Shown here: one piece after another, positions 1-64,000 of the stretch
Layout: the number at the start of each line of letters is the position of its first letter
Position numbering within the stretch: the stretch's first letter is position 1
DNA from: Candidatus Omnitrophota bacterium
Lineage (GTDB): Bacteria > Omnitrophota > Gorgyraeia > Zapsychrales > Fredricksoniimonadaceae
DNA length: 64,000 nucleotides
Direction of reading: 5' to 3'
NCBI GenBank assembly: GCA_016201795.1
Contig: JACQCF010000004.1
Span: 74,117-138,116, forward strand
Position numbers and translations under genes: made by a program
Notes under the pieces: model-generated
The model's input: only the letters and a program-made list of their open reading frames with translations
Database searches by the model: none
What the model was told of the DNA's origin: nothing

Positions 1-3
1 AGC

Positions 4-2208
4 ATGAGCGCAGATTTACGCAAAAGGTTTTTGATTATCTTCGTTGTGATCGCAGGTTCTCTGGCTTCTCTTTTTCCCATCAATAAACGCATCAACCTAG
101 GGCTTGACCTTAAAGGCGGTATGCATTTGATTTTAAGGGTGGAAAATGAAAGTTTGCCCACGGATGCGGCTAAAAACGATGCCGTGCTTCGTTCCATGGA
201 AGTTTTGCGCAACCGCATTGACGGTTTAGGCGTAGGTGAGACCCTTATTCAACGTCAGGGCAATAATCAAATTTTGGTGCAATTGCCCGGTGTGACGGAC
301 CGCAGTAAAGCCATTGATATGATCGGCCGGGTAGCGCATTTAGAATTTCATGTGGTGGATTCTGATCCGATCCGTCTTAAAGAAGCTTTGGCCGGCAATG
401 TGCCCGATGGCTATGAGCTTAAAAAAGCCAAAAGAGACGGTAACGAGTCGATTTTAATTTTTAAAGAAACGGCCTTAGGCGGGGATACGATCAAAGATGC
501 CCACGTGGATTTTGATCGCACCGGCATGCAGCCAAAGATTTCTTTATCGTTTAACGATGAAGGGAGCAAAAATTTTGGGGATTTAACCACCGCTCACGTC
601 AATGACCGTTTGGCCATCGTGCTCGATGGTGAAGTGCTCTCCGCCCCCAATATCCACGAGCCGATTTTAACCGGTACCGCGGAAATCACCGGACAGTTTA
701 AATTTGAAGAAGCCAGTCTCCTGGCGTTGGCTTTGCGCACGGGTTCTTTGCCGGTGCCTATGAAAATCGAGGAGGAACGCACCATCGGCCCCTTATTAGG
801 GAAGGATTCCATTGATGCCGGCTTTAAAGCCACTATGTTAGGCGGTCTATTGGTCGTGGCTTTTATGACAATTTATTACTTTATTGGTGGTTTCATCGCT
901 TCTTTGGCGTTGGCCATTAACCTTTTGATGATTTTAGGCAGCATGGGGCTTATCAATATTCTTCTGCCTGATTCTCAGGTGACGTTAACCCTGCCGGGTA
1001 TTGCAGGTATCATTTTAACTTTAGGTATGGCGGTGGATGCCAACGTTTTGATTAATGAGCGTATCCGTGAGGAGCTCAACAATGGACGGCCTTTGACGGC
1101 GGCGATTAATACCGGCTACCAACGGGCGCTGGCAGCCATCATTGATTCTCACGTGACCTCGCTCATTGCCGGGTTTATGCTGTTTCAATTCGGTTCCGGC
1201 CCGATCAAAGGTTTTGCGGTGACGCTCTCGTGCGGCCTTATAGCCAGCCTGCTGACTTCAATTTTTATCACCCGGACACTGTTTAACTTTTTAACCGAGA
1301 CCCGCGTGATTAAATCCTTGCCGATGATGCATATTTTTACAAGACCAAATTTTAATTTTCTTAATAAGAAATATATTTGTTTTGCTTTGTCGGCGTCTTT
1401 ATTGATTTGGGGGATGGTCACTTTGGTTGCCAAGAAAGATGCGGCTTACGGCATTGATTTTGCCGGTGGTCAAATTCAAGAATTTAAATTCGACAAATCG
1501 GTATCTTCTGAAAATCTGCGTACAATTTTCAAAGAAGAAAAAATGGAACATGCGGTTATTCAGGACTTTGCCAATGCGCCGAGCAATATCATCATCCGCA
1601 CACCGGAAGATACCCATGATAAAGTTGTGGAAATATTTAAACGTGAGATGCCAGATAACCATTTCCAGGTATTGCGCATTGAAAAGGTCGGCCCTGTCGT
1701 TGGTAAAGCGTTGCGTACCAAAGCTATTTATGCCATTGGGCTGGCTCTTTTGGGTATGCTTATTTACGTGGGACTGCGCTTTAAGCATTATGATTTTGCC
1801 GCGGCGGCGGTGATTGCCATTTTCCATGACGTTTTAATCACCTTAGGCTTAATTGTCATTTTTGGCCGTCAGGTGGATTTGCTGGTCGTCACTGCTTTGA
1901 TGACGGTGGCGGGTTATTCGATTAATGACAGCATCATCATCTATGACCGCGTGCGCGAAAACGTCCCCAAGACACGCAATAAATCATTGGCAGAAATTAT
2001 TAACGACAGTATCAATCAAACCCTGGGGCGGACTATTTTGACGACGTTTGTCACCCTGCTGTCGGTGTTTGCTTTGTATTTTGTTGGCGGCGAGGTGCTC
2101 AATAGCTTTGCGCTGGTACTCATTATCGGGTTTATCTTCGGAACTTATTCCACGGTTTACATTGTCTCACCGCTGTTTTTGGCATGGCATGGCAAAAAGA
2201 AATGGTAA
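4..2208 (+). CDS. secDF: Protein translocase subunit SecDF (fused SecD-SecF)
   Basis: 734-aa ORF. The N-terminus has the SecD pattern (signal/TM, then GLDLKGG). Two RND-like TM bundles separated by a periplasmic domain. The C-terminal half is SecF-like (…GYSINDSIIIYDRVREN…). The ATG is at the very start of the window but the N-terminus looks complete. Confidence 0.9.
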   Translation: MSADLRKRFLIIFVVIAGSLASLFPINKRINLGLDLKGGMHLILRVENESLPTDAAKNDAVLRSMEVLRNRIDGLGVGETLIQRQGNNQILVQLPGVTDRSKAIDMIGRVAHLEFHVVDSDPIRLKEALAGNVPDGYELKKAKRDGNESILIFKETALGGDTIKDAHVDFDRTGMQPKISLSFNDEGSKNFGDLTTAHVNDRLAIVLDGEVLSAPNIHEPILTGTAEITGQFKFEEASLLALALRTGSLPVPMKIEEERTIGPLLGKDSIDAGFKATMLGGLLVVAFMTIYYFIGGFIASLALAINLLMILGSMGLINILLPDSQVTLTLPGIAGIILTLGMAVDANVLINERIREELNNGRPLTAAINTGYQRALAAIIDSHVTSLIAGFMLFQFGSGPIKGFAVTLSCGLIASLLTSIFITRTLFNFLTETRVIKSLPMMHIFTRPNFNFLNKKYICFALSASLLIWGMVTLVAKKDAAYGIDFAGGQIQEFKFDKSVSSENLRTIFKEEKMEHAVIQDFANAPSNIIIRTPEDTHDKVVEIFKREMPDNHFQVLRIEKVGPVVGKALRTKAIYAIGLALLGMLIYVGLRFKHYDFAAAAVIAIFHDVLITLGLIVIFGRQVDLLVVTALMTVAGYSINDSIIIYDRVRENVPKTRNKSLAEIINDSINQTLGRTILTTFVTLLSVFALYFVGGEVLNSFALVLIIGFIFGTYSTVYIVSPLFLAWHGKKKW

Positions 2209-4113
2209 ATGTTTAAATCTTTAGAGCTTCTCGTCGGCCAGAACATTCATTTCGATGATGTCATCAAAATTCTAGTCGCCTTTGGTTTTTTCAGGGCGAC
2301 TAAAGTTTTTAAAGAGGGTGAATTTGCCCTGCGCGGCGGCATTCTCGACATTTATCCGGCCAATTTCGAGGTTCCCTTACGTATTGATACCGAAGATGAC
2401 GTGATTCACTCCATTACCGGGTTCGATTTATCCAGCGGGAAGATGATTGAAGAGCATCAGATCGTGATCATCCTGCCGTTTAAAACATCTTTCCAGGCGG
2501 TTTTTTCGTCGGAAATTCCTCTTAATAATTTCGTAGACATCGAAGCAGGTGATTTGGTCGTGCATAACAATCACGGCATCGGCCGATTTTTGGGCATCCG
2601 TGAATTTGAACTCAATTGGCAAAAAAAAGAACATTTGATCATTGAGTATAAAGACGGGGACAGGCTTTTTGTGCCCAAACACGACCTTCATCTGGTGCAA
2701 AAATATGTTACTTTTACTAAAAAGACCACCAGGCTTAATAAATTGGGCAGTAAAGAATGGGCAGCGACCCGTCGGGCCATTGAGAAAAAACTAAAACAGA
2801 TGGCCGCTGAGCTTTTACGCATTCAGGCTTTGCGCACCCAGTTGGCCGGCTACGCCTTTTCCAAAGATACCGACTGGCAGAGGGAATTTGAAGCCAGGTT
2901 TCCTTATCAGGAGACTCCGGATCAAATGAAAGCAACTATGGAAGTCAAAAAAGACATGGAGGAAGCCGGGCCCATGGACCGGCTGATTTGTGGGGATGTC
3001 GGTTACGGTAAAACCGAGGTAGCCATGCGTGCGGCGTTTAAAGCAGTCATGGATCATAAGCAGGCGGCGATTTTAGTGCCGACGACGATTTTAGCGGAGC
3101 AGCATTATTACAATTTCACCAAACGCTTGGAAGGTTTTCCGGTGAAAGTGGCCATGCTTTCGCGTTTTCGTACCAAGTCCGAGCAGACAGCGATTATCCG
3201 GGAGCTTCAAGAGGGCAAGGTGGATATCATTATCGGCACGCATCGGCTTTTGTCCAAAGACATTGCCTTTAAAGATTTAGGGCTGGTCATTATCGACGAG
3301 GAACAGCGTTTTGGCGTTAAATCTAAAGAAAAACTTAAAACATTTCGGCTTTTGGCGGATGTGCTGACTCTTTCGGCTACTCCCATTCCACGTACTTTAT
3401 ACATGGCGCTTGCCGGGGCACGGGATATGTCGGTGATTGCAACCCCGCCGACGAATCGTTTATCCGTAAAGACCCAAATCATTCCTTTTGATGAAGAGAT
3501 TATTGAAGAAGCTATTGGGCGGGAATTGGCCCGTCATGGCCAGGTTTTTTTCTTGCACAACCGCGTGGATAATATTGAAATAATCGCTCAAAGCATAAAG
3601 TATATGGTCCCGCAGGCCAGGGTCGAGATTGCTCATGGGCAAATGAGTGGTCGTCTTTTGGAAGAAATTATGTTAAAATTTCTGCAACAAAAAATCGACG
3701 TTCTGGTTTGTACGACGATCGTCGAATCCGGCATTGATGTCCCTTCAGCGAATACTTTGATTGTTAATCGGGCGGATCAATTCGGGCTTTCGGAGCTTCA
3801 TCAATTAAGAGGCCGCGTGGGCCGGCTGGATGTACAGGCCTGGGCCTATTTGATCGTACCGTCAAACCAAGCATTATCCGAAGTGTCCAAACAAAGACTG
3901 AAGGCCATTGAAAAATACAGCGATTTAGGTGCCGGTTTTCATATCGCCTTTGAAGATTTGCAGATTCGCGGCGCCGGCAATTTACTGGGCGCCCAGCAGC
4001 ATGGGTTTATATCCTCGATTGGTTTTGATTTGTATTGCCGAATGCTCAAGGAATCTATCGAACATCTCAAAAAAGAATTGGAGATCAAAGACCATGAACA
4101 CACATTGGTTTAG
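2209..4113 (+). CDS. mfd: Transcription-repair coupling factor Mfd, compact 634-aa form lacking most of the N-terminal UvrB-homology region
   Basis: RNAP-interacting D4-like segment (VVHNNHGIGRFLGIREFE…YKDGDRLFVP). SF2 translocase motifs (GDVGYGKTEV, DEEQRFGV, SATPIPRT, QLRGRVGR). Start of the TRCF domain (DLQIRGAGNLLGAQQHGF). The N-terminal residues keep only one UvrB-like GEFALRGGILDIYP module. The start abuts the secDF stop. Confidence 0.85.
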   Translation: MFKSLELLVGQNIHFDDVIKILVAFGFFRATKVFKEGEFALRGGILDIYPANFEVPLRIDTEDDVIHSITGFDLSSGKMIEEHQIVIILPFKTSFQAVFSSEIPLNNFVDIEAGDLVVHNNHGIGRFLGIREFELNWQKKEHLIIEYKDGDRLFVPKHDLHLVQKYVTFTKKTTRLNKLGSKEWAATRRAIEKKLKQMAAELLRIQALRTQLAGYAFSKDTDWQREFEARFPYQETPDQMKATMEVKKDMEEAGPMDRLICGDVGYGKTEVAMRAAFKAVMDHKQAAILVPTTILAEQHYYNFTKRLEGFPVKVAMLSRFRTKSEQTAIIRELQEGKVDIIIGTHRLLSKDIAFKDLGLVIIDEEQRFGVKSKEKLKTFRLLADVLTLSATPIPRTLYMALAGARDMSVIATPPTNRLSVKTQIIPFDEEIIEEAIGRELARHGQVFFLHNRVDNIEIIAQSIKYMVPQARVEIAHGQMSGRLLEEIMLKFLQQKIDVLVCTTIVESGIDVPSANTLIVNRADQFGLSELHQLRGRVGRLDVQAWAYLIVPSNQALSEVSKQRLKAIEKYSDLGAGFHIAFEDLQIRGAGNLLGAQQHGFISSIGFDLYCRMLKESIEHLKKELEIKDHEHTLV

Positions 4114-5035
4114 AGTTTTTAGTTGTATTGTCTTGGCTTTGATGATCCCTTCGCTGGCGGCGGCCAAGCCCCTTCATGACGCTATTATCGCCATTGTCAA
4201 CGATGATGTGATTACCCTTAAAGATCTCAAAGATTACATGAGCGGTGTTTACCGCCAGTTGAAAGTAGAGAATAAAGACCCTAAGGAAATTCAGGAAACC
4301 ATGGCCTCTTATGAAGAAAAGGGGGTTGATCAGCTGGTGGAAGATAAATTGATTTTAGCCGCGGCGGATGAGAAGGGTTTGGAAATCCGACCGGAGGCTA
4401 TTGAAAAACAGCTTAAAGATATCAAAGACCGTTATCCTTCGGAGGATCAATTTTTGGAGGCCCTTAATACTCAGGGTATGACGGTGACGGATTTAAAAAA
4501 TAAGCTCATCCGTCAGATGAAAGCCAAATATATGGTGGATATCGAAGTCAAAAATAAAATTTTTGTTAACCCTCAGGACGTAACTCGTTATTACAATGAT
4601 CATAGCCATGAATTTGAACACAAAACTAAATACAATCTTGATTCGATTTATATTTCTTTCGACCAGGATAAAGATCAGGCTATCAAGCGTATTGGTGAAG
4701 CCCGTCAGAAGTTAGCTGCTGGCGAAGATTTTCAGAAGATGGCCCAAGAATATTCCGAGGCGCCTTCGGTAGGAACACTCGAAGAAGGACAAATGGTCCC
4801 AGCCGTCGAAAAAGAAGTATTCGGTCTTAAAATAGGAGATATTTCACAGCCGGTGGCGGTCGAAGGCGGGGTGTATGTATTTAAGGTGACCGGTATTTTG
4901 GCAGGAGGGGTGCAATCGCTTCAGGAGGCCAGAGACAGCGTTTACAATAAACTTTACAATCAACAATTTCAGGAAAAATTTAAGGCCTGGATTGATAAGT
5001 TACACGAAAAAGCTTATGTCGAAATCCGCAGTTAG
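4094..5035 (+). CDS. Periplasmic chaperone / peptidyl-prolyl isomerase, SurA-like (SurA_N + PpiC rotamase domain)
   Basis: Signal peptide (MNTHWFRVFSCIVLALMIPSLAAA). SurA-N-like helical region. C-terminal parvulin/PpiC motif (…GQMVPAVEKEVFGLKIGDISQPVAVEGGVYVFKV). The track ORF starts at 3929, but the ATG at 4094 is followed by a signal peptide and overlaps the mfd stop by only 20 nt. Confidence 0.8.
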   Translation: MNTHWFRVFSCIVLALMIPSLAAAKPLHDAIIAIVNDDVITLKDLKDYMSGVYRQLKVENKDPKEIQETMASYEEKGVDQLVEDKLILAAADEKGLEIRPEAIEKQLKDIKDRYPSEDQFLEALNTQGMTVTDLKNKLIRQMKAKYMVDIEVKNKIFVNPQDVTRYYNDHSHEFEHKTKYNLDSIYISFDQDKDQAIKRIGEARQKLAAGEDFQKMAQEYSEAPSVGTLEEGQMVPAVEKEVFGLKIGDISQPVAVEGGVYVFKVTGILAGGVQSLQEARDSVYNKLYNQQFQEKFKAWIDKLHEKAYVEIRS

Positions 5036-5906
5036 GAGCATTAAGTGCGTTGCCATTACCATGGGTGATCCCCGCGGGATCGCTCCAGAGGTTATTGTGA
5101 AAGCTCTGGGCAAAAAAGAGGTGTCGCGTTTGGGGAATTTTGTTGTCGTCGGTGATCGCGCCTTGCTGGCCAAAACCAAAGCCAAGGTGATGGATGTGGC
5201 TTATCGTACGCCTGGTGAAGGTTCCTTGAAATTTTTAGAAAAAGGGGTGGAACTTATTAAAGCGGGGATGGTTGATGCTTTGGTGACAGCGCCTTTATCC
5301 AAAAAGGCCGTCAGCCGTTACCAAAAAGATTTTCGGGGTCATACCGAATATTTAGCAAAGAGCTTTGGCGTTAAGCAGTTTGACATGATGTTTGTATCTT
5401 CTAAGGTACGTTTATCTTTAGTAACCCGTCATGTGCCTTTGAAAGATGTTGCTCCACTCATTACGAAAAAGGCAGTCTTTTCAAGCATTGAACTGATGCA
5501 GCATACCTTAAAGCAAAGATTTGGAATTACAGACCCACGCATTGCTATTTTAGGGTTAAATCCCCACGCTGGTGAAGGGGGGTTGTTGGGTCAAGAAGAG
5601 ATTAAGCATATTATACCGGCGATTCGTTTAGCTCGCCATCACGGGATTAAAGCTCAAGGGCCGTTTCCCGCCGATACATTTTTTTGCCACGATAAAGGTT
5701 TTGACGGCATTGTAGCGATGTATCATGATCAGGGGCTAGCGCCGATGAAGGGGCTGTATTTTAAAGATTTGGTGAATTTTACCGCCGGACTTCCATTTGT
5801 GCGTACCTCGCCGGTGCACGGGGTGGCCTTTGATATTGCCGGCTTGGGGAAAGCTGATCCTTCCTCTATGATTGCGGCCATTAAATTAGCCTTTCAGCTG
5901 GCATGA
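4992..5906 (+). CDS. pdxA: 4-hydroxythreonine-4-phosphate dehydrogenase PdxA
   Basis: N-terminal …AITMGDPRGIAPEV… matches the PdxA GDPxGIGPE signature. The C-terminal H-x-GEGG…HDQGL…TSPVHG metal-site motifs are present. Start is uncertain: ATGs at 4992, 5016 and 5061. Confidence 0.85.
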   Translation: MISYTKKLMSKSAVRSIKCVAITMGDPRGIAPEVIVKALGKKEVSRLGNFVVVGDRALLAKTKAKVMDVAYRTPGEGSLKFLEKGVELIKAGMVDALVTAPLSKKAVSRYQKDFRGHTEYLAKSFGVKQFDMMFVSSKVRLSLVTRHVPLKDVAPLITKKAVFSSIELMQHTLKQRFGITDPRIAILGLNPHAGEGGLLGQEEIKHIIPAIRLARHHGIKAQGPFPADTFFCHDKGFDGIVAMYHDQGLAPMKGLYFKDLVNFTAGLPFVRTSPVHGVAFDIAGLGKADPSSMIAAIKLAFQLA

Positions 5907-6691
5907 ATACCTCCTATCATCGTTCCCAAAAAAGTTTAGGCCAGAATTTTCTCGTTGATGGTCGCATGCAGCAAAGAATTGTTGAAGCCTGCGCTTTGCA
6001 AGCCGATGAGGTGGTAGTGGAAATCGGCCCGGGCAAGGGGGCTATTACCCGTCGGATATGCCCGTTGGTCAAAGGGCTTATAGCGGTGGAGAAAGACCGT
6101 TCCTTGGCCGCTTTGTTAGCCCACGAATTCCAACAGCCTCAGGTAAAAATTGTACAGGCAGATTTTTTAAAATGGGACATGAGTCTGTTGCCGGAAGGGG
6201 TAGTCGTGGTAGGCAACATCCCTTATTACATTTCCACGCCGATTATTGAAAAGATTTTAGCGCATAAAGATAAAATCCGACGGGCATTTTTAACGGTACA
6301 GTTGGAATTTGGACTTCGTCTGGCCGCCACCGCCGGGGGTAAAGATTACGGCTCTTTATCTTGTTTTGTCCAGTATTATGCGGATGTTCAAGTTCTTTTT
6401 AAGATCAGCCGCCATTGTTTTAATCCTCAGCCGAAGGTGAATTCTTGTTTTGTTTCTTTAACCATGAAATCCAAACCCGAGGTAGCGGCGAGGGATGAAC
6501 GTCAATTATTTAACCTTATTCAAAAAGCTTTCACACAGCGACGAAAGACTATTGTCAACGCTCTTAAAAAAACGGTGGGGCAAGAGCGGCTGATGGATGA
6601 ACTCCAAAGATTAGGGATTGATCTGCAATCTAGACCTGAGGATTTAACTTTGTTGAATTACATCAAGCTTTCCAATACTCTCGTGGTATAA
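5903..6691 (+). CDS. rsmA: 16S rRNA (adenine1518-N6/adenine1519-N6)-dimethyltransferase RsmA/KsgA
   Basis: KSLGQNFLVD…VVEIGPGKGAIT… SAM-binding motif, typical of KsgA. 4-nt overlap (ATGA) with pdxA. Confidence 0.9.
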   Translation: MNTSYHRSQKSLGQNFLVDGRMQQRIVEACALQADEVVVEIGPGKGAITRRICPLVKGLIAVEKDRSLAALLAHEFQQPQVKIVQADFLKWDMSLLPEGVVVVGNIPYYISTPIIEKILAHKDKIRRAFLTVQLEFGLRLAATAGGKDYGSLSCFVQYYADVQVLFKISRHCFNPQPKVNSCFVSLTMKSKPEVAARDERQLFNLIQKAFTQRRKTIVNALKKTVGQERLMDELQRLGIDLQSRPEDLTLLNYIKLSNTLVV

Positions 6692-6699
6692 TTACCACT

Positions 6700-7083
6700 A
6701 TGTTTAAAAGAATTTACTATCACGACACCGACGCTGGCGGCATTGTGTATTACGGTCAGTATTTGTGTTATCTGGAAGAAGCCCGTACGGAATTCTTAGA
6801 GCAGAAGGGCTTAAGCGTACAGATGTTTAAAGAACGCGGGTTAGCTTATGCGGTGCGCGAATGCCATGTGATTTACAAAAGCCCCGCCCGTTACGGCGAT
6901 ACGCTCATTTGCCTGGCGAAACTCAAAGTAGCCAGCGCTGCCCAGCTTACTTTTGAACAGACCATTTGTGATAAAAAAGACGGCCGTTTAGTCGTTGAGG
7001 CTGAAGTTGTTTTAGTCTGTTTAAACACGGAATTTAAACCGACAGCTATTCCGGATGATTTAAAAGAAAAACTGCTTGTTTAA
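6700..7083 (+). CDS. Acyl-CoA thioesterase, YbgC/4HBT hotdog family
   Basis: MFKRIYYHDTDAGGIVYYGQYLCYLEEARTEF… is the classic YbgC/4HBT N-terminus with a catalytic Asp (HDTDAGG). Length 127 aa. Confidence 0.8.
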   Translation: MFKRIYYHDTDAGGIVYYGQYLCYLEEARTEFLEQKGLSVQMFKERGLAYAVRECHVIYKSPARYGDTLICLAKLKVASAAQLTFEQTICDKKDGRLVVEAEVVLVCLNTEFKPTAIPDDLKEKLLV

Positions 7084-7086
7084 AAG

Positions 7087-7458
7087 ATGAAATTTAAATA
7101 TTTTACCCCACAAGAAGCCAACCGGCGACTGGCATATATTCGTCCGGTGGTGCAGGATTTGTTGGATAAAGGCAAACACCTACAGGCGTTGGTTTTACTG
7201 CCGCATCAGACCCCACAGATTCAAAAACAACAACAGGTTTTGGAAGAACAAGTTCAAGTGTTGACAGCGGAGCTGGAAGAAGTGGGTTGTTATTTTAAGG
7301 ATTGGAATTTTGAAATCGGCCTGGTGGATTTCCCAGCTATGATCAACGAGCAAGAAGTGTTATTGTGCTGGCGTTCCGACGAACCTGAGGTAACCTGGTA
7401 TCACGGCTATCAGGACGGCTATGCCGGCCGACAACCCATACCTAAGCCGTTGCTATAA
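7087..7458 (+). CDS. Conserved hypothetical protein (possibly DUF2203-like), 123 aa
   Basis: ORF with a coding-like composition, tightly packed between the thioesterase and gatC. It has a Q-rich internal stretch (QTPQIQKQQQVLEEQVQVL). No confident family assignment from sequence alone. Confidence 0.45.
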   Translation: MKFKYFTPQEANRRLAYIRPVVQDLLDKGKHLQALVLLPHQTPQIQKQQQVLEEQVQVLTAELEEVGCYFKDWNFEIGLVDFPAMINEQEVLLCWRSDEPEVTWYHGYQDGYAGRQPIPKPLL

Positions 7459-7543
7459 TTAGCGAAACAAGCTTTCAGATGAAAATCGGCCCACTAACTA
7501 AATCTTGTTTTTGGCTTTCGATGATGGTATTATTTAAACTTCT

Positions 7544-7828
7544 ATGATCACCAAAAAAGACGTTCAATATATCGCCGCTTTAGCCAGGATTCATATGTCG
7601 CCAGATAAGCTGCAAGGGTTAACCAAAAATCTGGCGGATATTGTCGGCTACGTCGAACAATTGCAAAAATTGGATCTTAAAAACGTCAAACCCACCAGCC
7701 ATGCCGTGCCTCTGACCAATGCTTTGCGTCAAGACACGGTCAAACCCTCTCTGTCTAACGAAAAAGCTTTATCCATCGCGCCGCAGACAAGAGGTGGCTG
7801 TTTTCAAGTGCCGCTGGTTATCGAATGA
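7544..7828 (+). CDS. gatC: Glu-tRNA(Gln)/Asp-tRNA(Asn) amidotransferase subunit C
   Basis: 94 aa, the typical GatC length and N-terminus ([23 protein letters not shown]…). Immediately followed by gatA with a 4-nt overlap. Confidence 0.85.
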
Positions 7829-9252
7829 AACTGCACAGTTTAACCGCTCATCAGATTCTGGATCTTTATAAGACTCAAAAGGCTTCCCCCCAGGAAGTTT
7901 TAAAAGATGTTTTATCTCGCATCGGGCTCATTGATTCCAGAGTTCATGCCTATGCCCGTTTAAGCAGTCAGAATGATTTAACTCAAGGGGTTTGTGCGAT
8001 TCCGATTGCCATTAAAGACAATATGTGCACTAAAGATGAGGAAATCACCTGCTCCTCGAGGATTTTAAAAGGTTTTCGTCCGCCTTATGACGCCGCTGTT
8101 GTTGAAAGAATCAAACAAAACGCAGGGATGATTGTCGGCTTTGCCAATATGGATGAATTTGCTTTCGGCTCATCCACCGAGACTTCCTGTTACGGAGCAA
8201 CTTATAATCCCTGGGATTTATCCCGCGTGCCTGGCGGCTCCAGCGGTGGCTCTGCGGCGGCGGTGGTGGCGGATGAGACACTGTGGGCTTTAGGTTCGGA
8301 TACTGGCGGCTCGATTCGCCAGCCGGCGTCCTTTTGTGGCATCGTCGGGCTTAAACCGACCTATGGCCGTGTGTCCCGTTACGGTTTGATTGCCTTTGCC
8401 TCCAGTTTGGATCAAATCGGGCCATTGACCAAAGATGTTAGAGATTGCGCCATGCTGATGAACATCATCGCCGGCTATGATGAGAGGGATTCCACTTCTG
8501 TGAATGAACCTGTGCCGGATTACACTAAAGCTTTAGTCCATGATGTACGTGGGATTAAAATCGGTGTGGTCAAAGAAGCTTTTGTCGAGGGGTTGGATGC
8601 CCAGGTGCGCACGGCGGTTGAAGGGGCAATTGATCAGTTAAAAAAATTAGGGGCGACGGTTAAAGAGATTTCCTTGCCGCATGCGCCTTATGCGGTGGCA
8701 ACCTACTATATTGTGGCGACCGCCGAGGCCAGTTCCAATTTGGCGCGTTTCGACGGTGTGCGTTACGGTCTTCGCCAGTCGCCGGCTAATATGCGCAAGA
8801 ACGGTTTGATGGACATGTACGAAGAAACTCGCGCCAAGGGTTTTGGCGATGAGGCCAAACGCCGCATAATGCTTGGCACCTACGTTTTATCGTCGGGTTA
8901 TTACGATGCCTATTATTTGCGCGGTCAAAAAGTCCGTACGCTTATCAAACAAGATTTGGATGAGGCTTTCAAAGAGTGCGACGTGATTCTAACGCCCACG
9001 GCCCCCACGACCGCGTTTAAAGTAGGGGAGAAAATTTCCGATCCTTTGAGCATGTATTTGTCGGATATTTATACGATTACGGCGAATTTAGCTGGGATTC
9101 CGGCGATATCCATTCCCTGCGGATTTTCCAAACAAGGGCTACCCGTCGGTTTGCAGCTGATGGCCAGGGCTTTTGATGAAGAAATGCTGCTTCGGGTTTC
9201 CTATACTTATGAGCAAAATACAGAGTGGCATTTGAAAAAGCCAAGTTTATAA
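7825..9252 (+). CDS. gatA: Glu-tRNA(Gln) amidotransferase subunit A (amidase signature family)
   Basis: Amidase signature [11 protein letters not shown] plus a Ser-cisSer-Lys triad context. 475 aa. Confidence 0.92.
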
Positions 9253-9254
9253 AG

Positions 9255-9325
9255 GTGTCATTGCGAACGAAGTGAAGCAATCTTTTAAAGAGATTGCTTC
9301 GTCGCTTTGCTCCTCGCAATGACAC
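9255..9325 (+). promoter_or_regulatory. Long intergenic hairpin between gatA and gatB (12-bp perfect outer stem + 10-bp inner stem) covering the gatB initiation region
   Basis: GTGTCATTGCGA(9255-9266) pairs with TCGCAATGACAC(9314-9325). GAAGCAATCT(9274-9283) pairs with AGATTGCTTC(9291-9300). Loop is TTTAAAG. No U-tract follows, so it is not a classic terminator. Confidence 0.6.
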
Positions 9326-9333
9326 ATAAAAAT

Positions 9334-10773
9334 ATGAGTCAAGCATTCGAGACAGTCATCGGTTTGGAAGTGCATCTGCAGTTGTCCACCAAGACCAAAA
9401 TATTCTGCGGATGCGCCAATATGTTTGGGTCAGCACCTAACACCAATGTCTGCCCGGTATGTTTAGGACTGCCGGGGACTTTGCCGGTATTAAATCACCA
9501 GACGCTGTTGTACGCTATCAAAGTGGGGTTGGCCTTAAACGCGCACATCAACCCTTTTATTAAATTCGACCGCAAAAATTATTATTATCCGGATTTGCCT
9601 AAAGGCTATCAAATTTCTCAATACGATTTTCCCGTGGCTAAAGATGGTTTTGTGATGATCAAAACCGACAAAGGTCCCAAGCGCATCGGCATCAAACGCG
9701 CGCATCTGGAAGAGGATGCCGGCAAACTCATGCACGACAACACAGACAATTGTTCTTTGGTGGATTACAACCGCACCGGCACACCGCTGATTGAAATTGT
9801 CACCCAACCGGATTTGCGCTCTGCCGGGGAATCCTATGATTACCTTAATACACTCAAGTTGATGTTACAGTATTTAGGCGTTTCCGACTGTGACATGGAA
9901 AAGGGAAGTTTGCGTTGCGATGCCAATGTTTCCATTCGGCCAGCGGAATCGACGAGCTTTGGTACCAAAACCGAGCTTAAGAATATGAATTCTTTCCGTG
10001 CCGTTAAATCTGCGCTGGAATATGAAGTCGGGCGGCATAAGCAGGTTATTTTATCCGGCGGTAAAATCGTGCAGGAAACTCTGCTCTGGGATGACCAAAA
10101 AAGTGTGACCGTCGCCATGCGTTCCAAAGAACAGGCGCATGATTACCGTTATTTTCCCGACCCCGATCTAGTGCCGTTTACCGTTGATTATAAAGTGCTT
10201 GATCAGGTGCGTGCCGAATTGCCGGAGTTGCCCGGTGTTAAATTAGAGCGTTTTATTAAGCAATATGGTCTGAATGAATACGATGCGGGGGTTTTGGTCA
10301 TGGATCAGGCGGCGGCTAATTTTTTTGAAAGCTGCTGTGAGTCCTACAATCAGCCAAAAAAGATTGCCAATTGGCTTAACGGCGCTATGCTTAAAGAAAT
10401 GAATGAACGCAAAGTCGGTATCAGTGAGCTTGGCTTAACGTCGGTCAATTTGATTGAATTGATTAAATCCGTCGAAGATGGAGTCCTCAGCCATTTGGCG
10501 GGCAAAGAGGTTTTAACACTGATGCTTGATTCCGGCAAAAGTGCCGGGCAGATTATTCAACAACAAAGCCTGGCGCAAGTGTCTGATGATGCGGTGCTGA
10601 TGGCTATCGTGGACGAGATTATCCAGCAAAACCCGACGGCGGTAGAGCAGATTAAACAGGGTAAATTTGCGGCGGCGGGATTTTTGGTAGGCCAGGCCAT
10701 GAAAAAAAGTGGCGGCAAAGCCAATCCTAAAAAACTTAATGAACTTATCACAAGGAGGATTTCCCATGCCTAA
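9334..10773 (+). CDS. gatB: Asp-tRNA(Asn)/Glu-tRNA(Gln) amidotransferase subunit B
   Basis: …FETVIGLEVHLQLSTKTKIFCGC…CPVCLGLPGTLPVLN… is the GatB N-terminal Zn/cradle region. C-terminal YqeY-like tail. The track ORF begins at a TTG (9307) and there is an ATG at 9319, both inside the hairpin. The first ATG outside the stem is at 9334. Confidence 0.88.
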   Translation: MSQAFETVIGLEVHLQLSTKTKIFCGCANMFGSAPNTNVCPVCLGLPGTLPVLNHQTLLYAIKVGLALNAHINPFIKFDRKNYYYPDLPKGYQISQYDFPVAKDGFVMIKTDKGPKRIGIKRAHLEEDAGKLMHDNTDNCSLVDYNRTGTPLIEIVTQPDLRSAGESYDYLNTLKLMLQYLGVSDCDMEKGSLRCDANVSIRPAESTSFGTKTELKNMNSFRAVKSALEYEVGRHKQVILSGGKIVQETLLWDDQKSVTVAMRSKEQAHDYRYFPDPDLVPFTVDYKVLDQVRAELPELPGVKLERFIKQYGLNEYDAGVLVMDQAAANFFESCCESYNQPKKIANWLNGAMLKEMNERKVGISELGLTSVNLIELIKSVEDGVLSHLAGKEVLTLMLDSGKSAGQIIQQQSLAQVSDDAVLMAIVDEIIQQNPTAVEQIKQGKFAAAGFLVGQAMKKSGGKANPKKLNELITRRISHA

Positions 10774-12130
10774 AAAGACGTGGGCCATTGGTTTGGCTTT
10801 TGTTTTATGTTTGTCAGTAGGGGTTTTAACCTTGACGGTGGCGGTACGGGCGGCCGATGAGAAAAGCCGAGAAAATAAAGATGCCAGGGAGGATTTGTAT
10901 TCCAAAGTAGAATTGTTCAGTTATGCGTTAACGACTATTCAATCGGAATACGTTGATGAAAAGACTCCCAAAGATTTGATTTACGGTTCGCTTAAAGGAA
11001 TGTTAGCGTCGCTAGATCCGCATAGCCAGTTTTTAAATCCGGATGATTACAAAAATTTAAAGACGGAAACTCAGGGGAAATTCGGCGGGCTGGGCATTGA
11101 AATTACCATTAAAGATAGTTTGTTGACGATCATTACACCCATTGAAGATACCCCGGCCTGGAAAGCAGGGCTTAAAGCCGGCGATCGCATTGTCAAAATT
11201 GAGAAAGAGTTGACTCGTGACATGACCTTGGACGATGCGGTTAAAAGATTGCGAGGAGATCCCGGTACAGTTATTCATATTACCGTTTTGCGTGAAAACG
11301 AAGGCATTATTAAAGATTACACGATTACCAGGGAATTGATTCACGTGCAGGATGTGAAAGAGCCGCATTTGATGGAGGATCATATTGGGTATATTCGTTT
11401 GACGGAATTCAGAGAAAATTCTTATCATGAGTTTCATAAGGCGGTTAAAAAACTTAAAGAGCAGGGCGCGGATAGTTTAATTGTCGATTTGCGTAATAAT
11501 CCCGGCGGGCTTTTGAATGTGGCGATCAAAATTACCGAAGACTTTTTGCCAGAGGGTAAAACGATTGTTTCCACCAAGGGCAGGCATCCGGTGAGCGATA
11601 CGGTCATGAAATCTAATAATGGTGATGGTGGGTTTTTAGATTGGCCCATGGCGGTGCTGATCAATGAAGGCAGCGCCTCAGCCAGTGAAATTCTTGCCGG
11701 GGCCCTTAAAGATAATAAACGCGCTGTGACGGTGGGAACCAAATCGTTTGGCAAAGGATCTGTGCAATCAGTGATTCCTTTGCCGGACGGCTCGGGTTTG
11801 CGTTTGACCACCGCTAAATATTTTACACCCTCAGGTGTATGCATCCACGGCATTGGCATTACGCCGGATGTGGCGATTGAACGCATTTATCCCAAGGAAG
11901 ATAAGGATAAAGAGGCCGACAAGGACAAGGACAAAAAGGACAAGAAGAACCTGGATCAAATTTTTGAGGATGTAGAAAATAAAGATAAGAAAGAAGCTGA
12001 AGACTTAACCGAAGAGAAAAAGAAAGAGCTTCAACAAAAGAAAAAAGATCAAGAGGATAATCAATTGCAAACGGCAGTGAATGTGATCAAGGGTATTAAA
12101 GTCTACCGTACATCTATGAATCCTGGTTAA
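10766..12130 (+). CDS. Carboxyl-terminal processing protease (S41, CtpA/Prc-like) with PDZ domain and a K/D/E-rich low-complexity C-terminal tail
   Basis: Signal/TM anchor. PDZ region (GKFGGLGIEITIKDSLLTIITPIEDTPAWKAGLKAGDRIVKI). S41 catalytic region (…NPGGLLNVA…SASASEILAGALKD…). Strong RBS AAGGAGGA 6 nt before the ATG at 10766. The track ORF extends upstream into gatB. The tail reads KEDKDKEADKDKDKKDKK…EEKKKELQQKKKDQEDNQ. Confidence 0.88.
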   Translation: MPKKTWAIGLAFVLCLSVGVLTLTVAVRAADEKSRENKDAREDLYSKVELFSYALTTIQSEYVDEKTPKDLIYGSLKGMLASLDPHSQFLNPDDYKNLKTETQGKFGGLGIEITIKDSLLTIITPIEDTPAWKAGLKAGDRIVKIEKELTRDMTLDDAVKRLRGDPGTVIHITVLRENEGIIKDYTITRELIHVQDVKEPHLMEDHIGYIRLTEFRENSYHEFHKAVKKLKEQGADSLIVDLRNNPGGLLNVAIKITEDFLPEGKTIVSTKGRHPVSDTVMKSNNGDGGFLDWPMAVLINEGSASASEILAGALKDNKRAVTVGTKSFGKGSVQSVIPLPDGSGLRLTTAKYFTPSGVCIHGIGITPDVAIERIYPKEDKDKEADKDKDKKDKKNLDQIFEDVENKDKKEAEDLTEEKKKELQQKKKDQEDNQLQTAVNVIKGIKVYRTSMNPG

Positions 12131-12157
12131 TGGCGCAGCAGACTCACCATAAAATAT

Positions 12158-13024
12158 ATGGCTAAAAAAGGAAAAAGTTCTTCCCACAAAAAAGATATCA
12201 AGACCATGCTGGTGATTTTATTTTTGTTTGCCCTGGTCGCCGTGGTTTTCCTATTTTTTCATAAAGAAAAAACTCCTCCAACCATCTCCAGCGCCGTTGC
12301 CCCTGTAAAAGTTCATAAAAAATCAATGGTTAAGAAAATCCCGCCGGGATCAGCAGGCAAGATTGCTTTTATTCTCGATGACTGGGGTTATCATATGGGC
12401 AATTGTCATTATCTAAAGGAAATCAAAGCGCCGCTGGCAGTTTCTGTGCTGCCCAATTTACGTCATAGCGACGATATTATGAAATGCGCCAGTGTGAATA
12501 ATAAAGATATCATGCTGCATCTGCCGCTGGAGCCGTACCATAATCTTGATAGTTATCCGGATAATTATGTGCTTACAACCGCTATGCCTGTCCATAAGAT
12601 CGAGAAGCTTCTGGAGGAGACTTTGACAAAAATGCCTTTGATCGTGGGGGTGAATAATCACATGGGCTCGAAAGCCACCGAGGACAGGGCTTTGATGAAG
12701 GTGATTTTTCAAAAACTTAAGAACAAAGGGTTGTTTTTCGTTGACAGTATGACAGCTCCGCATCATTCCATTTGTGGGCAGCTAGCCGATGAAATGCAGC
12801 TTCCCTTTGTTAAGAGGGATGTATTTTTGGATAACACTAACACCAAAGAAGCCATCGAAAAACAAATAAGAGAACTTGCCCAAAAAGCCCGTCGTCGTGG
12901 CTATGCCATTGCCATTGGCCATGACCGTTCGTTGACTTTGCAAGTGATTAAAGAGGACATTCCCATTCTTCAAACTCAAGGTTTTGAAATCGTTCACGTC
13001 AAAGACCTTTTACGCCATCGATGA
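12158..13024 (+). CDS. Divergent polysaccharide deacetylase family protein (YibQ-like), N-terminally membrane anchored
   Basis: TM helix (MLVILFLFALVAVVFLFF). Then IAFILDDWGY…SVLPN…HLPLEP…VGVNNHMGSK…FFVDS motifs typical of the YibQ/DUF610 family. Commonly found next to ctpA/envC-type genes. Confidence 0.75.
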   Translation: MAKKGKSSSHKKDIKTMLVILFLFALVAVVFLFFHKEKTPPTISSAVAPVKVHKKSMVKKIPPGSAGKIAFILDDWGYHMGNCHYLKEIKAPLAVSVLPNLRHSDDIMKCASVNNKDIMLHLPLEPYHNLDSYPDNYVLTTAMPVHKIEKLLEETLTKMPLIVGVNNHMGSKATEDRALMKVIFQKLKNKGLFFVDSMTAPHHSICGQLADEMQLPFVKRDVFLDNTNTKEAIEKQIRELAQKARRRGYAIAIGHDRSLTLQVIKEDIPILQTQGFEIVHVKDLLRHR

Positions 13025-13968
13025 ATATTTTAGGTATTGAAACTTCCTGTGATGAAACTGCCGCTGCCGTTGTCACGGATGGGGTGCGGGTGCGCTCCAA
13101 CGTGGTGGCCAGCAGCCTTAAAGAACACGCGCCTTTCGGTGGTATTATTCCCGAAATCGCCTCCCGACGACAAATCGAATGGATTCACGGCGTTGTGGCT
13201 CAAGCCCTGGCGCAAGCACATATGAGTTTGAAGGATATTGATGCGGTGGCGGTAACGGTCAAGCCGGGGTTGATTGGTTCTTTGCTGGTGGGTGTTTCTT
13301 TTGCGAAGGGATTAGCTTATGCCACCAAGAAGCCGCTCGTTGAGGTCGATCATATTCAGGCGCACTGGTATGCTAATTTTTTGCGTTTGGCCTTTGAGCA
13401 TAAACCTTTGCCAGTTTTACCGGCGGTAGGGCTGGTGGTCTCGGGCGGCCACACCAGCCTTTTTGATATCAAAGATTTTCATCGGGTTAAATGTTTAGGG
13501 AAAACCCGCGATGATGCCGCCGGGGAGGCTTTTGATAAAGTGGCCCGTCTGTTGAATTTAGGTTATCCCGGCGGGCCGGCCATTGACCGTTTAGCTCAAA
13601 CAGGGGTTAATGACCAGATTCGTTTTCCCCGCTCAGGGCTTGAGGGCAGTTATGATTTTAGCTTCAGCGGTCTTAAAACAGCAGTGCTGTATTATACCCG
13701 TAAGCATAAAGATTTTCGTGTAGAACAAGTCGTTTATGCTTTCCAGGAAAGTGTGGTCAGGGTTTTAACCGATAAAGCCATTGAGGCCTGCCGCCGTAAA
13801 AAGGTAAAGACTTTGCTGGTTGGCGGGGGAGTGGCGGCCAATTCCGCTCTACGACGATATTTAATGGAAGCTTCAGAGTCCCGAGGCATTCAGGTGCATT
13901 TTCCACCCATGGCCTTTTGTCTGGATGACGCCGCTATGATTGCGGGGCTGGGATATCATCTGATGTAG
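13021..13968 (+). CDS. tsaD: tRNA N6-adenosine threonylcarbamoyltransferase TsaD (Kae1/YgjD family)
   Basis: MNILGIETSCDETAAAVV… N-terminus. …VSGGHT… and HxxH-type metal-binding context. 315 aa. Confidence 0.9.
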   Translation: MNILGIETSCDETAAAVVTDGVRVRSNVVASSLKEHAPFGGIIPEIASRRQIEWIHGVVAQALAQAHMSLKDIDAVAVTVKPGLIGSLLVGVSFAKGLAYATKKPLVEVDHIQAHWYANFLRLAFEHKPLPVLPAVGLVVSGGHTSLFDIKDFHRVKCLGKTRDDAAGEAFDKVARLLNLGYPGGPAIDRLAQTGVNDQIRFPRSGLEGSYDFSFSGLKTAVLYYTRKHKDFRVEQVVYAFQESVVRVLTDKAIEACRRKKVKTLLVGGGVAANSALRRYLMEASESRGIQVHFPPMAFCLDDAAMIAGLGYHLM

Positions 13969-13970
13969 CA

Positions 13971-13999
13971 TTGACTTTAACAGGGGAATTTGGTATATA
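13971..13999 (+). promoter_or_regulatory. Near-consensus sigma70-type promoter (TTGACT-17-TATATA) for the bactofilin-HTH operon
   Basis: TTGACT at 13971-13976, a 17-nt spacer, TATATA at 13994-13999. It lies directly after the tsaD stop. Confidence 0.6.
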
Positions 14000-14017
14000 T
14001 GGTTTAAAGGTGGTTCC

Positions 14018-14098
14018 TCTCCCGCCGTTGGCGGGATCGGGATTAATTCCCCCCACTGATTCGTTTTGTATTCGCAAAGCGAATCAAAACGGTGGGGG
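14018..14098 (+). promoter_or_regulatory. Structured 5' leader with a 21-nt perfect palindrome and a nested triple hairpin
   Basis: First element TCTCCCGCCGTTGGCGGGATC (14018-14038). Second element is a nested structure: CCCCCCAC…GTGGGGG enclosing CGTTTTG/CAAAACG, which encloses ATTCGC-AAA-GCGAAT (14049-14098). The RBS AAGGGGGTG and the ATG at 14117 follow. The identical 21-mer recurs at 44469-44489. Confidence 0.55.
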
Positions 14099-14116
14099 TC
14101 ATTAAGGGGGTGAATT

Positions 14117-14638
14117 ATGGCATTTACTCGTCGGGAAATAAAAGAAACTTCACAGGAAAAAGTCATTGAAATCAATGCTCAAATGGATGGAGTGCTCTCT
14201 TTTGGCGATCCGGTCAATTTAAAAATCACCGGGCGTTTTTCGGGTAAATTGGATACCAAAGGGACGCTGACCGTCGGCCAAACAGCCTATGTGGAGGCGC
14301 AGATTCAAGGTGAAAATATTGTCATCGCCGGTAAAGTCAAAGGTAATGTGGTAGCCAAGAAAATGCTGGTCCTTATGCCTACGGCTGTTTTAACGGGGGA
14401 TATTTTCACGCCAAAACTAAATATCGTCGAGGGGGCCGTGTTTCAAGGGCGTTGCCAGATGTTGGATGAATTTTTGAATGTGGAAGATCTAGCCCAATAT
14501 TTGGAAATTGAATCCGCGGCCATTGAAGAACTGGCTACGACCGGCAAAATTCCGGCGATTAAAGACGATCACGGATGGAAATTTGAGCGGATTAAAATTG
14601 ACCAATGGGCCGCGTCTGTCAAGGTGATGAAGTCATGA
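14117..14638 (+). CDS. Bactofilin (DUF583) domain protein fused to a C-terminal excisionase/MerR-type helix-turn-helix (HTH_17-like) domain
   Basis: Residues ~30-115 show the bactofilin beta-helical repeat (ITGRFSGKLDTKGTLTVGQTAYVEAQIQGENIVIAGKVKGNVV…LTGDIFTPKLNIVEGAVFQGRCQM). The C-terminal 50 aa, VEDLAQYLEIESAAIEELATTGKIPAIKDDHGWKFERIKIDQWA, matches the excisionase-family HTH pattern. Confidence 0.65.
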   Translation: MAFTRREIKETSQEKVIEINAQMDGVLSFGDPVNLKITGRFSGKLDTKGTLTVGQTAYVEAQIQGENIVIAGKVKGNVVAKKMLVLMPTAVLTGDIFTPKLNIVEGAVFQGRCQMLDEFLNVEDLAQYLEIESAAIEELATTGKIPAIKDDHGWKFERIKIDQWAASVKVMKS

Positions 14639-14934
14639 GCGGGCAATATATTACCGTACGCGAGACAGCCCAGATTTTAGGTGTTTCCGAGAAGAAAGTC
14701 ATGGATCTCATTGAAGCCGGCCAATTGCAGGCTTACCGCATTGCCGAGCAATTTTTACGTCTCAAACGTAATGAAGTGGCGCAGGTGCGCACCAGCGGCC
14801 AGGTGATAAGCGAACATGCTCCTCACGATTACACCACAGCCCAGAAGGTTAAAGATTTTTTTTATTTTAATGATTTCTACATTTTTTCTTCCCTGGTTAT
14901 CTTAAGCCTGCTGTACGTCATTTTTTTGACGTAA
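14635..14934 (+). CDS. Small excisionase-family HTH (HTH_17-like) protein with a C-terminal transmembrane anchor
   Basis: MSGQYITVRETAQILGVSEKKVMDLIEAGQLQAYRIAEQFLRLKRNEV is an HTH_17-like domain. The C-terminus FYFNDFYIFSSLVILSLLYVIFLT is a hydrophobic TM segment. Its ATG overlaps the upstream stop (ATGA at 14635-14638). Confidence 0.6.
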   Translation: MSGQYITVRETAQILGVSEKKVMDLIEAGQLQAYRIAEQFLRLKRNEVAQVRTSGQVISEHAPHDYTTAQKVKDFFYFNDFYIFSSLVILSLLYVIFLT

Positions 14935-14951
14935 CCATAACCAGAAATTCC

Positions 14952-14980
14952 TTGCGTGCGGTAAATCTTTCACGTAAAAT
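14952..14980 (+). promoter_or_regulatory. Putative promoter for tRNA(CAT): TTGCGT-17-TAAAAT
   Basis: TTGCGT at 14952-14957, a 17-nt spacer, TAAAAT at 14975-14980. It sits ~25 nt upstream of the mature tRNA 5' end. Confidence 0.4.
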
Positions 14981-15004
14981 TAGCCCTTCTCGAAGATAGA
15001 TTTT

Positions 15005-15080
15005 GGCGGCGTAGCTCAGTTGATAGAGCATTCGGTTCATACCCGACAGGTCAGTGGTTTAAGTCCACTCGCCGCCACCA
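15005..15080 (+). tRNA. tRNA with anticodon CAT (elongator Met or, more likely, tRNA-Ile2 / lysidine-CAU type)
   Basis: 76-nt cloverleaf. Acceptor GGCGGCG/CGCCGCC. D-arm GCTC-AGTTGATA-GAGC. Anticodon arm TTCGG-TTCATAC-CCGAC (anticodon CAT, C29 so not initiator). T-arm AGTGG-TTTAAGT-CCACT. Encoded 3' CCA. The variable/T-loop region (AGGTC…GGTTTAAGTCC) resembles E. coli ileX more than metT. Confidence 0.8.
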
Positions 15081-15131
15081 TTTTTATCAGTTTGATCTTT
15101 ACAGGCAGCCTTTATAGAGTAGACTGAATCA

Positions 15132-15257
15132 GTGCGAAGATTTTTCCATTTCATCGTCCTTGGTATGCTTATACTTTCCACCTCGGGCTGTGCGGTCATT
15201 GGCACTGTCATCAGTGCGGGTATTGGTTATGGCATATACAAAGCGATAAAGCATTAG
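15132..15257 (+). CDS. Unannotated small hydrophobic peptide ORF (41 aa from GTG 15132, or 30 aa from ATG 15165), glycine-zipper membrane peptide / lipoprotein-like
   Basis: Translation: (V)RRFFHFIVLGMLILSTSGCAVIGTVISAGIGYGIYKAIKH*. It has a basic N-terminus, a hydrophobic core, a Cys after LSTSG (lipobox-like), then a GxxxG-type segment. Not in the ORF track (<60 aa). It lies between the tRNA and the next gene. Confidence 0.35.
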   Translation: MRRFFHFIVLGMLILSTSGCAVIGTVISAGIGYGIYKAIKH

Positions 15258-15312
15258 CTTTGTCATTATTTTTCTTCCCACCCCTTGAGGTTTTCTGTAA
15301 AATATCGACCCT

Positions 15313-16962
15313 ATGAATCAATTTCTTCTGAAGCGTTCCTCAATACTTTTATTACTTTGCGGTCTTTTCTTTTTTTTCGGTAATAATCTTGTGCATTTAA
15401 CTGATCCGGATGAAGCGTTCTATTCGCTAACAGCTAAAGAAATGACCGCGCGTCAGGAATGGTTGACCCCGTATATTTTTAACCAGCCCCAATTTGAAAA
15501 ACCTGTTTTGACTTTTTGGTTGATGAAAGTCGCTTTTGCGGTTTTTGGCCAGACGCCGTTTGCGGCGCGGTTTTTCTCGGCGGTATTTGCCAGTCTGGGA
15601 GTGTTAGCAGTGTATGCGTTGGGTTTATTGGGTTTTGGCAATGAGCGAAAGGCTTTTCTGGCCGCTTTAGTGCTTTGCACCTCAGCCTTTTATCTGGCCA
15701 TGGGCAAAACCGTTTTTACGGATATGATTTTTGCGGTGCTGGTTCTTTACGCGCTTTTATCGTTTTATTTAGGATTTCATAATCCTGCGTACAAACGCTT
15801 AGGGATTTTGAGCTTTTATTTTTTTGCGGCTCTGGCTGTCTTAACCAAAGGGCCTCTGGGGTTTTTGATTCCGGTATTGATTGTGGTGGGATTTTTATTA
15901 TATCGCCGTCAACTATCTTTTTTAGTTGATCCCGGGGTTGTGGTCGGATTTTTTTTGTGTCTTTTGATTGCTGTTCCCTGGTACTGGTACATGATAGCCC
16001 AGTATGGCCAGGCCTTTATCCGTGAATTTTTTTATAACGATCACTGGCGGCGCGTTATAGAAGCGGAGCATAGAGGTAACGACCACTGGTTTTTTTATCC
16101 GCTAACCATGATAGGGGGCCTGTTTCCCTGGAGTTTGTTTTTGGCGGCAGCTGTAGTGGATTTATATAAGAGACTCAAAGGAGCGATGAAACCTTTTGAA
16201 CATTTTTTGCTTAGCTGGATGTTGGTTGTTTTTGTCATTTTTCAGCTGGCGCATTCGAAATTGGCCAGTTATATCCTGCCGATGTTTCCGGCCCTGGCTT
16301 TGTTGACGGCCAATTTTGTCGATGAAAGAATAGAGCAACTGCGCTATGGAATGATTAAAAAGTTAAGTTATGTGCTGATTGGTTTTTTGACGATACTGGG
16401 AATTGCTTCGGTAGCTGCCTATAAAGCCTATAAACCTTATGTGTCCTCGATGATACCGGCCTATTGGCTTTCCGCGAGTCTGCTTTCTATCAGCGGGATT
16501 AGTTTAACCTTATTGTTTAAAGATAAAATCCGCCAGGCGGTCGCATTGTTGAGTTTTTGCCTGGTGCCGGTTTTCTTGACGGCATTTATGATCAGCTCTG
16601 ATTTGGAGCCGTATATTTCCATGTATGAGCCTTGCCTGTATGTGCCATCGGCGGCAATGCATAAAACCACGATTTTAGTCGCCAAAGCTTATGCCCGGGG
16701 CGTGCACTATTACACCGATCAGGATGTGGCAGTGATGGATTTAGGCGGTCAGAATTATTTTAGTCCGCATCCTATTCCTATTTTAAACACCAAAGAGAAA
16801 TTGCTTGAGTTTCTTCATAGCCAGCCTCAGATTTTCGCCATACTTAAAAAATCCTATTATCAATATTTAACTAAGAACTACGCGGACCATTTTGACATTG
16901 ATGTTTTAAAAATCGCTGGAGTCAATTACATCCTTAAGATTGAACCCCGGAAACCTTCGTAG
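15313..16962 (+). CDS. Membrane glycosyltransferase of the ArnT/PMT (GT39/GT83) family
   Basis: 12 or more predicted TM helices. N-terminal DE-containing loop (LTDPDEAFYSLTAKEM…PVLTFWLMK…) typical of the undecaprenyl-phosphate/dolichyl-phosphate sugar transferases ArnT/PMT. C-terminal periplasmic domain. Confidence 0.75.
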   Translation: MNQFLLKRSSILLLLCGLFFFFGNNLVHLTDPDEAFYSLTAKEMTARQEWLTPYIFNQPQFEKPVLTFWLMKVAFAVFGQTPFAARFFSAVFASLGVLAVYALGLLGFGNERKAFLAALVLCTSAFYLAMGKTVFTDMIFAVLVLYALLSFYLGFHNPAYKRLGILSFYFFAALAVLTKGPLGFLIPVLIVVGFLLYRRQLSFLVDPGVVVGFFLCLLIAVPWYWYMIAQYGQAFIREFFYNDHWRRVIEAEHRGNDHWFFYPLTMIGGLFPWSLFLAAAVVDLYKRLKGAMKPFEHFLLSWMLVVFVIFQLAHSKLASYILPMFPALALLTANFVDERIEQLRYGMIKKLSYVLIGFLTILGIASVAAYKAYKPYVSSMIPAYWLSASLLSISGISLTLLFKDKIRQAVALLSFCLVPVFLTAFMISSDLEPYISMYEPCLYVPSAAMHKTTILVAKAYARGVHYYTDQDVAVMDLGGQNYFSPHPIPILNTKEKLLEFLHSQPQIFAILKKSYYQYLTKNYADHFDIDVLKIAGVNYILKIEPRKPS

Positions 16963-16975
16963 TAGAATAAATTCT

Positions 16976-17509
16976 ATGTCAAGGTATTTTTATTTAGTGA
17001 TTTTATGTTTGATGACATCTTCTGTGGTGGCGGCCGAAGAAGGCGATGAGTTGATTCATTCCACTTCCAAACAAGAACAGGTGCTGGTCGTTAAAGTCAC
17101 CAATACCGATACTATTATTTTAGAGAATGGTCAGAGAATTAAACTTCTCGGTATCGAGTCTTTCGGCCTGCCCCCGCGTTCATACATTAAGTATGACGAT
17201 AAGGGGCGTCCTATTGAAAACAAAGAAACCGAAGCCACTATTCCTTTAGAAGAGCAGGCGATTGTTTTTGCTCAAAATTTGATGGAAGGCAAGAAAGTAA
17301 AATTGGAATATGACGTGGAGTCCCGCGACGATCGCGGCTATAAAACAGCTTATGTCTATTTACCCGATGGACACATGGCCAATACGGAGCTTTTGCGCCA
17401 GGGTTTTGTGCGTCTGAAGATTCGTCCTCCCAATGTCAAGCACGCGGCTTTGTTTAGAAATGCTTATCAAGAAGGCAGAAAAGAACAACGCGGCTTTTTA
17501 AGTGATTAA
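16976..17509 (+). CDS. Secreted thermonuclease (SNase/micrococcal nuclease)-like OB-fold protein
   Basis: Signal peptide (MSRYFYLVILCLMTSSVVAA). Core VKVTNTDTIILENGQRIKLLGIESFG…KVKLEYDVESRDDRGYKTAYVYLPDGHMANTELLRQGFVRL matches the SNase fold pattern (VIDGDT…RLIGIDAPE…RDKYGRLLAYV…NEELVRxGxA), but with substitutions at the IDAPE and YGR positions. Confidence 0.65.
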   Translation: MSRYFYLVILCLMTSSVVAAEEGDELIHSTSKQEQVLVVKVTNTDTIILENGQRIKLLGIESFGLPPRSYIKYDDKGRPIENKETEATIPLEEQAIVFAQNLMEGKKVKLEYDVESRDDRGYKTAYVYLPDGHMANTELLRQGFVRLKIRPPNVKHAALFRNAYQEGRKEQRGFLSD

Positions 17510-17517
17510 CCCTGCCC

Positions 17518-18519
17518 ATGGATTTAGCCACCAAAGTTTTCTACATAATGATTAAAGATCAGCTGACCAATATTGCAGATACGGTGGTGGTGGGCGTTTC
17601 CGGCGGTGCAGATTCCACAGCCTTACTACACATTTTGTATCAACTACGTCATCGTTTGGGTGTCAAACTTCATGTAGCTCATTTTAATCATGGTTTGCGT
17701 TTTCAGGCAGGGGCCGATGAAGCTTTTGTGAAAGATTTGGCAACCAGGCTGAATTTACCTTTTAGCGTTGGACATCGACGTGGCCGTTTAAAATCCTGCC
17801 TTATTTCTGAAGATCAGGCCCGTCAATGGCGGTTTGATTTTTTTTTCAAGGTCGCCCGCCACGTAAAAGCCCAGGCCATTGCTCTGGCGCATACCGAAAA
17901 TGATCTAGCTGAAACAGTACTCATGCGTCTGTTGCGGGGGGCAGGGTTATTGGGATTAAGGGGTATTGCTAGTGAGCATCAGATGGCCCAGATCAAATTG
18001 ATTCGGCCGCTTTTATCCATTGGGCGCCGCGACATCGAGCGTTATCTTAAAACACATCGTTTAACCTACCGTAGTGATGCGACCAATGCGCAAACGCATT
18101 ATTTTCGTAATAAAATCCGTTTGAAACTGTTACCGCTTTTGGTGAAGGAGTATAATCCTAATCTAGCTCATATTTTGGTTGATTTAGCGCATACGGCCCA
18201 GATAGATTATGATTATCTGTTACAACAAGCTCGACGATGTTTCGAAAAAACCGTTGTTGTTTCCAAAAGAAAAGTTACAATGAAACTTAAAATTTTTCTC
18301 AGACAGCATCCATCGATGCAGCGCATGCTTTTAAGATTAGCTTTCGAACGTTTAGTTAAAGATATCAATCAGTTAAGTTTTGCGCATATGCAGGAAGTGG
18401 AAGATTTGTTGGAAAGAAGGCCCGCCGGTTCTGTGGTACATTGGCCCGGCTCTGTCGGGGTTCTTAAATCCAAAGACGCACTGATTTTGTACATGACCCG
18501 AAGCAAACCCTTGATTTAA
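17518..18519 (+). CDS. tilS: tRNA(Ile)-lysidine synthetase TilS
   Basis: PP-loop VVVGVSGGADSTALLHIL. ~330 aa, TilS-like architecture. Confidence 0.85.
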   Translation: MDLATKVFYIMIKDQLTNIADTVVVGVSGGADSTALLHILYQLRHRLGVKLHVAHFNHGLRFQAGADEAFVKDLATRLNLPFSVGHRRGRLKSCLISEDQARQWRFDFFFKVARHVKAQAIALAHTENDLAETVLMRLLRGAGLLGLRGIASEHQMAQIKLIRPLLSIGRRDIERYLKTHRLTYRSDATNAQTHYFRNKIRLKLLPLLVKEYNPNLAHILVDLAHTAQIDYDYLLQQARRCFEKTVVVSKRKVTMKLKIFLRQHPSMQRMLLRLAFERLVKDINQLSFAHMQEVEDLLERRPAGSVVHWPGSVGVLKSKDALILYMTRSKPLI

Positions 18520-18583
18520 TCTCAAGATCAGTTATAATTCAATCTTCAAGTTAGAAGGTCACGGTTATTTTAGGAGATTGTAG

Positions 18584-20518
18584 ATGCCGCAGCCGAATTT
18601 AACAAGTAAAAGGCCTCCTCGTCTTAATCGCAACAATAAACCCAACGGCACTTTTTGGTTTTGGGTGATTTTGGGGATGGTTTTCTTATTGCTTATTCGC
18701 AACAGTCAATATACTGTCAAGAATGAGCAGGAAATTTCTTACAGTGAATTTTATAATATTCTTAAGGATAATCCCAAAACCCATCAGATTAAAAAAGTAG
18801 AGTTAACCGAAGGGCCGGCGAATAGTATCACAGGTGTTTTTGCCGACCAGAGTAAATTCCATTTGAATATCCCGCAGCATGACGAAGACCTTGTTAAACT
18901 CACCCGTGACAATGTGAGTGATTTTACGGTGGTACCGCCGGAACTTTTCTGGGGACAGTTGTTTTTGCAATTGATACCTGTCATCGGTTTTTTTGCTTTG
19001 ATCTGGTTTTTGTCTTATCGGGGCAGCCAGATGGGTAATAAGGTTTTTTCTTTCGGTAAATCCCGCGCGCAGTTGGGTGGCGGTGGGCCGGTGACTTTTA
19101 ATGATGTGGCCGGTGTGGATGAAGCCAAGGAAGAGTTACAGGAAGTCATTGAATTTCTCAAAGACCCCAAGAGGTTTGAACGCTTAGGCGGTAAAATCCC
19201 AAAAGGTGTTTTGCTCGTCGGTCCCCCGGGAACTGGTAAAACCCTTTTAGCGAAAGCTGTGGCCGGGGAGGCGGGCGTACCGTTTTTTTCTTTAAGCGGT
19301 TCGGATTTCGTAGAAATGTTTGTGGGGGTGGGCGCCTCGCGCGTGCGCGATTTGTTCGAACAGGGCCGTAAGGCCGCCAAAACCTCAGGCAAAGGGTGTA
19401 TTATTTTTATTGATGAAATTGATGCGGTGGGTCGTCAGCGTTTTGCCGGTATCGGCGGCGGCAATGATGAGCGCGAGCAGACCCTTAATGCTTTGTTAGT
19501 GGAGATGGATGGGTTTAATTCCGTGAGCGGTTTGATTTTGATTGCAGCCACCAACCGTCCTGACACGCTGGATCCTGCCCTGCTTCGTCCCGGCCGTTTT
19601 GACCGTCAGATCGTCGTGGGCCTGCCGGATATTAATGGCCGTGAGGGTATTTTGAAAGTGCATAGCAAGAATATTAAATTGTCCGAAGATGTAAATTTAA
19701 GACGTGTAGCCCAGCAAACCGTATATTTTTCCGGAGCAGATTTGGCCAACGTGTGCAATGAAGCCGCTCTTTTAGCGGCCCGCCGTAATAAAGAGAAGGT
19801 GGGTATGGATGAAATGTTAGCCGCGGTTGAACGTGTGACCATGGGCCCCGAGAAGAAAAACCGCGTGACCTCCAAAAAAGAAAAAGAGATGACCGCTTAT
19901 CATGAAGCCGGACACGCCCTGTTGTCTGTTTTAATCGATGAAGTGGACACCTTTACTAAAGTTTCTATTATTCCGCGCGGGATGGCCGGTGGTTATACGT
20001 TAACGCCCCCGACAGAAGATAAACATTACATCTCCAAAAGGGAATTGAAGGGGATGATGACGGTACTCTTAGGCGGTATGGTCGGCGAAGAAATTTATAT
20101 GGGAGATACTACGACAGGTGTTTCCAATGATTTGCAGAGAGTTTCTCAACTGGCCCGCAGCATGGTCTGCGAATACGGTATGAGCGATAAGCTTGATAAA
20201 CTGGCTTTCGGTAAACATAATCAACAGATTTTTTTAGGTCGTGATTTTTTTGAAGAAAAGAATTACAGTGAGGAGACGGCGCGCAAAATTGACGAAGAAG
20301 TTCACAATATCGTGCACGGATGTTATGACAGGGCCAGGAATCTTTTGCTGCAAAACCGCGACAAGCTGGATGCGCTGGCCAAGCGTTTGATTGAAAAAGA
20401 AACCTTGGATATTGAAGAAGCCCGGGCATTTTTAAATATCCCCGAACATAAATTAAATTTGCATCATGAAGAGCCGCAGTCTAACGGCATACCCCCTTCG
20501 ACCCCATTATCTTCTTAA
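18584..20518 (+). CDS. ftsH: ATP-dependent zinc metalloprotease FtsH
   Basis: Two N-terminal TM segments. AAA+ Walker [12 protein letters not shown]. Zn-protease HEAGHA motif. 644 aa. Confidence 0.95.
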
Positions 20519-21359
20519 AGCCCGTCACCATACCCTGAAGGTGGGGGATAAGACGCTTTTGATGGGCGTGGTTAATTTAACTCCGGATTCTTTTAGTGAC
20601 GATGGCCGTTTAGTCAAAGGTCATGATCCTGCCGCCAATGTTCGTTTTGCCAAACAGTTAATTGCTCAAGGGGCAGACATCATTGATCTGGGGGCGGAAT
20701 CTTCTCGTCCCGGCGCTAAGACCATTTCTGTTAAGGAAGAACTTGATCGCCTGATGCCGACCTTGGTGAAATTAGCCCGAAGCGTCCATGTGCCGATTTC
20801 CGTTGATACGTATAAACCGCAAGTGGCCAGGCAGGCTTTAGAGGCCGGGGCTAGTATCATCAACAATATTAGGGGCACTCCAATCAATAAGCCGCTTTTG
20901 AAAATGGTGCGTGACTATCAAGCCGCCATTGTGTTAATGCATATGCGCGGCAATCCACGGACCATGCAGAAAAAGGCTTCTTACAAAAATTTGATCAAAG
21001 AGGTTCTTCAAGAACTCAGAGACTCTTTAGAAAAATGCTTGGAGGCGGGTATAAAAAAAGATAGAATCATCATCGATCCGGGCTTAGGTTTTGCCAAGAC
21101 GGGAGAGCATAATTTGGAAATTTTAAGGGATCTCTATCAATTTCATGTTTTGGGCTGTCCGGTGTTGATCGGGCCTTCCCGCAAATCATTTATCGGGCAT
21201 ATTCTTCAAAAAGACACCACCCAACGATTGATGGGAACATCCGCCGCCGTTAGTCTGGGGGTGGCTGGAGGGACACATATCGTGCGGGTACATGATGTAT
21301 CTGCCATGAAAGATGTGGTCTTAGTCGCAGATGCAATAATTAAGGAGGAGAACCAATGA
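20466..21359 (+). CDS. folP: Dihydropteroate synthase FolP
   Basis: …LMGVVNLTPDSFSDDG…DIIDLGAESSRPGA…VDTYKP… pterin-binding motifs. The longest ORF overlaps the ftsH end by 53 nt; the true start may be the GTG at 20541 or the ATG at 20562. Confidence 0.85.
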   Translation: MKSRSLTAYPLRPHYLLKARHHTLKVGDKTLLMGVVNLTPDSFSDDGRLVKGHDPAANVRFAKQLIAQGADIIDLGAESSRPGAKTISVKEELDRLMPTLVKLARSVHVPISVDTYKPQVARQALEAGASIINNIRGTPINKPLLKMVRDYQAAIVLMHMRGNPRTMQKKASYKNLIKEVLQELRDSLEKCLEAGIKKDRIIIDPGLGFAKTGEHNLEILRDLYQFHVLGCPVLIGPSRKSFIGHILQKDTTQRLMGTSAAVSLGVAGGTHIVRVHDVSAMKDVVLVADAIIKEENQ

Positions 21360-21658
21360 ACCAAGATTTGACCATTAAACAGTGGTGTGAACTTTGCCAT
21401 CGTATGGCCAGAGAAAAAGGATTCTGGGACAAGGAGCGCAACATGGGAGAGGCGCTGATGCTCATTGTCACGGAATTAGCTGAGGCCATGGAAGGTTACC
21501 GTCATCAAGACCACGAAAATTTCAGAGAAGAGCTTGCTGATACTTTTATTCGTCTTTTTGATCTTTGCGGCGGTCTGGGAATTGATATTGAAGCGGAAAT
21601 CATCAAAAAATCCGAGAAGAATAAGGCCCGTCCTTATAAACACGGTAAGATTTGTTAA
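21356..21658 (+). CDS. Small MazG-like nucleotide pyrophosphohydrolase domain protein
   Basis: 100 aa. EKGFWDK…EALMLIVTELAEAMEGYRH…ELADTFIRLFDLCGGLGIDIE is a MazG/NTP-PPase all-alpha domain pattern with an EExxE-type motif. ATGA overlap with folP. Confidence 0.65.
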   Translation: MNQDLTIKQWCELCHRMAREKGFWDKERNMGEALMLIVTELAEAMEGYRHQDHENFREELADTFIRLFDLCGGLGIDIEAEIIKKSEKNKARPYKHGKIC

Positions 21659-21678
21659 TTTAGAAAGCAAATAATGCG

Positions 21679-23646
21679 GTGGATCAATTCGTTCTTAAAA
21701 GTCAGTTCAAACCCATCGAAGAGCAGCAAAAAGCTATCACGGCTTTAACGGATGGGCTTCATCAAGGTCTTGATGCCCAGGTGCTTTTAGGGGTGACGGG
21801 CAGTGGTAAGACGTTCACCATCGCCAATGTTATTGCTAACCTCAATCGTCCCGCTTTGGTGATTTCTCATAATAAAACTCTGGCAGCTCAGCTTTATAGT
21901 GAGCTTAAGGATTTTTTTCCTTATAATGCCATCGAGTATTTCGTCAGCTATTACGATTATTATCAGCCCGAAGCTTATATTCCCCAAACCGATGTTTATA
22001 TCGAAAAAGATTCTTCCATCAATGACCGCCTAGATCGTTTGCGCCTGGCAGCGACCACGTCTTTGATGTCCCGCCGGGATGTCATCATTGTCGCTAGCGT
22101 CTCGTGCATTTATAATCTCGGTTCGCCCCAAGATTATCAAAATTATATGGTGCAGTTAAAAAGAGGCCAGCGTATGGACCGCGACGCGGTTTTGGAACAA
22201 CTGGTGGGCATTCAGTATGAGCGCAACGATTATGAATTCACCCGCGGCAAAATGCGCGTGCGAGGCGATGTGCTGGAAGTTTACCCCGCGTATCGTCAGG
22301 ATGCGCTGCGCATCGAATTTTTCGATGAGGAAATCGAAAAAATCCGCCAAATCAATCCTGTCTCGGGAGAGGTGATTGCCGAGTTGGAAAAAGCCGCTGT
22401 TTATCCGGCTAAACATTTTTTGGTTTCACCACCGCGATTGTCCCAGGCTTTGGTTGAAATTGAACAAGAGCTCAATGCGTCGGTGGCTCAGTTTGAAGCC
22501 CAGGGGAAGTTGCTTGAGGCACAGCGGTTGAAATCCCGTACTCGCTATGATATGGAAATGCTCAAAGAAATCGGTCATTGCAAAGGCATTGAGAATTATT
22601 CGCGCGTTCTCTCCGGTCGGCCACCGGGCTCCAGGCCTTTTTGTTTGATTGATTATTTCCCGTCGGATTTTATCACTATTATCGACGAGAGCCATGCGAC
22701 CATTCCTCAGCTTAACGGGATGTATGAGGGAGATCGCTCGCGCAAAGAGATGCTGGTGCGTTACGGTTTTCGTCTGCCATCCTGTCTGGATAACCGGCCG
22801 TTGAAATTCCATGAACAACAAACACTGTTTAAGCAGAGGATTTATGTTTCAGCCACGCCGGGACCGTATGAGCGCAAAGACGCGCATCATCGTATGGTGG
22901 AGCAAATTATCCGTCCTACAGGTATTGTGGATCCACCAGTCCTGGTACGTTCAACGGCTGGACAGGTAGAAGACCTCATCAAAGAGACGCAAGCGCGGGC
23001 GCGTCAAAAAGAGCGTGTGCTGGTGACCACTTTAACGAAGCGCATGTCTGAGGATTTGTGTGAGTATTTGCAGAATGCTGGCCTGGCGGTGAAATATTTG
23101 CATTCTGATATTGAAACCATTGACCGGACCAAAATCCTTCAGGATTTACGGCTTAAGAAATTTGATTGCCTGGTGGGGGTTAATCTCTTGCGCGAAGGTT
23201 TAGATTTGCCGGAGGTCAGTTTAGTTGCTATATTTGACGCCGATAAGCAAGGGTTCTTGCGTTCGCAAACGTCCTTGATTCAAACGGCGGGTCGCGCGTC
23301 GCGTAATATTCATGGCCAGGTGATTATGTACGCCGATACCATTTCCGCTGCCATGAAAGCAATGATGGCTGAGAGTAAGCGCCGCCGTCAGATTCAAATG
23401 GAATTTAACGCCCAACACGGCATTACGCCTAAAACTATTGAAAAAGCCATCAAGCAGGGGATTGAAGAATTCGCCGAAGCAGAAGATTTTACCAGATCCC
23501 TGACAGGACAAAGTGAAGAAGAATACGAGGTGTCTCATTACATGAGCGAACTGGGGCGACAAATGGACTTGGCCGCACGTAATTTAGAATTTGAAAGGGC
23601 CGCGAAAATCAGAGATAAAATCCGCCAATTACAAGGAATTGCTTAA
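21679..23646 (+). CDS. uvrB: Excinuclease ABC subunit B
   Basis: GVTGSGKTFT Walker A. Beta-hairpin region. …YEFTRGKMRVRGDVLEVYPA…RIEFFDEEIEKI… module. C-terminal UVR domain (…EFERAAKIRDKIRQL). GTG start. Confidence 0.93.
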   Translation: MDQFVLKSQFKPIEEQQKAITALTDGLHQGLDAQVLLGVTGSGKTFTIANVIANLNRPALVISHNKTLAAQLYSELKDFFPYNAIEYFVSYYDYYQPEAYIPQTDVYIEKDSSINDRLDRLRLAATTSLMSRRDVIIVASVSCIYNLGSPQDYQNYMVQLKRGQRMDRDAVLEQLVGIQYERNDYEFTRGKMRVRGDVLEVYPAYRQDALRIEFFDEEIEKIRQINPVSGEVIAELEKAAVYPAKHFLVSPPRLSQALVEIEQELNASVAQFEAQGKLLEAQRLKSRTRYDMEMLKEIGHCKGIENYSRVLSGRPPGSRPFCLIDYFPSDFITIIDESHATIPQLNGMYEGDRSRKEMLVRYGFRLPSCLDNRPLKFHEQQTLFKQRIYVSATPGPYERKDAHHRMVEQIIRPTGIVDPPVLVRSTAGQVEDLIKETQARARQKERVLVTTLTKRMSEDLCEYLQNAGLAVKYLHSDIETIDRTKILQDLRLKKFDCLVGVNLLREGLDLPEVSLVAIFDADKQGFLRSQTSLIQTAGRASRNIHGQVIMYADTISAAMKAMMAESKRRRQIQMEFNAQHGITPKTIEKAIKQGIEEFAEAEDFTRSLTGQSEEEYEVSHYMSELGRQMDLAARNLEFERAAKIRDKIRQLQGIA

Positions 23647-24416
23647 TGCTGGCTATTGATATAGGAAATACAACCATTGGTTTAGAGATTGTTCAAAACG
23701 GTAAAGTTTTGGCATCTAGGCGTATGGACACTATCCATCAGCCGCATACTCTCAAGCTCTTGTTAAGTCGACAATTTAAGTATTTTTCTAAAAAAGGATA
23801 TGATTGTCAAAGGGTGGTCATTTGCTCGGTGGTTCCTGAAACTACGGTATTAGTAGAGCGATATATCAAAAAAATTTTTAGTATTGATCCTTATGTAGTA
23901 GGAAGAGACATTATTGTGCCTATCAAGAACTGTTATAAAAAACCTTCTCAAGTAGGTCAGGACAGGCTGGTGGGAGCTTATGCAGCTTTGAAATTATATG
24001 GAAAACCGCTGATTATAGTGGATTTAGGCACAGCGATTACGTTCGATGTGGTTTCTAAAAAAGGAGAGTATTTGGGAGGAGCTATTGTTCCAGGAATTCG
24101 TTTGTCGGCAGAATCATTGTTTTTAAAGACCGCTTTATTGCCGCAAATAGATATTCGCACTCCTCAAAACCCTATTGGTAAAACAACTCAGGAGAGTATT
24201 TTAAGCGGTCTTTTTTATGGTTATGGGGTTTTATGCCAGGGTTTTATTGATCTTCTAGCCCGTCAACTTCGGGCAAGGCCTAAGGTGGTGATGACCGGCG
24301 GGCATACCCAGCTTATGAAAAAATTCGTCTCGCCCAAAATCCGTATTATCGACCAAGACTTGGTTTTTAAAGGACTTTATTTTTTAGTCCCTCGCAACTT
24401 AAATTCTTCATGCTAG
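23646..24416 (+). CDS. coaX: Type III pantothenate kinase CoaX
   Basis: MLAIDIGNTTIG… N-terminal ASKHA motif. …VDLGTAITFDVV…. 256 aa. TAATG overlap with uvrB. Confidence 0.88.
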   Translation: MLAIDIGNTTIGLEIVQNGKVLASRRMDTIHQPHTLKLLLSRQFKYFSKKGYDCQRVVICSVVPETTVLVERYIKKIFSIDPYVVGRDIIVPIKNCYKKPSQVGQDRLVGAYAALKLYGKPLIIVDLGTAITFDVVSKKGEYLGGAIVPGIRLSAESLFLKTALLPQIDIRTPQNPIGKTTQESILSGLFYGYGVLCQGFIDLLARQLRARPKVVMTGGHTQLMKKFVSPKIRIIDQDLVFKGLYFLVPRNLNSSC

Positions 24417-24452
24417 TCACTCGGGATTAATCCCGAATAGTTTTAGGAGGGA

Positions 24453-24540
24453 TTAGCACTCCAAATATCTGACCGCTAATTTTTTCTTGACAAAATTTTG
24501 ATCTCTGGTTATATTAGCACTCTAAATTTGGTAGTGCTAA
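24453..24540 (+). promoter_or_regulatory. groESL control region: degenerate CIRCE, consensus sigma70 promoter (TTGACA-17-TATATT), and a canonical CIRCE operator overlapping the -10/+1
   Basis: CIRCE-like 1: TTAGCACTC-N9-GACCGCTAA (24453-24479). -35 TTGACA at 24487-24492; -10 TATATT at 24510-24515. CIRCE 2: TTAGCACTC-taaatttgg-TAGTGCTAA (24514-24540), which matches the consensus TTAGCACTC-N9-GAGTGCTAA. Confidence 0.85.
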
Positions 24541-24581
24541 ACGAATTTTATAGATTAACCATGTAACAAGGAGGAAGATCT

Positions 24582-24872
24582 ATGGCGATTCAACCATTAG
24601 CTGACCGTATCGTGCTCAAGGTGCTGGAAGCCAAAGAGGTCACCAAAGGTGGTATCGTGCTTCCGGACACCGCCAAAGAAAAACCCCAGGAAGGCAAAGT
24701 CGTCGCTGTTGGTAAAGGCCGTATGGCGGACAATGGTCACATTGTGCCCTTGGAAGTCAAGGCAGGGGATCGTGTGCTATTTGGCAAATACAGCGGCACG
24801 GAAATTACCACTACCGATGGTGAAGAACTTTTGATCATGAAGGAAGAAGACGTTTTAGCGATCGTTAAATGA
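24582..24872 (+). CDS. groES: Co-chaperonin GroES
   Basis: 96 aa. …[40 protein letters not shown]… mobile-loop signature. RBS AAGGAGGA. Confidence 0.95.
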
Positions 24873-24895
24873 CTTCGACCTAAGGTCGAAGTCAT
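24868..24895 (+). other. 12-bp perfect hairpin in the groES-groEL spacer (spans the groES stop), followed by a short U-tract
   Basis: ATGACTTCGACC-TAA-GGTCGAAGTCAT, then TTTTT at 24899-24903. Probably a partial terminator or processing site inside the operon. Confidence 0.5.
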
Positions 24896-24922
24896 GACAT
24901 TTTTAAAACATGGAGGATTCAT

Positions 24923-26566
24923 ATGTCAGCAAAACAGTTATTATTCGATGATGAAGCACGCCGCAAAGTTTTAAGCGGGGTGGAACAATTATCCCGCGCG
25001 GTTAAAATCACCCTGGGCCCCAAAGGCCGCAACGTGGTTTTGGACAAAAAATTCGGCTCACCCACCGTTACCAAAGACGGGGTGTCGGTGGCCAAGGAAA
25101 TCGAATTAGAAGATCCCTTTGAAAATATGGGCGCTCAAATGGTCAAGGAAGTGGCCGAGAAAACTTCCGATATAGCAGGCGACGGCACCACCACGGCGAC
25201 GGTTTTAGCAGAGGCTATTTACCGTGAAGGTTTAAAGAACGTTACGGCCGGCGCTAACCCCATGGCACTCAAGCGCGGTATTGAGCAAGCTGTAGTGAAA
25301 GTGGTTAGCAGAATCGAGAAAATTTCCAAGAAAGTTGATTTGAAGAATTCCAAAGAAGTCGAGCAGGTAGCCGCCATCGCGGCCAACAGCGATACCGTGA
25401 TCGGTAAGAAAATCGCCGAGGCTTTTGAGGCCGTTGGCAAAGACGGCGTCATCACGGTTGAGGAAAGCAAGACGATCAACACGGAGTTAAAAATCGTCGA
25501 AGGGATGCAGTTCGACCAGGGGTATTTGTCTCCGTATTTCTCCACCGATATGGAGAAAATGATCTGCGAACTGGAAGATCCTTATATCCTGCTTTATGAA
25601 AAGAAAATTTCCAGCATCAAAGACATTTTACCAGTGCTGGAAAAAGTGGCCAAATCTGGCCGTCCGTTGTTAATCATCTGCGAAGATGTGGAAGGCGAGG
25701 CCTTAGCCACCTTGGTGGTCAATAAGATGCGTGGCACATTGCATTGTGCTGCGGTTAAAGCCCCGGGCTATGGGGACCGTCGTAAAGAAATGCTCAAAGA
25801 CATTGCCGTTTTAACTGGCGGTAAAGCGGTGACCGAGGATTTAGGCTTAAAATTGGAAAATCTGGACGTTGCCGATTTAGGCCGAGCTAAAAAGGTCAAG
25901 ATTGACAAAGACAATACCACCATCGTTGAAGGTCAGGGCAAACAGGCGGATATCAAAGGCCGCATTGCCCAGATCAAGAATCAGATTGACACTACCGATT
26001 CTTCTTATGATAAAGAAAAATTACAAGAACGCTTAGCTAAGCTTTCCGGCGGTGTGGCCATTATTAATGTCGGGGCTGCTACCGAAAGTGAAATGAAGGA
26101 AAAGAAGGCCCGTGTGGAAGATGCCTTGCACGCAACCCGTGCGGCCGTAGAAGAAGGAATTGTCCCCGGAGGCGGGGTGGCGTTATTACGCTGTATGAAA
26201 GAGCTTGAAAATATTGAACTTCAAGACGATGAAAAGACCGGTGCCGACATCGTGCGTCGAGCCTTAGAGTCACCCATACGCCAACTGGCGTCCAATGCCG
26301 GATTGGAAGGTTCGGTGATTGTGGAACATTTGAAGCATGAAAAAGATAATAATGTCGGCTATGATTTTGACCGAGATGAATATATTGATATGTTTGTCTG
26401 TGGAGTTATTGATCCGGCAAAGGTAACCCGTACCGCCTTGCAAAATGCGGCCAGTATTGCCGGTTTATTGCTAACAACCGAATGTTTGGTTACTGATGTT
26501 CAGGAAAAGGAAAAATCGGCTATGCCAGCCATGCCTCCAGGCGGCGGCATGGGCGGGATGTATTAA
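24923..26566 (+). CDS. groEL: Chaperonin GroEL
   Basis: 547 aa. …[16 protein letters not shown]…. C-terminal GGM repeat (GGGMGGMY). Confidence 0.97.
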
Positions 26567-26589
26567 TTAATTATTTTTTTAAGTTAAAT

Positions 26590-26653
26590 CCCCCACCGTT
26601 TTGCTTCGCCTGTCTGCCGACAGGCAGGCAAAGCGAAGCAGTGGGGGGTTTTT
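26590..26653 (+). terminator. Rho-independent terminator of groESL (long imperfect GC hairpin + TTTTT)
   Basis: CCCCCACCGTTTTGCTTCGCCTGTCTGCC-GACA-GGCAGGCAAAGCGAAGCAGTGGGGGG, followed by TTTTT. The stem contains a degenerate copy of the CCTGCCTGCCGGCAGGCAGG palindrome family. Confidence 0.85.
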
Positions 26654-26658
26654 AATTA

Positions 26659-26687
26659 TTGACAACTATTCTCATTTCTTGTATAAT
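26659..26687 (+). promoter_or_regulatory. Perfect-consensus sigma70 promoter TTGACA-17-TATAAT upstream of the IMPDH-family/guaA/dnaE block
   Basis: TTGACA at 26659-26664; TATAAT at 26682-26687; exact 17-nt spacer. Confidence 0.7.
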
Positions 26688-26765
26688 TTCGCTTCAAAAA
26701 AATTTTATACGTTTTTTGCTGATCGTTTTCATATTCTATCCTATTGAAAATACGGAGGTTATGAA

Positions 26766-27935
26766 ATGGCTGAGTGGATTGGTATTGGCCGCAGGGCACG
26801 CAGATGTTATGGATTTGATGAAGTGGCTTTAGTACCGGGTGATGTGACGGTTAACCCCAATGAAATCGATACCAGTTTTGTCCTAGGTAAACATAAATTT
26901 GAAGTTCCTATTTTAGCCGCAGCCATGGATGGAGTGGTGGATGTAAAATTTGCCATAACCATGGGTCAATTAGGCGGCATGGCCGTTTTAAATCTCGAGG
27001 GTCTGCAAACCCGTTATGAACATCCCGATGAAGTTTTGGATCAAATTGCCAAAGCCTCCCCTGAAGAAGCCACCAAATTCGTTCAAAGCATTTATGACAA
27101 TAAAAAATATCCAGTCAAAAATCAACTGATTACCAAACGCATTGAAGAAATCAAAAAAGCCAAAGTGCCAGCGATCGTCAGCTGTATTCCTCAAAATGCC
27201 GAAAATTTTTATAAAGTAGCCCTGGATGCCGGGGTGGATATTTTTATCGTTCAATCGACGGTTGCCACTGTTCGTCATATTGCCAGTGAATATAAAATTT
27301 TGGATGTAGAAAAATTTTGTACCGGTGCCAAAATTCCGATCATTGTCGGTAATGTGGTCACCTATGAGATGGCCCTTGATCTTATGGAAGTCGGTGCTTC
27401 GGCCATTTTAGTTGGTATCGGTCCTGGTGCGGCTTGTACCTCCCGCGGGGTTTTAGGCATTGGTGTTCCGCAAATTACCGCCACCGTCGACTGCGCGGCA
27501 GCACGCGATTATTATTTTAAACGACGGGGTCAATATATCCCCATTATTACCGATGGGGGTATGCGCATCGGTGGAGAGATTTGTAAAGCCTTTGCCGCCG
27601 GGGCGGATGCGGTGATGGTTGGTTCCGCTTTTGCCAAAGCTCAAGAAGCGCCCGGACGGGGATTTCACTGGGGCATGGCGACTTCCCACGCCAATTTGCC
27701 TCGCGGCACAAGAATACACGTTGGCATCAGCGGTACGCTTAAAGAAATTTTATTGGGACCGGCTAAGGTGGATGACGGCTCTCAAAATTTAGTGGGTGCT
27801 TTAAAGACCTCCATGGGATCTTTGGGAGCGCGTAATATCAGTGAAATGCACGACGTGGAAATGATTTTAGCTCCTTCCATTCAGACGGAGGGGAAAGTAT
27901 TTCAGATTGGACAAAGAGTAGGGATGGGAAAATAG
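26766..27935 (+). CDS. IMP dehydrogenase family protein lacking the CBS subdomain (GuaB-like, 389 aa)
   Basis: N-terminal …[10 protein letters not shown]…[12 protein letters not shown]…LGGMAVLN. Catalytic-loop motif [24 protein letters not shown] (IMPDH GIGPGSICTTR Cys loop). No CBS pair between the halves. The position upstream of guaA fits a guaB role, but a GMP reductase or GuaB3-like function cannot be excluded. Confidence 0.75.
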
Positions 27936-27945
27936 GAGATTCTTC

Positions 27946-29748
27946 ATGGCTAAAAAAGCCGCTAAAAAAATTCTTAAAAAAATTTCTAGGAAAATGGTTA
28001 AAAGGACGCTTAAAAAGAGAGTTAAAAGATCAGTTAGAAAATTAGTCAGAAAATCCGTCAAAAAACCAATTAGAAGAGTTATTAAGAAGATTGTTAAATC
28101 GAGAGTTCGAAAACCTGTTAGAAGAAAAAAATCGGTGCACGGGCTGATGAAGCCTATCAAGCTTCGCTGCTCTTCCAAAATTATCCCCATGGAGGTTAAA
28201 AAACAAAGAAGCCGTGACGTTATTCTTATTTTGGATTTGGGTTCTCAATACACTCAATTGATTGCCCGCCGTATCCGCGAAAGCAAGGTTTTTAGCCAGA
28301 TCGTTCCTTACAATATTTCCGCTAATGAAATTAAAGATTTTCACCCCAAAGGGATTATTCTTTCCGGTGGGCCGCAGAGCGTTTACGACAAAAAATCTCC
28401 TCTGCCGCTCGCGGAAATTTTTAAATTAGGTATCCCGATTCTGGGAATTTGCTACGGTATGCAGGCGATTACCCATATGTTAGGAGGTAAAGTCGCCAAA
28501 GCCAAAGGTCGTGAATACGGCAAGGCTGAGCTTTTTATTGACAGCAATAAAGACCTTTTTGTCAATCTATCCACGAATTTAACCTGCTGGATGAGTCATG
28601 GCGATGAAATTGCTACACCGCCGCCGGGCTTTGTTCGTATTGCGCATACCCTTAATGCCGCCAACGCGGCCATTGTCAACCGTAACCGTAAAATCTGGGG
28701 TGTCCAGTTTCATCCCGAGGTGGTGCATACCCAGAGAGGCTTGCAAATTTTACAGAATTTTGCTTACACTATTTGCGGATGCCTGCCACGCTGGACCATG
28801 GACCGTTTTATCGACGCGACGGTTAAGCAAATCAAAGAAACCGTAGGCCATAAAAAGGTGGTATTAGGTTTAAGCGGTGGAGTGGACTCCTCGGTGGCCG
28901 CCCTGCTTATTCATAAAGCCATTGGCAATAAACTTTACTGTATTTTTGTCGACAACGGTCTTTTGCGTCACAATGAAGCTTCTGCCGTTCAGCGGACGTT
29001 TAAAGGTAATTTTAAAATGAATCTGACGGTGGTGGATGCCCCCCGGCGTTTTCTGGAACGCCTCAAAGGTGTGGAAGACCCCGAACAAAAGCGTAAAATC
29101 ATCGGTGATGAATTTGTGCGGGTTTTTCAAGATGCAGCCAAACGCATCAAAGCCGTTGAATTTTTAGGTCAAGGGACTTTGTATCCGGATGTGATTGAAT
29201 CCGTTGCCGCCCACGGCGGTCCGACAGCTGTTATCAAAAGTCACCATAATGTCGGGGGGCTTCCCAAAGACATGAAATTTAAACTGGTGGAGCCTTTGCG
29301 TGAACTTTTTAAAGATGAGGTGCGATTAATCGGCAAGAATTTGATGATGCCGGACTCCATTCTAAAACGACAGCCGTTTCCGGGGCCGGGACTGGCTATT
29401 CGCGTCATTGGGGAAGTAACCAAGGAGCGTTTGGATATTTTGCGAGAGGCGGATGAGAGAGTACTCGATGAAATCAAAAAGGCCGGACTTTATCATGATT
29501 TATGGCAGTCGTTTGCGGTATTGCTTCCCATTAAAACTGTCGGAGTTATGGGCGATAGCCGTACTTATGAAAATGTTATTGCTATACGCTGTGTGAACAG
29601 TCTCGACGGTATGACCGCGGACTGGGCCCAGCTACCGCATGATCTTTTAGGAAAAATTTCTAACCGTATCATCAATGAGGTCAAAGGCGTCAATCGCGTG
29701 GTGTACGATATTTCCTCCAAGCCCCCAGCTACCATTGAGTGGGAATAG
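27946..29748 (+). CDS. guaA: GMP synthase (glutamine-hydrolysing) GuaA with an ~85-aa periodic polybasic N-terminal extension
   Basis: From ~residue 90: [21 protein letters not shown] (GATase), Cys in GICYGMQ, PP-loop [13 protein letters not shown]-terminal dimerisation domain ending …PATIEWE. Residues 1-85 are a K/R-rich 8-aa periodic repeat. A strong RBS (AGGAG) precedes the first ATG at 27946. Confidence 0.9.
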
Positions 29749-29806
29749 ACCAACAGGGTCTGTTGCTGTATAATACCTTCCTAAACGGTGATTTTCCTTT
29801 TAGACT

Positions 29807-32800
29807 ATGTTATCCTCAGAATTCGTCCATCTGCACGTCCATACGCAATACAGTTTGCTCGATGGGGCCTGTCGTGTTGACGCGTTGGTTCAAAAGGCCG
29901 CCAGCCTTGGCATGCCCGCTTTAGGGATGACCGACCACGGCAATATGTTCGGCGCCATCCATTTTTACCAGGCCTGTCAAAAAGCCAATATCAAGCCTAT
30001 CATCGGCTGCGAAGTCTATATCACGCCCGGCAGCCGTTTGGAAAAAAATAGCGACCAAAAAAGTATTTGTCATTTGACTTTATTAGCGGCCAACGGCGAC
30101 GGCTACGCCAATTTATTGAAATTAGTTTCCGCTGCTTACCTTGACGGCTTTTATTACAAACCGCGCATCGATAAGGAGATTTTAGCCAAACATGCCAAAG
30201 GCCTTATCGGCATTTCAGGGTGTTTGAAAGGCGAGGTCTCGGGGCATTTGCTGCGCGGCAATTTCGAAGCGGCGCTCAAGGCTGCACAGGATTACCGTCA
30301 GATTTTTGAAAAGGGTAATTATTACATTGAATTGATGGACCACGGCCTGAGTGAGCAAAAAAAGGTCAACGAAGACCTGTTGAAAATTGCACAAACATTA
30401 AATCTTCCCATGGTCGCCAGCAATGACGTGCATTACATCGAGCAAAATCAATCCATCGCGCATGAGACGCTTCTTTGCATCCAAACACAGACGACCCTCA
30501 ATGATGCCAACCATATGCGTTTTGGCAGCGATCAATTTTATTTTAAAGACGCCGAGGCCATGAAAGCCTCTTTTGCCTGGGCGCCACAGGCAATCAGCAA
30601 TACTCTAGCCATCGCCGAGAAATGCGATTTGAAATTGGATTTTGACCAATACCATCTGCCGCGTTATGAAGTGCCGCCGGCCAAGACCGCTGAATCCTAT
30701 TTGCGCCAACTATGTGAAGAGGGTTTTCGCAAGCGTTATCCCGCGGGGATTGCCGGTGATTTACGCGAACGCCTGGAGCATGAACTTAAAACCATCGAGA
30801 ACATGGGCTTTGTCAGTTATTTTTTGGTGGTCTGGGATTTTATCAAATACGCGAAATCAACTGGTGTGCCCGTCGGGCCAGGCCGCGGCTCTGCCGCCGG
30901 TAGTTTGGTCAGTTATTTGCTTGGCATCACCGATTTGGATCCCATCAAATACGGTTTGCTGTTTGAACGTTTCTTAAACCCGGGGCGCAGAAGCATGCCG
31001 GATATCGATATTGACTTTTGCTATGAACGCCGCGGTGAGGTGATTGACTATGTGACCAAGAAATATGGTTCGGCTAACGTGGCGCAAATTATCACATTTG
31101 GTTCCATGCAGGCCAAGGCCGCGGTACGCGATGTGGGCCGGGCCATGGGCCTGGCCTATGCTGATGTTGACCGTATCGCCAAGCTCATCCCCTACGAAAT
31201 CGGCATTACCATTGAGGAGGCGCTCAACGTGGAACCGCAATTGCGCCAGCTGGTGGAGGAGGACAAGACCACCAAGCAATTGTTGGAAACCGCCAAAGTC
31301 CTGGAAGGGCTTAACCGTCATGCCTCCATTCATGCGGCAGGGGTGGTTATTTCCGATAAACCGTTAACAGAATACGTACCTTTATTTAAAAGTTCCGATG
31401 GACAGGTGACCACAGCCTATGACATGGACGGTATTTCCAAAATCGGTCTTTTGAAAATGGATTTTCTAGGATTAAGAACGCTGACGGTCATCTCTGATGC
31501 TCTCAAACTTATTCAACAGCATAAAGGTGTAGATATTAATATTGATGCTTTGCCGCTCGATGATAAAAAAACCTATGACATGTTAGGCGATGCCAATGCG
31601 CTGGGAGTGTTTCAGTTGGAAAGCGGGGGGATGCGGGATCTGTTGAAGAAAATGAAACCTTCGGAGCTTGAAGATTTAATTGCTATCCTGGCTCTTTACC
31701 GGCCGGGACCGATGGGCTCTGGTATGCTGGATGATTTTATCAAGCGTAAACGTGGTCAGAACAGAGTCACCTATCCTCATCCTAAATTAGAAGAGGTGCT
31801 CAAAGAGACCTATGGCATTATTGTGTATCAGGAACAGGTTATGCAGATTGCCGCTGTTTTGGCTGGTTTTAACATGACGCAGGCCGATGATTTGCGCAAA
31901 GCTATGGGGAAAAAGATCCCGGCGGAAATGCAGAAGATGCGCCAGGCATTTATCGACGGCTGTGCGAAGGAAAGCGGCATCTCCCAGGAGGAGGCGGGTC
32001 GTTTATTTGATTTGATGGATTATTTTGCCGGCTATGGGTTTAACCGCAGCCACTCGGCGGCGTATGCCCTCATTACTTATCGCACGGCCTATTTGAAAGC
32101 GAATTTTCCGGTGGAGTTTATGTGCGCTTTATTGACCTCGGAACGTGATAACACCGATAAAGTGGTGGAATATGTCAAAGAAGCTGAAAACATGGGGATT
32201 AAAATTTTACCACCGGATATCAATGCTTCGTTAGCGCAGTTTTCCGTGGCGAACGATCACGCCATCCGTTACGGTCTTTTGGCGGTAAAAAATATCGGCA
32301 CTGGGGCTATCGAATCTATGGCGCAACAGCGTCAGAAAAATGGCCAATTTGAATCGATTTTTGATTTCTGCCGTCGAGTGGATTTGCGGTTGAATAACCG
32401 TAAAACACTGGAAAGTTTGATTAAATCAGGCTCCATGGATAGCTTGGGGGGCCGCCGGGCTCAGTTGATGGCGGCTTTAGATCGCGCTTTGGATGTCGGA
32501 ACCAAGACTCAGAAAGAAGAGCAAGCCGGACAAATTTCTTTTTTTAGCATGCAGCAAGAACAAAGTGGGTTTGGCCGCGGCGATGATCAATTACCGGATG
32601 TGGTCGAATGGCCGCAGGCTCAGATTTTAGCCAATGAAAAGGCCATGTTAGGATTTTATTTAAGCGGTCATCCCTTGGAGCGTTACCGGGCGGAAATTGA
32701 AGAGTTTGCGGATTTTACAACCGCTTCTTTAAAAAATGCCCATGATGGTCAGGAAGTACGTATGATCGGCCTCATCCAGACGGTAAAATTGACGACAACG

Positions 32801-33244
32801 AAAAAGACCAATGAGCGTATGGCCATTGTCGGTTTAGAGGATGTGGATGGCACCATGGAATTGGTGATTTTTCCATCGAGCTATTCAACCATGGCGGGTT
32901 ATTTGAAGGAAGGGGCTGTGGTCGTGGTCAAAGGCAGGGTTAATTTTCGGGACGGTTTACCCAAAATGGTTGCTCAAGAAATAGCAGGCATTGAAGAGGT
33001 CTATGGGCTTATTAAAACTATTCACGTAGATGTGTCCCAAGCTGGCAAAGTGGGGTTTGAGAAACTCAAAGAGAAACTGCGGCGTTTTCCGGGCAAGGTG
33101 CCGGTGTATTTGGAGCTAGATACCAAAAATTACAAAAGTGTGCAGATCTTAGTGGGAGAAGATTTGTTTGTGACGCCTTCGGAAGTGTTGATGGAAGAGA
33201 TTAAAGCCCTAGTCGGTGCCGAGCATTTTCGCGTGGCTATTTAA
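29807..33244 (+). CDS. dnaE: DNA polymerase III alpha subunit DnaE
   Basis: PHP domain (FVHLHVHTQYSLLDGA…). Polymerase core (…GVFQLESGGMRDLL…). OB-fold. 1145 aa. Confidence 0.95.
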   Translation: MLSSEFVHLHVHTQYSLLDGACRVDALVQKAASLGMPALGMTDHGNMFGAIHFYQACQKANIKPIIGCEVYITPGSRLEKNSDQKSICHLTLLAANGDGYANLLKLVSAAYLDGFYYKPRIDKEILAKHAKGLIGISGCLKGEVSGHLLRGNFEAALKAAQDYRQIFEKGNYYIELMDHGLSEQKKVNEDLLKIAQTLNLPMVASNDVHYIEQNQSIAHETLLCIQTQTTLNDANHMRFGSDQFYFKDAEAMKASFAWAPQAISNTLAIAEKCDLKLDFDQYHLPRYEVPPAKTAESYLRQLCEEGFRKRYPAGIAGDLRERLEHELKTIENMGFVSYFLVVWDFIKYAKSTGVPVGPGRGSAAGSLVSYLLGITDLDPIKYGLLFERFLNPGRRSMPDIDIDFCYERRGEVIDYVTKKYGSANVAQIITFGSMQAKAAVRDVGRAMGLAYADVDRIAKLIPYEIGITIEEALNVEPQLRQLVEEDKTTKQLLETAKVLEGLNRHASIHAAGVVISDKPLTEYVPLFKSSDGQVTTAYDMDGISKIGLLKMDFLGLRTLTVISDALKLIQQHKGVDINIDALPLDDKKTYDMLGDANALGVFQLESGGMRDLLKKMKPSELEDLIAILALYRPGPMGSGMLDDFIKRKRGQNRVTYPHPKLEEVLKETYGIIVYQEQVMQIAAVLAGFNMTQADDLRKAMGKKIPAEMQKMRQAFIDGCAKESGISQEEAGRLFDLMDYFAGYGFNRSHSAAYALITYRTAYLKANFPVEFMCALLTSERDNTDKVVEYVKEAENMGIKILPPDINASLAQFSVANDHAIRYGLLAVKNIGTGAIESMAQQRQKNGQFESIFDFCRRVDLRLNNRKTLESLIKSGSMDSLGGRRAQLMAALDRALDVGTKTQKEEQAGQISFFSMQQEQSGFGRGDDQLPDVVEWPQAQILANEKAMLGFYLSGHPLERYRAEIEEFADFTTASLKNAHDGQEVRMIGLIQTVKLTTTKKTNERMAIVGLEDVDGTMELVIFPSSYSTMAGYLKEGAVVVVKGRVNFRDGLPKMVAQEIAGIEEVYGLIKTIHVDVSQAGKVGFEKLKEKLRRFPGKVPVYLELDTKNYKSVQILVGEDLFVTPSEVLMEEIKALVGAEHFRVAI

Positions 33245-33255
33245 AGAGAATTCTA

Positions 33256-33284
33256 TTGCAAAAGAAGGCGTCTTTGGATATACT
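33256..33284 (+). promoter_or_regulatory. Putative promoter TTGCAA-17-TATACT for the rpsB-tsf-pyrH-frr operon (long leader)
   Basis: TTGCAA at 33256-33261; TATACT at 33279-33284; 17-nt spacer. ~160-nt leader before the rpsB ATG. Confidence 0.5.
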
Positions 33285-33408
33285 AACGCTTCACTTTATT
33301 GTCAAAGCCGGTGTTTAAGGGTATGAGGTTTGGATAGACACGCGGCTTTTAACCATTAATGTTTTGCCCCAGCCTGACTATTTGTGTCAACCACCGGCAA
33401 AATAAAGC

Positions 33409-33431
33409 AAGCCTGCCTGCCGGCAGGTAGG
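33409..33431 (+). repeat. Palindromic GC element AAGCCTGCCTGCCGGCAGGTAGG (family CCTGCCTGCC/GGCAGGCAGG) immediately upstream of the rpsB RBS
   Basis: A 20-nt near-perfect palindrome. A nearly identical copy lies at 40845-40867 and a degenerate copy sits in the groEL terminator stem. Confidence 0.7.
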
Positions 33432-33444
33432 GAGAAGTTCAAGT

Positions 33445-34185
33445 ATGGCTACAGAGTTAATTAAGCAGTTGTTGGAAGCGGGAGTGCATTTTGGTCATCA
33501 AAGCCGTCGCTGGAACCCTAAGATGAAAAAGTATATTTTTGGGGAACGCGGCGGCATTTATATTATTGACCTGGAAAAAACCGTCGAGAAATTAAGTGCG
33601 GCCCGCGACTTTGTGCGGGATGTGAGCTCTAAAGGAGGCAAAATCCTCTTTGTGGGTACCAAAAAACAGGCCCAGGATGTCATCCAAGAAGAAGCTGCCC
33701 GTTGTGAAATGCCTTATGTGAAATACCGTTGGATGGGTGGGCTTTTAACTAATCTGGAAACCGTCAAAAAATCCATCCGTAAGTTAAATGACATCGAAAA
33801 AATGGAAGCCAGCGGTATCACCGCGCGTTTGACCAAAAAAGAAAATTCGCTTTTGATGAAAGAAAAAGGGCGTCTTTTGCGCGATTTAGGCGGTATTCGT
33901 GATATGGCTACCATTCCTCAAGCCGTTTTTATTGTTGATACCAAAAAAGAAGAAATCGGGGTGGCTGAAGCCAACCGTTTAGGTATTCCGGTGGCGGGGC
34001 TTATCGATACCAATTCCGATCCGGATTTGATTCAGTATCCTATCCCTGGCAATGACGATGCCGTTAAATCCGTTAAATTTATTGTCAGTTTGATGACCGA
34101 CAGTATTATCGAAGGTCGCAAAGAATTTCTAGTCGGCAAAAAAGCTCAAGCACAGGCCGCGGCTGCGGAAGTGATAGTTGTTTAA
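33445..34185 (+). CDS. rpsB: 30S ribosomal protein S2
   Basis: …[19 protein letters not shown]…[10 protein letters not shown]…. 246 aa. Confidence 0.95.
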
Positions 34186-34203
34186 AGGAAAAGGGTTTAA
34201 ATC

Positions 34204-34662
34204 ATGGCAAGATCAGTCGATGACATTAAACAATTAAGAGAGGAAACTTCCTGCGGGGTGATTGAATGCAAAAAAGCATTGGAAGAAGCCAAGGGAAATT
34301 TTCAAAAAGCTAAAGAGATTTTAAGAAAGCGCGGACTTGAGATGGCTGCCAAGAAAGCCGACCGTGTCGCCAAAGAAGGACGGATGGAGGCTTACATTCA
34401 CAATGGTAATAAGATTGGCGTGGTTGTTGAAGTTAATTGCGAGACTGACTTTGTGGCCCGTAATGAGGATTTTTGTAAATTTACTCGTGAGTTAGCCATG
34501 CACATTGCCGCTATGAATCCGCCGGATGTTCAGGGCCTTTTGAGCCAGCCGTTTGTTAAAGACCCCGACAAGAATGTTCAGGACCTTTTGAATGCATTGG
34601 TAGCTAAAATTGGCGAAAATATTCAAATCGGCCGTTTTGTACGGTTTAAGGTGGGGGAATAA
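34204..34662 (+). CDS. tsf: Elongation factor Ts (very compact, 152 aa)
   Basis: N-terminal UBA-like …[37 protein letters not shown]. Core …[20 protein letters not shown]…. Ends …[16 protein letters not shown]. Confidence 0.85.
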
Positions 34663-35381
34663 TGAATAAAAAACCTGTTTATAAAAGAGTTTTGTTGAAA
34701 TTAAGTGGGGAGGCTCTTTTAGGTCGTCTACTCCATGGTATTGAAGCGGAAATGTGCGCCTCTTTGGCTGAGGAAATCAAAGAAGTACATGAGGCAGGGG
34801 TTGAGATGGCCTTAGTCGTGGGTGGTGGCAATATTTTTCGTGGTCAGGTGGAAAGCAAACGTTTCGGCCTGGATCGTTCGGTGGCGGATTATATGGGAAT
34901 GCTGGCGACCGTCATGAACGGTCTGGCTTTGCAAAATGCCCTGGAACAAATCGGTGTACAGACAAGGGTGCTGACGGCCATTCAAATGCATGCGATCGCT
35001 GAACCTTATATTTTACGCCGGGCCATACGCCATTTGGAAAAACGCCGGGTGGTGATTTTTGTTGCCGGTACTGGCAATCCGTATTTTACCACCGATACGG
35101 CAGCGGCTTTACGTGCGACGGAAATTAATTGCGATGTGATCCTCAAAGCTACCAAAGTCGACGGTGTTTATTCAGCGGATCCAGCCAAGGACAAAACAGC
35201 CAAGAAATTTCATGAGGTCAGATTTATTAATGTGCTTAAGAAGAATTTGAAAGTGATGGATGCCACCGCCATCAGTATGTGTATGGAAAATAACCTGCCC
35301 ATTATCATTTTTAATTTACTCCAAAAAGGCAATATCAAGAAAGCTATTTACGGAGAGAAGATCGGGACGTTCGTGCATTAA
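34662..35381 (+). CDS. pyrH: UMP kinase PyrH
   Basis: …[11 protein letters not shown]…[10 protein letters not shown]…[12 protein letters not shown]…. 239 aa. Confidence 0.92.
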
Positions 35382-35408
35382 AGGACGTTTGGGTTCAAGG
35401 GAGCTTAG

Positions 35409-35969
35409 ATGATCGCCAAAGAAATTCTTAAAGAGACTGAAAGTAGAATGAAAAAATGTATGGAGACGCTTTTGCGTGAATTTAACGAAGTGCGCACGGG
35501 CCGCGCCCAGCCGGCTTTGATTGAAGATATGCATATTGATTATTACGGTACTTCCACACCTGTGAAACAAATTGCTGCTGTTTCTTCGCCGGACCCACGT
35601 ATGATCCTCATTCACCCCTGGGATGCAACGGCGATTGTGGAAATAGAAAAGGCGATTTTAAATTCCAAACTCGGCATTACGCCGACTCATGACGGTAAAA
35701 TGATGCGTTTGAGTTTCCCGCCGTTGTCTTCTGAACGACGCGAAGAATTTATCAAGGTTATTAAAGACATGACTGAACGCGGTCGTGTGACCTTGCGGTC
35801 GATTCGCCGCGATGCGAATGAAAAGATCAAGAAAATTCAAAGCGAAGGCCATATGAGTGAGGACGATAAGTTTAAGTCGGAAGAAGAAGTACAGAAAATG
35901 ACGGATCGTTTTATCAAAGAAATTGATACTCTGCTGGAGAAAAAGAGCAAAGAATTACGGGAAGTTTAG
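35409..35969 (+). CDS. frr: Ribosome recycling factor
   Basis: 186 aa. …LREFNEVRTGRAQPALIEDMHIDYYGTSTPVKQIAAVS…LRSIRRDANEKIKK…. Confidence 0.92.
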   Translation: MIAKEILKETESRMKKCMETLLREFNEVRTGRAQPALIEDMHIDYYGTSTPVKQIAAVSSPDPRMILIHPWDATAIVEIEKAILNSKLGITPTHDGKMMRLSFPPLSSERREEFIKVIKDMTERGRVTLRSIRRDANEKIKKIQSEGHMSEDDKFKSEEEVQKMTDRFIKEIDTLLEKKSKELREV

Positions 35970-35970
35970 T

Positions 35971-36046
35971 GACCCACTAGCTCACCCGGTAGAGCACTAC
36001 ACTTTTAATGTAGGGGTACCGCGTTCGAGTCGCGGGTGGGTCACCA
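35971..36046 (+). tRNA. tRNA-Lys (anticodon TTT)
   Basis: Acceptor GACCCAC/GTGGGTC. Anticodon arm CTACA-CTTTTAA-TGTAG. T-arm CCGCG-TTCGAGT-CGCGG. Encoded CCA. It starts 2 nt after the frr stop. Confidence 0.85.
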
Positions 36047-36129
36047 GGTTTCGTTCAAAAATTTTCATGTGTTGAACTTCGCCTGGCAGAGCCCGGCGAA
36101 GCCAAAGGCGAAAGCACTTTGGCGAAGAC

Positions 36130-36214
36130 GGGCGGATGGCGGAATTGGTAGACGCGCATGCCTTAGGAGCATGTGGGGTAACCCGTAGAGGTTCAAGTCC
36201 TCTTCCGCCCACCA
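36130..36214 (+). tRNA. tRNA-Leu (anticodon TAG), class II with long variable arm
   Basis: Acceptor GGGCGGA/TCCGCCC. Anticodon arm CATGC-CTTAGGA-GCATG. Variable arm TGGGGTAACCCGT. T-arm AGAGG-TTCAAGT-CCTCT. Encoded CCA. Confidence 0.8.
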
Positions 36215-36254
36215 AATTTTTGTAAAACAAAAATTTGGTTTCTGAGCGAACTAC

Positions 36255-36330
36255 GCGGCGGTAATTCAGTTGGTAGAATGCCACCTTGCCAAGGTGGATG
36301 CCATGGGTTCGAATCCCATCCGCCGCTCCA
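36255..36330 (+). tRNA. tRNA-Gly (anticodon GCC)
   Basis: Acceptor GCGGCGG/CCGCCGC with discriminator U. Anticodon arm CCACC-TTGCCAA-GGTGG. T-arm ATGGG-TTCGAAT-CCCAT. Encoded CCA. Confidence 0.85.
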
Positions 36331-36354
36331 TATTAAGGTATTTCTGGGGGTTTC

Positions 36355-36825
36355 ATGAAAATTACTGAATTTTTATGCAAAGAAGCGCTGACGAACGATT
36401 TAAAAGCAACGACCAAAGCGGAAGTGATTCAAGAAATGGTGGGGTTACTGGTTGATACGGGAGCGATTGATAAAAAACATAAGAATAAAGTGGTTGAAAC
36501 CCTTATGGCGCGCGAGGCTCTGGGTTCCACCGCTATCGGACAAGGCATCGCTATTCCTCACGGTAAATCTGACAGCACCGATCAATTAGTGGCTGCGTTG
36601 GCCATTAGCAAAAAAGGAGTCAATTTTGATTCTCTTGATGGAGAGCCGGCTTATATTTTCTTTTTATTGGTGGCTCCCATCGATTCCGCCGGTCCACATT
36701 TGAAAGCTCTTGCCAGAGTTTCCCGTCTCTTAAAAGACAAATTTTTCCGCGAAAGTCTTAAAAATGCCAAGATACCTAAAGACATGCTGGAGCTGATTTC
36801 GCGGGAAGACGTGCGTGTCAGTTAA
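36355..36825 (+). CDS. ptsN: PTS EIIA-Ntr nitrogen regulatory protein PtsN (fructose-family IIA domain)
   Basis: 156 aa. …LGSTAIGQGIAIPHGKSD… contains the phosphorylatable His motif of EIIA(Fru/Ntr). Confidence 0.8.
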   Translation: MKITEFLCKEALTNDLKATTKAEVIQEMVGLLVDTGAIDKKHKNKVVETLMAREALGSTAIGQGIAIPHGKSDSTDQLVAALAISKKGVNFDSLDGEPAYIFFLLVAPIDSAGPHLKALARVSRLLKDKFFRESLKNAKIPKDMLELISREDVRVS

Positions 36826-36840
36826 CCATCACTAAAAAAG

Positions 36841-38085
36841 ATGATGTCCAATAATCTTTCCAAATGGCTTTATCCGGGCATCAAAGTCAAGCGCTGGATG
36901 CTGATGTCTTTATTTGGTGTTTTAGTTGTCGGCATTGGTGCTGTCTTTTTCGTTTCCCCTTACTCTTTTGTGCGTACTTTTGCCACGATTATTATCCTCT
37001 GTGGGATTGTATTTATTATCCTGGGGATGGGTAAGATGATTGTGTCTTTGTTGACGTTGTTTTTGCCCCAACGCGAAAGGGATGTCGTCAACATTTTATA
37101 TCAACGTCGTTATCTGGAGCGCGGTCCCAAGATTGTGGCCATCGGTGGCGGGCATGGTTTATCGTATTTGCTTTTAGGGCTGAAGGAATACACCGCCAAT
37201 TTAACCGCCATTGTCACGGTGGCTGACAGCGGCGGTTCCTCCGGCCGTTTGCGCGAAGAGTTTAATATTGTTGCTCCCGGGGACATCCGTAACTGTTTGG
37301 TGGCTTTGGCGGATGCGCCGGCATTGATGGGCGAACTATTCCAATACCGTTTTGCCGAGGATTCTCAGTTAAAGGGGCATAATTTCGGTAATTTGTTTTT
37401 AACGGCCATGGTCCAGATCACCCATGGTGATTTTAAAAAAGCTGTGGAAGAATGCAGCAAGGTTCTGGCGATTCGCGGTAAAGTTATTCCTTCGACGGTG
37501 CATAATGTGCATTTGGTGGCCGAGTATATGGACGGCTCCCGCACTGAGGGCGAGGCTAAAATTTCCAAAACTAATAGGCCCATTAAACATTTGTATTTAA
37601 CCGACCGGGATGCGCAGCCGACCCCCGAGGCATTAACCGCCATCGCACAGGCGGATATTATCGTGTTGGGGCCAGGAAGTCTTTATACCAGCATTATTCC
37701 CAATTTGATTATCAAAGGCATACCGGAGGCTATTGCTCAGTCGCCGGCCTATAAAATTTATGTTTGCAATGTGATGACTCAGCCAGGGGAGACGGATGGG
37801 TTTTCTGCCTGCGATCACATCCGTGTTCTGACAGAATATTCTCATATACAGATTGTCGATGCCTGCGTGATCAATAATGCTTTAGTGCCCGAAGGAGCTT
37901 TGCAGCGTTATCGCAGGGAGAATTCTTATCCGGTAGCGGCGGATATCGACAAAATTAAAACGATGGGTTATAAAGTGGTGGCCACCGATCTTTTGGGAGT
38001 TAACGATTACGTGCGCCACGATTCGAAGAAAATAACCCAGGCGCTTATCAAATTGATCGAATCCCAGAGGGTGATCAAACGTTAG
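36841..38085 (+). CDS. YvcK/CofD-family (UPF0052) gluconeogenesis-factor-like protein with N-terminal TM segments
   Basis: …IVAIGGGHGLSYLLLGLKEYTANLTAIVTVADSGGSSGRLREEF…GDIRNCLVALA… is the YvcK/CofD signature. Two N-terminal hydrophobic helices. Confidence 0.8.
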   Translation: MMSNNLSKWLYPGIKVKRWMLMSLFGVLVVGIGAVFFVSPYSFVRTFATIIILCGIVFIILGMGKMIVSLLTLFLPQRERDVVNILYQRRYLERGPKIVAIGGGHGLSYLLLGLKEYTANLTAIVTVADSGGSSGRLREEFNIVAPGDIRNCLVALADAPALMGELFQYRFAEDSQLKGHNFGNLFLTAMVQITHGDFKKAVEECSKVLAIRGKVIPSTVHNVHLVAEYMDGSRTEGEAKISKTNRPIKHLYLTDRDAQPTPEALTAIAQADIIVLGPGSLYTSIIPNLIIKGIPEAIAQSPAYKIYVCNVMTQPGETDGFSACDHIRVLTEYSHIQIVDACVINNALVPEGALQRYRRENSYPVAADIDKIKTMGYKVVATDLLGVNDYVRHDSKKITQALIKLIESQRVIKR

Positions 38086-38088
38086 TAT

Positions 38089-38367
38089 ATGGACCGTGTG
38101 GAAAAAGATATAACCGTTGCCAATAAAAAGGGTCTGCATGCCAGACCCGCCGCTTTATTCGTGCAGCTGGCGGATAAACTTAATGTTTCCGTGACCATTC
38201 AAAAAGGTGAAGAAAAAATCAACGGTAAATCCATCATGGCGCTGCTGAGTTTGGGGGTTTCCTGCGGGACGGTTTTAAAATTAATCATCGAAGGAGACAG
38301 GGCTCAAGAGGCCATGGGAGAGTTTGAAAAATTTTTTAACAAGCAGGAAGAAGAGATTACTTCATGA
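38089..38367 (+). CDS. ptsH: Phosphocarrier protein HPr
   Basis: 92 aa. …[16 protein letters not shown]… contains the His15 motif. …[11 protein letters not shown]… is the Ser46-type regulatory region. Confidence 0.88.
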
Positions 38368-40106
38368 ATGAGATTGTTTTAAAAGGTATTCCCGCGGCTG
38401 CCGGTATTGCGTACGGGCCGGCGTTTATTTTGGACAAGGGCGAATTCATCGTGCCCAAACGCGCGATTTTGGCGCATGAGGTGGATTCTGAAATCGCCCG
38501 TTTTGAAGAAGCACTCAATTATGCCCGCCGGGAAATACATGCACTCAAAGAAAAAATCAGCCAGAGAGTGGGTTTAAAGCAGGCCCAAATTTTTGATGCG
38601 CATCTTTTGGTTTTAGAGGATCCAACGCTTTTTGAGCAAGTGGCCAACGGCATCCGCCAGCATAGGAACGCGGCCGAATATATCTTTTCCAAACTCATCA
38701 AGAAGTACGTTCAAACCTTTTCGAAAATCCCTGACGAATATTTGCGCGAACGCGCCGGCGATATCAATGATATCGCCCGACGGGTGTTCAAACACCTTAT
38801 GGATGAAACCAAACTCCATGATCTGGATAATCTTCAGAATGAACTGGCGATCGTGGCGCATGATCTTTCTCCCTCGGATGCGGTGGGCCTTTACAATAAG
38901 AAAATCATCGCTTTTATTACCGATATCGGCGGCCGTACCTCCCATACAGCCATTATTGCCAAATCTTTAGGCGTGCCGGCAGTAGTAGGGTTGAAGGATG
39001 CGACGTTAAGAATCAGTAACGATGATCCTTTAATCATTGACGGCCAAAAAGGCCTTGTCATCATTAACCCCACGAAGGCAACACAGGAATTGTACACCAA
39101 AGAACAAAGTCAAATCCATGCCTCTTTAGAGAAATTGGAGGATTTAAAAAATCTCCCGGCCCAAACCACCGACGGTAAAAAAGTTTTGTTATTGGCGAAT
39201 TTGGAACTAGCCAATGAAATTCCCGCTGTTAAAAAATTTGGGGCGCAGGGCATTGGGCTTTACCGTACGGAATTTTTATACATGAACCGTTTGGATTTGC
39301 CCTCGGAAGAGGAGCAGTATCAGGCCTATAAGCAGGTGGCCGAGGCGGTGGTGCCTTACGGGGTGACTATTCGTACCCTGGATATCGGCGGGGATAAATT
39401 TATCTCCAGCGTTCAAATCCCCAAAGACATGTCACCGTTTTTGGGTTCGCGTGCGATCCGTTTTTGTTTGGAACGCGCCGATATTTTTAAGACGCAGTTA
39501 AGGGCCATTTTACGCGCTTCGGTGCATGGTCAGGTGCGGCTGATGTATCCGATGATTTCAGGGGTGGGAGAATTGCGCCAGGCCAATGCGATTCTGGCTG
39601 AAGTCAAACGCGGTCTGCATGAAGAAAAAATTCCTTTTGATGCGAAGCTCAAAGTCGGTGTCATGATTGAAGTTCCCTCGGCCGTGATGACCGCGGATGC
39701 CCTGGCCAAAGAGGCAGATTTTTTTAGCATCGGTACCAATGATTTGATTCAATATACCCTGGCCGTGGACCGTGTGAATGAAAAAACGGCGCATTTGTAT
39801 GAGCCCTCGCATCCGGGGGTGCTGCGCATGATTCAAAGAACCGTGGATGCCGCCCACAGCGAGGGACTGCACGTGAGCCTTTGCGGTGAGATGGCGTCCG
39901 ATCCAGCCATGGCGTTATTGCTCATCGGCATAGGATTGGATGAGCTGAGCATGTCACCTTCGAGCATTTTAGCGATTAAGAAGATGATCCGTTCCGTACG
40001 CTTTAGTGACATTCAGCGCATTTGCCTGGAGACCATGCAGCTGACCACCGCACAGGAAGTGGAAGAGTTTGTGTCTTTGCAAATGCAAAAGTTAGGGTTA
40101 TCATGA
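38364..40106 (+). CDS. ptsI: Phosphoenolpyruvate-protein phosphotransferase (PTS enzyme I)
   Basis: …[21 protein letters not shown]… (phospho-His domain). PEP-utilising TIM barrel (…CGEMASDP…). 580 aa. ATGA overlap with ptsH. Confidence 0.93.
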
Positions 40107-40834
40107 AAGCTCTCATTTTAGCGGCCGGTTATGGTACACGTTTGGCGTCCGTCATTAAAGACACTTCTAAATCTTTAATTCCCATCAATGGTCGGCCTTT
40201 GATTGATTATATTGTTTGCCGTTTAAAAGATGTTGAGTCTTTGACGGATATCGTGGTGGTGACGAATAATAAATTTTATACTTCTTTTAAGCAATGGGCC
40301 AAAACCCATCAGGATCTGAACATTCGTATCGTTAATGACAAAACCAGTACCCCCCACCAGAGACTGGGGTCAGTGGGGGATATCCACTTTGTTTGGAAGC
40401 AGGAAAGAGAAGCGGACGACTGGCTGATTATCGGCGGAGATAATTTATTTGATCAAAATCTAAAAGATTTCATGCGCTTTGCTTTAAAACAGGACTCGGC
40501 CATCACCATCGGTGTTTATGATATCCATGACACACAAGCGGCCAGCAAATTCGGGGTCGTAGCCTTGGATAGTAATAAAAAGGTTATTTCTTTTGAAGAA
40601 AAGCCCTCTTTGCCGGTCTCCAGTTTGATTACCATGTGTTTGTATTATTTCCCTAAAACCACGCGGGCTTATTTGCAGGAATATGTAAGTCAGTCCGGGG
40701 CGTTGGATGCCGCCGGAAGCTATATTCAATGGCTCTGCCGCAAGAAAGATGTTTATGGTTTTCAATTCGGCGGAAAATGGTATGATATCGGAAGTCTTGA
40801 ATCCCTTCAGGATGCTCAAGAACATTTCAGATAA
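40103..40834 (+). CDS. Sugar-phosphate nucleotidyltransferase (NTP_transferase family)
   Basis: [14 protein letters not shown]… G-rich NTP-binding loop. ~243 aa. The track ORF starts earlier (40022) but the ATG at 40103 overlaps the ptsI stop as ATGA. Confidence 0.75.
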
Positions 40835-40844
40835 AAATTATTTT

Positions 40845-40867
40845 AAGCCTGCCTGCCGGCAGGCAGG
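40845..40867 (+). repeat. Palindromic GC element AAGCCTGCCTGCCGGCAGGCAGG (perfect 20-nt palindrome) immediately upstream of the metK RBS
   Basis: CCTGCCTGCC is the reverse complement of GGCAGGCAGG, so the element is a perfect palindrome. It matches the 33409-33431 copy at 22 of 23 positions and is followed by GGAGG and the metK GTG start. Confidence 0.7.
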
Positions 40868-40876
40868 GAGGCAATT

Positions 40877-42082
40877 GTGAAAGGACGTTATTTATTTACT
40901 TCAGAATCGGTCGGCAACGGCCATCCGGATAAAATGTGTGATCAGATTTCCGACGCGGTGCTGGACGCGGTTTTAAAGGATGATTCCAAAGGCCGTGTGG
41001 CCTGCGAAACATTTTGTTCCATGGGGCTGGTCATTGTCGGTGGTGAAATCACGACAACGACCTATGTGGATGTGCATAAACTGGTGCGCCAGGTTTTGCT
41101 GGATATCGGGTATAACCATCCCAAATACGGTTTTGATGCCAACACCTGTTCTATCTTAAACGCCATTAACAAACAGTCTCCTGATATTGCCCAGGGGGTG
41201 GACGTCGGCGGTGCCGGTGACCAGGGCATTATGTTTGGTTACGCCTGCGATGAAACGCCGGAATTGATGCCGCTGGCGATTATGCTGGCGCACCATCTGG
41301 TCGAGCGCGTTGAGGAAGTACGCAAAAAAGGTATTTTGAAATATTTGGGGCCTGACTGCAAGTCGCAGGTGACCATTGAATACGAAGATGACAAGCCTTT
41401 GCGGGTGGATGCGGTTGTGTTAGCCTGCCAGCATACCGAGGAGATTCTGGATAAAAGCGGCAAACGGATCACTGAAAAAGCCAGAAAAGAAATCATTGAA
41501 ACCGTCGCTCATCCGATGGTGGGCAAAATGATCGATGTCAAGACCAAATTTTATATCAATGAAACCGGCAAATTCGTGTTGGGCGGGCCGCAATGCGATA
41601 CCGGCGTGACAGGCCGTAAAATCATTGTGGATACCTATGGCGGTGTGGTACCGCATGGCGGCGGCGCTTTTTCAGGCAAAGACCCCACCAAGGTGGACCG
41701 TTCCGCAGCTTATATGGCTCGTTACATCTGCAAGAATATCGTGTCTGCTGGCCTGGCGAAAAAATGTTTGCTACAGCTCGGTTATGCCATCGGGCATCCG
41801 CAGCCAGTGAGCGTCATGGCGGATACTTTCGGTACGGGAAAAATTTCGGAACAAAGATTGGTGGAGCTTATTCGCAAACATTTTGACTTAAGCCCGCGCG
41901 GTATTATCCAGACTTTGGATTTGCTTAAACCCATTTATCAAAAGACCGCTTGTTATGGCCATTTCGGCCGCCCCGGATTTTCATGGGAGCGTACCGATAA
42001 AGCCGAGGCGTTAAAAAAAGAGGCCCAATCTTATGACCACAGCCATATTAAAGAATCCAAAAAAGTTAAAGTCTATGCCTAA
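40877..42082 (+). CDS. metK: S-adenosylmethionine synthetase MetK
   Basis: …[26 protein letters not shown]…[12 protein letters not shown]…[19 protein letters not shown]…. GTG start at 40877. Confidence 0.95.
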
Positions 42083-43394
42083 GACCGCCGCTTCCGATTT
42101 TAAGGACTATAAGGTCAAAGATCTTTCTTTGGCCCCATGGGGGCGTAAGGAAATTACCATTGCCGAAGGTGAAATGCCAGGTCTTATGGCATTGCGTCGG
42201 GAATTCGGTGCCAAAAAACCTTTAAAAGGTGCCCGCATTGCAGGGTGCATTCACATGACGATTGAAACCGCAGTTTTAATTGAGACCCTGGTGTATTTAG
42301 GCGCTCAGTTGCGCTGGTCTTCGTGTAATATTTTTTCTACCCAGGACCATGCGGCCGCCGCCATGGCTGTTAGCGGTATTGCCGTTTTTGCCTGGAAGGG
42401 AGAGACCTTGCGGGAATATGATTGGTGTGTACAGCAGACCATTCATTGGCCCGATGGGCAGGGACCTAACATGCTTTTAGATGACGGTGGGGATTTGACG
42501 CTGATGATGCATGAAAAATATCCGCACTTATTAAAAAATGTGCGTGGGCTTTCGGAAGAAACCACCACCGGTGTGCACCGCTTGTATGAAATGATGAGCA
42601 AGGGCACGCTCAAGGTTCCGGCGATCAATGTGAACGATTCGGTCACCAAATCAAAATTTGATAATCTTTATGGCTGTCGTGAGTCATTGATTGATGGCAT
42701 TAAACGCGCCACTGACCGCATGATCGCTGGTAAAGTCTGCGTGGTGGCCGGCTACGGTGACGTGGGCAAAGGCTGTGTGCAGTCTTTTAAAGGTTTAGGC
42801 GGACGGGTGATCGTGACGGAGATTGATCCTATCTGCGCGTTGCAGGCATCTATGGAAGGCTACCAAGTCATGCCTATGGATGAAGCCGCCAAAATCGGCG
42901 ATATTTTTGTCACCGCCACCGGCTGTATCGACGTCATCAAGGGTGCGCATATGGAAGTGATGAAAAGCGGGGCTATTGTCTGCAATATCGGGCATTTCGA
43001 TTCCGAAATCGAGGTGGCGTATTTGAACAACCGCAAAGACATCAAAAAAATCCAGATCAAGCCGCAGGTGGACGAATACACTTTTCCTAACGGCAAAAAG
43101 ATTATCCTTTTGGCCGAAGGTCGTTTGGTGAATCTTGGCTGTGCCATGGGGCACCCTTCCTTTGTCATGAGTAATTCTTTTACCAATCAGGTGTTGGCTC
43201 AAATGGAGCTGTGGCAAAACGCTCATCAATATGAGAACAAGGTGTACACCTTGCCCAAATACCTGGATGAAAAAGTCGCTCGTCTGCATTTAGAGAAGGT
43301 AGGCGCACGCCTTGACACGTTAACCCCATCGCAGGCTAAATATCTGGGTGTTAAGACAGAAGGGCCTTACAAGCCGGATCACTATCGTTATTAG
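42033..43394 (+). CDS. ahcY: Adenosylhomocysteinase AhcY
   Basis: …[31 protein letters not shown]…. NAD-binding [11 protein letters not shown]. 453 aa. RBS AAGAGG before the ATG at 42033; an alternative start is at 42075. Confidence 0.93.
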
Positions 43395-43397
43395 ATC

Positions 43398-44369
43398 ATG
43401 TCTCAAAAAATTAAAAAAATCGGACTTTTGACGTCCGGCGGTGATGGCCCTGGGATGAATGCCGCCATACGTTCGGTGGTGCGTTATGCCCTGCATTATG
43501 GCCTGGAGGTAGCCGGCATCATGCGCGGCTATCAGGGACTTTTGGAAGAAGACATTGTGCCGATGAATCACCGCTCGGTGTCTAACATCATCAATCGTGG
43601 CGGTACCATTTTAAAAACCGCTCGTTCCAAGGATTTTGCGACCGACGAAGGCAAGGCCAGGGCTGCTGAGGTTTTACGCCGCCATCACATTGGCGCATTA
43701 ATTGTCATCGGGGGAGACGGTTCTTATGCTGGTGCTTCCAGGTTTTATGAAAAATGGGGATTCCCTACGATCGGCTTGCCCGGCACCATTGACAATGATT
43801 TAAACGGGACAGATCAGACTATTGGCTGCTCCACCGCTATCAACACGGCGCTAGAGTCTATTGATAAAATTCGTGATACAGCCCAGAGTATGGAACGTGT
43901 TTTTGTGGTGGAAGTCATGGGTAATCAAAGCGGATACATTGCCATGGAAGTGGCTTTGGCCGCTGGCGCGGAAGATGTGATTATCCCGGAGCGTTCATTT
44001 GATTATGAAGCCATGCATCAGGACATGGTTGAAGGTAATAGAAAAGGCAAAATCAGTTATATTATTATCGTGGCTGAAGGGGCGGCGCAGGCACCCGTGG
44101 TGGCGGAAAATATCACCCGTCATACGGGGTTAGAAACTCGTTACGTCGTTTTAGGTCATGTGCAGCGCGGAGGAACCCCCAGCGGCCAGGATAGGATCCT
44201 TTCCACCCGATTGGGAGCCGCGGCCGTGGATTTAATCCTCAATGGTTATTTCGGCAAAGCGGTGGGAGTTTTGCAGGATGAAATCAATGTGATTAATTTA
44301 AAAGATGCCACCCGCCGCGAGCATACCGATATGGACCGCCGCTACGAGCTTCTCAAAATTCTCACCTAG
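43398..44369 (+). CDS. pfkA: ATP-dependent 6-phosphofructokinase
   Basis: …IGLLTSGGDGPGMNAAIRSVV…GGDGSY…GTIDNDL…. 323 aa. Confidence 0.92.
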   Translation: MSQKIKKIGLLTSGGDGPGMNAAIRSVVRYALHYGLEVAGIMRGYQGLLEEDIVPMNHRSVSNIINRGGTILKTARSKDFATDEGKARAAEVLRRHHIGALIVIGGDGSYAGASRFYEKWGFPTIGLPGTIDNDLNGTDQTIGCSTAINTALESIDKIRDTAQSMERVFVVEVMGNQSGYIAMEVALAAGAEDVIIPERSFDYEAMHQDMVEGNRKGKISYIIIVAEGAAQAPVVAENITRHTGLETRYVVLGHVQRGGTPSGQDRILSTRLGAAAVDLILNGYFGKAVGVLQDEINVINLKDATRREHTDMDRRYELLKILT

Positions 44370-44376
44370 TCCACCC

Positions 44377-44405
44377 TTTACAGGAAAACCAGGTTTTGCT
44401 ATAGT
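44377..44405 (+). promoter_or_regulatory. Putative promoter TTTACA-17-TATAGT for the fba-ilvC-leuA-aroE… operon
   Basis: TTTACA at 44377-44382; TATAGT at 44400-44405; 17-nt spacer. Confidence 0.5.
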
Positions 44406-44468
44406 ACATCTTTCTTTCGGTGGTTTAAGGCAATCCCTCATCCCACTGAGGCAGGACTCGGGATAAAT

Positions 44469-44489
44469 TCTCCCGCCGTTGGCGGGATC
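44469..44489 (+). promoter_or_regulatory. Second copy of the leader palindrome TCTCCCGCCGTTGGCGGGATC, 5 nt upstream of the fba RBS
   Basis: Identical at 21 of 21 positions to 14018-14038. The arms CCCGCC/GGCGGG flank a GTTG loop. Followed by AGGAGG and the ATG at 44509. Confidence 0.6.
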
Positions 44490-44508
44490 ATTTAGGAGGA
44501 TGATAGAA

Positions 44509-45831
44509 ATGGCAGTAAATACTGCTTTTGATGTAGATGCAACAGTGCAAAAATTAGTCTTGAGTGATCATGTTAAAGACAAGGAAGCTATCGCCCACGA
44601 AATTCAGGCGCAGGCTAAAGCCAAAGGTATTTTTTTGGCCTCCATCCATGACGTGTATATGGCCCGCGGCAAGGGCAAGGGCAAAAATTTTACCGTGCCG
44701 GCCATGAACTTGCGCTGTTTGACTTATTACTTAGCCCGGGCTGTGTTTCGCGTGGCGAATCGCCATAAAGCCGGTGCGTTTATTTTTGAAATCGCTAAAT
44801 CCGAAATGGGTTATACTAGTCAAGCGCCGATTGAATACGCCGGCGTTGTTTTAGCCGCGGCCATTAAGGAAGGGCATCACGGTCCTGTTTTTATTCAAGC
44901 TGATCATTCCCAAATCAAAGCTTCCGGCTATTTTGAAAATCGCGGCAAAGAAATCACCGCGCTGAAAGATTTGATTCAGGATGCGGTGGCGGCGGGCTTT
45001 TACAATATCGACGTGGATAGCTCGACCACCGTGAAATTGGAACGGCCCACGTTAACCGAGCAGCAGCGTGATAATTTTGAAAGCTGTGCACAGCTGACGA
45101 CTTTTATCCGCAAACTTCAGCCCAAAGGGATTACGATTTCGGTGGGCGGGGAAATCGGGGAGGTCGGCGGCAAAAACAGCACCGTTGAGGAATTGGCGGC
45201 GTTTATGGATGGCTACCATAAGTCCCTGCTAAGTGGCGTGACGGGTTTAAGCAAAATCAGCGTGCAGACCGGAACATCGCATGGCGGCGTGGTTTTGCCG
45301 GACGGAACGATCGCTGATGTTAAGGTGGATTTCGATGCTTTACAAAAGCTTTCCAAGCACGCCAAAGAAAAATACGGTTTGGGCGGTGCGGTCCAGCATG
45401 GCGCCTCAACACTGCCGGAGTCCGCGTTTAATAAATTCCCGGAAATCGGCACCATTGAAATTCATCTGGCCACAAATTTTCAGAATATGGTTTTGGACAG
45501 CAAGAAATTCCCAAAGGACTTCAAAGATCGGATGGACAAATGGACGTTTGAGAATTGCGCCAGCGAACGTAAAGCCAAAGACACCGATGAGCAATTCCTG
45601 TACAAAGCCCGCAAGCGCGCGCTGGGCCCGTTTAAAAAGGATATGATGAACCTGCCGGAAAATATTAAAGAGGCCATTGCACTGGAAGTTGAAAAGAATT
45701 TTGAATTCCTCTTTAAGAAACTTAATGTCACGGATACCAAGGATTTTGTGACGGCTATTGTCAAGCCGGTGGATGTCACTATAGGTTTGCGCGCTGTCCA
45801 GGCAGAGTTGACTGGAGAAGGAGATGATTGA
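44509..45831 (+). CDS. fba: Class II fructose-bisphosphate aldolase family protein (long ~440-aa form)
   Basis: …[11 protein letters not shown]… and …[12 protein letters not shown]…[12 protein letters not shown]…SHGG…QHGAS… match class II (metal-dependent) FBA TIM-barrel motifs. Glycolytic neighbourhood (pfkA upstream). Start chosen at the ATG preceded by AGGAGG; the track ORF starts at 44479. Confidence 0.75.
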
Positions 45832-46847
45832 TGGCTAAAATTTACTACGACAAAGATTGCAACATTAACGATATCAGAAACAAAACCATTGCGGTGGTCG
45901 GCTACGGCATCCAGGGCCGCGGGCAGGCTTTGAATTTGCGCGACAGCGGCTTGAAGGTGATGGTGGCCCAGCGGCCCCCGACGCTACACTCGGCCGGCAG
46001 GAACAATTATGATCAGGCCATTAAAGATGGTTTTAAACCAACGTCCGTTGAAGATGCGGCCAAGAAAGCGGATGTCATCATTATTTTGACCCAGGACCAT
46101 TTACAGGCGGATATCTATAAAAGTTCGATTCGGCCGCATTTGACCAAGGGCAAAGCTTTGGCATTCTCCCACGGGTTTAATATCCATTTTAAATTCATTG
46201 TGCCGCCTAAAAATGTGGATGTATTTATGATCGCTCCTAAAAGTCCGGGCGCTTTGGTGCGCCGTCAGTATGAAGAAGGCAAGGGTGTGCCGTGTTTGGT
46301 AGCTGTTCATCAAAATGCCACGGGCAAGGCGCTCAAAATTGCTTTGGCCTATGCCAAGGGTATTGGCGGATCGCGGGCGGGGGTTATTCAAACAACTTTT
46401 AAAGAAGAAACCGAAACTGATTTGTTTGGTGAGCAGACCGTGTTGTGTGGTGGCGCCAGCGAATTGATTAAAGCTGGTTTTGAAACCCTGGTGAAAGCCG
46501 GCTATCAGCCGGAAATTGCCTATTTTGAATGTTTGCATGAATTGAAGCTCATCGTGGATTTGATTTATGAAGGCGGCATTCAGGGTATGCGCAAACGTGT
46601 CTCCGACACCGCGGAATATGGAGATATGACCCGCGGCCGGCGTATTATCAATGAGCGCACGCGTCAAGAAATGCGGAAAATTTTAAAGGAAGTCCAAAAC
46701 GGCAAATTCGCTAAAGAATGGATGGCGGAAAACAAAAAAGGCCGTCCGAATTTTAATAAAATGCGCAAAGCCGGTGAAAATCACCCCGTGGAAAAAGTGG
46801 GTGTTCGACTTCGGGCGATGATGAGCTGGATGCCCACCAAATTGTAA
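45831..46847 (+). CDS. ilvC: Ketol-acid reductoisomerase IlvC
   Basis: [10 protein letters not shown]…[21 protein letters not shown]… Rossmann fold. …[16 protein letters not shown]…. 338 aa. TGATG overlap with fba. Confidence 0.93.
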
Positions 46848-46909
46848 AACAATTTGGCGAGGTCTCGCCAAAATCAAAGATTTTGGCGGAAAGGCCAAGG
46901 GACAATCCT

Positions 46910-48439
46910 ATGAACAATAAAAATAAAGTATTGATTTTTGACACTACCTTGCGCGACGGAGAGCAGGCGCCCGGGGCGAGCATGAACCGTCAGGAGAAAT
47001 TAGAAATCGCCTACGCTCTGGAGCATTTGGGAGTGGATATTATCGAAGCCGGGTTTCCCGTGTCTTCCAAAGGGGATTTTGAGTCTGTCAAGGACGTTGC
47101 CCGATGCATTAAGAACTCGACGGTTTGCGGTTTGGCCCGCTGTTTGACTAAAGACATTGATGCCGCGGCCCAAGCGGTAAAAATGGCTAAACATCCTCGC
47201 ATTCACGTGTTTTTGGCCACCTCTAAAATTCACCTGGAGCATAAATTCAAAAAAAGCCAGGACGAAATTTTGCATATGGCCCTGGAGGCGGTCAAATATG
47301 CCCGCGGTAAGATTGACGATATTGAATTTTCACCAGAAGATGCTTCCCGTACCGAAAAAGAATTTTTGTACCGTATCTTGGAAGCCGTCATCAAGGTCGG
47401 AGCAACCACCATCAATATTCCCGATACGGTCGGTTATGCCACGCCGCAGGAATACGGGGCGGTGATCGCCGGCATTTGTCACAATGTCTCTAATATCAAC
47501 AAGGCGGTGATCTCCACCCATTGCCATGATGATTTGGGTTTGGGGGTGGCTAATTCTTTGGCTGGCGTTATCAACGGTGCCCGTCAGGTGGAGTGTACCA
47601 TCAACGGCATCGGGGAGCGCGCCGGCAATGCCTCCATGGAAGAAATTGTTATGGCCATCAAAACCCGTACGGATTTTTACGGTTTGTCGACGAATATCAA
47701 TACTAAAGAATTTTACCGCACCTCAAGGCTGGTTTCTAAAGCCACCGGTTTTATCGTGCCGCCTAATAAAGCCATTGTGGGAGCCAATGCCTTTCGCCAT
47801 GAATCAGGCATTCATCAAGACGGCATTTTGAAAGAGAAGCGTACGTATGAAATTATGGATCCCGCAGATGTGGGTGTGCCTTCGCAGGGAGGGTTGGTTT
47901 TGGGCAAACACTCCGGCCGTCATGCGTTTAAAGATCGTTTGAAATCCTTAGGGGTTTACTTGAATGAAATTCAAATGGATAAGGCCTTCGAGCGTTTTAA
48001 AGATTTGGCGGATAAAAAGAAGGAAATTTTTGATGAAGATTTAATCGCCATCGTGGATGAATCCGGCCATAGTCTCCAAGAGTTTTGTTTGTTGCAAGAT
48101 TTGGTGTACACCAGTGGCAGCCACGTGGCGCCTAAGGTTAAGGTGACTTTGAAGTTTAAAGGAAGGACATACCAGAAAGAATCCTCTGGCGACGGGCCGG
48201 TGGATGCCAGCTATAAAGCCATTGAGGCGATCACCAAGATCAAAGCCAGGCTACTTGATTACAGCATTCAGTCCGTGACTGGTGGCAAGGATGCTCTGGG
48301 TCAAGTGACGGTGAAGGTGATCGTGGGCAATCGTCGTGTGATCGGCCATGGGGCAAGTACCGATATCATTGAAGCCTCGGCGAAAGCCTACATCAATGCG
48401 ATTAACAAAGCGATGACTCTGCAAAAGTTAAGGACTTGA
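46910..48439 (+). CDS. leuA: 2-isopropylmalate synthase / citramalate synthase family (LeuA/CimA)
   Basis: …IFDTTLRDGEQAPGASMN…HCHDDLGLGVANSL… plus a C-terminal LeuA-dimer regulatory domain. The track ORF starts at the TTG at 46883; the ATG at 46910 has an AGGGA RBS. Confidence 0.85.
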   Translation: MNNKNKVLIFDTTLRDGEQAPGASMNRQEKLEIAYALEHLGVDIIEAGFPVSSKGDFESVKDVARCIKNSTVCGLARCLTKDIDAAAQAVKMAKHPRIHVFLATSKIHLEHKFKKSQDEILHMALEAVKYARGKIDDIEFSPEDASRTEKEFLYRILEAVIKVGATTINIPDTVGYATPQEYGAVIAGICHNVSNINKAVISTHCHDDLGLGVANSLAGVINGARQVECTINGIGERAGNASMEEIVMAIKTRTDFYGLSTNINTKEFYRTSRLVSKATGFIVPPNKAIVGANAFRHESGIHQDGILKEKRTYEIMDPADVGVPSQGGLVLGKHSGRHAFKDRLKSLGVYLNEIQMDKAFERFKDLADKKKEIFDEDLIAIVDESGHSLQEFCLLQDLVYTSGSHVAPKVKVTLKFKGRTYQKESSGDGPVDASYKAIEAITKIKARLLDYSIQSVTGGKDALGQVTVKVIVGNRRVIGHGASTDIIEASAKAYINAINKAMTLQKLRT

Positions 48440-48440
48440 T

Positions 48441-49310
48441 GTGTCTTATCAACCTCCAGCCATTTACGGAATTATCGGTTATCCTTTAACACATAGCTTA
48501 TCCCCTCTTATGCATAACGCCGCTTTCAAAGCTTTGAAAGTCAATGCGGTGTATAAGCTGTTTGAACTTAAAGATGACGAGGAATTAAAACTCTTTTTTG
48601 AAGACCTCAAGCAAGAGGGTAATCCCATCCTTGGTCTTAATGTCACGGTTCCTTACAAGGAGAAAGTTTTAGCTTATGTGGATAGTTTGGATCCTTTTGC
48701 CGAGAAGGCAGGGGCCGTCAATACCCTTGCGATCACCCACCAGCGCAAAATCCACGGCTTTAATACCGACGGGCCGGGGTTTTTAAGTCATTTGGAAGAG
48801 TTAAACTTTTCTCTGAAGGGTAAACGTATTGCGATGTTGGGGGCCGGTGGTACCGCCCGGGCGATCTTAAGTGTTTTGTGTTTGGTCAACCAAAGACCTG
48901 CCGGTATTAAGCTTTATAACCGAACGTTGAGCAAAGCCCGGAATTTGGTCGAAGAATTGGCTCAGAAAATGGATACCAGTATAGTGGCCGTTGTTGATAG
49001 TGTAGAGGATCTTAATGTGGAACTGGCGGATTGTTTGATTAATACAACCTCCGTGGGATTAAAAGCTGAAGCAAAACCTTTGGTGGACCCTGGCCACTTT
49101 CATGCTGATATGTTAGTCTACGATGTGATTTATAATCCTGCACAGACAGATTTGTTAAAAGCAGCCAAAGCCAAAGGAGCTAAAACCTCTAACGGTCTTG
49201 GGATGCTGTATTATCAGGCAGTGCTGGCGCTCAATCATTGGTCCGGAGTCGATATCGACGACAAATATAAAAAAGTTATGCGCCAGACATTGGAGAGCAG
49301 CCTTAAATAA
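48441..49310 (+). CDS. aroE: Shikimate dehydrogenase AroE
   Basis: …IYGIIGYPLTHSLSPLMHNAAF…MLGAGGTARA…. GTG start. 289 aa. Confidence 0.88.
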   Translation: MSYQPPAIYGIIGYPLTHSLSPLMHNAAFKALKVNAVYKLFELKDDEELKLFFEDLKQEGNPILGLNVTVPYKEKVLAYVDSLDPFAEKAGAVNTLAITHQRKIHGFNTDGPGFLSHLEELNFSLKGKRIAMLGAGGTARAILSVLCLVNQRPAGIKLYNRTLSKARNLVEELAQKMDTSIVAVVDSVEDLNVELADCLINTTSVGLKAEAKPLVDPGHFHADMLVYDVIYNPAQTDLLKAAKAKGAKTSNGLGMLYYQAVLALNHWSGVDIDDKYKKVMRQTLESSLK

Positions 49311-50287
49311 TGGATATCTTTGTTATCTTTATGGCGGGTTCGATCGTCGGCAGCTTTTTAAACGTCTGCATTGTGCGTCTGCCGCAAGCCAAATCTGTTG
49401 TCTTTCCCTCATCTCATTGCCCGCGTTGCCAAAAACCTATTGCCTGGTATGACAATATTCCTTTGGTAAGCTGGATCGTACTTGGCGGCCGCTGCCGTCG
49501 CTGTAAGACAACCATAGATTTTCGTTATTGGCTGGTGGAGTTTTTAACAGCTTCTTTTTTTGCGGTCTTCTATCTCACTTATGGCTTCAACCCACTTTTA
49601 CCGGCGTATCTGGTTATGATCTGCTGTTTTATGGTGGCGACCTTCGTGGATTTGGAGCATCGGATTATTCCCGATGAGGTTTCCATTGGCGGTCTGTGGG
49701 CAGGACTTATTTTAAGTGCCTTCATTCCTCAACTGCACCCGTCTTCGGAAAATTTGGTTTTAGGCGGGTTTATCGCCGGATTTTTAGTAGTGCTGTGTTT
49801 ATTGTTGAGCTGGATTTATCCTTTTTTCTGCAAACATCTCATGGAAGAAGAACCGTATAACGATAAGCCGTTTAAAATTTTGGTTTTATTATCTTTACTC
49901 TTTATTGCGTTTGTCAATAATTTTATGTTTATACCGCCACCTGGGATAGCAAGTTTAGCAGCGGCTTTGATTGGTTTTATCATAGGCGCAGGAGCTATTT
50001 ACGCCATGGGATTATTGGGAGATATACTCTTTCGCAAAGAAAGCATGGGCGGCGGTGATGTCAAACTCATGGCCATGATTGGCGCATTTTTAGGCTGGAA
50101 AACAGCCCTACTATCGTTTTTTATTGCCCCATTCTTTGGAGCGATCGTCGGTATTATTGAAAAAATCCGCACCAAAGACAGCACCATTGCCTACGGGCCT
50201 TTTTTAGTTTTAGGAGCTTTGGTGAGCCTTTTTTGGGGGCGGGCCATTATTCAATGGGTTATCCAAGGGGGGGTTTATCGGTTATGA
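49310..50287 (+). CDS. Prepilin (type IV pilin/pseudopilin leader) peptidase, A24 family, long 325-aa form
   Basis: N-terminal Zn-binding CPRC…CRRC tetracysteine motif. …IPLVSWIVLGGRCRRCKTTIDFRYWLVE…. Multiple TM helices. Catalytic Asp context (…GGGDVKLMAMIG…). Confidence 0.85.
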   Translation: MDIFVIFMAGSIVGSFLNVCIVRLPQAKSVVFPSSHCPRCQKPIAWYDNIPLVSWIVLGGRCRRCKTTIDFRYWLVEFLTASFFAVFYLTYGFNPLLPAYLVMICCFMVATFVDLEHRIIPDEVSIGGLWAGLILSAFIPQLHPSSENLVLGGFIAGFLVVLCLLLSWIYPFFCKHLMEEEPYNDKPFKILVLLSLLFIAFVNNFMFIPPPGIASLAAALIGFIIGAGAIYAMGLLGDILFRKESMGGGDVKLMAMIGAFLGWKTALLSFFIAPFFGAIVGIIEKIRTKDSTIAYGPFLVLGALVSLFWGRAIIQWVIQGGVYRL

Positions 50288-50682
50288 AAACAATTTATGT
50301 GCTTTGGTGGGTTATGGTATTTGGTGTTTATTCTTCTTTGGTGGGGGCGGCACCGGCGAGCAACATACAATTAAGTTACGACACCGATAAGCAGACGCTT
50401 CACGTGGAAGCGGATCACCCTACGGACAGGTTAGATAGATATTTTATTCGTAGGGTGGTGGTGACCAAAAATCCTCAGGAATCCCAAGAATTTTATTTTT
50501 CCCGTCAGACATCGCCCGCTAAGTTTATCGCCGATCTGGATTACCCGGCAAACCCGGGGGACCATTTGGAGGTGCAGCTTTTTGCCAGTGAAGGAGGAAC
50601 AACACAAGGCAGTTTAGATGTGATTAAAGCCGAACAGGCAAAGGATGGCGATGAAAAAAAGACTGTACCGGATAGATGGTGA
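50284..50682 (+). CDS. Secreted hypothetical protein (signal peptide, ~132 aa, no Cys), translationally coupled to the prepilin peptidase
   Basis: MKTIYVLWWVMVFGVYSSLVGAAPAS… signal peptide with an AxA-type cleavage site. ATGA overlap with the upstream gene. No confident family match. Confidence 0.5.
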   Translation: MKTIYVLWWVMVFGVYSSLVGAAPASNIQLSYDTDKQTLHVEADHPTDRLDRYFIRRVVVTKNPQESQEFYFSRQTSPAKFIADLDYPANPGDHLEVQLFASEGGTTQGSLDVIKAEQAKDGDEKKTVPDRW

Positions 50683-50845
50683 TCGTAAAATAGCCGGCGT
50701 CTGCGGCGGTATCGCCGAATATTTTGACTGGGACCCTTCGCTGGTGCGTTTGGTCTTTGCGCTCATTTGTTTTTTAGGCGGGTTCGGTATCATTTTATAC
50801 GTCCTTCTGTGGGTCATTGTACCTTCTCAATCGAAAGTCTTATGA
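50645..50845 (+). CDS. PspC-domain protein (phage-shock-protein-C family small membrane protein)
   Basis: …KKRLYRIDGDRKIAGVCGGIAEYFDWDPSLVRLVFALICFLGGFGIILYVLLWVIVP is the canonical PspC domain. Alternative ATG at 50651 with RBS AAGGA. Overlaps the upstream ORF end. Confidence 0.75.
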   Translation: MAMKKRLYRIDGDRKIAGVCGGIAEYFDWDPSLVRLVFALICFLGGFGIILYVLLWVIVPSQSKVL

Positions 50846-51363
50846 CTTCAAAAAAATTGATTAAAAATATTGTGCTCATTGGGTTTATGGGCTCCGGCAA
50901 AACCATGATTGCTAAAGCTTTGGCGAAAAAGCTTAAAATCGAGCGGTTTTCCATCGACGAGATGATCGAAGAAGAACAAAATCGTTCGGTGGCGCAAATC
51001 ATCACAGAGAAAGGATGGCCTTATTTTCGTCGGCTTGAGCATCAGATGGTGAAAAAACTTTCGCGTAAGAAAGGTGTTATCATCGACTGCGGCGGCGGTG
51101 TGGTGCTGAAGGCACAAAATTTTGAACTTTTAAAAAAGAATGGTATAATATTTTACTTGAAAGCAACACCCCAGGTGATTTACAGGCGTATCAAGGACGA
51201 CAAAACTCGCCCACTTTTCAACGGGCCTCATCCCCAGGCGCGTTTAAAAGCCATCTTCAAAGAAAGACTTCCCCTCTACAACCAGGCCGATTACACCATT
51301 GATGCCTCAGAGGCATCCATTGACGGGCCGGTTGCAGAAATACTCAAGAAAGTTCTCGCATGA
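50842..51363 (+). CDS. aroK: Shikimate kinase AroK
   Basis: …NIVLIGFMGSGKTMIAKALA… P-loop. …IDCGGGVVL…. ~173 aa from the ATG at 50842 (ATGA overlap with the PspC-domain gene). The track ORF starts at 50767. Confidence 0.85.
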   Translation: MTSKKLIKNIVLIGFMGSGKTMIAKALAKKLKIERFSIDEMIEEEQNRSVAQIITEKGWPYFRRLEHQMVKKLSRKKGVIIDCGGGVVLKAQNFELLKKNGIIFYLKATPQVIYRRIKDDKTRPLFNGPHPQARLKAIFKERLPLYNQADYTIDASEASIDGPVAEILKKVLA

Positions 51364-52451
51364 CATCCCAAGAAGCTTTGATGGTCCTTAACGCCATCCC
51401 CGGGTTGGCCGCCAGCGGCATTAGAAAACTCATGGACGCTTTTGGTAGTGCCGATCAAATCTTACAACAGAATTATAAAACGCTTTTAGAGCAGGGTCTG
51501 GCGCCGAGTTTAGCGACAAATATTGTTCATTTTCCTAAAGACAAATTCCTGGAAGGTGAATATAATCACCTGCGGCAAAAAGATGTCGAGGTTATCACTG
51601 TTGTTGATGAGCGTTATCCGTCTTGTTTAAAAGCAATTCCCTCACCACCCCTTGTTCTTTATATGAGAGGGAAGCATCAGATGTTATCATTGCCGGCGGT
51701 GGCGATGGTTGGTTCACGGCGAGCTTCTTTTTACGGGATAAAAATTGCTGAACGTTTCGCCGGCGTATTTGCCCGGGTCGGGGTAGCGGTGGTTTCGGGT
51801 TTAGCCAAGGGGATTGATACCGCTTCTCATCAAGGATGTTTAAAAGCGCAAGGGGCGACGATGGCGGTACTCGGGTGCGGGTTAAACCATATTTATCCTA
51901 AAGAGAATACACGATTGTTGGAAGATATTGCTCAAGGGGGACTTTTGGTTTCCGAGTTTCCCATGGATACCGCCCCTTTGATGTATAATTTTCCTCGTCG
52001 TAATCGCATTATCAGCGGTTTGAGCCTGGCGACACTGATCATTGAGGCGGCCGAAAAAAGCGGGGCTTTAATCACGGCGGATTGTGCCTTAGAACAAGGC
52101 AGGGATGTTTTTGCGGTGCCTGGTAATATTGACAGCGATTTGTCGCAAGGGACCAATCGTTTAATCAAAGATGGCGCCAAAATAGCTTTATCAGCCGAGG
52201 AGATTTTGCAGGAATTAGGCCTGGAGATGAAAGCGCAGTTAGAACAAGAGAAAAGCTACGAAAAGCCTCGAGTCAATTTATCGGTGGATGAATATAAAGT
52301 TTATGAAATGCTGGACCATCAGCCGAATCATATTGATGTCATTGCCGCGCGATGCGGCCTGGACATTGGCGCATTAATGATCCAGGTGTTAAACTTAGAA
52401 CTTAAAGGAGTCATTAAGCAGTTGCCGGGGCAGTATTATATTAGAGTGTAG
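51360..52451 (+). CDS. dprA: DNA processing protein DprA (Smf)
   Basis: Rossmann-like …AMVGSRRASFYGIKIAERFAGVFARVGVAVVSGLAKGIDTASHQG…. C-terminal winged-helix-like domain. 363 aa. Confidence 0.88.
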   Translation: MTSQEALMVLNAIPGLAASGIRKLMDAFGSADQILQQNYKTLLEQGLAPSLATNIVHFPKDKFLEGEYNHLRQKDVEVITVVDERYPSCLKAIPSPPLVLYMRGKHQMLSLPAVAMVGSRRASFYGIKIAERFAGVFARVGVAVVSGLAKGIDTASHQGCLKAQGATMAVLGCGLNHIYPKENTRLLEDIAQGGLLVSEFPMDTAPLMYNFPRRNRIISGLSLATLIIEAAEKSGALITADCALEQGRDVFAVPGNIDSDLSQGTNRLIKDGAKIALSAEEILQELGLEMKAQLEQEKSYEKPRVNLSVDEYKVYEMLDHQPNHIDVIAARCGLDIGALMIQVLNLELKGVIKQLPGQYYIRV

Positions 52452-52470
52452 GGGCGGGGTGACCCCGCCC
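52451..52470 (+). other. GC hairpin GGGGCGGGG-TGA-CCCCGCCC between dprA and topA
   Basis: A perfect 8-9-bp G/C stem directly after the dprA stop. No U-tract follows. Confidence 0.5.
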
Positions 52471-52491
52471 GTACGGAGAATAGAGGAAATT

Positions 52492-54459
52492 ATGGCTAAA
52501 GCTAAAGCGTTGGTTATCGTTGAGTCTCCTGCCAAAGTTAAGACGATCAATAAAATTTTAGGCAATAAATACAAAGTCACCTCCTCCATGGGGCATTTGA
52601 TTGATTTACCCAAATCCAAATTGGGGGTGGATATCGAGACTGATTTCAGCCCTCAATTTATCGTGGTGCGCGATAAGCAAAAGATTTTAAAGAAGCTTAA
52701 AGATGAAGCCAGGGGGGTTGATGAAATTTATATCGCCACCGACCCGGACCGCGAGGGGGAGGCCATTGGCTGGAATTTGATCGAACATATCGGCGATGGC
52801 AAAAAAGTCAAGCGCGTGGTGTTTCATGAAATTACCAAAGAGGCTGTCAAAAAGGCTTTTGAACATCCCCGGGAGTTTGACCGTAAAAAAGTGGACGCTC
52901 AAAACGCCCGACGGGTGCTGGATCGCATTGTGGGGTATCAGATTTCACCGCTGCTCTGGAAGAAGGTGGGTTCACGTTTAAGCGCCGGGCGCGTACAGTC
53001 GGTGGCTTTGCGTTTGATCGTTGATCGAGGTGCGGAAATTAAAAGCTTCGTGCCGCAGGAATATTGGCAGATTGCGGTTGATTTACACAAAAAAGGTGTC
53101 CAGGACCTTCTGACGGCCAATTTAGAAAAAATCGATGATAAAAAAGCTGATTTAAAAACCGAAGGGCAGACTAAGGGAATCGTTAAAGAGATTAAACAAC
53201 AGGCTTTCAAGGTCAGCGCCATTGGTCAAAAGCAAGTCAAGCGTCATGCCCCGCCGCCTTTTATCACCAGCACCCTCCAGCAAGAAGCATTTGCCAAATT
53301 AGGTTTTAATACCTCCAAAACTATGTCCATTGCCCAGCAATTGTATGAAGGGGTGGAAATCGGCGATGAAGAGCCGGTGGGTTTAATTACGTACATGCGT
53401 ACCGACTCGTTTCATATGGCCAATGAAGCTATTGATAAGGTACGCTTATATATCAAAAAAGAATACGGATCTAAATTTTTACCTGAAACTCCCAATCGTT
53501 ACAAATCCAAAAAAAGTGCGCAGGAAGCGCATGAAGCTATTCGCCCGTCGGATGTGTTTCGCAAACCCGAAGAACTTAAAACTTATTTAACCGAAGAACA
53601 GTTTCGTCTTTATCATCTTATTTACAAACGTTTTATCGCCTGCCAGATGACAGCGGCGAGCTTTGAGCAGACCAAGATTGAGGTTGTTGCCGGTCGTTTT
53701 ACTTTTGGCGTTTCAGGGTCACTGATGAGTTTTGCCGGGTATTTGTCCGTATATAAAGACAGCGACGAAGAGGAACAAAGAAAACTCGATCCTTCCCATT
53801 ATCATCAAGGGGATGTTTTACAGTTAAAGGAAGTTAAACCATCCCAACATTTTACCAAGCCGCCGGCCAGATATTCAGAGGCCAGCCTGGTCAAAGCTTT
53901 GGAAGAGAATGGTATCGGACGGCCCAGCACTTATGCCTCGATTATTCAGACTTTGGTTTTCCGCAACTACGTGGCGCGCGATCGCGGTTATTTTGACGCC
54001 ACGGATTTAGGCATTAAGATTTGTCAGCTTCTGATGGAATATTTTAAGAAGATCATGGACATTGGTTTTACCGCCCACATGGAAGAGGGGCTGGACTCTA
54101 TCGAGGAAGGCCACACCAAGTATGAGAAGCTGCTCAAAGATTTTTACGGTCCCTTTAAAAAAGAACTTGATTATGCCTCGGCGAATATTCAAAAGACGCA
54201 TGCGACCATCGATCGGTTCTGCCCGCAATGCGCCAGACCTTTGGCGGTCAAATGGGGACGGCGCGGACGATTTATCAGCTGTACGGGGTTTCCCCAATGC
54301 AAGCATGCCGAGCCTTTTACGACGGATATTGCCTGTCCTTTGCCCGGATGCACGGGGAAATTAGTCGAGCGCCGCTCCATGCGCGGGACCACCTTTTATG
54401 GCTGTAGCCGTTATCCGGAATGCAAATTCATTGCCAATAAATTACCTGTGGCACAATAA
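52492..54459 (+). CDS. topA: DNA topoisomerase I (compact, ~656 aa, with two C-terminal zinc ribbons)
   Basis: Toprim N-terminus (KALVIVESPAKVKTI…). Active-site Tyr region (GLITYMRTDS). C4 zinc ribbons (CPQC…C…C and CPLPGC…C…C). RBS AGAGGAA before the ATG at 52492. Confidence 0.92.
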   Translation: MAKAKALVIVESPAKVKTINKILGNKYKVTSSMGHLIDLPKSKLGVDIETDFSPQFIVVRDKQKILKKLKDEARGVDEIYIATDPDREGEAIGWNLIEHIGDGKKVKRVVFHEITKEAVKKAFEHPREFDRKKVDAQNARRVLDRIVGYQISPLLWKKVGSRLSAGRVQSVALRLIVDRGAEIKSFVPQEYWQIAVDLHKKGVQDLLTANLEKIDDKKADLKTEGQTKGIVKEIKQQAFKVSAIGQKQVKRHAPPPFITSTLQQEAFAKLGFNTSKTMSIAQQLYEGVEIGDEEPVGLITYMRTDSFHMANEAIDKVRLYIKKEYGSKFLPETPNRYKSKKSAQEAHEAIRPSDVFRKPEELKTYLTEEQFRLYHLIYKRFIACQMTAASFEQTKIEVVAGRFTFGVSGSLMSFAGYLSVYKDSDEEEQRKLDPSHYHQGDVLQLKEVKPSQHFTKPPARYSEASLVKALEENGIGRPSTYASIIQTLVFRNYVARDRGYFDATDLGIKICQLLMEYFKKIMDIGFTAHMEEGLDSIEEGHTKYEKLLKDFYGPFKKELDYASANIQKTHATIDRFCPQCARPLAVKWGRRGRFISCTGFPQCKHAEPFTTDIACPLPGCTGKLVERRSMRGTTFYGCSRYPECKFIANKLPVAQ

Positions 54460-54474
54460 GATTATTTACTTTCT

Positions 54475-55335
54475 ATGAAACAGCATCTCGCTAAATTCTT
54501 GTCTTACCTTGAAATTGAAAAAAATTATTCCCGCCATACCATATTAAATTATCGCCTTGATTTAGAAGAGTTTGCCAGATTCTTGAGGGGGACTGCTATT
54601 GAAACGGTGGCCTATGTGGACTTGCGCCGGTTCTTGGCACAGTTAAAAGGGCGTAATTTAAAACCGCGCACCTTGGCTCGCAAATTGTCCAGCTTGCGTT
54701 CTTTTTTTAAATTTTTGCAGCGGGAGAAAATTGTTAAGAACAATCCCGCCTCACTTCTGGTCACCCCGAAATTAGACAAACCCCTGCCGCATTTTTTAAG
54801 CGAAGAGGAGGCGGTCAAGATCATCGAGGCGCCTCCATCGGATAAGGTCAGCCAATGGCGCGACAAAGCTATTTTTGAAACCCTTTACTCAACGGGAATT
54901 CGCGTCAGCGAGCTGGTCGGCTTAGACGTGGATGATGTGGATTTTATCAGCAATATCGTGCGGGTCATGGGCAAGGGCAAGAAGGAACGTCTGGTACCCA
55001 TCGGTGATAAAGCTTTGGATGCGATCAGAGAATATATCGACCGGCGTAAAATGGAATCCGAATGTGTGTTCTTAAACAAAAATGGGACGCGATTAACCAC
55101 CCGCAGTATCTGTGACATTATCAATAAATATGTTCTCCAACAGGCCGTGGCCCAGCATGTAACCCCGCATATGTTCCGCCACTCGTTTGCCACGCATTTA
55201 CTCAATCGCGGTGCGGATTTGCGCTGTGTCCAGGAATTATTGGGGCATGTCAATTTATCGACCACCCAAATTTATACCCATCTAACCACCGATAAACTCA
55301 AAAAAGTCTACGACCAGGCCCATCCCAGGGCGTGA
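54475..55335 (+). CDS. Tyrosine site-specific recombinase XerC/XerD
   Basis: …HMFRHSFATHLLNRGADLRCVQELLGHVNLSTTQIYTHL… catalytic R…HxxR…Y box. 286 aa. Confidence 0.88.
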   Translation: MKQHLAKFLSYLEIEKNYSRHTILNYRLDLEEFARFLRGTAIETVAYVDLRRFLAQLKGRNLKPRTLARKLSSLRSFFKFLQREKIVKNNPASLLVTPKLDKPLPHFLSEEEAVKIIEAPPSDKVSQWRDKAIFETLYSTGIRVSELVGLDVDDVDFISNIVRVMGKGKKERLVPIGDKALDAIREYIDRRKMESECVFLNKNGTRLTTRSICDIINKYVLQQAVAQHVTPHMFRHSFATHLLNRGADLRCVQELLGHVNLSTTQIYTHLTTDKLKKVYDQAHPRA

Positions 55336-55388
55336 ACCTGTAGGTTTTTCGCTGGCTCACCGACGCTATTTAATGTACAATAACCTCT

Positions 55389-56708
55389 ATGTTTTTTGAT
55401 GTTTTATTCTTTATTTACGCCCTTGTTTATCTGCCTTATTTGCTTTTAACGGGCCGTTGGTATAAGGGTTATGGTTTGCGTTTTGGCTCCTTTACAGACG
55501 CGCTCAAAGCCCGTTTATCTTCGGCTTCCACGATATGGATTCACGCGGTCAGTGTCGGTGAGGTCATGGCGGTGGTAACGCTAGTGGAAGAGATGAAATC
55601 CCGCTGGCCGACTTACACTTTGGTCGTGACCACCACCACCAAAACAGGTTACCAGTTAGCTCAAAGTAAGCTGAGGCAGACCGCTGTGGTGATTCCATCG
55701 CCTTTGGATTTTAGTTTTGTGGCCGCTTCCTTTTTACGTTTGATTAAACCCAAAGTTTATATCGCCGTTGAGACCGAAATTTGGCCTAATCTTTTTAACT
55801 GTCTTTCGCGCCATGGCATTCCTATTATTATCATCAATGGCCGTATATCAGATGTTTCGTATGGACGCTACAAAGCCATCAAGTTTTTGCTTAAAAGGGT
55901 TTTAGAAAAAGTTTCTTTGTTTTGTATGCAAACAGATAGAGATGTCCGCCGGATGGTTGAATTAGGGGCGCCTCAAGATAAAGTTTTTACTGTCGGCAAT
56001 ATTAAATTCGACGACCTGCCGTCTGACTCAACGATGTCATTCCCGTCCCGCCATGGCGGGATTATCGGGAATCCAGAATATACAAGTTCTAGATCTCCGA
56101 CTAATGCTTTCGGGGATGACCGAATTTGGGTTGCCGGAAGTACTCATCCCGGCGAAGAGGAGATTGTGTTGGATGTGTATGGCAAAATGATCAAAGAGCA
56201 TTCTCAATGGCATTTGATTATTGCGCCGCGGCATGTGGAGCGTACAGCAGAAATTGTGCGTTTAGTTGAAAAGAAGGGTTTATCTGCCATCAAACTTTCA
56301 GACAGCGGGTGGCCGAGGCAGGGACAGGACCCGCTGTTAGGCAGTAGTGTGGTGGTGGTTGACACTATCGGCCATTTGCGTTCTTTATACGCCAGATCCT
56401 CTTTGGTGTTTGTGGGCAAAAGCCTTTGTGTCGGCGGGGGGCATAATATTATCGAGCCGGCTTTTTATGCCAAGCCCATCATCATCGGCCCGCACATGGA
56501 CAATTTTCGCGATATCGCCGCGCTTTTTAAAACCCAGGGGGCCCTGATACAAGTTAAAGATAGTATGGAATTTGAACAACAAGTGAAGCGTTTGATGACG
56601 GATGAATTTTTAAGAACACAGTTGGGAGAAAAAGCCTACGGCGTTGTCAAAGCCAATCAAGGAGCAGGCGCGCGTATTCTTAAAATGCTTGAGAAATGGT
56701 TATTATGA
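55389..56708 (+). CDS. waaA: 3-deoxy-D-manno-octulosonic acid (Kdo) transferase WaaA/KdtA (GT30)
   Basis: …IWIHAVSVGEVMAVVTLVEEM… N-terminal domain signature. C-terminal GT-B domain. 439 aa. Confidence 0.88.
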   Translation: MFFDVLFFIYALVYLPYLLLTGRWYKGYGLRFGSFTDALKARLSSASTIWIHAVSVGEVMAVVTLVEEMKSRWPTYTLVVTTTTKTGYQLAQSKLRQTAVVIPSPLDFSFVAASFLRLIKPKVYIAVETEIWPNLFNCLSRHGIPIIIINGRISDVSYGRYKAIKFLLKRVLEKVSLFCMQTDRDVRRMVELGAPQDKVFTVGNIKFDDLPSDSTMSFPSRHGGIIGNPEYTSSRSPTNAFGDDRIWVAGSTHPGEEEIVLDVYGKMIKEHSQWHLIIAPRHVERTAEIVRLVEKKGLSAIKLSDSGWPRQGQDPLLGSSVVVVDTIGHLRSLYARSSLVFVGKSLCVGGGHNIIEPAFYAKPIIIGPHMDNFRDIAALFKTQGALIQVKDSMEFEQQVKRLMTDEFLRTQLGEKAYGVVKANQGAGARILKMLEKWLL

Positions 56709-57748
56709 AGAAATATTTTTATGAGCTTATGATGGACAAACGCCATGGCTTGATTGATAAAATCATTCAGGCGGTTTTATGGATTTTGTCGTTGGGCTAT
56801 TGTCTGATGGTTGCCCTTACGCGGCTGTTGTATCAAAAAGGCTTTTTGTCCGTCTATGAGAGCCCCCGACCGGTTGTTAGCATCGGCAATATTACCAGCG
56901 GAGGAGTTGGCAAAACACCTCTGGTTATTTGGCTGGCTAAAGTTTACCATGAAAGGCAAGTGAAGGTTGTTGTTTTGAGCCGCGGCTACGGTTCTGTTGA
57001 AGGCTTAAATGATGAAACCAAGATGTTCCAAGAACTATTACCGCAAGTGCCGATTGTCATCGGATCAAACAGAAAAGAAAGTATTCGAAAAATTTTTGAG
57101 AAATGGCCGGTGGATATTTTTCTGGCCGATGATGCCTTTCAGCATTGGCCTTTAAAGAGAGATTTGGATATTGTCACGGTGGATGCCGCCTATCCGTTCG
57201 GTAATGGTCATTTGTTGCCGCGGGGAATTTTACGCGAGAAGCCATCGGCCTTGGAGCGTGCGGATATTTTTGTATTAACCAAAACAGATAAAGTACAAAG
57301 TACTCAAGAGCTTTGTAATCAATTGCACCAGATTAATCCTGGGGCTTTAGTTGTCAAATCCCGTCATGTCCCTCGGCGTTTTCATAATTTTGAAGGACAT
57401 ACGACCAACCTTGAGATTCTTAAGGGTCAGAAAGTGTTGGCGTTTTGCGCTATTGGGGATCCCTCTTCGTTTGAACACACACTGCAACAATTAGGGCTTG
57501 TGGTATCCAAAGTTTTTACTTTTGTGGATCATCATCATTACAGCGAAGATGATCTTCAGAAAGTGGTCAACCATGCCAGAAAAGAAAATATCAAGATTAT
57601 TGTGACGACGCACAAAGATGACGTTAAAATAACACCTTTTAGAAATGTGTTTTACAAGGAAACTGTTCTAATTTTGGATATTGAATTAGAAATCACTCAA
57701 GGTCAAGATGAGCTCATTCAACGAGTCCTTTCTTTGCGGCGCCGTTAG
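56696..57748 (+). CDS. lpxK: Tetraacyldisaccharide 4'-kinase LpxK
   Basis: …VVSIGNITSGGVGKTPLVIWLA… P-loop. …VVLSRGYG…. Alternative start at 56705 (ATGA overlap with waaA). Confidence 0.88.
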   Translation: MVIMKKYFYELMMDKRHGLIDKIIQAVLWILSLGYCLMVALTRLLYQKGFLSVYESPRPVVSIGNITSGGVGKTPLVIWLAKVYHERQVKVVVLSRGYGSVEGLNDETKMFQELLPQVPIVIGSNRKESIRKIFEKWPVDIFLADDAFQHWPLKRDLDIVTVDAAYPFGNGHLLPRGILREKPSALERADIFVLTKTDKVQSTQELCNQLHQINPGALVVKSRHVPRRFHNFEGHTTNLEILKGQKVLAFCAIGDPSSFEHTLQQLGLVVSKVFTFVDHHHYSEDDLQKVVNHARKENIKIIVTTHKDDVKITPFRNVFYKETVLILDIELEITQGQDELIQRVLSLRRR

Positions 57749-59675
57749 ATTTTTAGGCGCTTGTTTCTGCCGACTGCCTTATTGCTTAAGCCGGGGCATG
57801 GCCCGCAGCATAGGGCTGGTGGGCTATTATCTGTTGGGTAAAAAAAGGGCTGTTGTCGAGGCTAATCTCAGGATAGCTTTATCCACCATCAAATCCCCGC
57901 AGGAAATTCGTCCTCTGGTTAAAAATGTTTTCCAAAATTTTGTCTGTAGCTTTGTGGATTTGCTTTGCGTACCTAAAATTAAAAGCCGAGGATTTGAGAA
58001 GTTCGTTACTTGCCAGGGGTGGGAAAATATCACTCAGGCTTTGTCTTTGGGCAGAGGATGTATCCTTTTAGCGGTTCATTCAGGAAGTTGGGAGTTGGCC
58101 AGTTTAGTCGGAAGCATGTGCGGCCACCCCTATAATGTTGTCGTTAATGATCAACCCAAAGCTTCCAAGCTTAATGAACTCCTTAATGAGTATCGACGTT
58201 TGGCGGGAGCAAAAGTGATTTATCCTGGTTCTGCCATCCGTGAGATTATGCGCGTTTTGAAGGACAATGAAATTGTCACTCTGGTGCTGGACCAGGGAGG
58301 TAAAGACGGTATTCCTGTAGAGTTTTTGGGTAAAACAGCCTCTATGTCAACAGGGGCCATTCGTTTAGGACTTAAATATCAAATACCAGTTTGTCCGGTA
58401 TGGATTGAGCGCCAATCAGAAGGCAGGCATGTGCTTAAATTTTTTTCTGCTTTGACGTTGCAGACGGGCAGTCCTATGGAAGAGGACGTAAGAGTCAATA
58501 CCCAAAAAGCTGTAAGGTTTTTTGAAAATTTTTTGCGTGAACACCCTGCGGAATATATGTGGTTTTACAAGGTCTACAAATACACCACCCAGGCCGATGT
58601 GCTGATTTTAGATGACGGTAAAACAGGACATTTACGTCAGTCCCAGGCCGTGGCAGAGGTGCTTAAGACAGCGTTGAATAGAGCGGGTAAACAAGTACGT
58701 CTTAAGACGGTGACGATTGAGTTTATTCATCCTTTGAATCAGAAAATATTTGTTGTTTATTGCCTCGCAGCTCAAATTCTTACCTTTTTAAGACAAGAAG
58801 AAATTCTGCGGTTTTTTCTCAAGCCGGATTGTTACAAAGCATTGATGGCCACCAGGGCTAATTATATTATTTCTTGCGGTTCTCAAACAGCGGGGATCAA
58901 TTTTATAATGGCACCTTTAGGAGGGGTTAAATCTATTCATATTTTAAAACCAGGGCTTTTGGATTGGAGTTGGTTTTCTTTGATTGTTTTGCCAGAGCAT
59001 GACAAGGCTCACAGCAAAAGCCACCCACGCCTGGTATTCACAAAAGTGGCTTTAAATTTGATTAGCCCTGATTATTTGAAACAACAGCAGGAAAAACTTT
59101 TGCTTCGTTATTCGCATTTGAAAACGAGTGTACGCTCCAAAATGGGTGTTTTATTGGGAGGCAACGCTAAAGGAGTTCTTTACAATGTGAATCAGTTGCG
59201 TTTGTTGATTCGTCAGCTCAAAGAAGCAGCGCAGCATTTTAATATGGACCTTCTGGTGACAACTTCCCGCCGCACACCGCCTCAAGTGGATGAAATGATC
59301 ATCAAAGAACTGCGCCGTTTCGAGCGATGTCCCTTTTTGGTGATCGCCAATGAAAGCAATGTTCCCGAAGCACTCGGCGGTATTTTAGCTTTGTCTGACC
59401 TTTTGATCGTCTCGGGGGAAAGTATTTCCATGGTTTCGGAGGCTATAGCGTCGGGCAAAAAGACTATCGTCTTTGCTCCCAATGGCACCTATGCGCCGCG
59501 GCCCTCCAATAAATATGACCGTTTTGTTTTAGAGTTAAACCAGCAGGGGTACTTGTTGGCCTCGTCGATTAAAGATATTTCTAACTCCATCAGCCAGGTG
59601 ATGCGTCAAAAAATTTCTCCTAAAACCATGGATGATCAGACCAACATTTTACAAGCCATCGAGGCTATTGTGTAA
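57708..59675 (+). CDS. Two-domain protein: N-terminal lipid A biosynthesis (Kdo)2-lipid IVA acyltransferase (LpxL/HtrB family) fused to a C-terminal ELM1/DUF1022-like domain
   Basis: N-terminal half has the Lip_A_acyltrans pattern with HSGSWE (H-x4-E/D catalytic dyad) and …IVTLVLDQGGKDGIPVEFLGKTASMSTGAIRLGL…. The C-terminal ~350 aa (…MGVLLGGNAKGVLYN…DLLVTTSRRTPPQ…IANESNVPE…LIVSGESISMVSEAIASGK…) resembles the ELM1/DUF1022 family often found in LPS loci. Confidence 0.65.
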   Translation: MSSFNESFLCGAVRFLGACFCRLPYCLSRGMARSIGLVGYYLLGKKRAVVEANLRIALSTIKSPQEIRPLVKNVFQNFVCSFVDLLCVPKIKSRGFEKFVTCQGWENITQALSLGRGCILLAVHSGSWELASLVGSMCGHPYNVVVNDQPKASKLNELLNEYRRLAGAKVIYPGSAIREIMRVLKDNEIVTLVLDQGGKDGIPVEFLGKTASMSTGAIRLGLKYQIPVCPVWIERQSEGRHVLKFFSALTLQTGSPMEEDVRVNTQKAVRFFENFLREHPAEYMWFYKVYKYTTQADVLILDDGKTGHLRQSQAVAEVLKTALNRAGKQVRLKTVTIEFIHPLNQKIFVVYCLAAQILTFLRQEEILRFFLKPDCYKALMATRANYIISCGSQTAGINFIMAPLGGVKSIHILKPGLLDWSWFSLIVLPEHDKAHSKSHPRLVFTKVALNLISPDYLKQQQEKLLLRYSHLKTSVRSKMGVLLGGNAKGVLYNVNQLRLLIRQLKEAAQHFNMDLLVTTSRRTPPQVDEMIIKELRRFERCPFLVIANESNVPEALGGILALSDLLIVSGESISMVSEAIASGKKTIVFAPNGTYAPRPSNKYDRFVLELNQQGYLLASSIKDISNSISQVMRQKISPKTMDDQTNILQAIEAIV

Positions 59676-59703
59676 TAGTAATTGTTTAGAAATTTTGATA
59701 CGG

Positions 59704-59800
59704 TTTCCCCTCCCTTGGTGGGAGGGGTTAGGGGAGGGGGATCAACGCAGATCATCGCTTTTATGCCCCCTCCCTTACCCTCCCCACAAGGGGGAGGGAA
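59704..59800 (+). repeat. G-rich inverted-repeat element, 'empty' copy: arm A (59704-59740) and arm B (59766-59800) separated by 25 nt
   Basis: A = TTTCCCCTCCCTTGGTGGGAGGGGTTAGGGGAGGGGG. B = CCCCCTCCCTTACCCTCCCCACAAGGGGGAGGGAA. B is approximately the reverse complement of A. Each arm contains an internal hairpin and four G-runs. Confidence 0.75.
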
Positions 59801-59820
59801 GACAATGAGAAATATTTATC

Positions 59821-61908
59821 ATGAATATCTTGCAAATTCTTCCAGAGCTTAATGTGGGCGGAGTGGAGACCGGCACGCTTGATCTGGCCCGGTATTTAAT
59901 TCATCAGGGGCATAAATCGGTGGTGGTCTCTGCCGGCGGAACTTTGGTGGCTGAACTGGAGAAAAACGGCTCCATTCACTATATCCTACCGGTGAATAAG
60001 AAAAATTTTTTTGTGATGTTTTCGGCGATCCATAAGCTCATGGGTATTATCCGCAGAGAAAAAGTCGATATTGTGCATGCGCGTTCCAGAGTCCCGGCTT
60101 GGGTGGCGTTTTTGGCCTGCCGTCGGACGCAGGCTGTTTTTATGACCAGCTGCCATGGCTATTACAGCCGACATTTCTTCAGTCGCGTGATGGGCTGGGG
60201 TAAATTGGTGATCGCCATCAGTGAAGTGATCGGCCAGTACATGGTGCAGGATTTTGGTGTACCTTCGCGTTATGTGCGTATTATTCCCCGCAGTGTGGAT
60301 ACGTCCAAATTTAATCTTGCGCGTGGGACCAAAGGGCCTGGGGATCCTTTTCTCATCACTATGATCGGCCGTCTGACACCGCTGAAAGGCCATCCGTTTT
60401 TCCTCAAAGCCATGGCGCAGGTTCTAAGGTCCTTGCCCAATGTCAAAATCCAAATCATCGGCGATGCGTCCCCTAAGCGTCCCAGATATAAAGAGGAGTT
60501 GGTGCTGTTAACCAAACGTTTAGGGATCACTCATCATGTGGAGTTTATGGGCAATCGCCGGGACATTCCTCAGTTATTGGCCGCCTCGGACTGTTTGGTT
60601 TTATCCACTATCACTCCAGAGGCCTTTGGCCGGGTGATTTTGGAAGCTCAGGCCGCCGGTGTGCCGGTGGTGGCCACCAAAGTCGGAGGAGTATCAGAAA
60701 TCATTGATCATGAAAAAACCGGTCTTTTAGTATTACCCAATAATATCGAAGCGATGGCACAGGCGGTGTTGCGTATTCTCAAAGACCGCGCTTTCGCGGC
60801 CAGCCTGGTAGTCGAGGCCCAAAAAAAGATCGAACAGCATTATACGTTAAAGCATATGGCTGAGGCGACGCTGCACGTTTATCATGAAGCCGTGAGCTCG
60901 CTTAACATTCTGGTGATTAAATTGACGGCGCTAGGAGACGTGGTTTTAGCAACCGCCTCTTTAAAAGCGCTGCGTCAGAAATTTCCCACGGCCCAGATTC
61001 ATGTGCTCACCTCACCGCAGGCCAGCTTAATCGTGCAGCGTTGTCCTTATGTGAATGGCGTCATTGTTTTTGACCCATCCCATAAAGACCCGCTTTCGAT
61101 TTGGCGGATGAGTCAGATGCTGCGTCAATATCGTCTTGATAAAGTCATTGATTTGCAAAATAATCGGCTCAGCCATCTTTTGAGCTTCTTAAGTCTTGCC
61201 AAACAAACTTACGGTTATCATAACGGTAAATTCGGATTTCTTTTAAGTCATTCGATCAAAAATAACATACTGTCTATGGCGCCGGTGGAGCATCAGTTTC
61301 GTGTGCTTAAACTTTTGGGGATCGACTATAATCCGCCGGTGTCCTTAGAACTTTGGCCCTCCGCTAAAGATTACGAATATGCTCAAAGTCTTTTGGACAG
61401 CGAATGGATGGGCCATTATAAAGATATGGTGGGATTAAATATTTCGGCGTCCCGGCGATGGGCAACGAAGAATTGGCTAACGGAGCACATGGTCAAGTTA
61501 TGTGATCTTTTAGGTGCTCATAATATTCGGGTGATCCTAACCGGACAAGCCAAAGATCAAAATCTGGCCCGTCTGCTGGTGTCGAAATCGAAGTCCAAAC
61601 CCGCCAACTTCACGGGCAAAACCAACATTTTACAATTGGCTGCTTTGATTAGCCGATGCCGGGTGTACATTTCCCCTGATTCGGCCCCGCTGCATGTAGC
61701 CTCGGCCATGCAGGTACCGGTGGTTGCTTTTTTTGGTCCTACGGATCCTGTACGGCATATGCCGCCGGTGACCAAAGCAGCGGTTTTGCGGCGGGACCTT
61801 AAATGTTCGCCGTGTTATGCGGGGGTTTGCAAAATTAAAACACACGCGTGTATGAAAGAAATCACCCCAGAGTACGTTGCTCAAAAAGTGATGGAACTGA
61901 TGCGATGA
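59821..61908 (+). CDS. Bifunctional glycosyltransferase: N-terminal GT4 (RfaG/WaaG-like) fused to a C-terminal GT9 ADP-heptose:LPS heptosyltransferase domain
   Basis: N-terminal MNILQILPELNVGGVETGTLDLARYL…E-x7-E-type GT4 motifs (…FGRVILEAQAAGVPVVATKVGG…). C-terminal LNILVIKLTALGDVVLATASLKAL… and …PDSAPLHVASAMQVPVVAFFGPTDP… are typical of RfaF/RfaC heptosyltransferases. Confidence 0.8.
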   Translation: MNILQILPELNVGGVETGTLDLARYLIHQGHKSVVVSAGGTLVAELEKNGSIHYILPVNKKNFFVMFSAIHKLMGIIRREKVDIVHARSRVPAWVAFLACRRTQAVFMTSCHGYYSRHFFSRVMGWGKLVIAISEVIGQYMVQDFGVPSRYVRIIPRSVDTSKFNLARGTKGPGDPFLITMIGRLTPLKGHPFFLKAMAQVLRSLPNVKIQIIGDASPKRPRYKEELVLLTKRLGITHHVEFMGNRRDIPQLLAASDCLVLSTITPEAFGRVILEAQAAGVPVVATKVGGVSEIIDHEKTGLLVLPNNIEAMAQAVLRILKDRAFAASLVVEAQKKIEQHYTLKHMAEATLHVYHEAVSSLNILVIKLTALGDVVLATASLKALRQKFPTAQIHVLTSPQASLIVQRCPYVNGVIVFDPSHKDPLSIWRMSQMLRQYRLDKVIDLQNNRLSHLLSFLSLAKQTYGYHNGKFGFLLSHSIKNNILSMAPVEHQFRVLKLLGIDYNPPVSLELWPSAKDYEYAQSLLDSEWMGHYKDMVGLNISASRRWATKNWLTEHMVKLCDLLGAHNIRVILTGQAKDQNLARLLVSKSKSKPANFTGKTNILQLAALISRCRVYISPDSAPLHVASAMQVPVVAFFGPTDPVRHMPPVTKAAVLRRDLKCSPCYAGVCKIKTHACMKEITPEYVAQKVMELMR

Positions 61909-63023
61909 ATATTTTATTTTTGACCACTCATCTAAATACGGGGGGCATTACCAGTTATCTTTTGAGCTTGAGCCGCGGTTTGCAAGCGCAAGGTCATCAG
62001 GTGTTTGTGGCCAGCGCCGGCGGGGATTGTGAAAATATTTTCAAAAATGATGGCGGCAGGCATTTCAATTTGGGTTTTCGCACCAAATCCGAAATTGACC
62101 CAAGAATTTATTTGAGTTTGGGGCCTTTAAAAAAATTTGTCTATAAAGAAAATATTAATATTATCCACGCCCAAACCAGAGTCACGCAGGTGATGGGATA
62201 TTTTTTGGCACGCATGAGCCACAAACCTCTGGTGACAACCTGCCACGGCTTTTTTAAACCGCGGTTTTTCCGTCGGATTTTTTCCTGCTGGGGCCAGGCG
62301 GTGATTGCGATTAGTAAACCCGTTAAGGAACATTTAGTGAGAGATTTTGGCCTCGATCCTAAAAAAGTTCATTGGATTGCCAACGGCATTGACTGCTCCA
62401 AGTTTGTTTTGGCCACCGAGGCTTTAAAACAACAGACACGTCAAAGGTGGAATATTCAGGCTAAATTCGTGATTGGCCTCATTGCCCGATTTTCAGATGT
62501 GAAGGGCATTGATGTTTTGATTAAGAGTATGCCTTTAGTCATTCAACAATATCCGGACGTGCTTTTCATGGTTGTCGGCCAGGGGCCCGAACAAGAGAAA
62601 TTGTTTAATCTGGCGGAAGGTTTAAATTTAAAAACTCACGTGCGTTTTGAGAACATTGTCAATCAAACGGCAGATATTTTACCGGCTTTTGATCTATTCG
62701 TGATGCCTTCACGTCAGGAAGGCCTGGGATTGTCGGTGATGGAAGCTCAGTCCTGTGGACTGCCGGTGATCGCCTCTGGCGTTGGCGGTCTGGTGGATTT
62801 GATTGAAGACGGCAAAACAGGATATTTGGTGTCAGCGGGCGACAGCAAGGCTTTGGCTGCTAAAATCAACGAGGTCTTGCGAAATCCTTTGCAGGCTAGA
62901 GAGGTTGGTCTGGCTGCCAGAGAATATATCGCCCGGAATTTTTCTCTGGAAAAAATGGTGTCCGCTACCGAAAAAATTTATGAACGTAATTGTGGTTTCC
63001 CCTCCCCTTGTGGGAGGGGTTAG
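61905..63023 (+). CDS. GT4 family glycosyltransferase (LPS core / RfaG-like)
   Basis: MNILFLTTHLNTGGITSYLLSL…; …LSVMEAQSCGLPVIASGVGG…. ATGA overlap with the preceding gene. The last 10 codons (…CGFPSPCGRG*) are encoded by repeat arm A2. Confidence 0.8.
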   Translation: MNILFLTTHLNTGGITSYLLSLSRGLQAQGHQVFVASAGGDCENIFKNDGGRHFNLGFRTKSEIDPRIYLSLGPLKKFVYKENINIIHAQTRVTQVMGYFLARMSHKPLVTTCHGFFKPRFFRRIFSCWGQAVIAISKPVKEHLVRDFGLDPKKVHWIANGIDCSKFVLATEALKQQTRQRWNIQAKFVIGLIARFSDVKGIDVLIKSMPLVIQQYPDVLFMVVGQGPEQEKLFNLAEGLNLKTHVRFENIVNQTADILPAFDLFVMPSRQEGLGLSVMEAQSCGLPVIASGVGGLVDLIEDGKTGYLVSAGDSKALAAKINEVLRNPLQAREVGLAAREYIARNFSLEKMVSATEKIYERNCGFPSPCGRG

Positions 63024-63398
63024 GGGAGGGGGTAAATTGAAGAAAGCATTAACGCTCAGAGCAAAAGAATTGAGAAATAATTCCACTGAAGCTGAAAAAT
63101 ATCTCTGGTATGTCCTTCGACTTGAAAACCTGGGGGTTAAGTTTCGTAGGCAAACCGTTATTGGTCGATATATTGTAGATTTTGTATGTTTTGAAAGGAA
63201 ATTGGTGGTTGAGCTTGACGGTGGACAACATGCTCAGAGTCAGCATGATCATGTACGGGACCAATGGCTTAAGGGGCAGGGGTTTGAGGTTTTAAGGTTT
63301 TGGAACCATGATGTACTTGGGAATCGGGAGGAAGTTTTACAAAAGATAGTTGATTGTTTGACTCCCCCTCCCTTACCCTCCCCACAGGGGGGAGGGAA
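62996..63398 (+). mobile_element. Second copy of the G-rich inverted-repeat element, here carrying a DUF559 endonuclease-like gene between arm A2 (62996-63032) and arm B2 (63364-63398)
   Basis: A2 = TTTCCCCTCCCCTTGTGGGAGGGGTTAGGGGAGGGGG and B2 = CCCCCTCCCTTACCCTCCCCACAGGGGGGAGGGAA. Each is ~95% identical to A1/B1. The internal segment is ~330 nt here versus 25 nt in the empty copy. Confidence 0.6.
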
Positions 63399-63438
63399 TA
63401 CATGTTATCAAAACCCACAGGGGGATGGAATCCAATGA
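63037..63438 (+). CDS. DUF559 domain protein (Vsr/very-short-patch-repair endonuclease-like fold), cargo of the repeat-flanked element
   Basis: …KKALTLRAKELRNNSTEAEKYLWYVLRLENLGVKFRRQTVIGRYIVDFVCFERKLVVELDGGQHAQSQHDHVRDQWLKGQGFEVLRFWNHDV… matches the DUF559/YcjD pattern (LRk..T.aE..LW..LR…kFrRQ…yivDF…kLvvElDG..H…D..R…L…G..VlRF.N.dv). Probable TTG start at 63037 right after arm A2. The C-terminal tail …TPPPLPSPQGGGN is encoded by arm B2. Confidence 0.65.
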   Translation: MKKALTLRAKELRNNSTEAEKYLWYVLRLENLGVKFRRQTVIGRYIVDFVCFERKLVVELDGGQHAQSQHDHVRDQWLKGQGFEVLRFWNHDVLGNREEVLQKIVDCLTPPPLPSPQGGGNTCYQNPQGDGIQ

Positions 63439-63461
63439 TAAAGAACGCTAAATAAATACCT

Positions 63462-64000
63462 ATGAACAATATTCTGGTTGTTAATGTCAATTGGCTGGGG
63501 GATGCGGTTTTTTCCACGCCTGTTTTTGGTGCGCTCAAAGATAATTTCCCTAAGGCGCGCGTGAGCTGTTTGTGCGTCCCCAGGGTTCAAGAGGTGTTGA
63601 AATTCTGCCCTTTTATTGATGAGCTCATTGTTTACGACGAAAAAGGCTCCCATCAATGGCCCTTAGCCAAATGGTTTTTGAGTAGTGATTTGCGCCGCCG
63701 TTCGTTTGACGCGGCCTTTTTACTACATCGCTCCACGACCCGCGCGCTTTTGGTTTATCTGGCCGGTATTCCTATCAGGGTTGGTTATTCCAAAGCCAAA
63801 AATCTTTTGACGCATCCGGTGGATTTTAATGATGAAGGTATTCATCGCTCTGACCTTTATTTAGAAGCGCTGGAATCTTACGGTTTAAAAATCAACAATA
63901 GGACCTGCCGGTTGAATTTGAATCTCGAGGATGCCAAAAGGTTAGATCAACTTTTGCAGGGCAAAGGCATAGACCCTCAGGAAAAATTTATGGTGCTTCA
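63462..64000 (+). CDS. ADP-heptose:LPS heptosyltransferase (GT9, RfaF/RfaC/RfaQ family), 3'-truncated by the window end
   Basis: MNNILVVNVNWLGDAVFSTPVFGALKDNFPKARVSCLCVP… is the hallmark GT9 N-terminus. It runs to the end of the window without a stop. Confidence 0.75.
   Translation, partial: MNNILVVNVNWLGDAVFSTPVFGALKDNFPKARVSCLCVPRVQEVLKFCPFIDELIVYDEKGSHQWPLAKWFLSSDLRRRSFDAAFLLHRSTTRALLVYLAGIPIRVGYSKAKNLLTHPVDFNDEGIHRSDLYLEALESYGLKINNRTCRLNLNLEDAKRLDQLLQGKGIDPQEKFMVL

What the first reader, a model, noticed from the sequence alone, without database searches (positions are those of the whole stretch)
62996..63438. DUF559 (Vsr-like endonuclease) gene carried between G-rich terminal inverted repeats, inserted in the LPS core locus
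- Arms A2 (62996-63032) and B2 (63364-63398) are ~95% identical to A1/B1 at 59704-59800, where they are only 25 nt apart.
- Here they flank ~330 nt encoding a DUF559 protein, with a TTG start immediately after A2 and a Pro/Gly tail encoded by B2.
- B is roughly the reverse complement of A, so the two arms behave like terminal inverted repeats.
- An empty versus filled site with the same TIRs is the signature of a small non-autonomous mobile element or a homing-endonuclease-like cassette.
- The element has rewritten the C-terminus of the upstream GT4 gene (…CGFPSPCGRG* comes from arm A2).
- It lies inside an LPS glycosyltransferase cluster, a region where strain-level variation matters for phage and host interactions.
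Basis: seen in the sequence. Interest (0 to 1): 0.8.

Follow-up and report, generated by a model that had tools for sequence, protein, structure and literature searches.

The report
Nuclease gene nested in triplex repeats
A small nuclease gene, flanked by two inverted copies of a known but unexplained bacterial DNA repeat, has inserted into a cell-envelope sugar gene cluster, and the same gene-plus-repeat unit recurs across many bacterial phyla, which points to the enzyme that may spread these repeats.

Summary
The DUF559 gene (63037-63438; Pfam E=2.9e-40) lies between two G-rich inverted arms. A gene-less pair of the same arms sits at 59706-59799.

Two related metagenome contigs lack the insert. 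There the GT4 stop overlaps the GT9 start. The window therefore carries a ~475-bp insertion (62986-63460) with a 7-8-bp duplication (TATGAAC) and a rewritten GT4 C-terminus.

The arms belong to a described class: BoxC / PIT / TM_ECO 'intrastrand triplex' motifs, a hairpin plus a mirror-image purine third strand. Their function and means of spread were unknown.

What appears new is the link to the gene. 76 of 80 relatives of this DUF559 gene, from about ten phyla, have such a motif within 200 nt. 66 of 77 have significant flanking inverted repeats. Arm sequence co-varies with the protein. Control loci contain no motifs. E. coli ycjD also lies next to a BoxC copy, and in a sample of E. coli genomes those with ycjD hold several times more copies, although this is confounded by phylogeny.

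Best reading: a REPIN/RAYT-like partnership between a Vsr-fold nuclease and triplex-hairpin repeats, which here moved as one unit. The nuclease's action on the arms is inferred, not shown.

The parts
62986..63460 (+). Whole inserted element (~475 bp): left outer segment, arm A2, DUF559 gene, arm B2, right outer segment
   Evidence: Absent from orthologous junctions in L083 and L084. Bounded by the TATGAAC duplication.
62979..62985 (+). Left copy of the duplicated target TATGAAC. Its ATG is in frame with the DUF559 ORF and is the start NCBI annotated (P0001).
   Evidence: Alignment A2; sequence; P0001 sequence
63461..63467 (+). Right copy of the duplicated target TATGAAC (possibly 8 nt, CTATGAAC). 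It supplies ATG AAC, the start of the downstream GT9 gene.
   Evidence: Alignment A2; empty sites have a single copy
62998..63031 (+). Arm A2: class-II triplex-hairpin motif on the + strand, CCCCTCCC-CTTGT-GGGAGGGG-TTA-GGGGAGGG. Its last block contains GGAGG about 7 nt before the TTG start.
   Evidence: Strict motif scan
63037..63438 (+). DUF559 PD-(D/E)XK (Vsr-fold) nuclease ORF, 133 aa from the TTG start. Residues 1-108 are the domain; the tail is encoded by arm B2 and the right outer segment.
   Evidence: Pfam. Invariant D48, E59, D61, H65. AF2 model pLDDT 80. Foldseek hits 3HRL, then I-Bth0305I.
63364..63397 (-). Arm B2: the same class-II motif, but on the - strand
   Evidence: Strict motif scan
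63411..63431 (+). Degenerate partial copy of the 3' half of arm B2 (ACCCACAGGGGGATGGAATC), inside the right outer segment
   Evidence: Read from the sequence; not tested statistically
59676..59820 (+). Gene-less pair of arms with its outer segments (145 nt). It is absent from L084, where the acyltransferase stop overlaps the next ATG.
   Evidence: The strand folds to -65.8 kcal/mol, z=-5.5.
59706..59739 (+). Arm A1 (class-II motif, + strand)
59766..59799 (-). Arm B1 (class-II motif, - strand)
61848..63023 (+). GT4 glycosyltransferase whose last ~11 codons now come from the insert (...ERNCGFPSPCGRG*)
63462..64000 (+). Start of the downstream GT9-type gene (runs off the window). Its start codon was preserved by the duplication.

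Best explanation
The feature is a compact insertion element. It consists of a ~110-residue DUF559 (Vsr-fold PD-(D/E)XK) nuclease gene nested between two inverted copies of a BoxC/PIT/TM-type motif. Each motif has a pyrimidine block, a loop, the complementary purine block, a spacer, and a purine block that mirrors the second. This is a hairpin that can take a third strand on its G-rich side.

Shown: the unit inserted at the overlapping GT4-stop/GT9-start junction and duplicated 7-8 bp. A gene-less pair of the same arms lies 3.2 kb away and is also an insertion. The gene-plus-arms architecture is conserved across many phyla. Arm sequences change together with the protein.

Inferred: the nuclease is made by read-through from the host operon, because it usually sits in sense orientation behind a co-directional gene. 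It recognises the folded G-rich strand of an arm when the DNA is transiently single-stranded and nicks there. The two inverted arms give symmetric nicks on opposite strands. This lets the unit be excised or copied and, in trans, the far more numerous gene-less arm pairs too. This would be a REPIN/RAYT-like partnership that uses a different enzyme fold and a different DNA structure.
For: Insertion: two empty orthologous sites and a TATGAAC duplication.

Architecture: 66 of 77 relatives have flanking inverted repeats scoring above the 99th percentile of random-position controls. 76 of 80 have a strict class-II motif within 200 nt of the gene. A further 92 motifs lie in 659 kb of flanks. There are none in 487 kb of control loci and none in shuffles.

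Mirror rule: among arms with asymmetric blocks, the third block was a mirror image in 26, a direct copy in 1, and tied in 5. It often has T where A is expected, which a reverse-Hoogsteen strand tolerates.

The arms are more conserved than the coding sequence. Omnitrophota genes are 59-78% identical at the nucleotide level, with only L010/L011/L012 at 81-88%, yet their arms are nearly identical.

Protein distance and arm distance correlate (Mantel r=0.33, 0 of 2000 permutations). One odd arm type is shared by a Desulfobacteraceae locus and a Dehalococcoidia locus.

The gene is syntenic and vertically inherited in Erythrobacteraceae, Gallionellales, Halothiobacillus and others, as RAYTs are.

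The nuclease site is intact and invariant. The nearest solved folds are 3HRL and then the homing endonuclease I-Bth0305I.

E. coli: ycjD lies 167 nt from BoxC/TM copy #9. In an evenly spaced sample of 59 chromosomes, the 37 with ycjD have 12-31 matching places and the 22 without have 1-15. This agrees with published per-strain counts and with the reported distribution of ycjD across phylogroups.

The E. coli motif forms a triplex in vitro (PMC4666352).
Against: There is no biochemical evidence that any DUF559 protein binds or cuts these arms.

PD-(D/E)XK nucleases hydrolyse DNA and are not known to carry out strand transfer. A target duplication would therefore need host repair or another enzyme.

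The E. coli correlation follows phylogroup. The ycjD-positive rows with a divergent ycjD allele (about 96% identity) have only 12-15 places, similar to ycjD-negative genomes of the O157 type. Shared ancestry alone could explain the correlation.

In vivo DMS footprinting in E. coli did not detect a stable triplex.

The duplication is documented at only one site. The junction of the gene-less pair could not be resolved.

I saw only 64 kb of this genome, so copy numbers in this organism are unknown.
Confidence: 0.5

Rival explanations
1. The gene is a homing endonuclease that parasitises pre-existing arm pairs. The gene-less pairs spread by some other means. The DUF559 enzyme cuts an empty pair, and repair from a filled copy uses the two arms as homology and copies the gene in.
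For: The gene sits exactly in the centre of an arm pair. The second-closest solved fold is the homing endonuclease I-Bth0305I (E=3.6e-5). The arms of the filled and the gene-less copy are 89-95% identical. The outer duplication could belong to an earlier insertion of the pair alone.
Against: A gene-less pair remains unfilled 3.2 kb from the gene in this window. E. coli MG1655 keeps five inverted pairs unfilled with one ycjD. Paralogues within one MAG are 67-81% identical rather than near-identical, so there is no sign of recent copying. The spacers of gene-less pairs share no conserved target sequence.
Confidence: 0.2
2. The nuclease has a cellular role, such as repair or defence, that is unrelated to the repeats. 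The arms are cis elements that bracket and dampen expression of a toxic gene, for example by ribosome-site occlusion or transcript-end structure. The unit moves only passively, through host recombination or another element's transposase.
For: GGAGG in the third block lies about 7 nt before the start codon, and arm B carries the complementary CCTCC. The gene is co-oriented with its upstream neighbour in 61 of 76 loci. A DUF559 protein acts in a Vsr-like repair role in Caulobacter (PMC12907096). The locus is syntenic over long periods in several lineages.
Against: Gene-less arm pairs keep the same architecture with no gene to regulate. The mirror rule applies to the G-rich strand of each arm: the top strand at A and the bottom strand at B. 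This is a DNA-level symmetry, and purine-motif triplexes do not form in RNA. PIT elements showed no promoter or terminator activity in E. coli. No cytosine methyltransferase is adjacent here. The Vsr model scores 17.8 bits against a cut-off of 97.85.
Confidence: 0.2
3. The arms form an invertible switch: recombination between them flips the gene relative to the operon.
For: 'DUF559 domain-containing protein' was 14-fold enriched among predicted programmed-inversion targets in a survey based on inverted repeats (PMC9881135).
Against: No recombinase gene is part of the unit. In Omnitrophota, arm A and the reverse complement of arm B differ in a fixed way (CCCCTCCCC versus CCCTCCCCC) at every locus, which frequent inversion would scramble. 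Sense orientation is strongly preferred. The enrichment follows trivially from the flanking repeats overlapping the coding sequence.
Confidence: 0.04
4. The pattern is a chance resemblance or an assembly artefact.
For: The window is from a MAG, and G-rich palindromes can cause mis-assembly.
Against: The same architecture appears at 76 of 80 independent loci, including isolate and complete genomes, with none in controls or shuffles. The ORF is intact and conserved. The junctions are clean against two independent contigs.
Confidence: 0.01

Closest known systems
BoxC / PIT (potential intrastrand triplex) / TM_ECO repeats (Hoyne et al. 2000, 2002; Holder et al. 2015, PMC4666352)
   Same: Same three-block design: pyrimidine block, 3-6 nt loop, complementary purine block, ~3 nt spacer, mirror purine block. 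The motifs occur singly or as closely spaced inverted pairs, lie between genes, and mark hypervariable loci. All four window motifs pass a strict class-II scan.
   Different: The block sequence here is CCCCTCCC, not the E. coli consensus CCCTCNCCC. The host is Omnitrophota, not Proteobacteria or Cyanobacteria. The published work reported no associated gene and no link to mobile elements. Here a nuclease gene sits inside the pair, and the unit is seen as an insertion.
REPIN / RAYT systems (REP doublets with a REP-associated tyrosine transposase)
   Same: A nuclease gene is flanked by inverted copies of a short structured repeat that also occurs as many gene-less doublets. The gene is often single-copy and syntenic. 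Repeat sequence co-varies with the protein.
   Different: The enzyme is a PD-(D/E)XK Vsr-fold nuclease, not an HUH/Y1 transposase. The repeat is a hairpin plus a mirror third strand, not a simple hairpin with a GTAG or CGTC tag. Here the gene-plus-arms unit itself has moved and left a duplication.
E. coli YcjD and N. gonorrhoeae NGO0050 (PDB 3HRL), small stand-alone DUF559 proteins
   Same: 46% identity to YcjD. 3HRL is the top match by sequence (E=1.7e-25) and by fold (TM 0.86 on the target). The invariant residues are the same. ycjD also lies beside BoxC copy #9 and ends in an arm-derived ...SPSP tail.
   Different: The score is below NCBI's YcjD equivalog cut-off (90 versus 218 bits). The E. 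coli arms next to the gene are degenerate. Neither protein has a demonstrated activity.
I-Bth0305I (EDxHD family homing endonuclease, PDB 3R3P)
   Same: The catalytic-domain fold matches (Foldseek E=3.6e-5, TM 0.72-0.74 on the target). Both are selfish-element-associated nucleases of the Vsr fold.
   Different: I-Bth0305I is a multi-domain enzyme encoded in a phage group I intron. The window protein is the bare ~110-residue domain, no intron is detected, and sequence identity is only 22-23%.
Vsr very-short-patch repair endonuclease
   Same: Same PD-(D/E)XK variant fold (1CW0 at E=0.018).
   Different: The TIGR00632 score is 17.8 bits against a cut-off of 97.85. No dcm-type methyltransferase is nearby. 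Genomic context varies between loci.
Insertion sequences and MITEs
   Same: Terminal inverted repeats, a short target duplication, coding and non-coding versions in one genome, and insertion between genes.
   Different: No DDE, HUH, serine or tyrosine transposase is encoded. The spacers of gene-less pairs show no detectable remnant of the gene, so derivation by internal deletion is not supported.

Membership tests
DUF559 (Pfam PF04480) | Profile match above the gathering score | tested here: met
   137 bits against a cut-off of 20.6, E=2.9e-40, covering profile positions 3-108 of 109
DUF559 (Pfam PF04480) | Conserved acidic and histidine residues of the Vsr-type PD-(D/E)XK site, and the matching fold | tested here: met
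   D48, E59, D61 and H65 are invariant in 28 sequences. AF2 core pLDDT is above 90. 3HRL is the top Foldseek hit.
Vsr endonuclease (NCBIfam TIGR00632) | Profile match above the curated cut-off | tested here: not met
   17.8 bits against 97.85
Vsr endonuclease (NCBIfam TIGR00632) | Partnership with an adjacent cytosine-5 methyltransferase | tested here: not met
   The neighbours are glycosyltransferases. Flanking genes differ among loci.
Vsr endonuclease (NCBIfam TIGR00632) | Nicking 5' of T in a T:G mismatch | not testable with these tools
   Needs an enzyme assay
BoxC / PIT / TM class-II intrastrand triplex motif | Pyrimidine block, 3-8 nt loop, complementary purine block, 1-6 nt spacer, and a purine block that mirrors the second (A/T interchange allowed) | tested here: met
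   Four motifs in the window and none elsewhere in it. Family-wide, the third block was mirror in 26 arms and direct in 1.
BoxC / PIT / TM class-II intrastrand triplex motif | Match to the published TM_ECO consensus CCCTCNCCC-N3-6-GGGNGAGGG-N3-GGGNGAGGG | tested here: not met
   The window blocks are CCCCTCCC / GGGAGGGG / GGGGAGGG. They are a sequence variant of the class, not TM_ECO itself (consensus).
BoxC / PIT / TM class-II intrastrand triplex motif | Occurrence as closely spaced inverted pairs on opposite strands | tested here: met
   A1/B1 are 25 nt apart. E. coli has five such pairs.
BoxC / PIT / TM class-II intrastrand triplex motif | Actual triplex formation by the single strand | not testable with these tools
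   Shown by CD and NMR for the E. coli sequence only, and not seen in vivo
REPIN / RAYT | Gene flanked by inverted copies of a repeat that is also dispersed as gene-less doublets | tested here: met
REPIN / RAYT | The gene encodes an HUH / Y1 (IS200-like) transposase | tested here: not met
   Pfam finds only DUF559 and MTES_1575
REPIN / RAYT | Conserved GTAG or CGTC tetranucleotide at the foot of the hairpin | tested here: not met
   The arms begin TTTCCCC... and no such tag appears in the alignment of arms
Insertion sequence / MITE | Terminal inverted repeats plus a target-site duplication | tested here: met
   Arms are 71-80% complementary. TATGAAC is duplicated relative to two empty sites. 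This is a single documented site.
Insertion sequence / MITE | Encodes, or derives by deletion from an element that encodes, a recognised transposase | tested here: not met
   No transposase domain. The spacers of gene-less pairs are no more similar to the gene ends than shuffles are.
Homing endonuclease (EDxHD, I-Bth0305I type) | Catalytic-domain fold | tested here: met
   3R3P at E=3.6e-5, TM 0.72-0.74 on the target
Homing endonuclease (EDxHD, I-Bth0305I type) | Residence in a self-splicing intron or intein, or cleavage of the gene-less allele | tested here: inconclusive
   No intron family was found by Rfam. Cleavage of empty sites cannot be tested here.

The most novel reading that the evidence does not exclude
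The small stand-alone DUF559 nucleases, including E. coli YcjD, are the missing enzymes that create and maintain BoxC/PIT/TM triplex-hairpin repeats. This would be a second class of repeat-plus-nuclease replicator, mechanistically unrelated to REPIN/RAYT, present in at least ten bacterial phyla. Its enzyme would recognise a three-stranded fold of single-stranded DNA. The same unit would occasionally move as an autonomous ~0.45-kb element, making it one of the smallest protein-coding mobile elements known.
Probability: 0.35. Interest if true: 0.9.

Novelty: new variant of a known kind. Interest (0 to 1): 0.8.

Why it matters
BoxC/PIT/TM repeats have been catalogued since the 1990s in E. coli and hundreds of other genomes. 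They mark hypervariable loci, yet they have no known function, no known means of spread and no known partner protein.

DUF559 is a very large protein family. It includes the uncharacterised E. coli gene ycjD and has no assigned role.

A physical and evolutionary link between the two supplies a concrete hypothesis for both, and it can be tested directly in E. coli K-12 with a ycjD deletion and synthetic arm DNA. If confirmed, it would add a new enzyme fold and a non-B DNA structure to the ways bacterial genomes are populated by short repeats.

For this organism, the insertion splits a translationally overlapped glycosyltransferase pair and changes the C-terminus of one enzyme in the LPS-core cluster. 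That may alter surface structure between closely related strains.

Tried and rejected
**Rfam.** A permissive search of 59500-64000 gave only sub-threshold microRNA-hairpin matches to the long palindrome, so no known RNA family applies.

**Gene-less pairs as internal-deletion derivatives.** An nhmmer profile of 81 genes against masked loci found only one extra gene fragment (L066 7085-7160). The best local matches of eight spacers to gene ends were no better than to gene middles or to shuffles. The apparent similarities I had noted by eye are therefore not supported.

**Third block as a direct repeat giving an alternative hairpin.** Rejected: mirror 26, direct 1.

**G-quadruplex as the conserved property.** It fits the Omnitrophota and proteobacterial blocks. 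It does not fit lineages with G-tracts of 5,2,2,5, which allow only two tetrads, and it does not predict mirror symmetry.

**Clustering of gene-less motifs near the gene (local hopping).** Motif density shows no decay over 0.2-6 kb.

**Target duplication of the gene-less pair at 59.7 kb.** Only a 67%-identical relative covers that junction, so the boundaries stay unresolved.

**Phage carriage.** One relative was found in 2.9 million viral contigs, and it also has arms. The unit is not typically phage-borne.

**Defence-system membership.** PADLOC gave only marginal hits to DUF559-like domains of large proteins.

**Own promoter or terminator in the arms.** None was found by consensus scan.

**Integron cassette (attC).** Considered and set aside from reading the sequence. 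The two arms are inverted halves around the gene, not direct attC sites, and GTTRRRY cores are absent. An integrase search was not done.

**Extending the contig.** Looking up the NCBI protein P0001 found nothing on record.

Full report
**1. The observation.** The arm pattern occurs at exactly two places in the 64 kb, 59707-59740 and 62999-63032. None of 100 shuffles gave a match. A1 and A2 are 95% identical, B1 and B2 are 89% identical over 46 nt, and A is 71-80% reverse-complementary to B. At 59.7 kb the arms are 25 nt apart, and that strand folds into a long hairpin (-65.8 kcal/mol, z=-5.5). At 63 kb they enclose an ORF (TTG 63037 to 63438) that matches Pfam DUF559 at E=2.9e-40. The surrounding genes are a lipid A acyltransferase fusion, a GT4-GT9 fusion, a GT4 and a GT9-type gene. 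The closest database protein (99% identical) is from a Candidatus Omnitrophica MAG.

**2. It is an insertion.** A metagenome scan with the GT4 protein returned L083 (85% identical) and L084 (67%). In both, the GT4 stop overlaps the start of the next gene...AAAATCTATGAACAATATTC.... The window has ...AAATTTATGAAC, then 475 nt, then TATGAACAATATTC... (alignment A2). The insert is therefore 62986-63460, flanked by a 7-nt duplication. The duplication may be 8 nt (CTATGAAC) with one substitution in the left copy. The native GT4 ends ...KIYEQYSRR* or ...KVYEKYISR*. The window protein ends ...KIYERNCGFPSPCGRG*. The right copy of the duplication preserves ATG AAC for the downstream gene. The left copy supplies an ATG in frame with the DUF559 ORF, and this is the start NCBI annotated. 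One insertion is more parsimonious than two precise deletions in lineages of 85% and 67% identity. L084 also lacks the gene-less arm pair. There the acyltransferase stop overlaps the next ATG (ATTGTTTAATGAATATT), whereas the window has 145 extra nucleotides (59676-59820). I could not define a duplication for that second insertion with a relative this distant.

**3. The architecture is general.** A scan of one genome per species returned 80 loci encoding relatives at 52-74% identity. They come from Omnitrophota, CPR groups, Alpha-, Beta-, Gamma- and Deltaproteobacteria, Chloroflexota, Deinococcales, Elusimicrobia, Nitrospirota, Acidobacteriota, Spirochaetota and others. In 66 of 77 loci with both flanks available, the upstream and downstream 130 nt form an inverted repeat that scores above the 99th percentile of random-position controls. 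The upstream arm ends a few nucleotides before the start codon. The downstream arm overlaps the 3' end of the ORF. This explains why homologues end in PLPSPQGGG, SLTLPTRGRE or PLPNPPHKGEG: these are the same DNA read in three frames. The repeated block differs between lineages (CCCCTCCC, CCCTCTCCC, CCTTCCCCCC, CCTCCCCC), but it changes in both arms together. Among Omnitrophota loci the genes are mostly 59-78% identical at the nucleotide level, with only L010, L011 and L012 at 81-88%, while the arms are almost invariant. Protein distance and arm distance are correlated (Mantel r=0.33, 0 of 2000 permutations). One unusual arm type is shared by a Desulfobacteraceae locus and a Dehalococcoidia locus whose proteins cluster together. 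This indicates transfer of the whole unit between phyla.

**4. What the arms are.** Each arm has three blocks: a pyrimidine block, its complement after a short loop, and a further purine block. Among arms whose blocks are asymmetric, the third block is the mirror image of the second in 26 cases, a direct copy in 1, and tied in 5. The interrupting base in the third block is often T where the second block has A. Neither terminal-inverted-repeat pairing nor an alternative hairpin explains a mirror relationship. It is the signature of an intrastrand purine-motif triplex. This led to the literature. The motif is the BoxC repeat of E. coli. It was re-described as PIT elements (Hoyne et al. 2000, 2002) and as TM_ECO by Holder et al. 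2015 (PMC4666352). Its consensus is CCCTCNCCC-N3-6-GGGNGAGGG-N3-GGGNGAGGG. E. coli MG1655 has 23 copies, including five inverted pairs, and 262 proteobacterial genomes hold 3610 copies. The single strand forms a triplex in vitro by CD and NMR. There was no in vivo footprint, no promoter or terminator activity, no pattern in flanking genes, and 'no association with transposons, phages or plasmids'. Loci that contain the motif are hypervariable. A strict scan for this design finds exactly four motifs in the window: the + strand at A1 and A2, and the - strand at B1 and B2. It finds at least one motif within 200 nt of the gene in 76 of 80 DUF559 loci, 92 more in 659 kb of their flanks, and none in 487 kb of control loci or in shuffles. 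Density in the flanks does not fall off with distance from the gene. Gene-less pairs have the same layout as A1/B1. One MAG locus holds three near-identical ~130-nt copies.

**5. The protein.** D48, E59, D61, H65 and fifteen other residues are invariant across 28 diverse sequences. The AlphaFold model is confident over residues 10-110 and disordered in the arm-encoded tail. The nearest solved structures are N. gonorrhoeae NGO0050 (3HRL), then the catalytic domain of the homing endonuclease I-Bth0305I (3R3P, E=3.6e-5). Vsr itself is far weaker (E=0.018). The protein fails NCBI's Vsr model and its YcjD equivalog model. It has no meaningful defence-system match.

**6. How the unit sits in genomes.** The upstream neighbour is co-oriented in 61 of 76 loci and the downstream neighbour in 46 of 66. 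In L163 the unit fills the gap between two operon genes, leaving 8 and 3 nt. No promoter or terminator consensus lies in the window arms. The unit therefore looks like a promoterless cassette that relies on host transcription. In several lineages the flanking genes are syntenic, so the unit has been inherited vertically at a fixed site for long periods. These lineages are Erythrobacteraceae/Sphingomonadales, Gallionellales/Nitrosomonadales, Halothiobacillus, Dehalococcoidia and Deinococcales. Omnitrophota loci share no flanks, and single MAGs carry two diverged copies.

**7. The E. coli cross-check.** YcjD is 46% identical to the window protein. Its ORF ends in a degenerate arm (...SPSP*). A partial duplicate of its 3' end follows, and BoxC/TM copy #9 lies 167 nt away. 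With 23 copies in 4.6 Mb, I estimate that chance proximity has a probability well below 1%. Holder et al. listed ycjD as a flanking gene but drew no connection. Their per-strain counts are 18-30 in strains I recognise as phylogroups A, B1 and C. They are 10-15 in D and E, 6-7 in F, and 1-2 in B2. The phylogroup assignments are from my own knowledge. A 2026 study reports ycjD in A, B1 and C plus ST69 and ST182, replaced elsewhere by eefRABCD (PMC12817139). I queried 5,426 complete E. coli genomes with ycjD joined to one BoxC pair and took an evenly spaced sample down the ranking. The 37 chromosomes with ycjD have 12-31 matching places. The 22 without it have 1-15. This is what a RAYT-like dependence predicts. 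However, it follows the species tree. The ycjD-positive rows with a divergent allele have only 12-15 places. The correlation is therefore suggestive and not decisive.

**8. Mechanism.**
- **Shown:** the anatomy, the insertion, the conservation of the gene-arm unit, the co-variation, the mirror rule and the intact active site.
- **Inferred:** the nuclease recognises and nicks the folded G-rich strand of each arm, and this drives copying or movement of the unit and of gene-less pairs.
- **Homing rival:** homing into pre-existing pairs fits the fold match and the central position of the gene. It fits poorly with unfilled pairs persisting beside the gene and with diverged paralogues.
- **Regulatory rival:** a purely regulatory role for the arms fits the GGAGG/CCTCC arrangement. 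It does not explain gene-less pairs, the DNA-level two-fold symmetry, or the fact that purine-motif triplexes do not form in RNA.

**9. Novelty and limits.** I searched the held literature for DUF559, YcjD, COG2852, Vsr-like with inverted repeats, REPIN/RAYT, intrastrand triplex and BoxC. No paper linked DUF559 to these repeats. One survey lists DUF559 proteins as enriched among predicted inversion targets, which is probably a by-product of these flanking repeats. Subscription-only papers were not searchable, so prior description cannot be excluded. The statements apply to the subfamily of small stand-alone DUF559 proteins close to this one, not to all DUF559 domains.

Noticed in passing
window 57708-59675 and 59821-61908: There are two fusion genes in the LPS cluster. 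One joins a lipid A acyltransferase domain to an ELM1-like domain (655 aa). The other joins GT4 to a GT9 heptosyltransferase (695 aa). Both fusions are conserved in L084.
   Followed up: partly
L082 (E. coli MG1655 1351100-1352300), about 190-330 on the ycjD sense strand: Downstream of ycjD there is a partial duplicate of the gene's last ~50 nt with a degenerate arm, followed by intact BoxC/TM copy #9. Upstream of ycjD is an unrelated perfect palindrome, TCACCTCATTCTGACAA...TTGTCAGAATGAGGTGA.
   Followed up: partly
L020, L029, L032, L069 (Gallionellales / Nitrosomonadales), downstream of the DUF559 match: The DUF559 reading frame runs through arm B into an ~85-residue conserved sequence (...LLERVRWRARRGLLELDIVLGRFIE...). 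From memory this looks like an SdhE/YgfY-type protein. The unit appears to sit directly in front of that gene in all four loci.
   Followed up: no
L001 255-385 (reverse), 8650-8780, 9613-9743: Three near-identical ~130-nt elements lie within 12 kb. Each is an arm pair with a 16-nt spacer and has its own outer inverted repeat, GTAACAAAAGTT. The arm sequence differs slightly from that of the arms around the DUF559 gene in the same locus.
   Followed up: partly
L026, L050, L059, L073, L077, L055, L033, L043, L167: In Sphingomonadales and some other Alphaproteobacteria, the spacer between the second and third blocks of arm A is replaced by an extra GC-rich hairpin (for example GGGGCCCGCCGCGCAGCGGTGGG). 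The one viral-contig relative has the same arrangement.
   Followed up: no
L163 9990-10440 (same element as L002): This copy has no start codon after arm A. The only in-frame start is an ATG upstream of the arm, so the arm is translated (MVVNKFPSPCGRGKGRGR...). The left and right flanks both carry a ribosome-site-plus-ATATG sequence. This may be a duplication of the downstream gene's start region, as in the window.
   Followed up: partly
L078, downstream of arm B; L049, downstream of arm B: Arm B is followed by tandem arrays that continue the DUF559 reading frame. In L078 the repeating unit is HQGSKEKRE(Y/C)(S/F); in L049 it is (A/P)SKGGEEE(E).
   Followed up: no
L034 800-2470 and 8600-8870; L048 7530-7900: The Halothiobacillus loci hold clusters of a different hairpin repeat (TTCCCCCTTTTTCAAAGGGGGAA and relatives) alongside the triplex-type motifs.
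   Followed up: no
window 59741-59748 and L168 (E. coli 164581-164595): The spacer of the window's gene-less pair begins ATCAACGC. The spacer of E. coli BoxC pair #1/#2 begins ATCAGCGC, at the same position directly after the third block. This may be chance.
   Followed up: no
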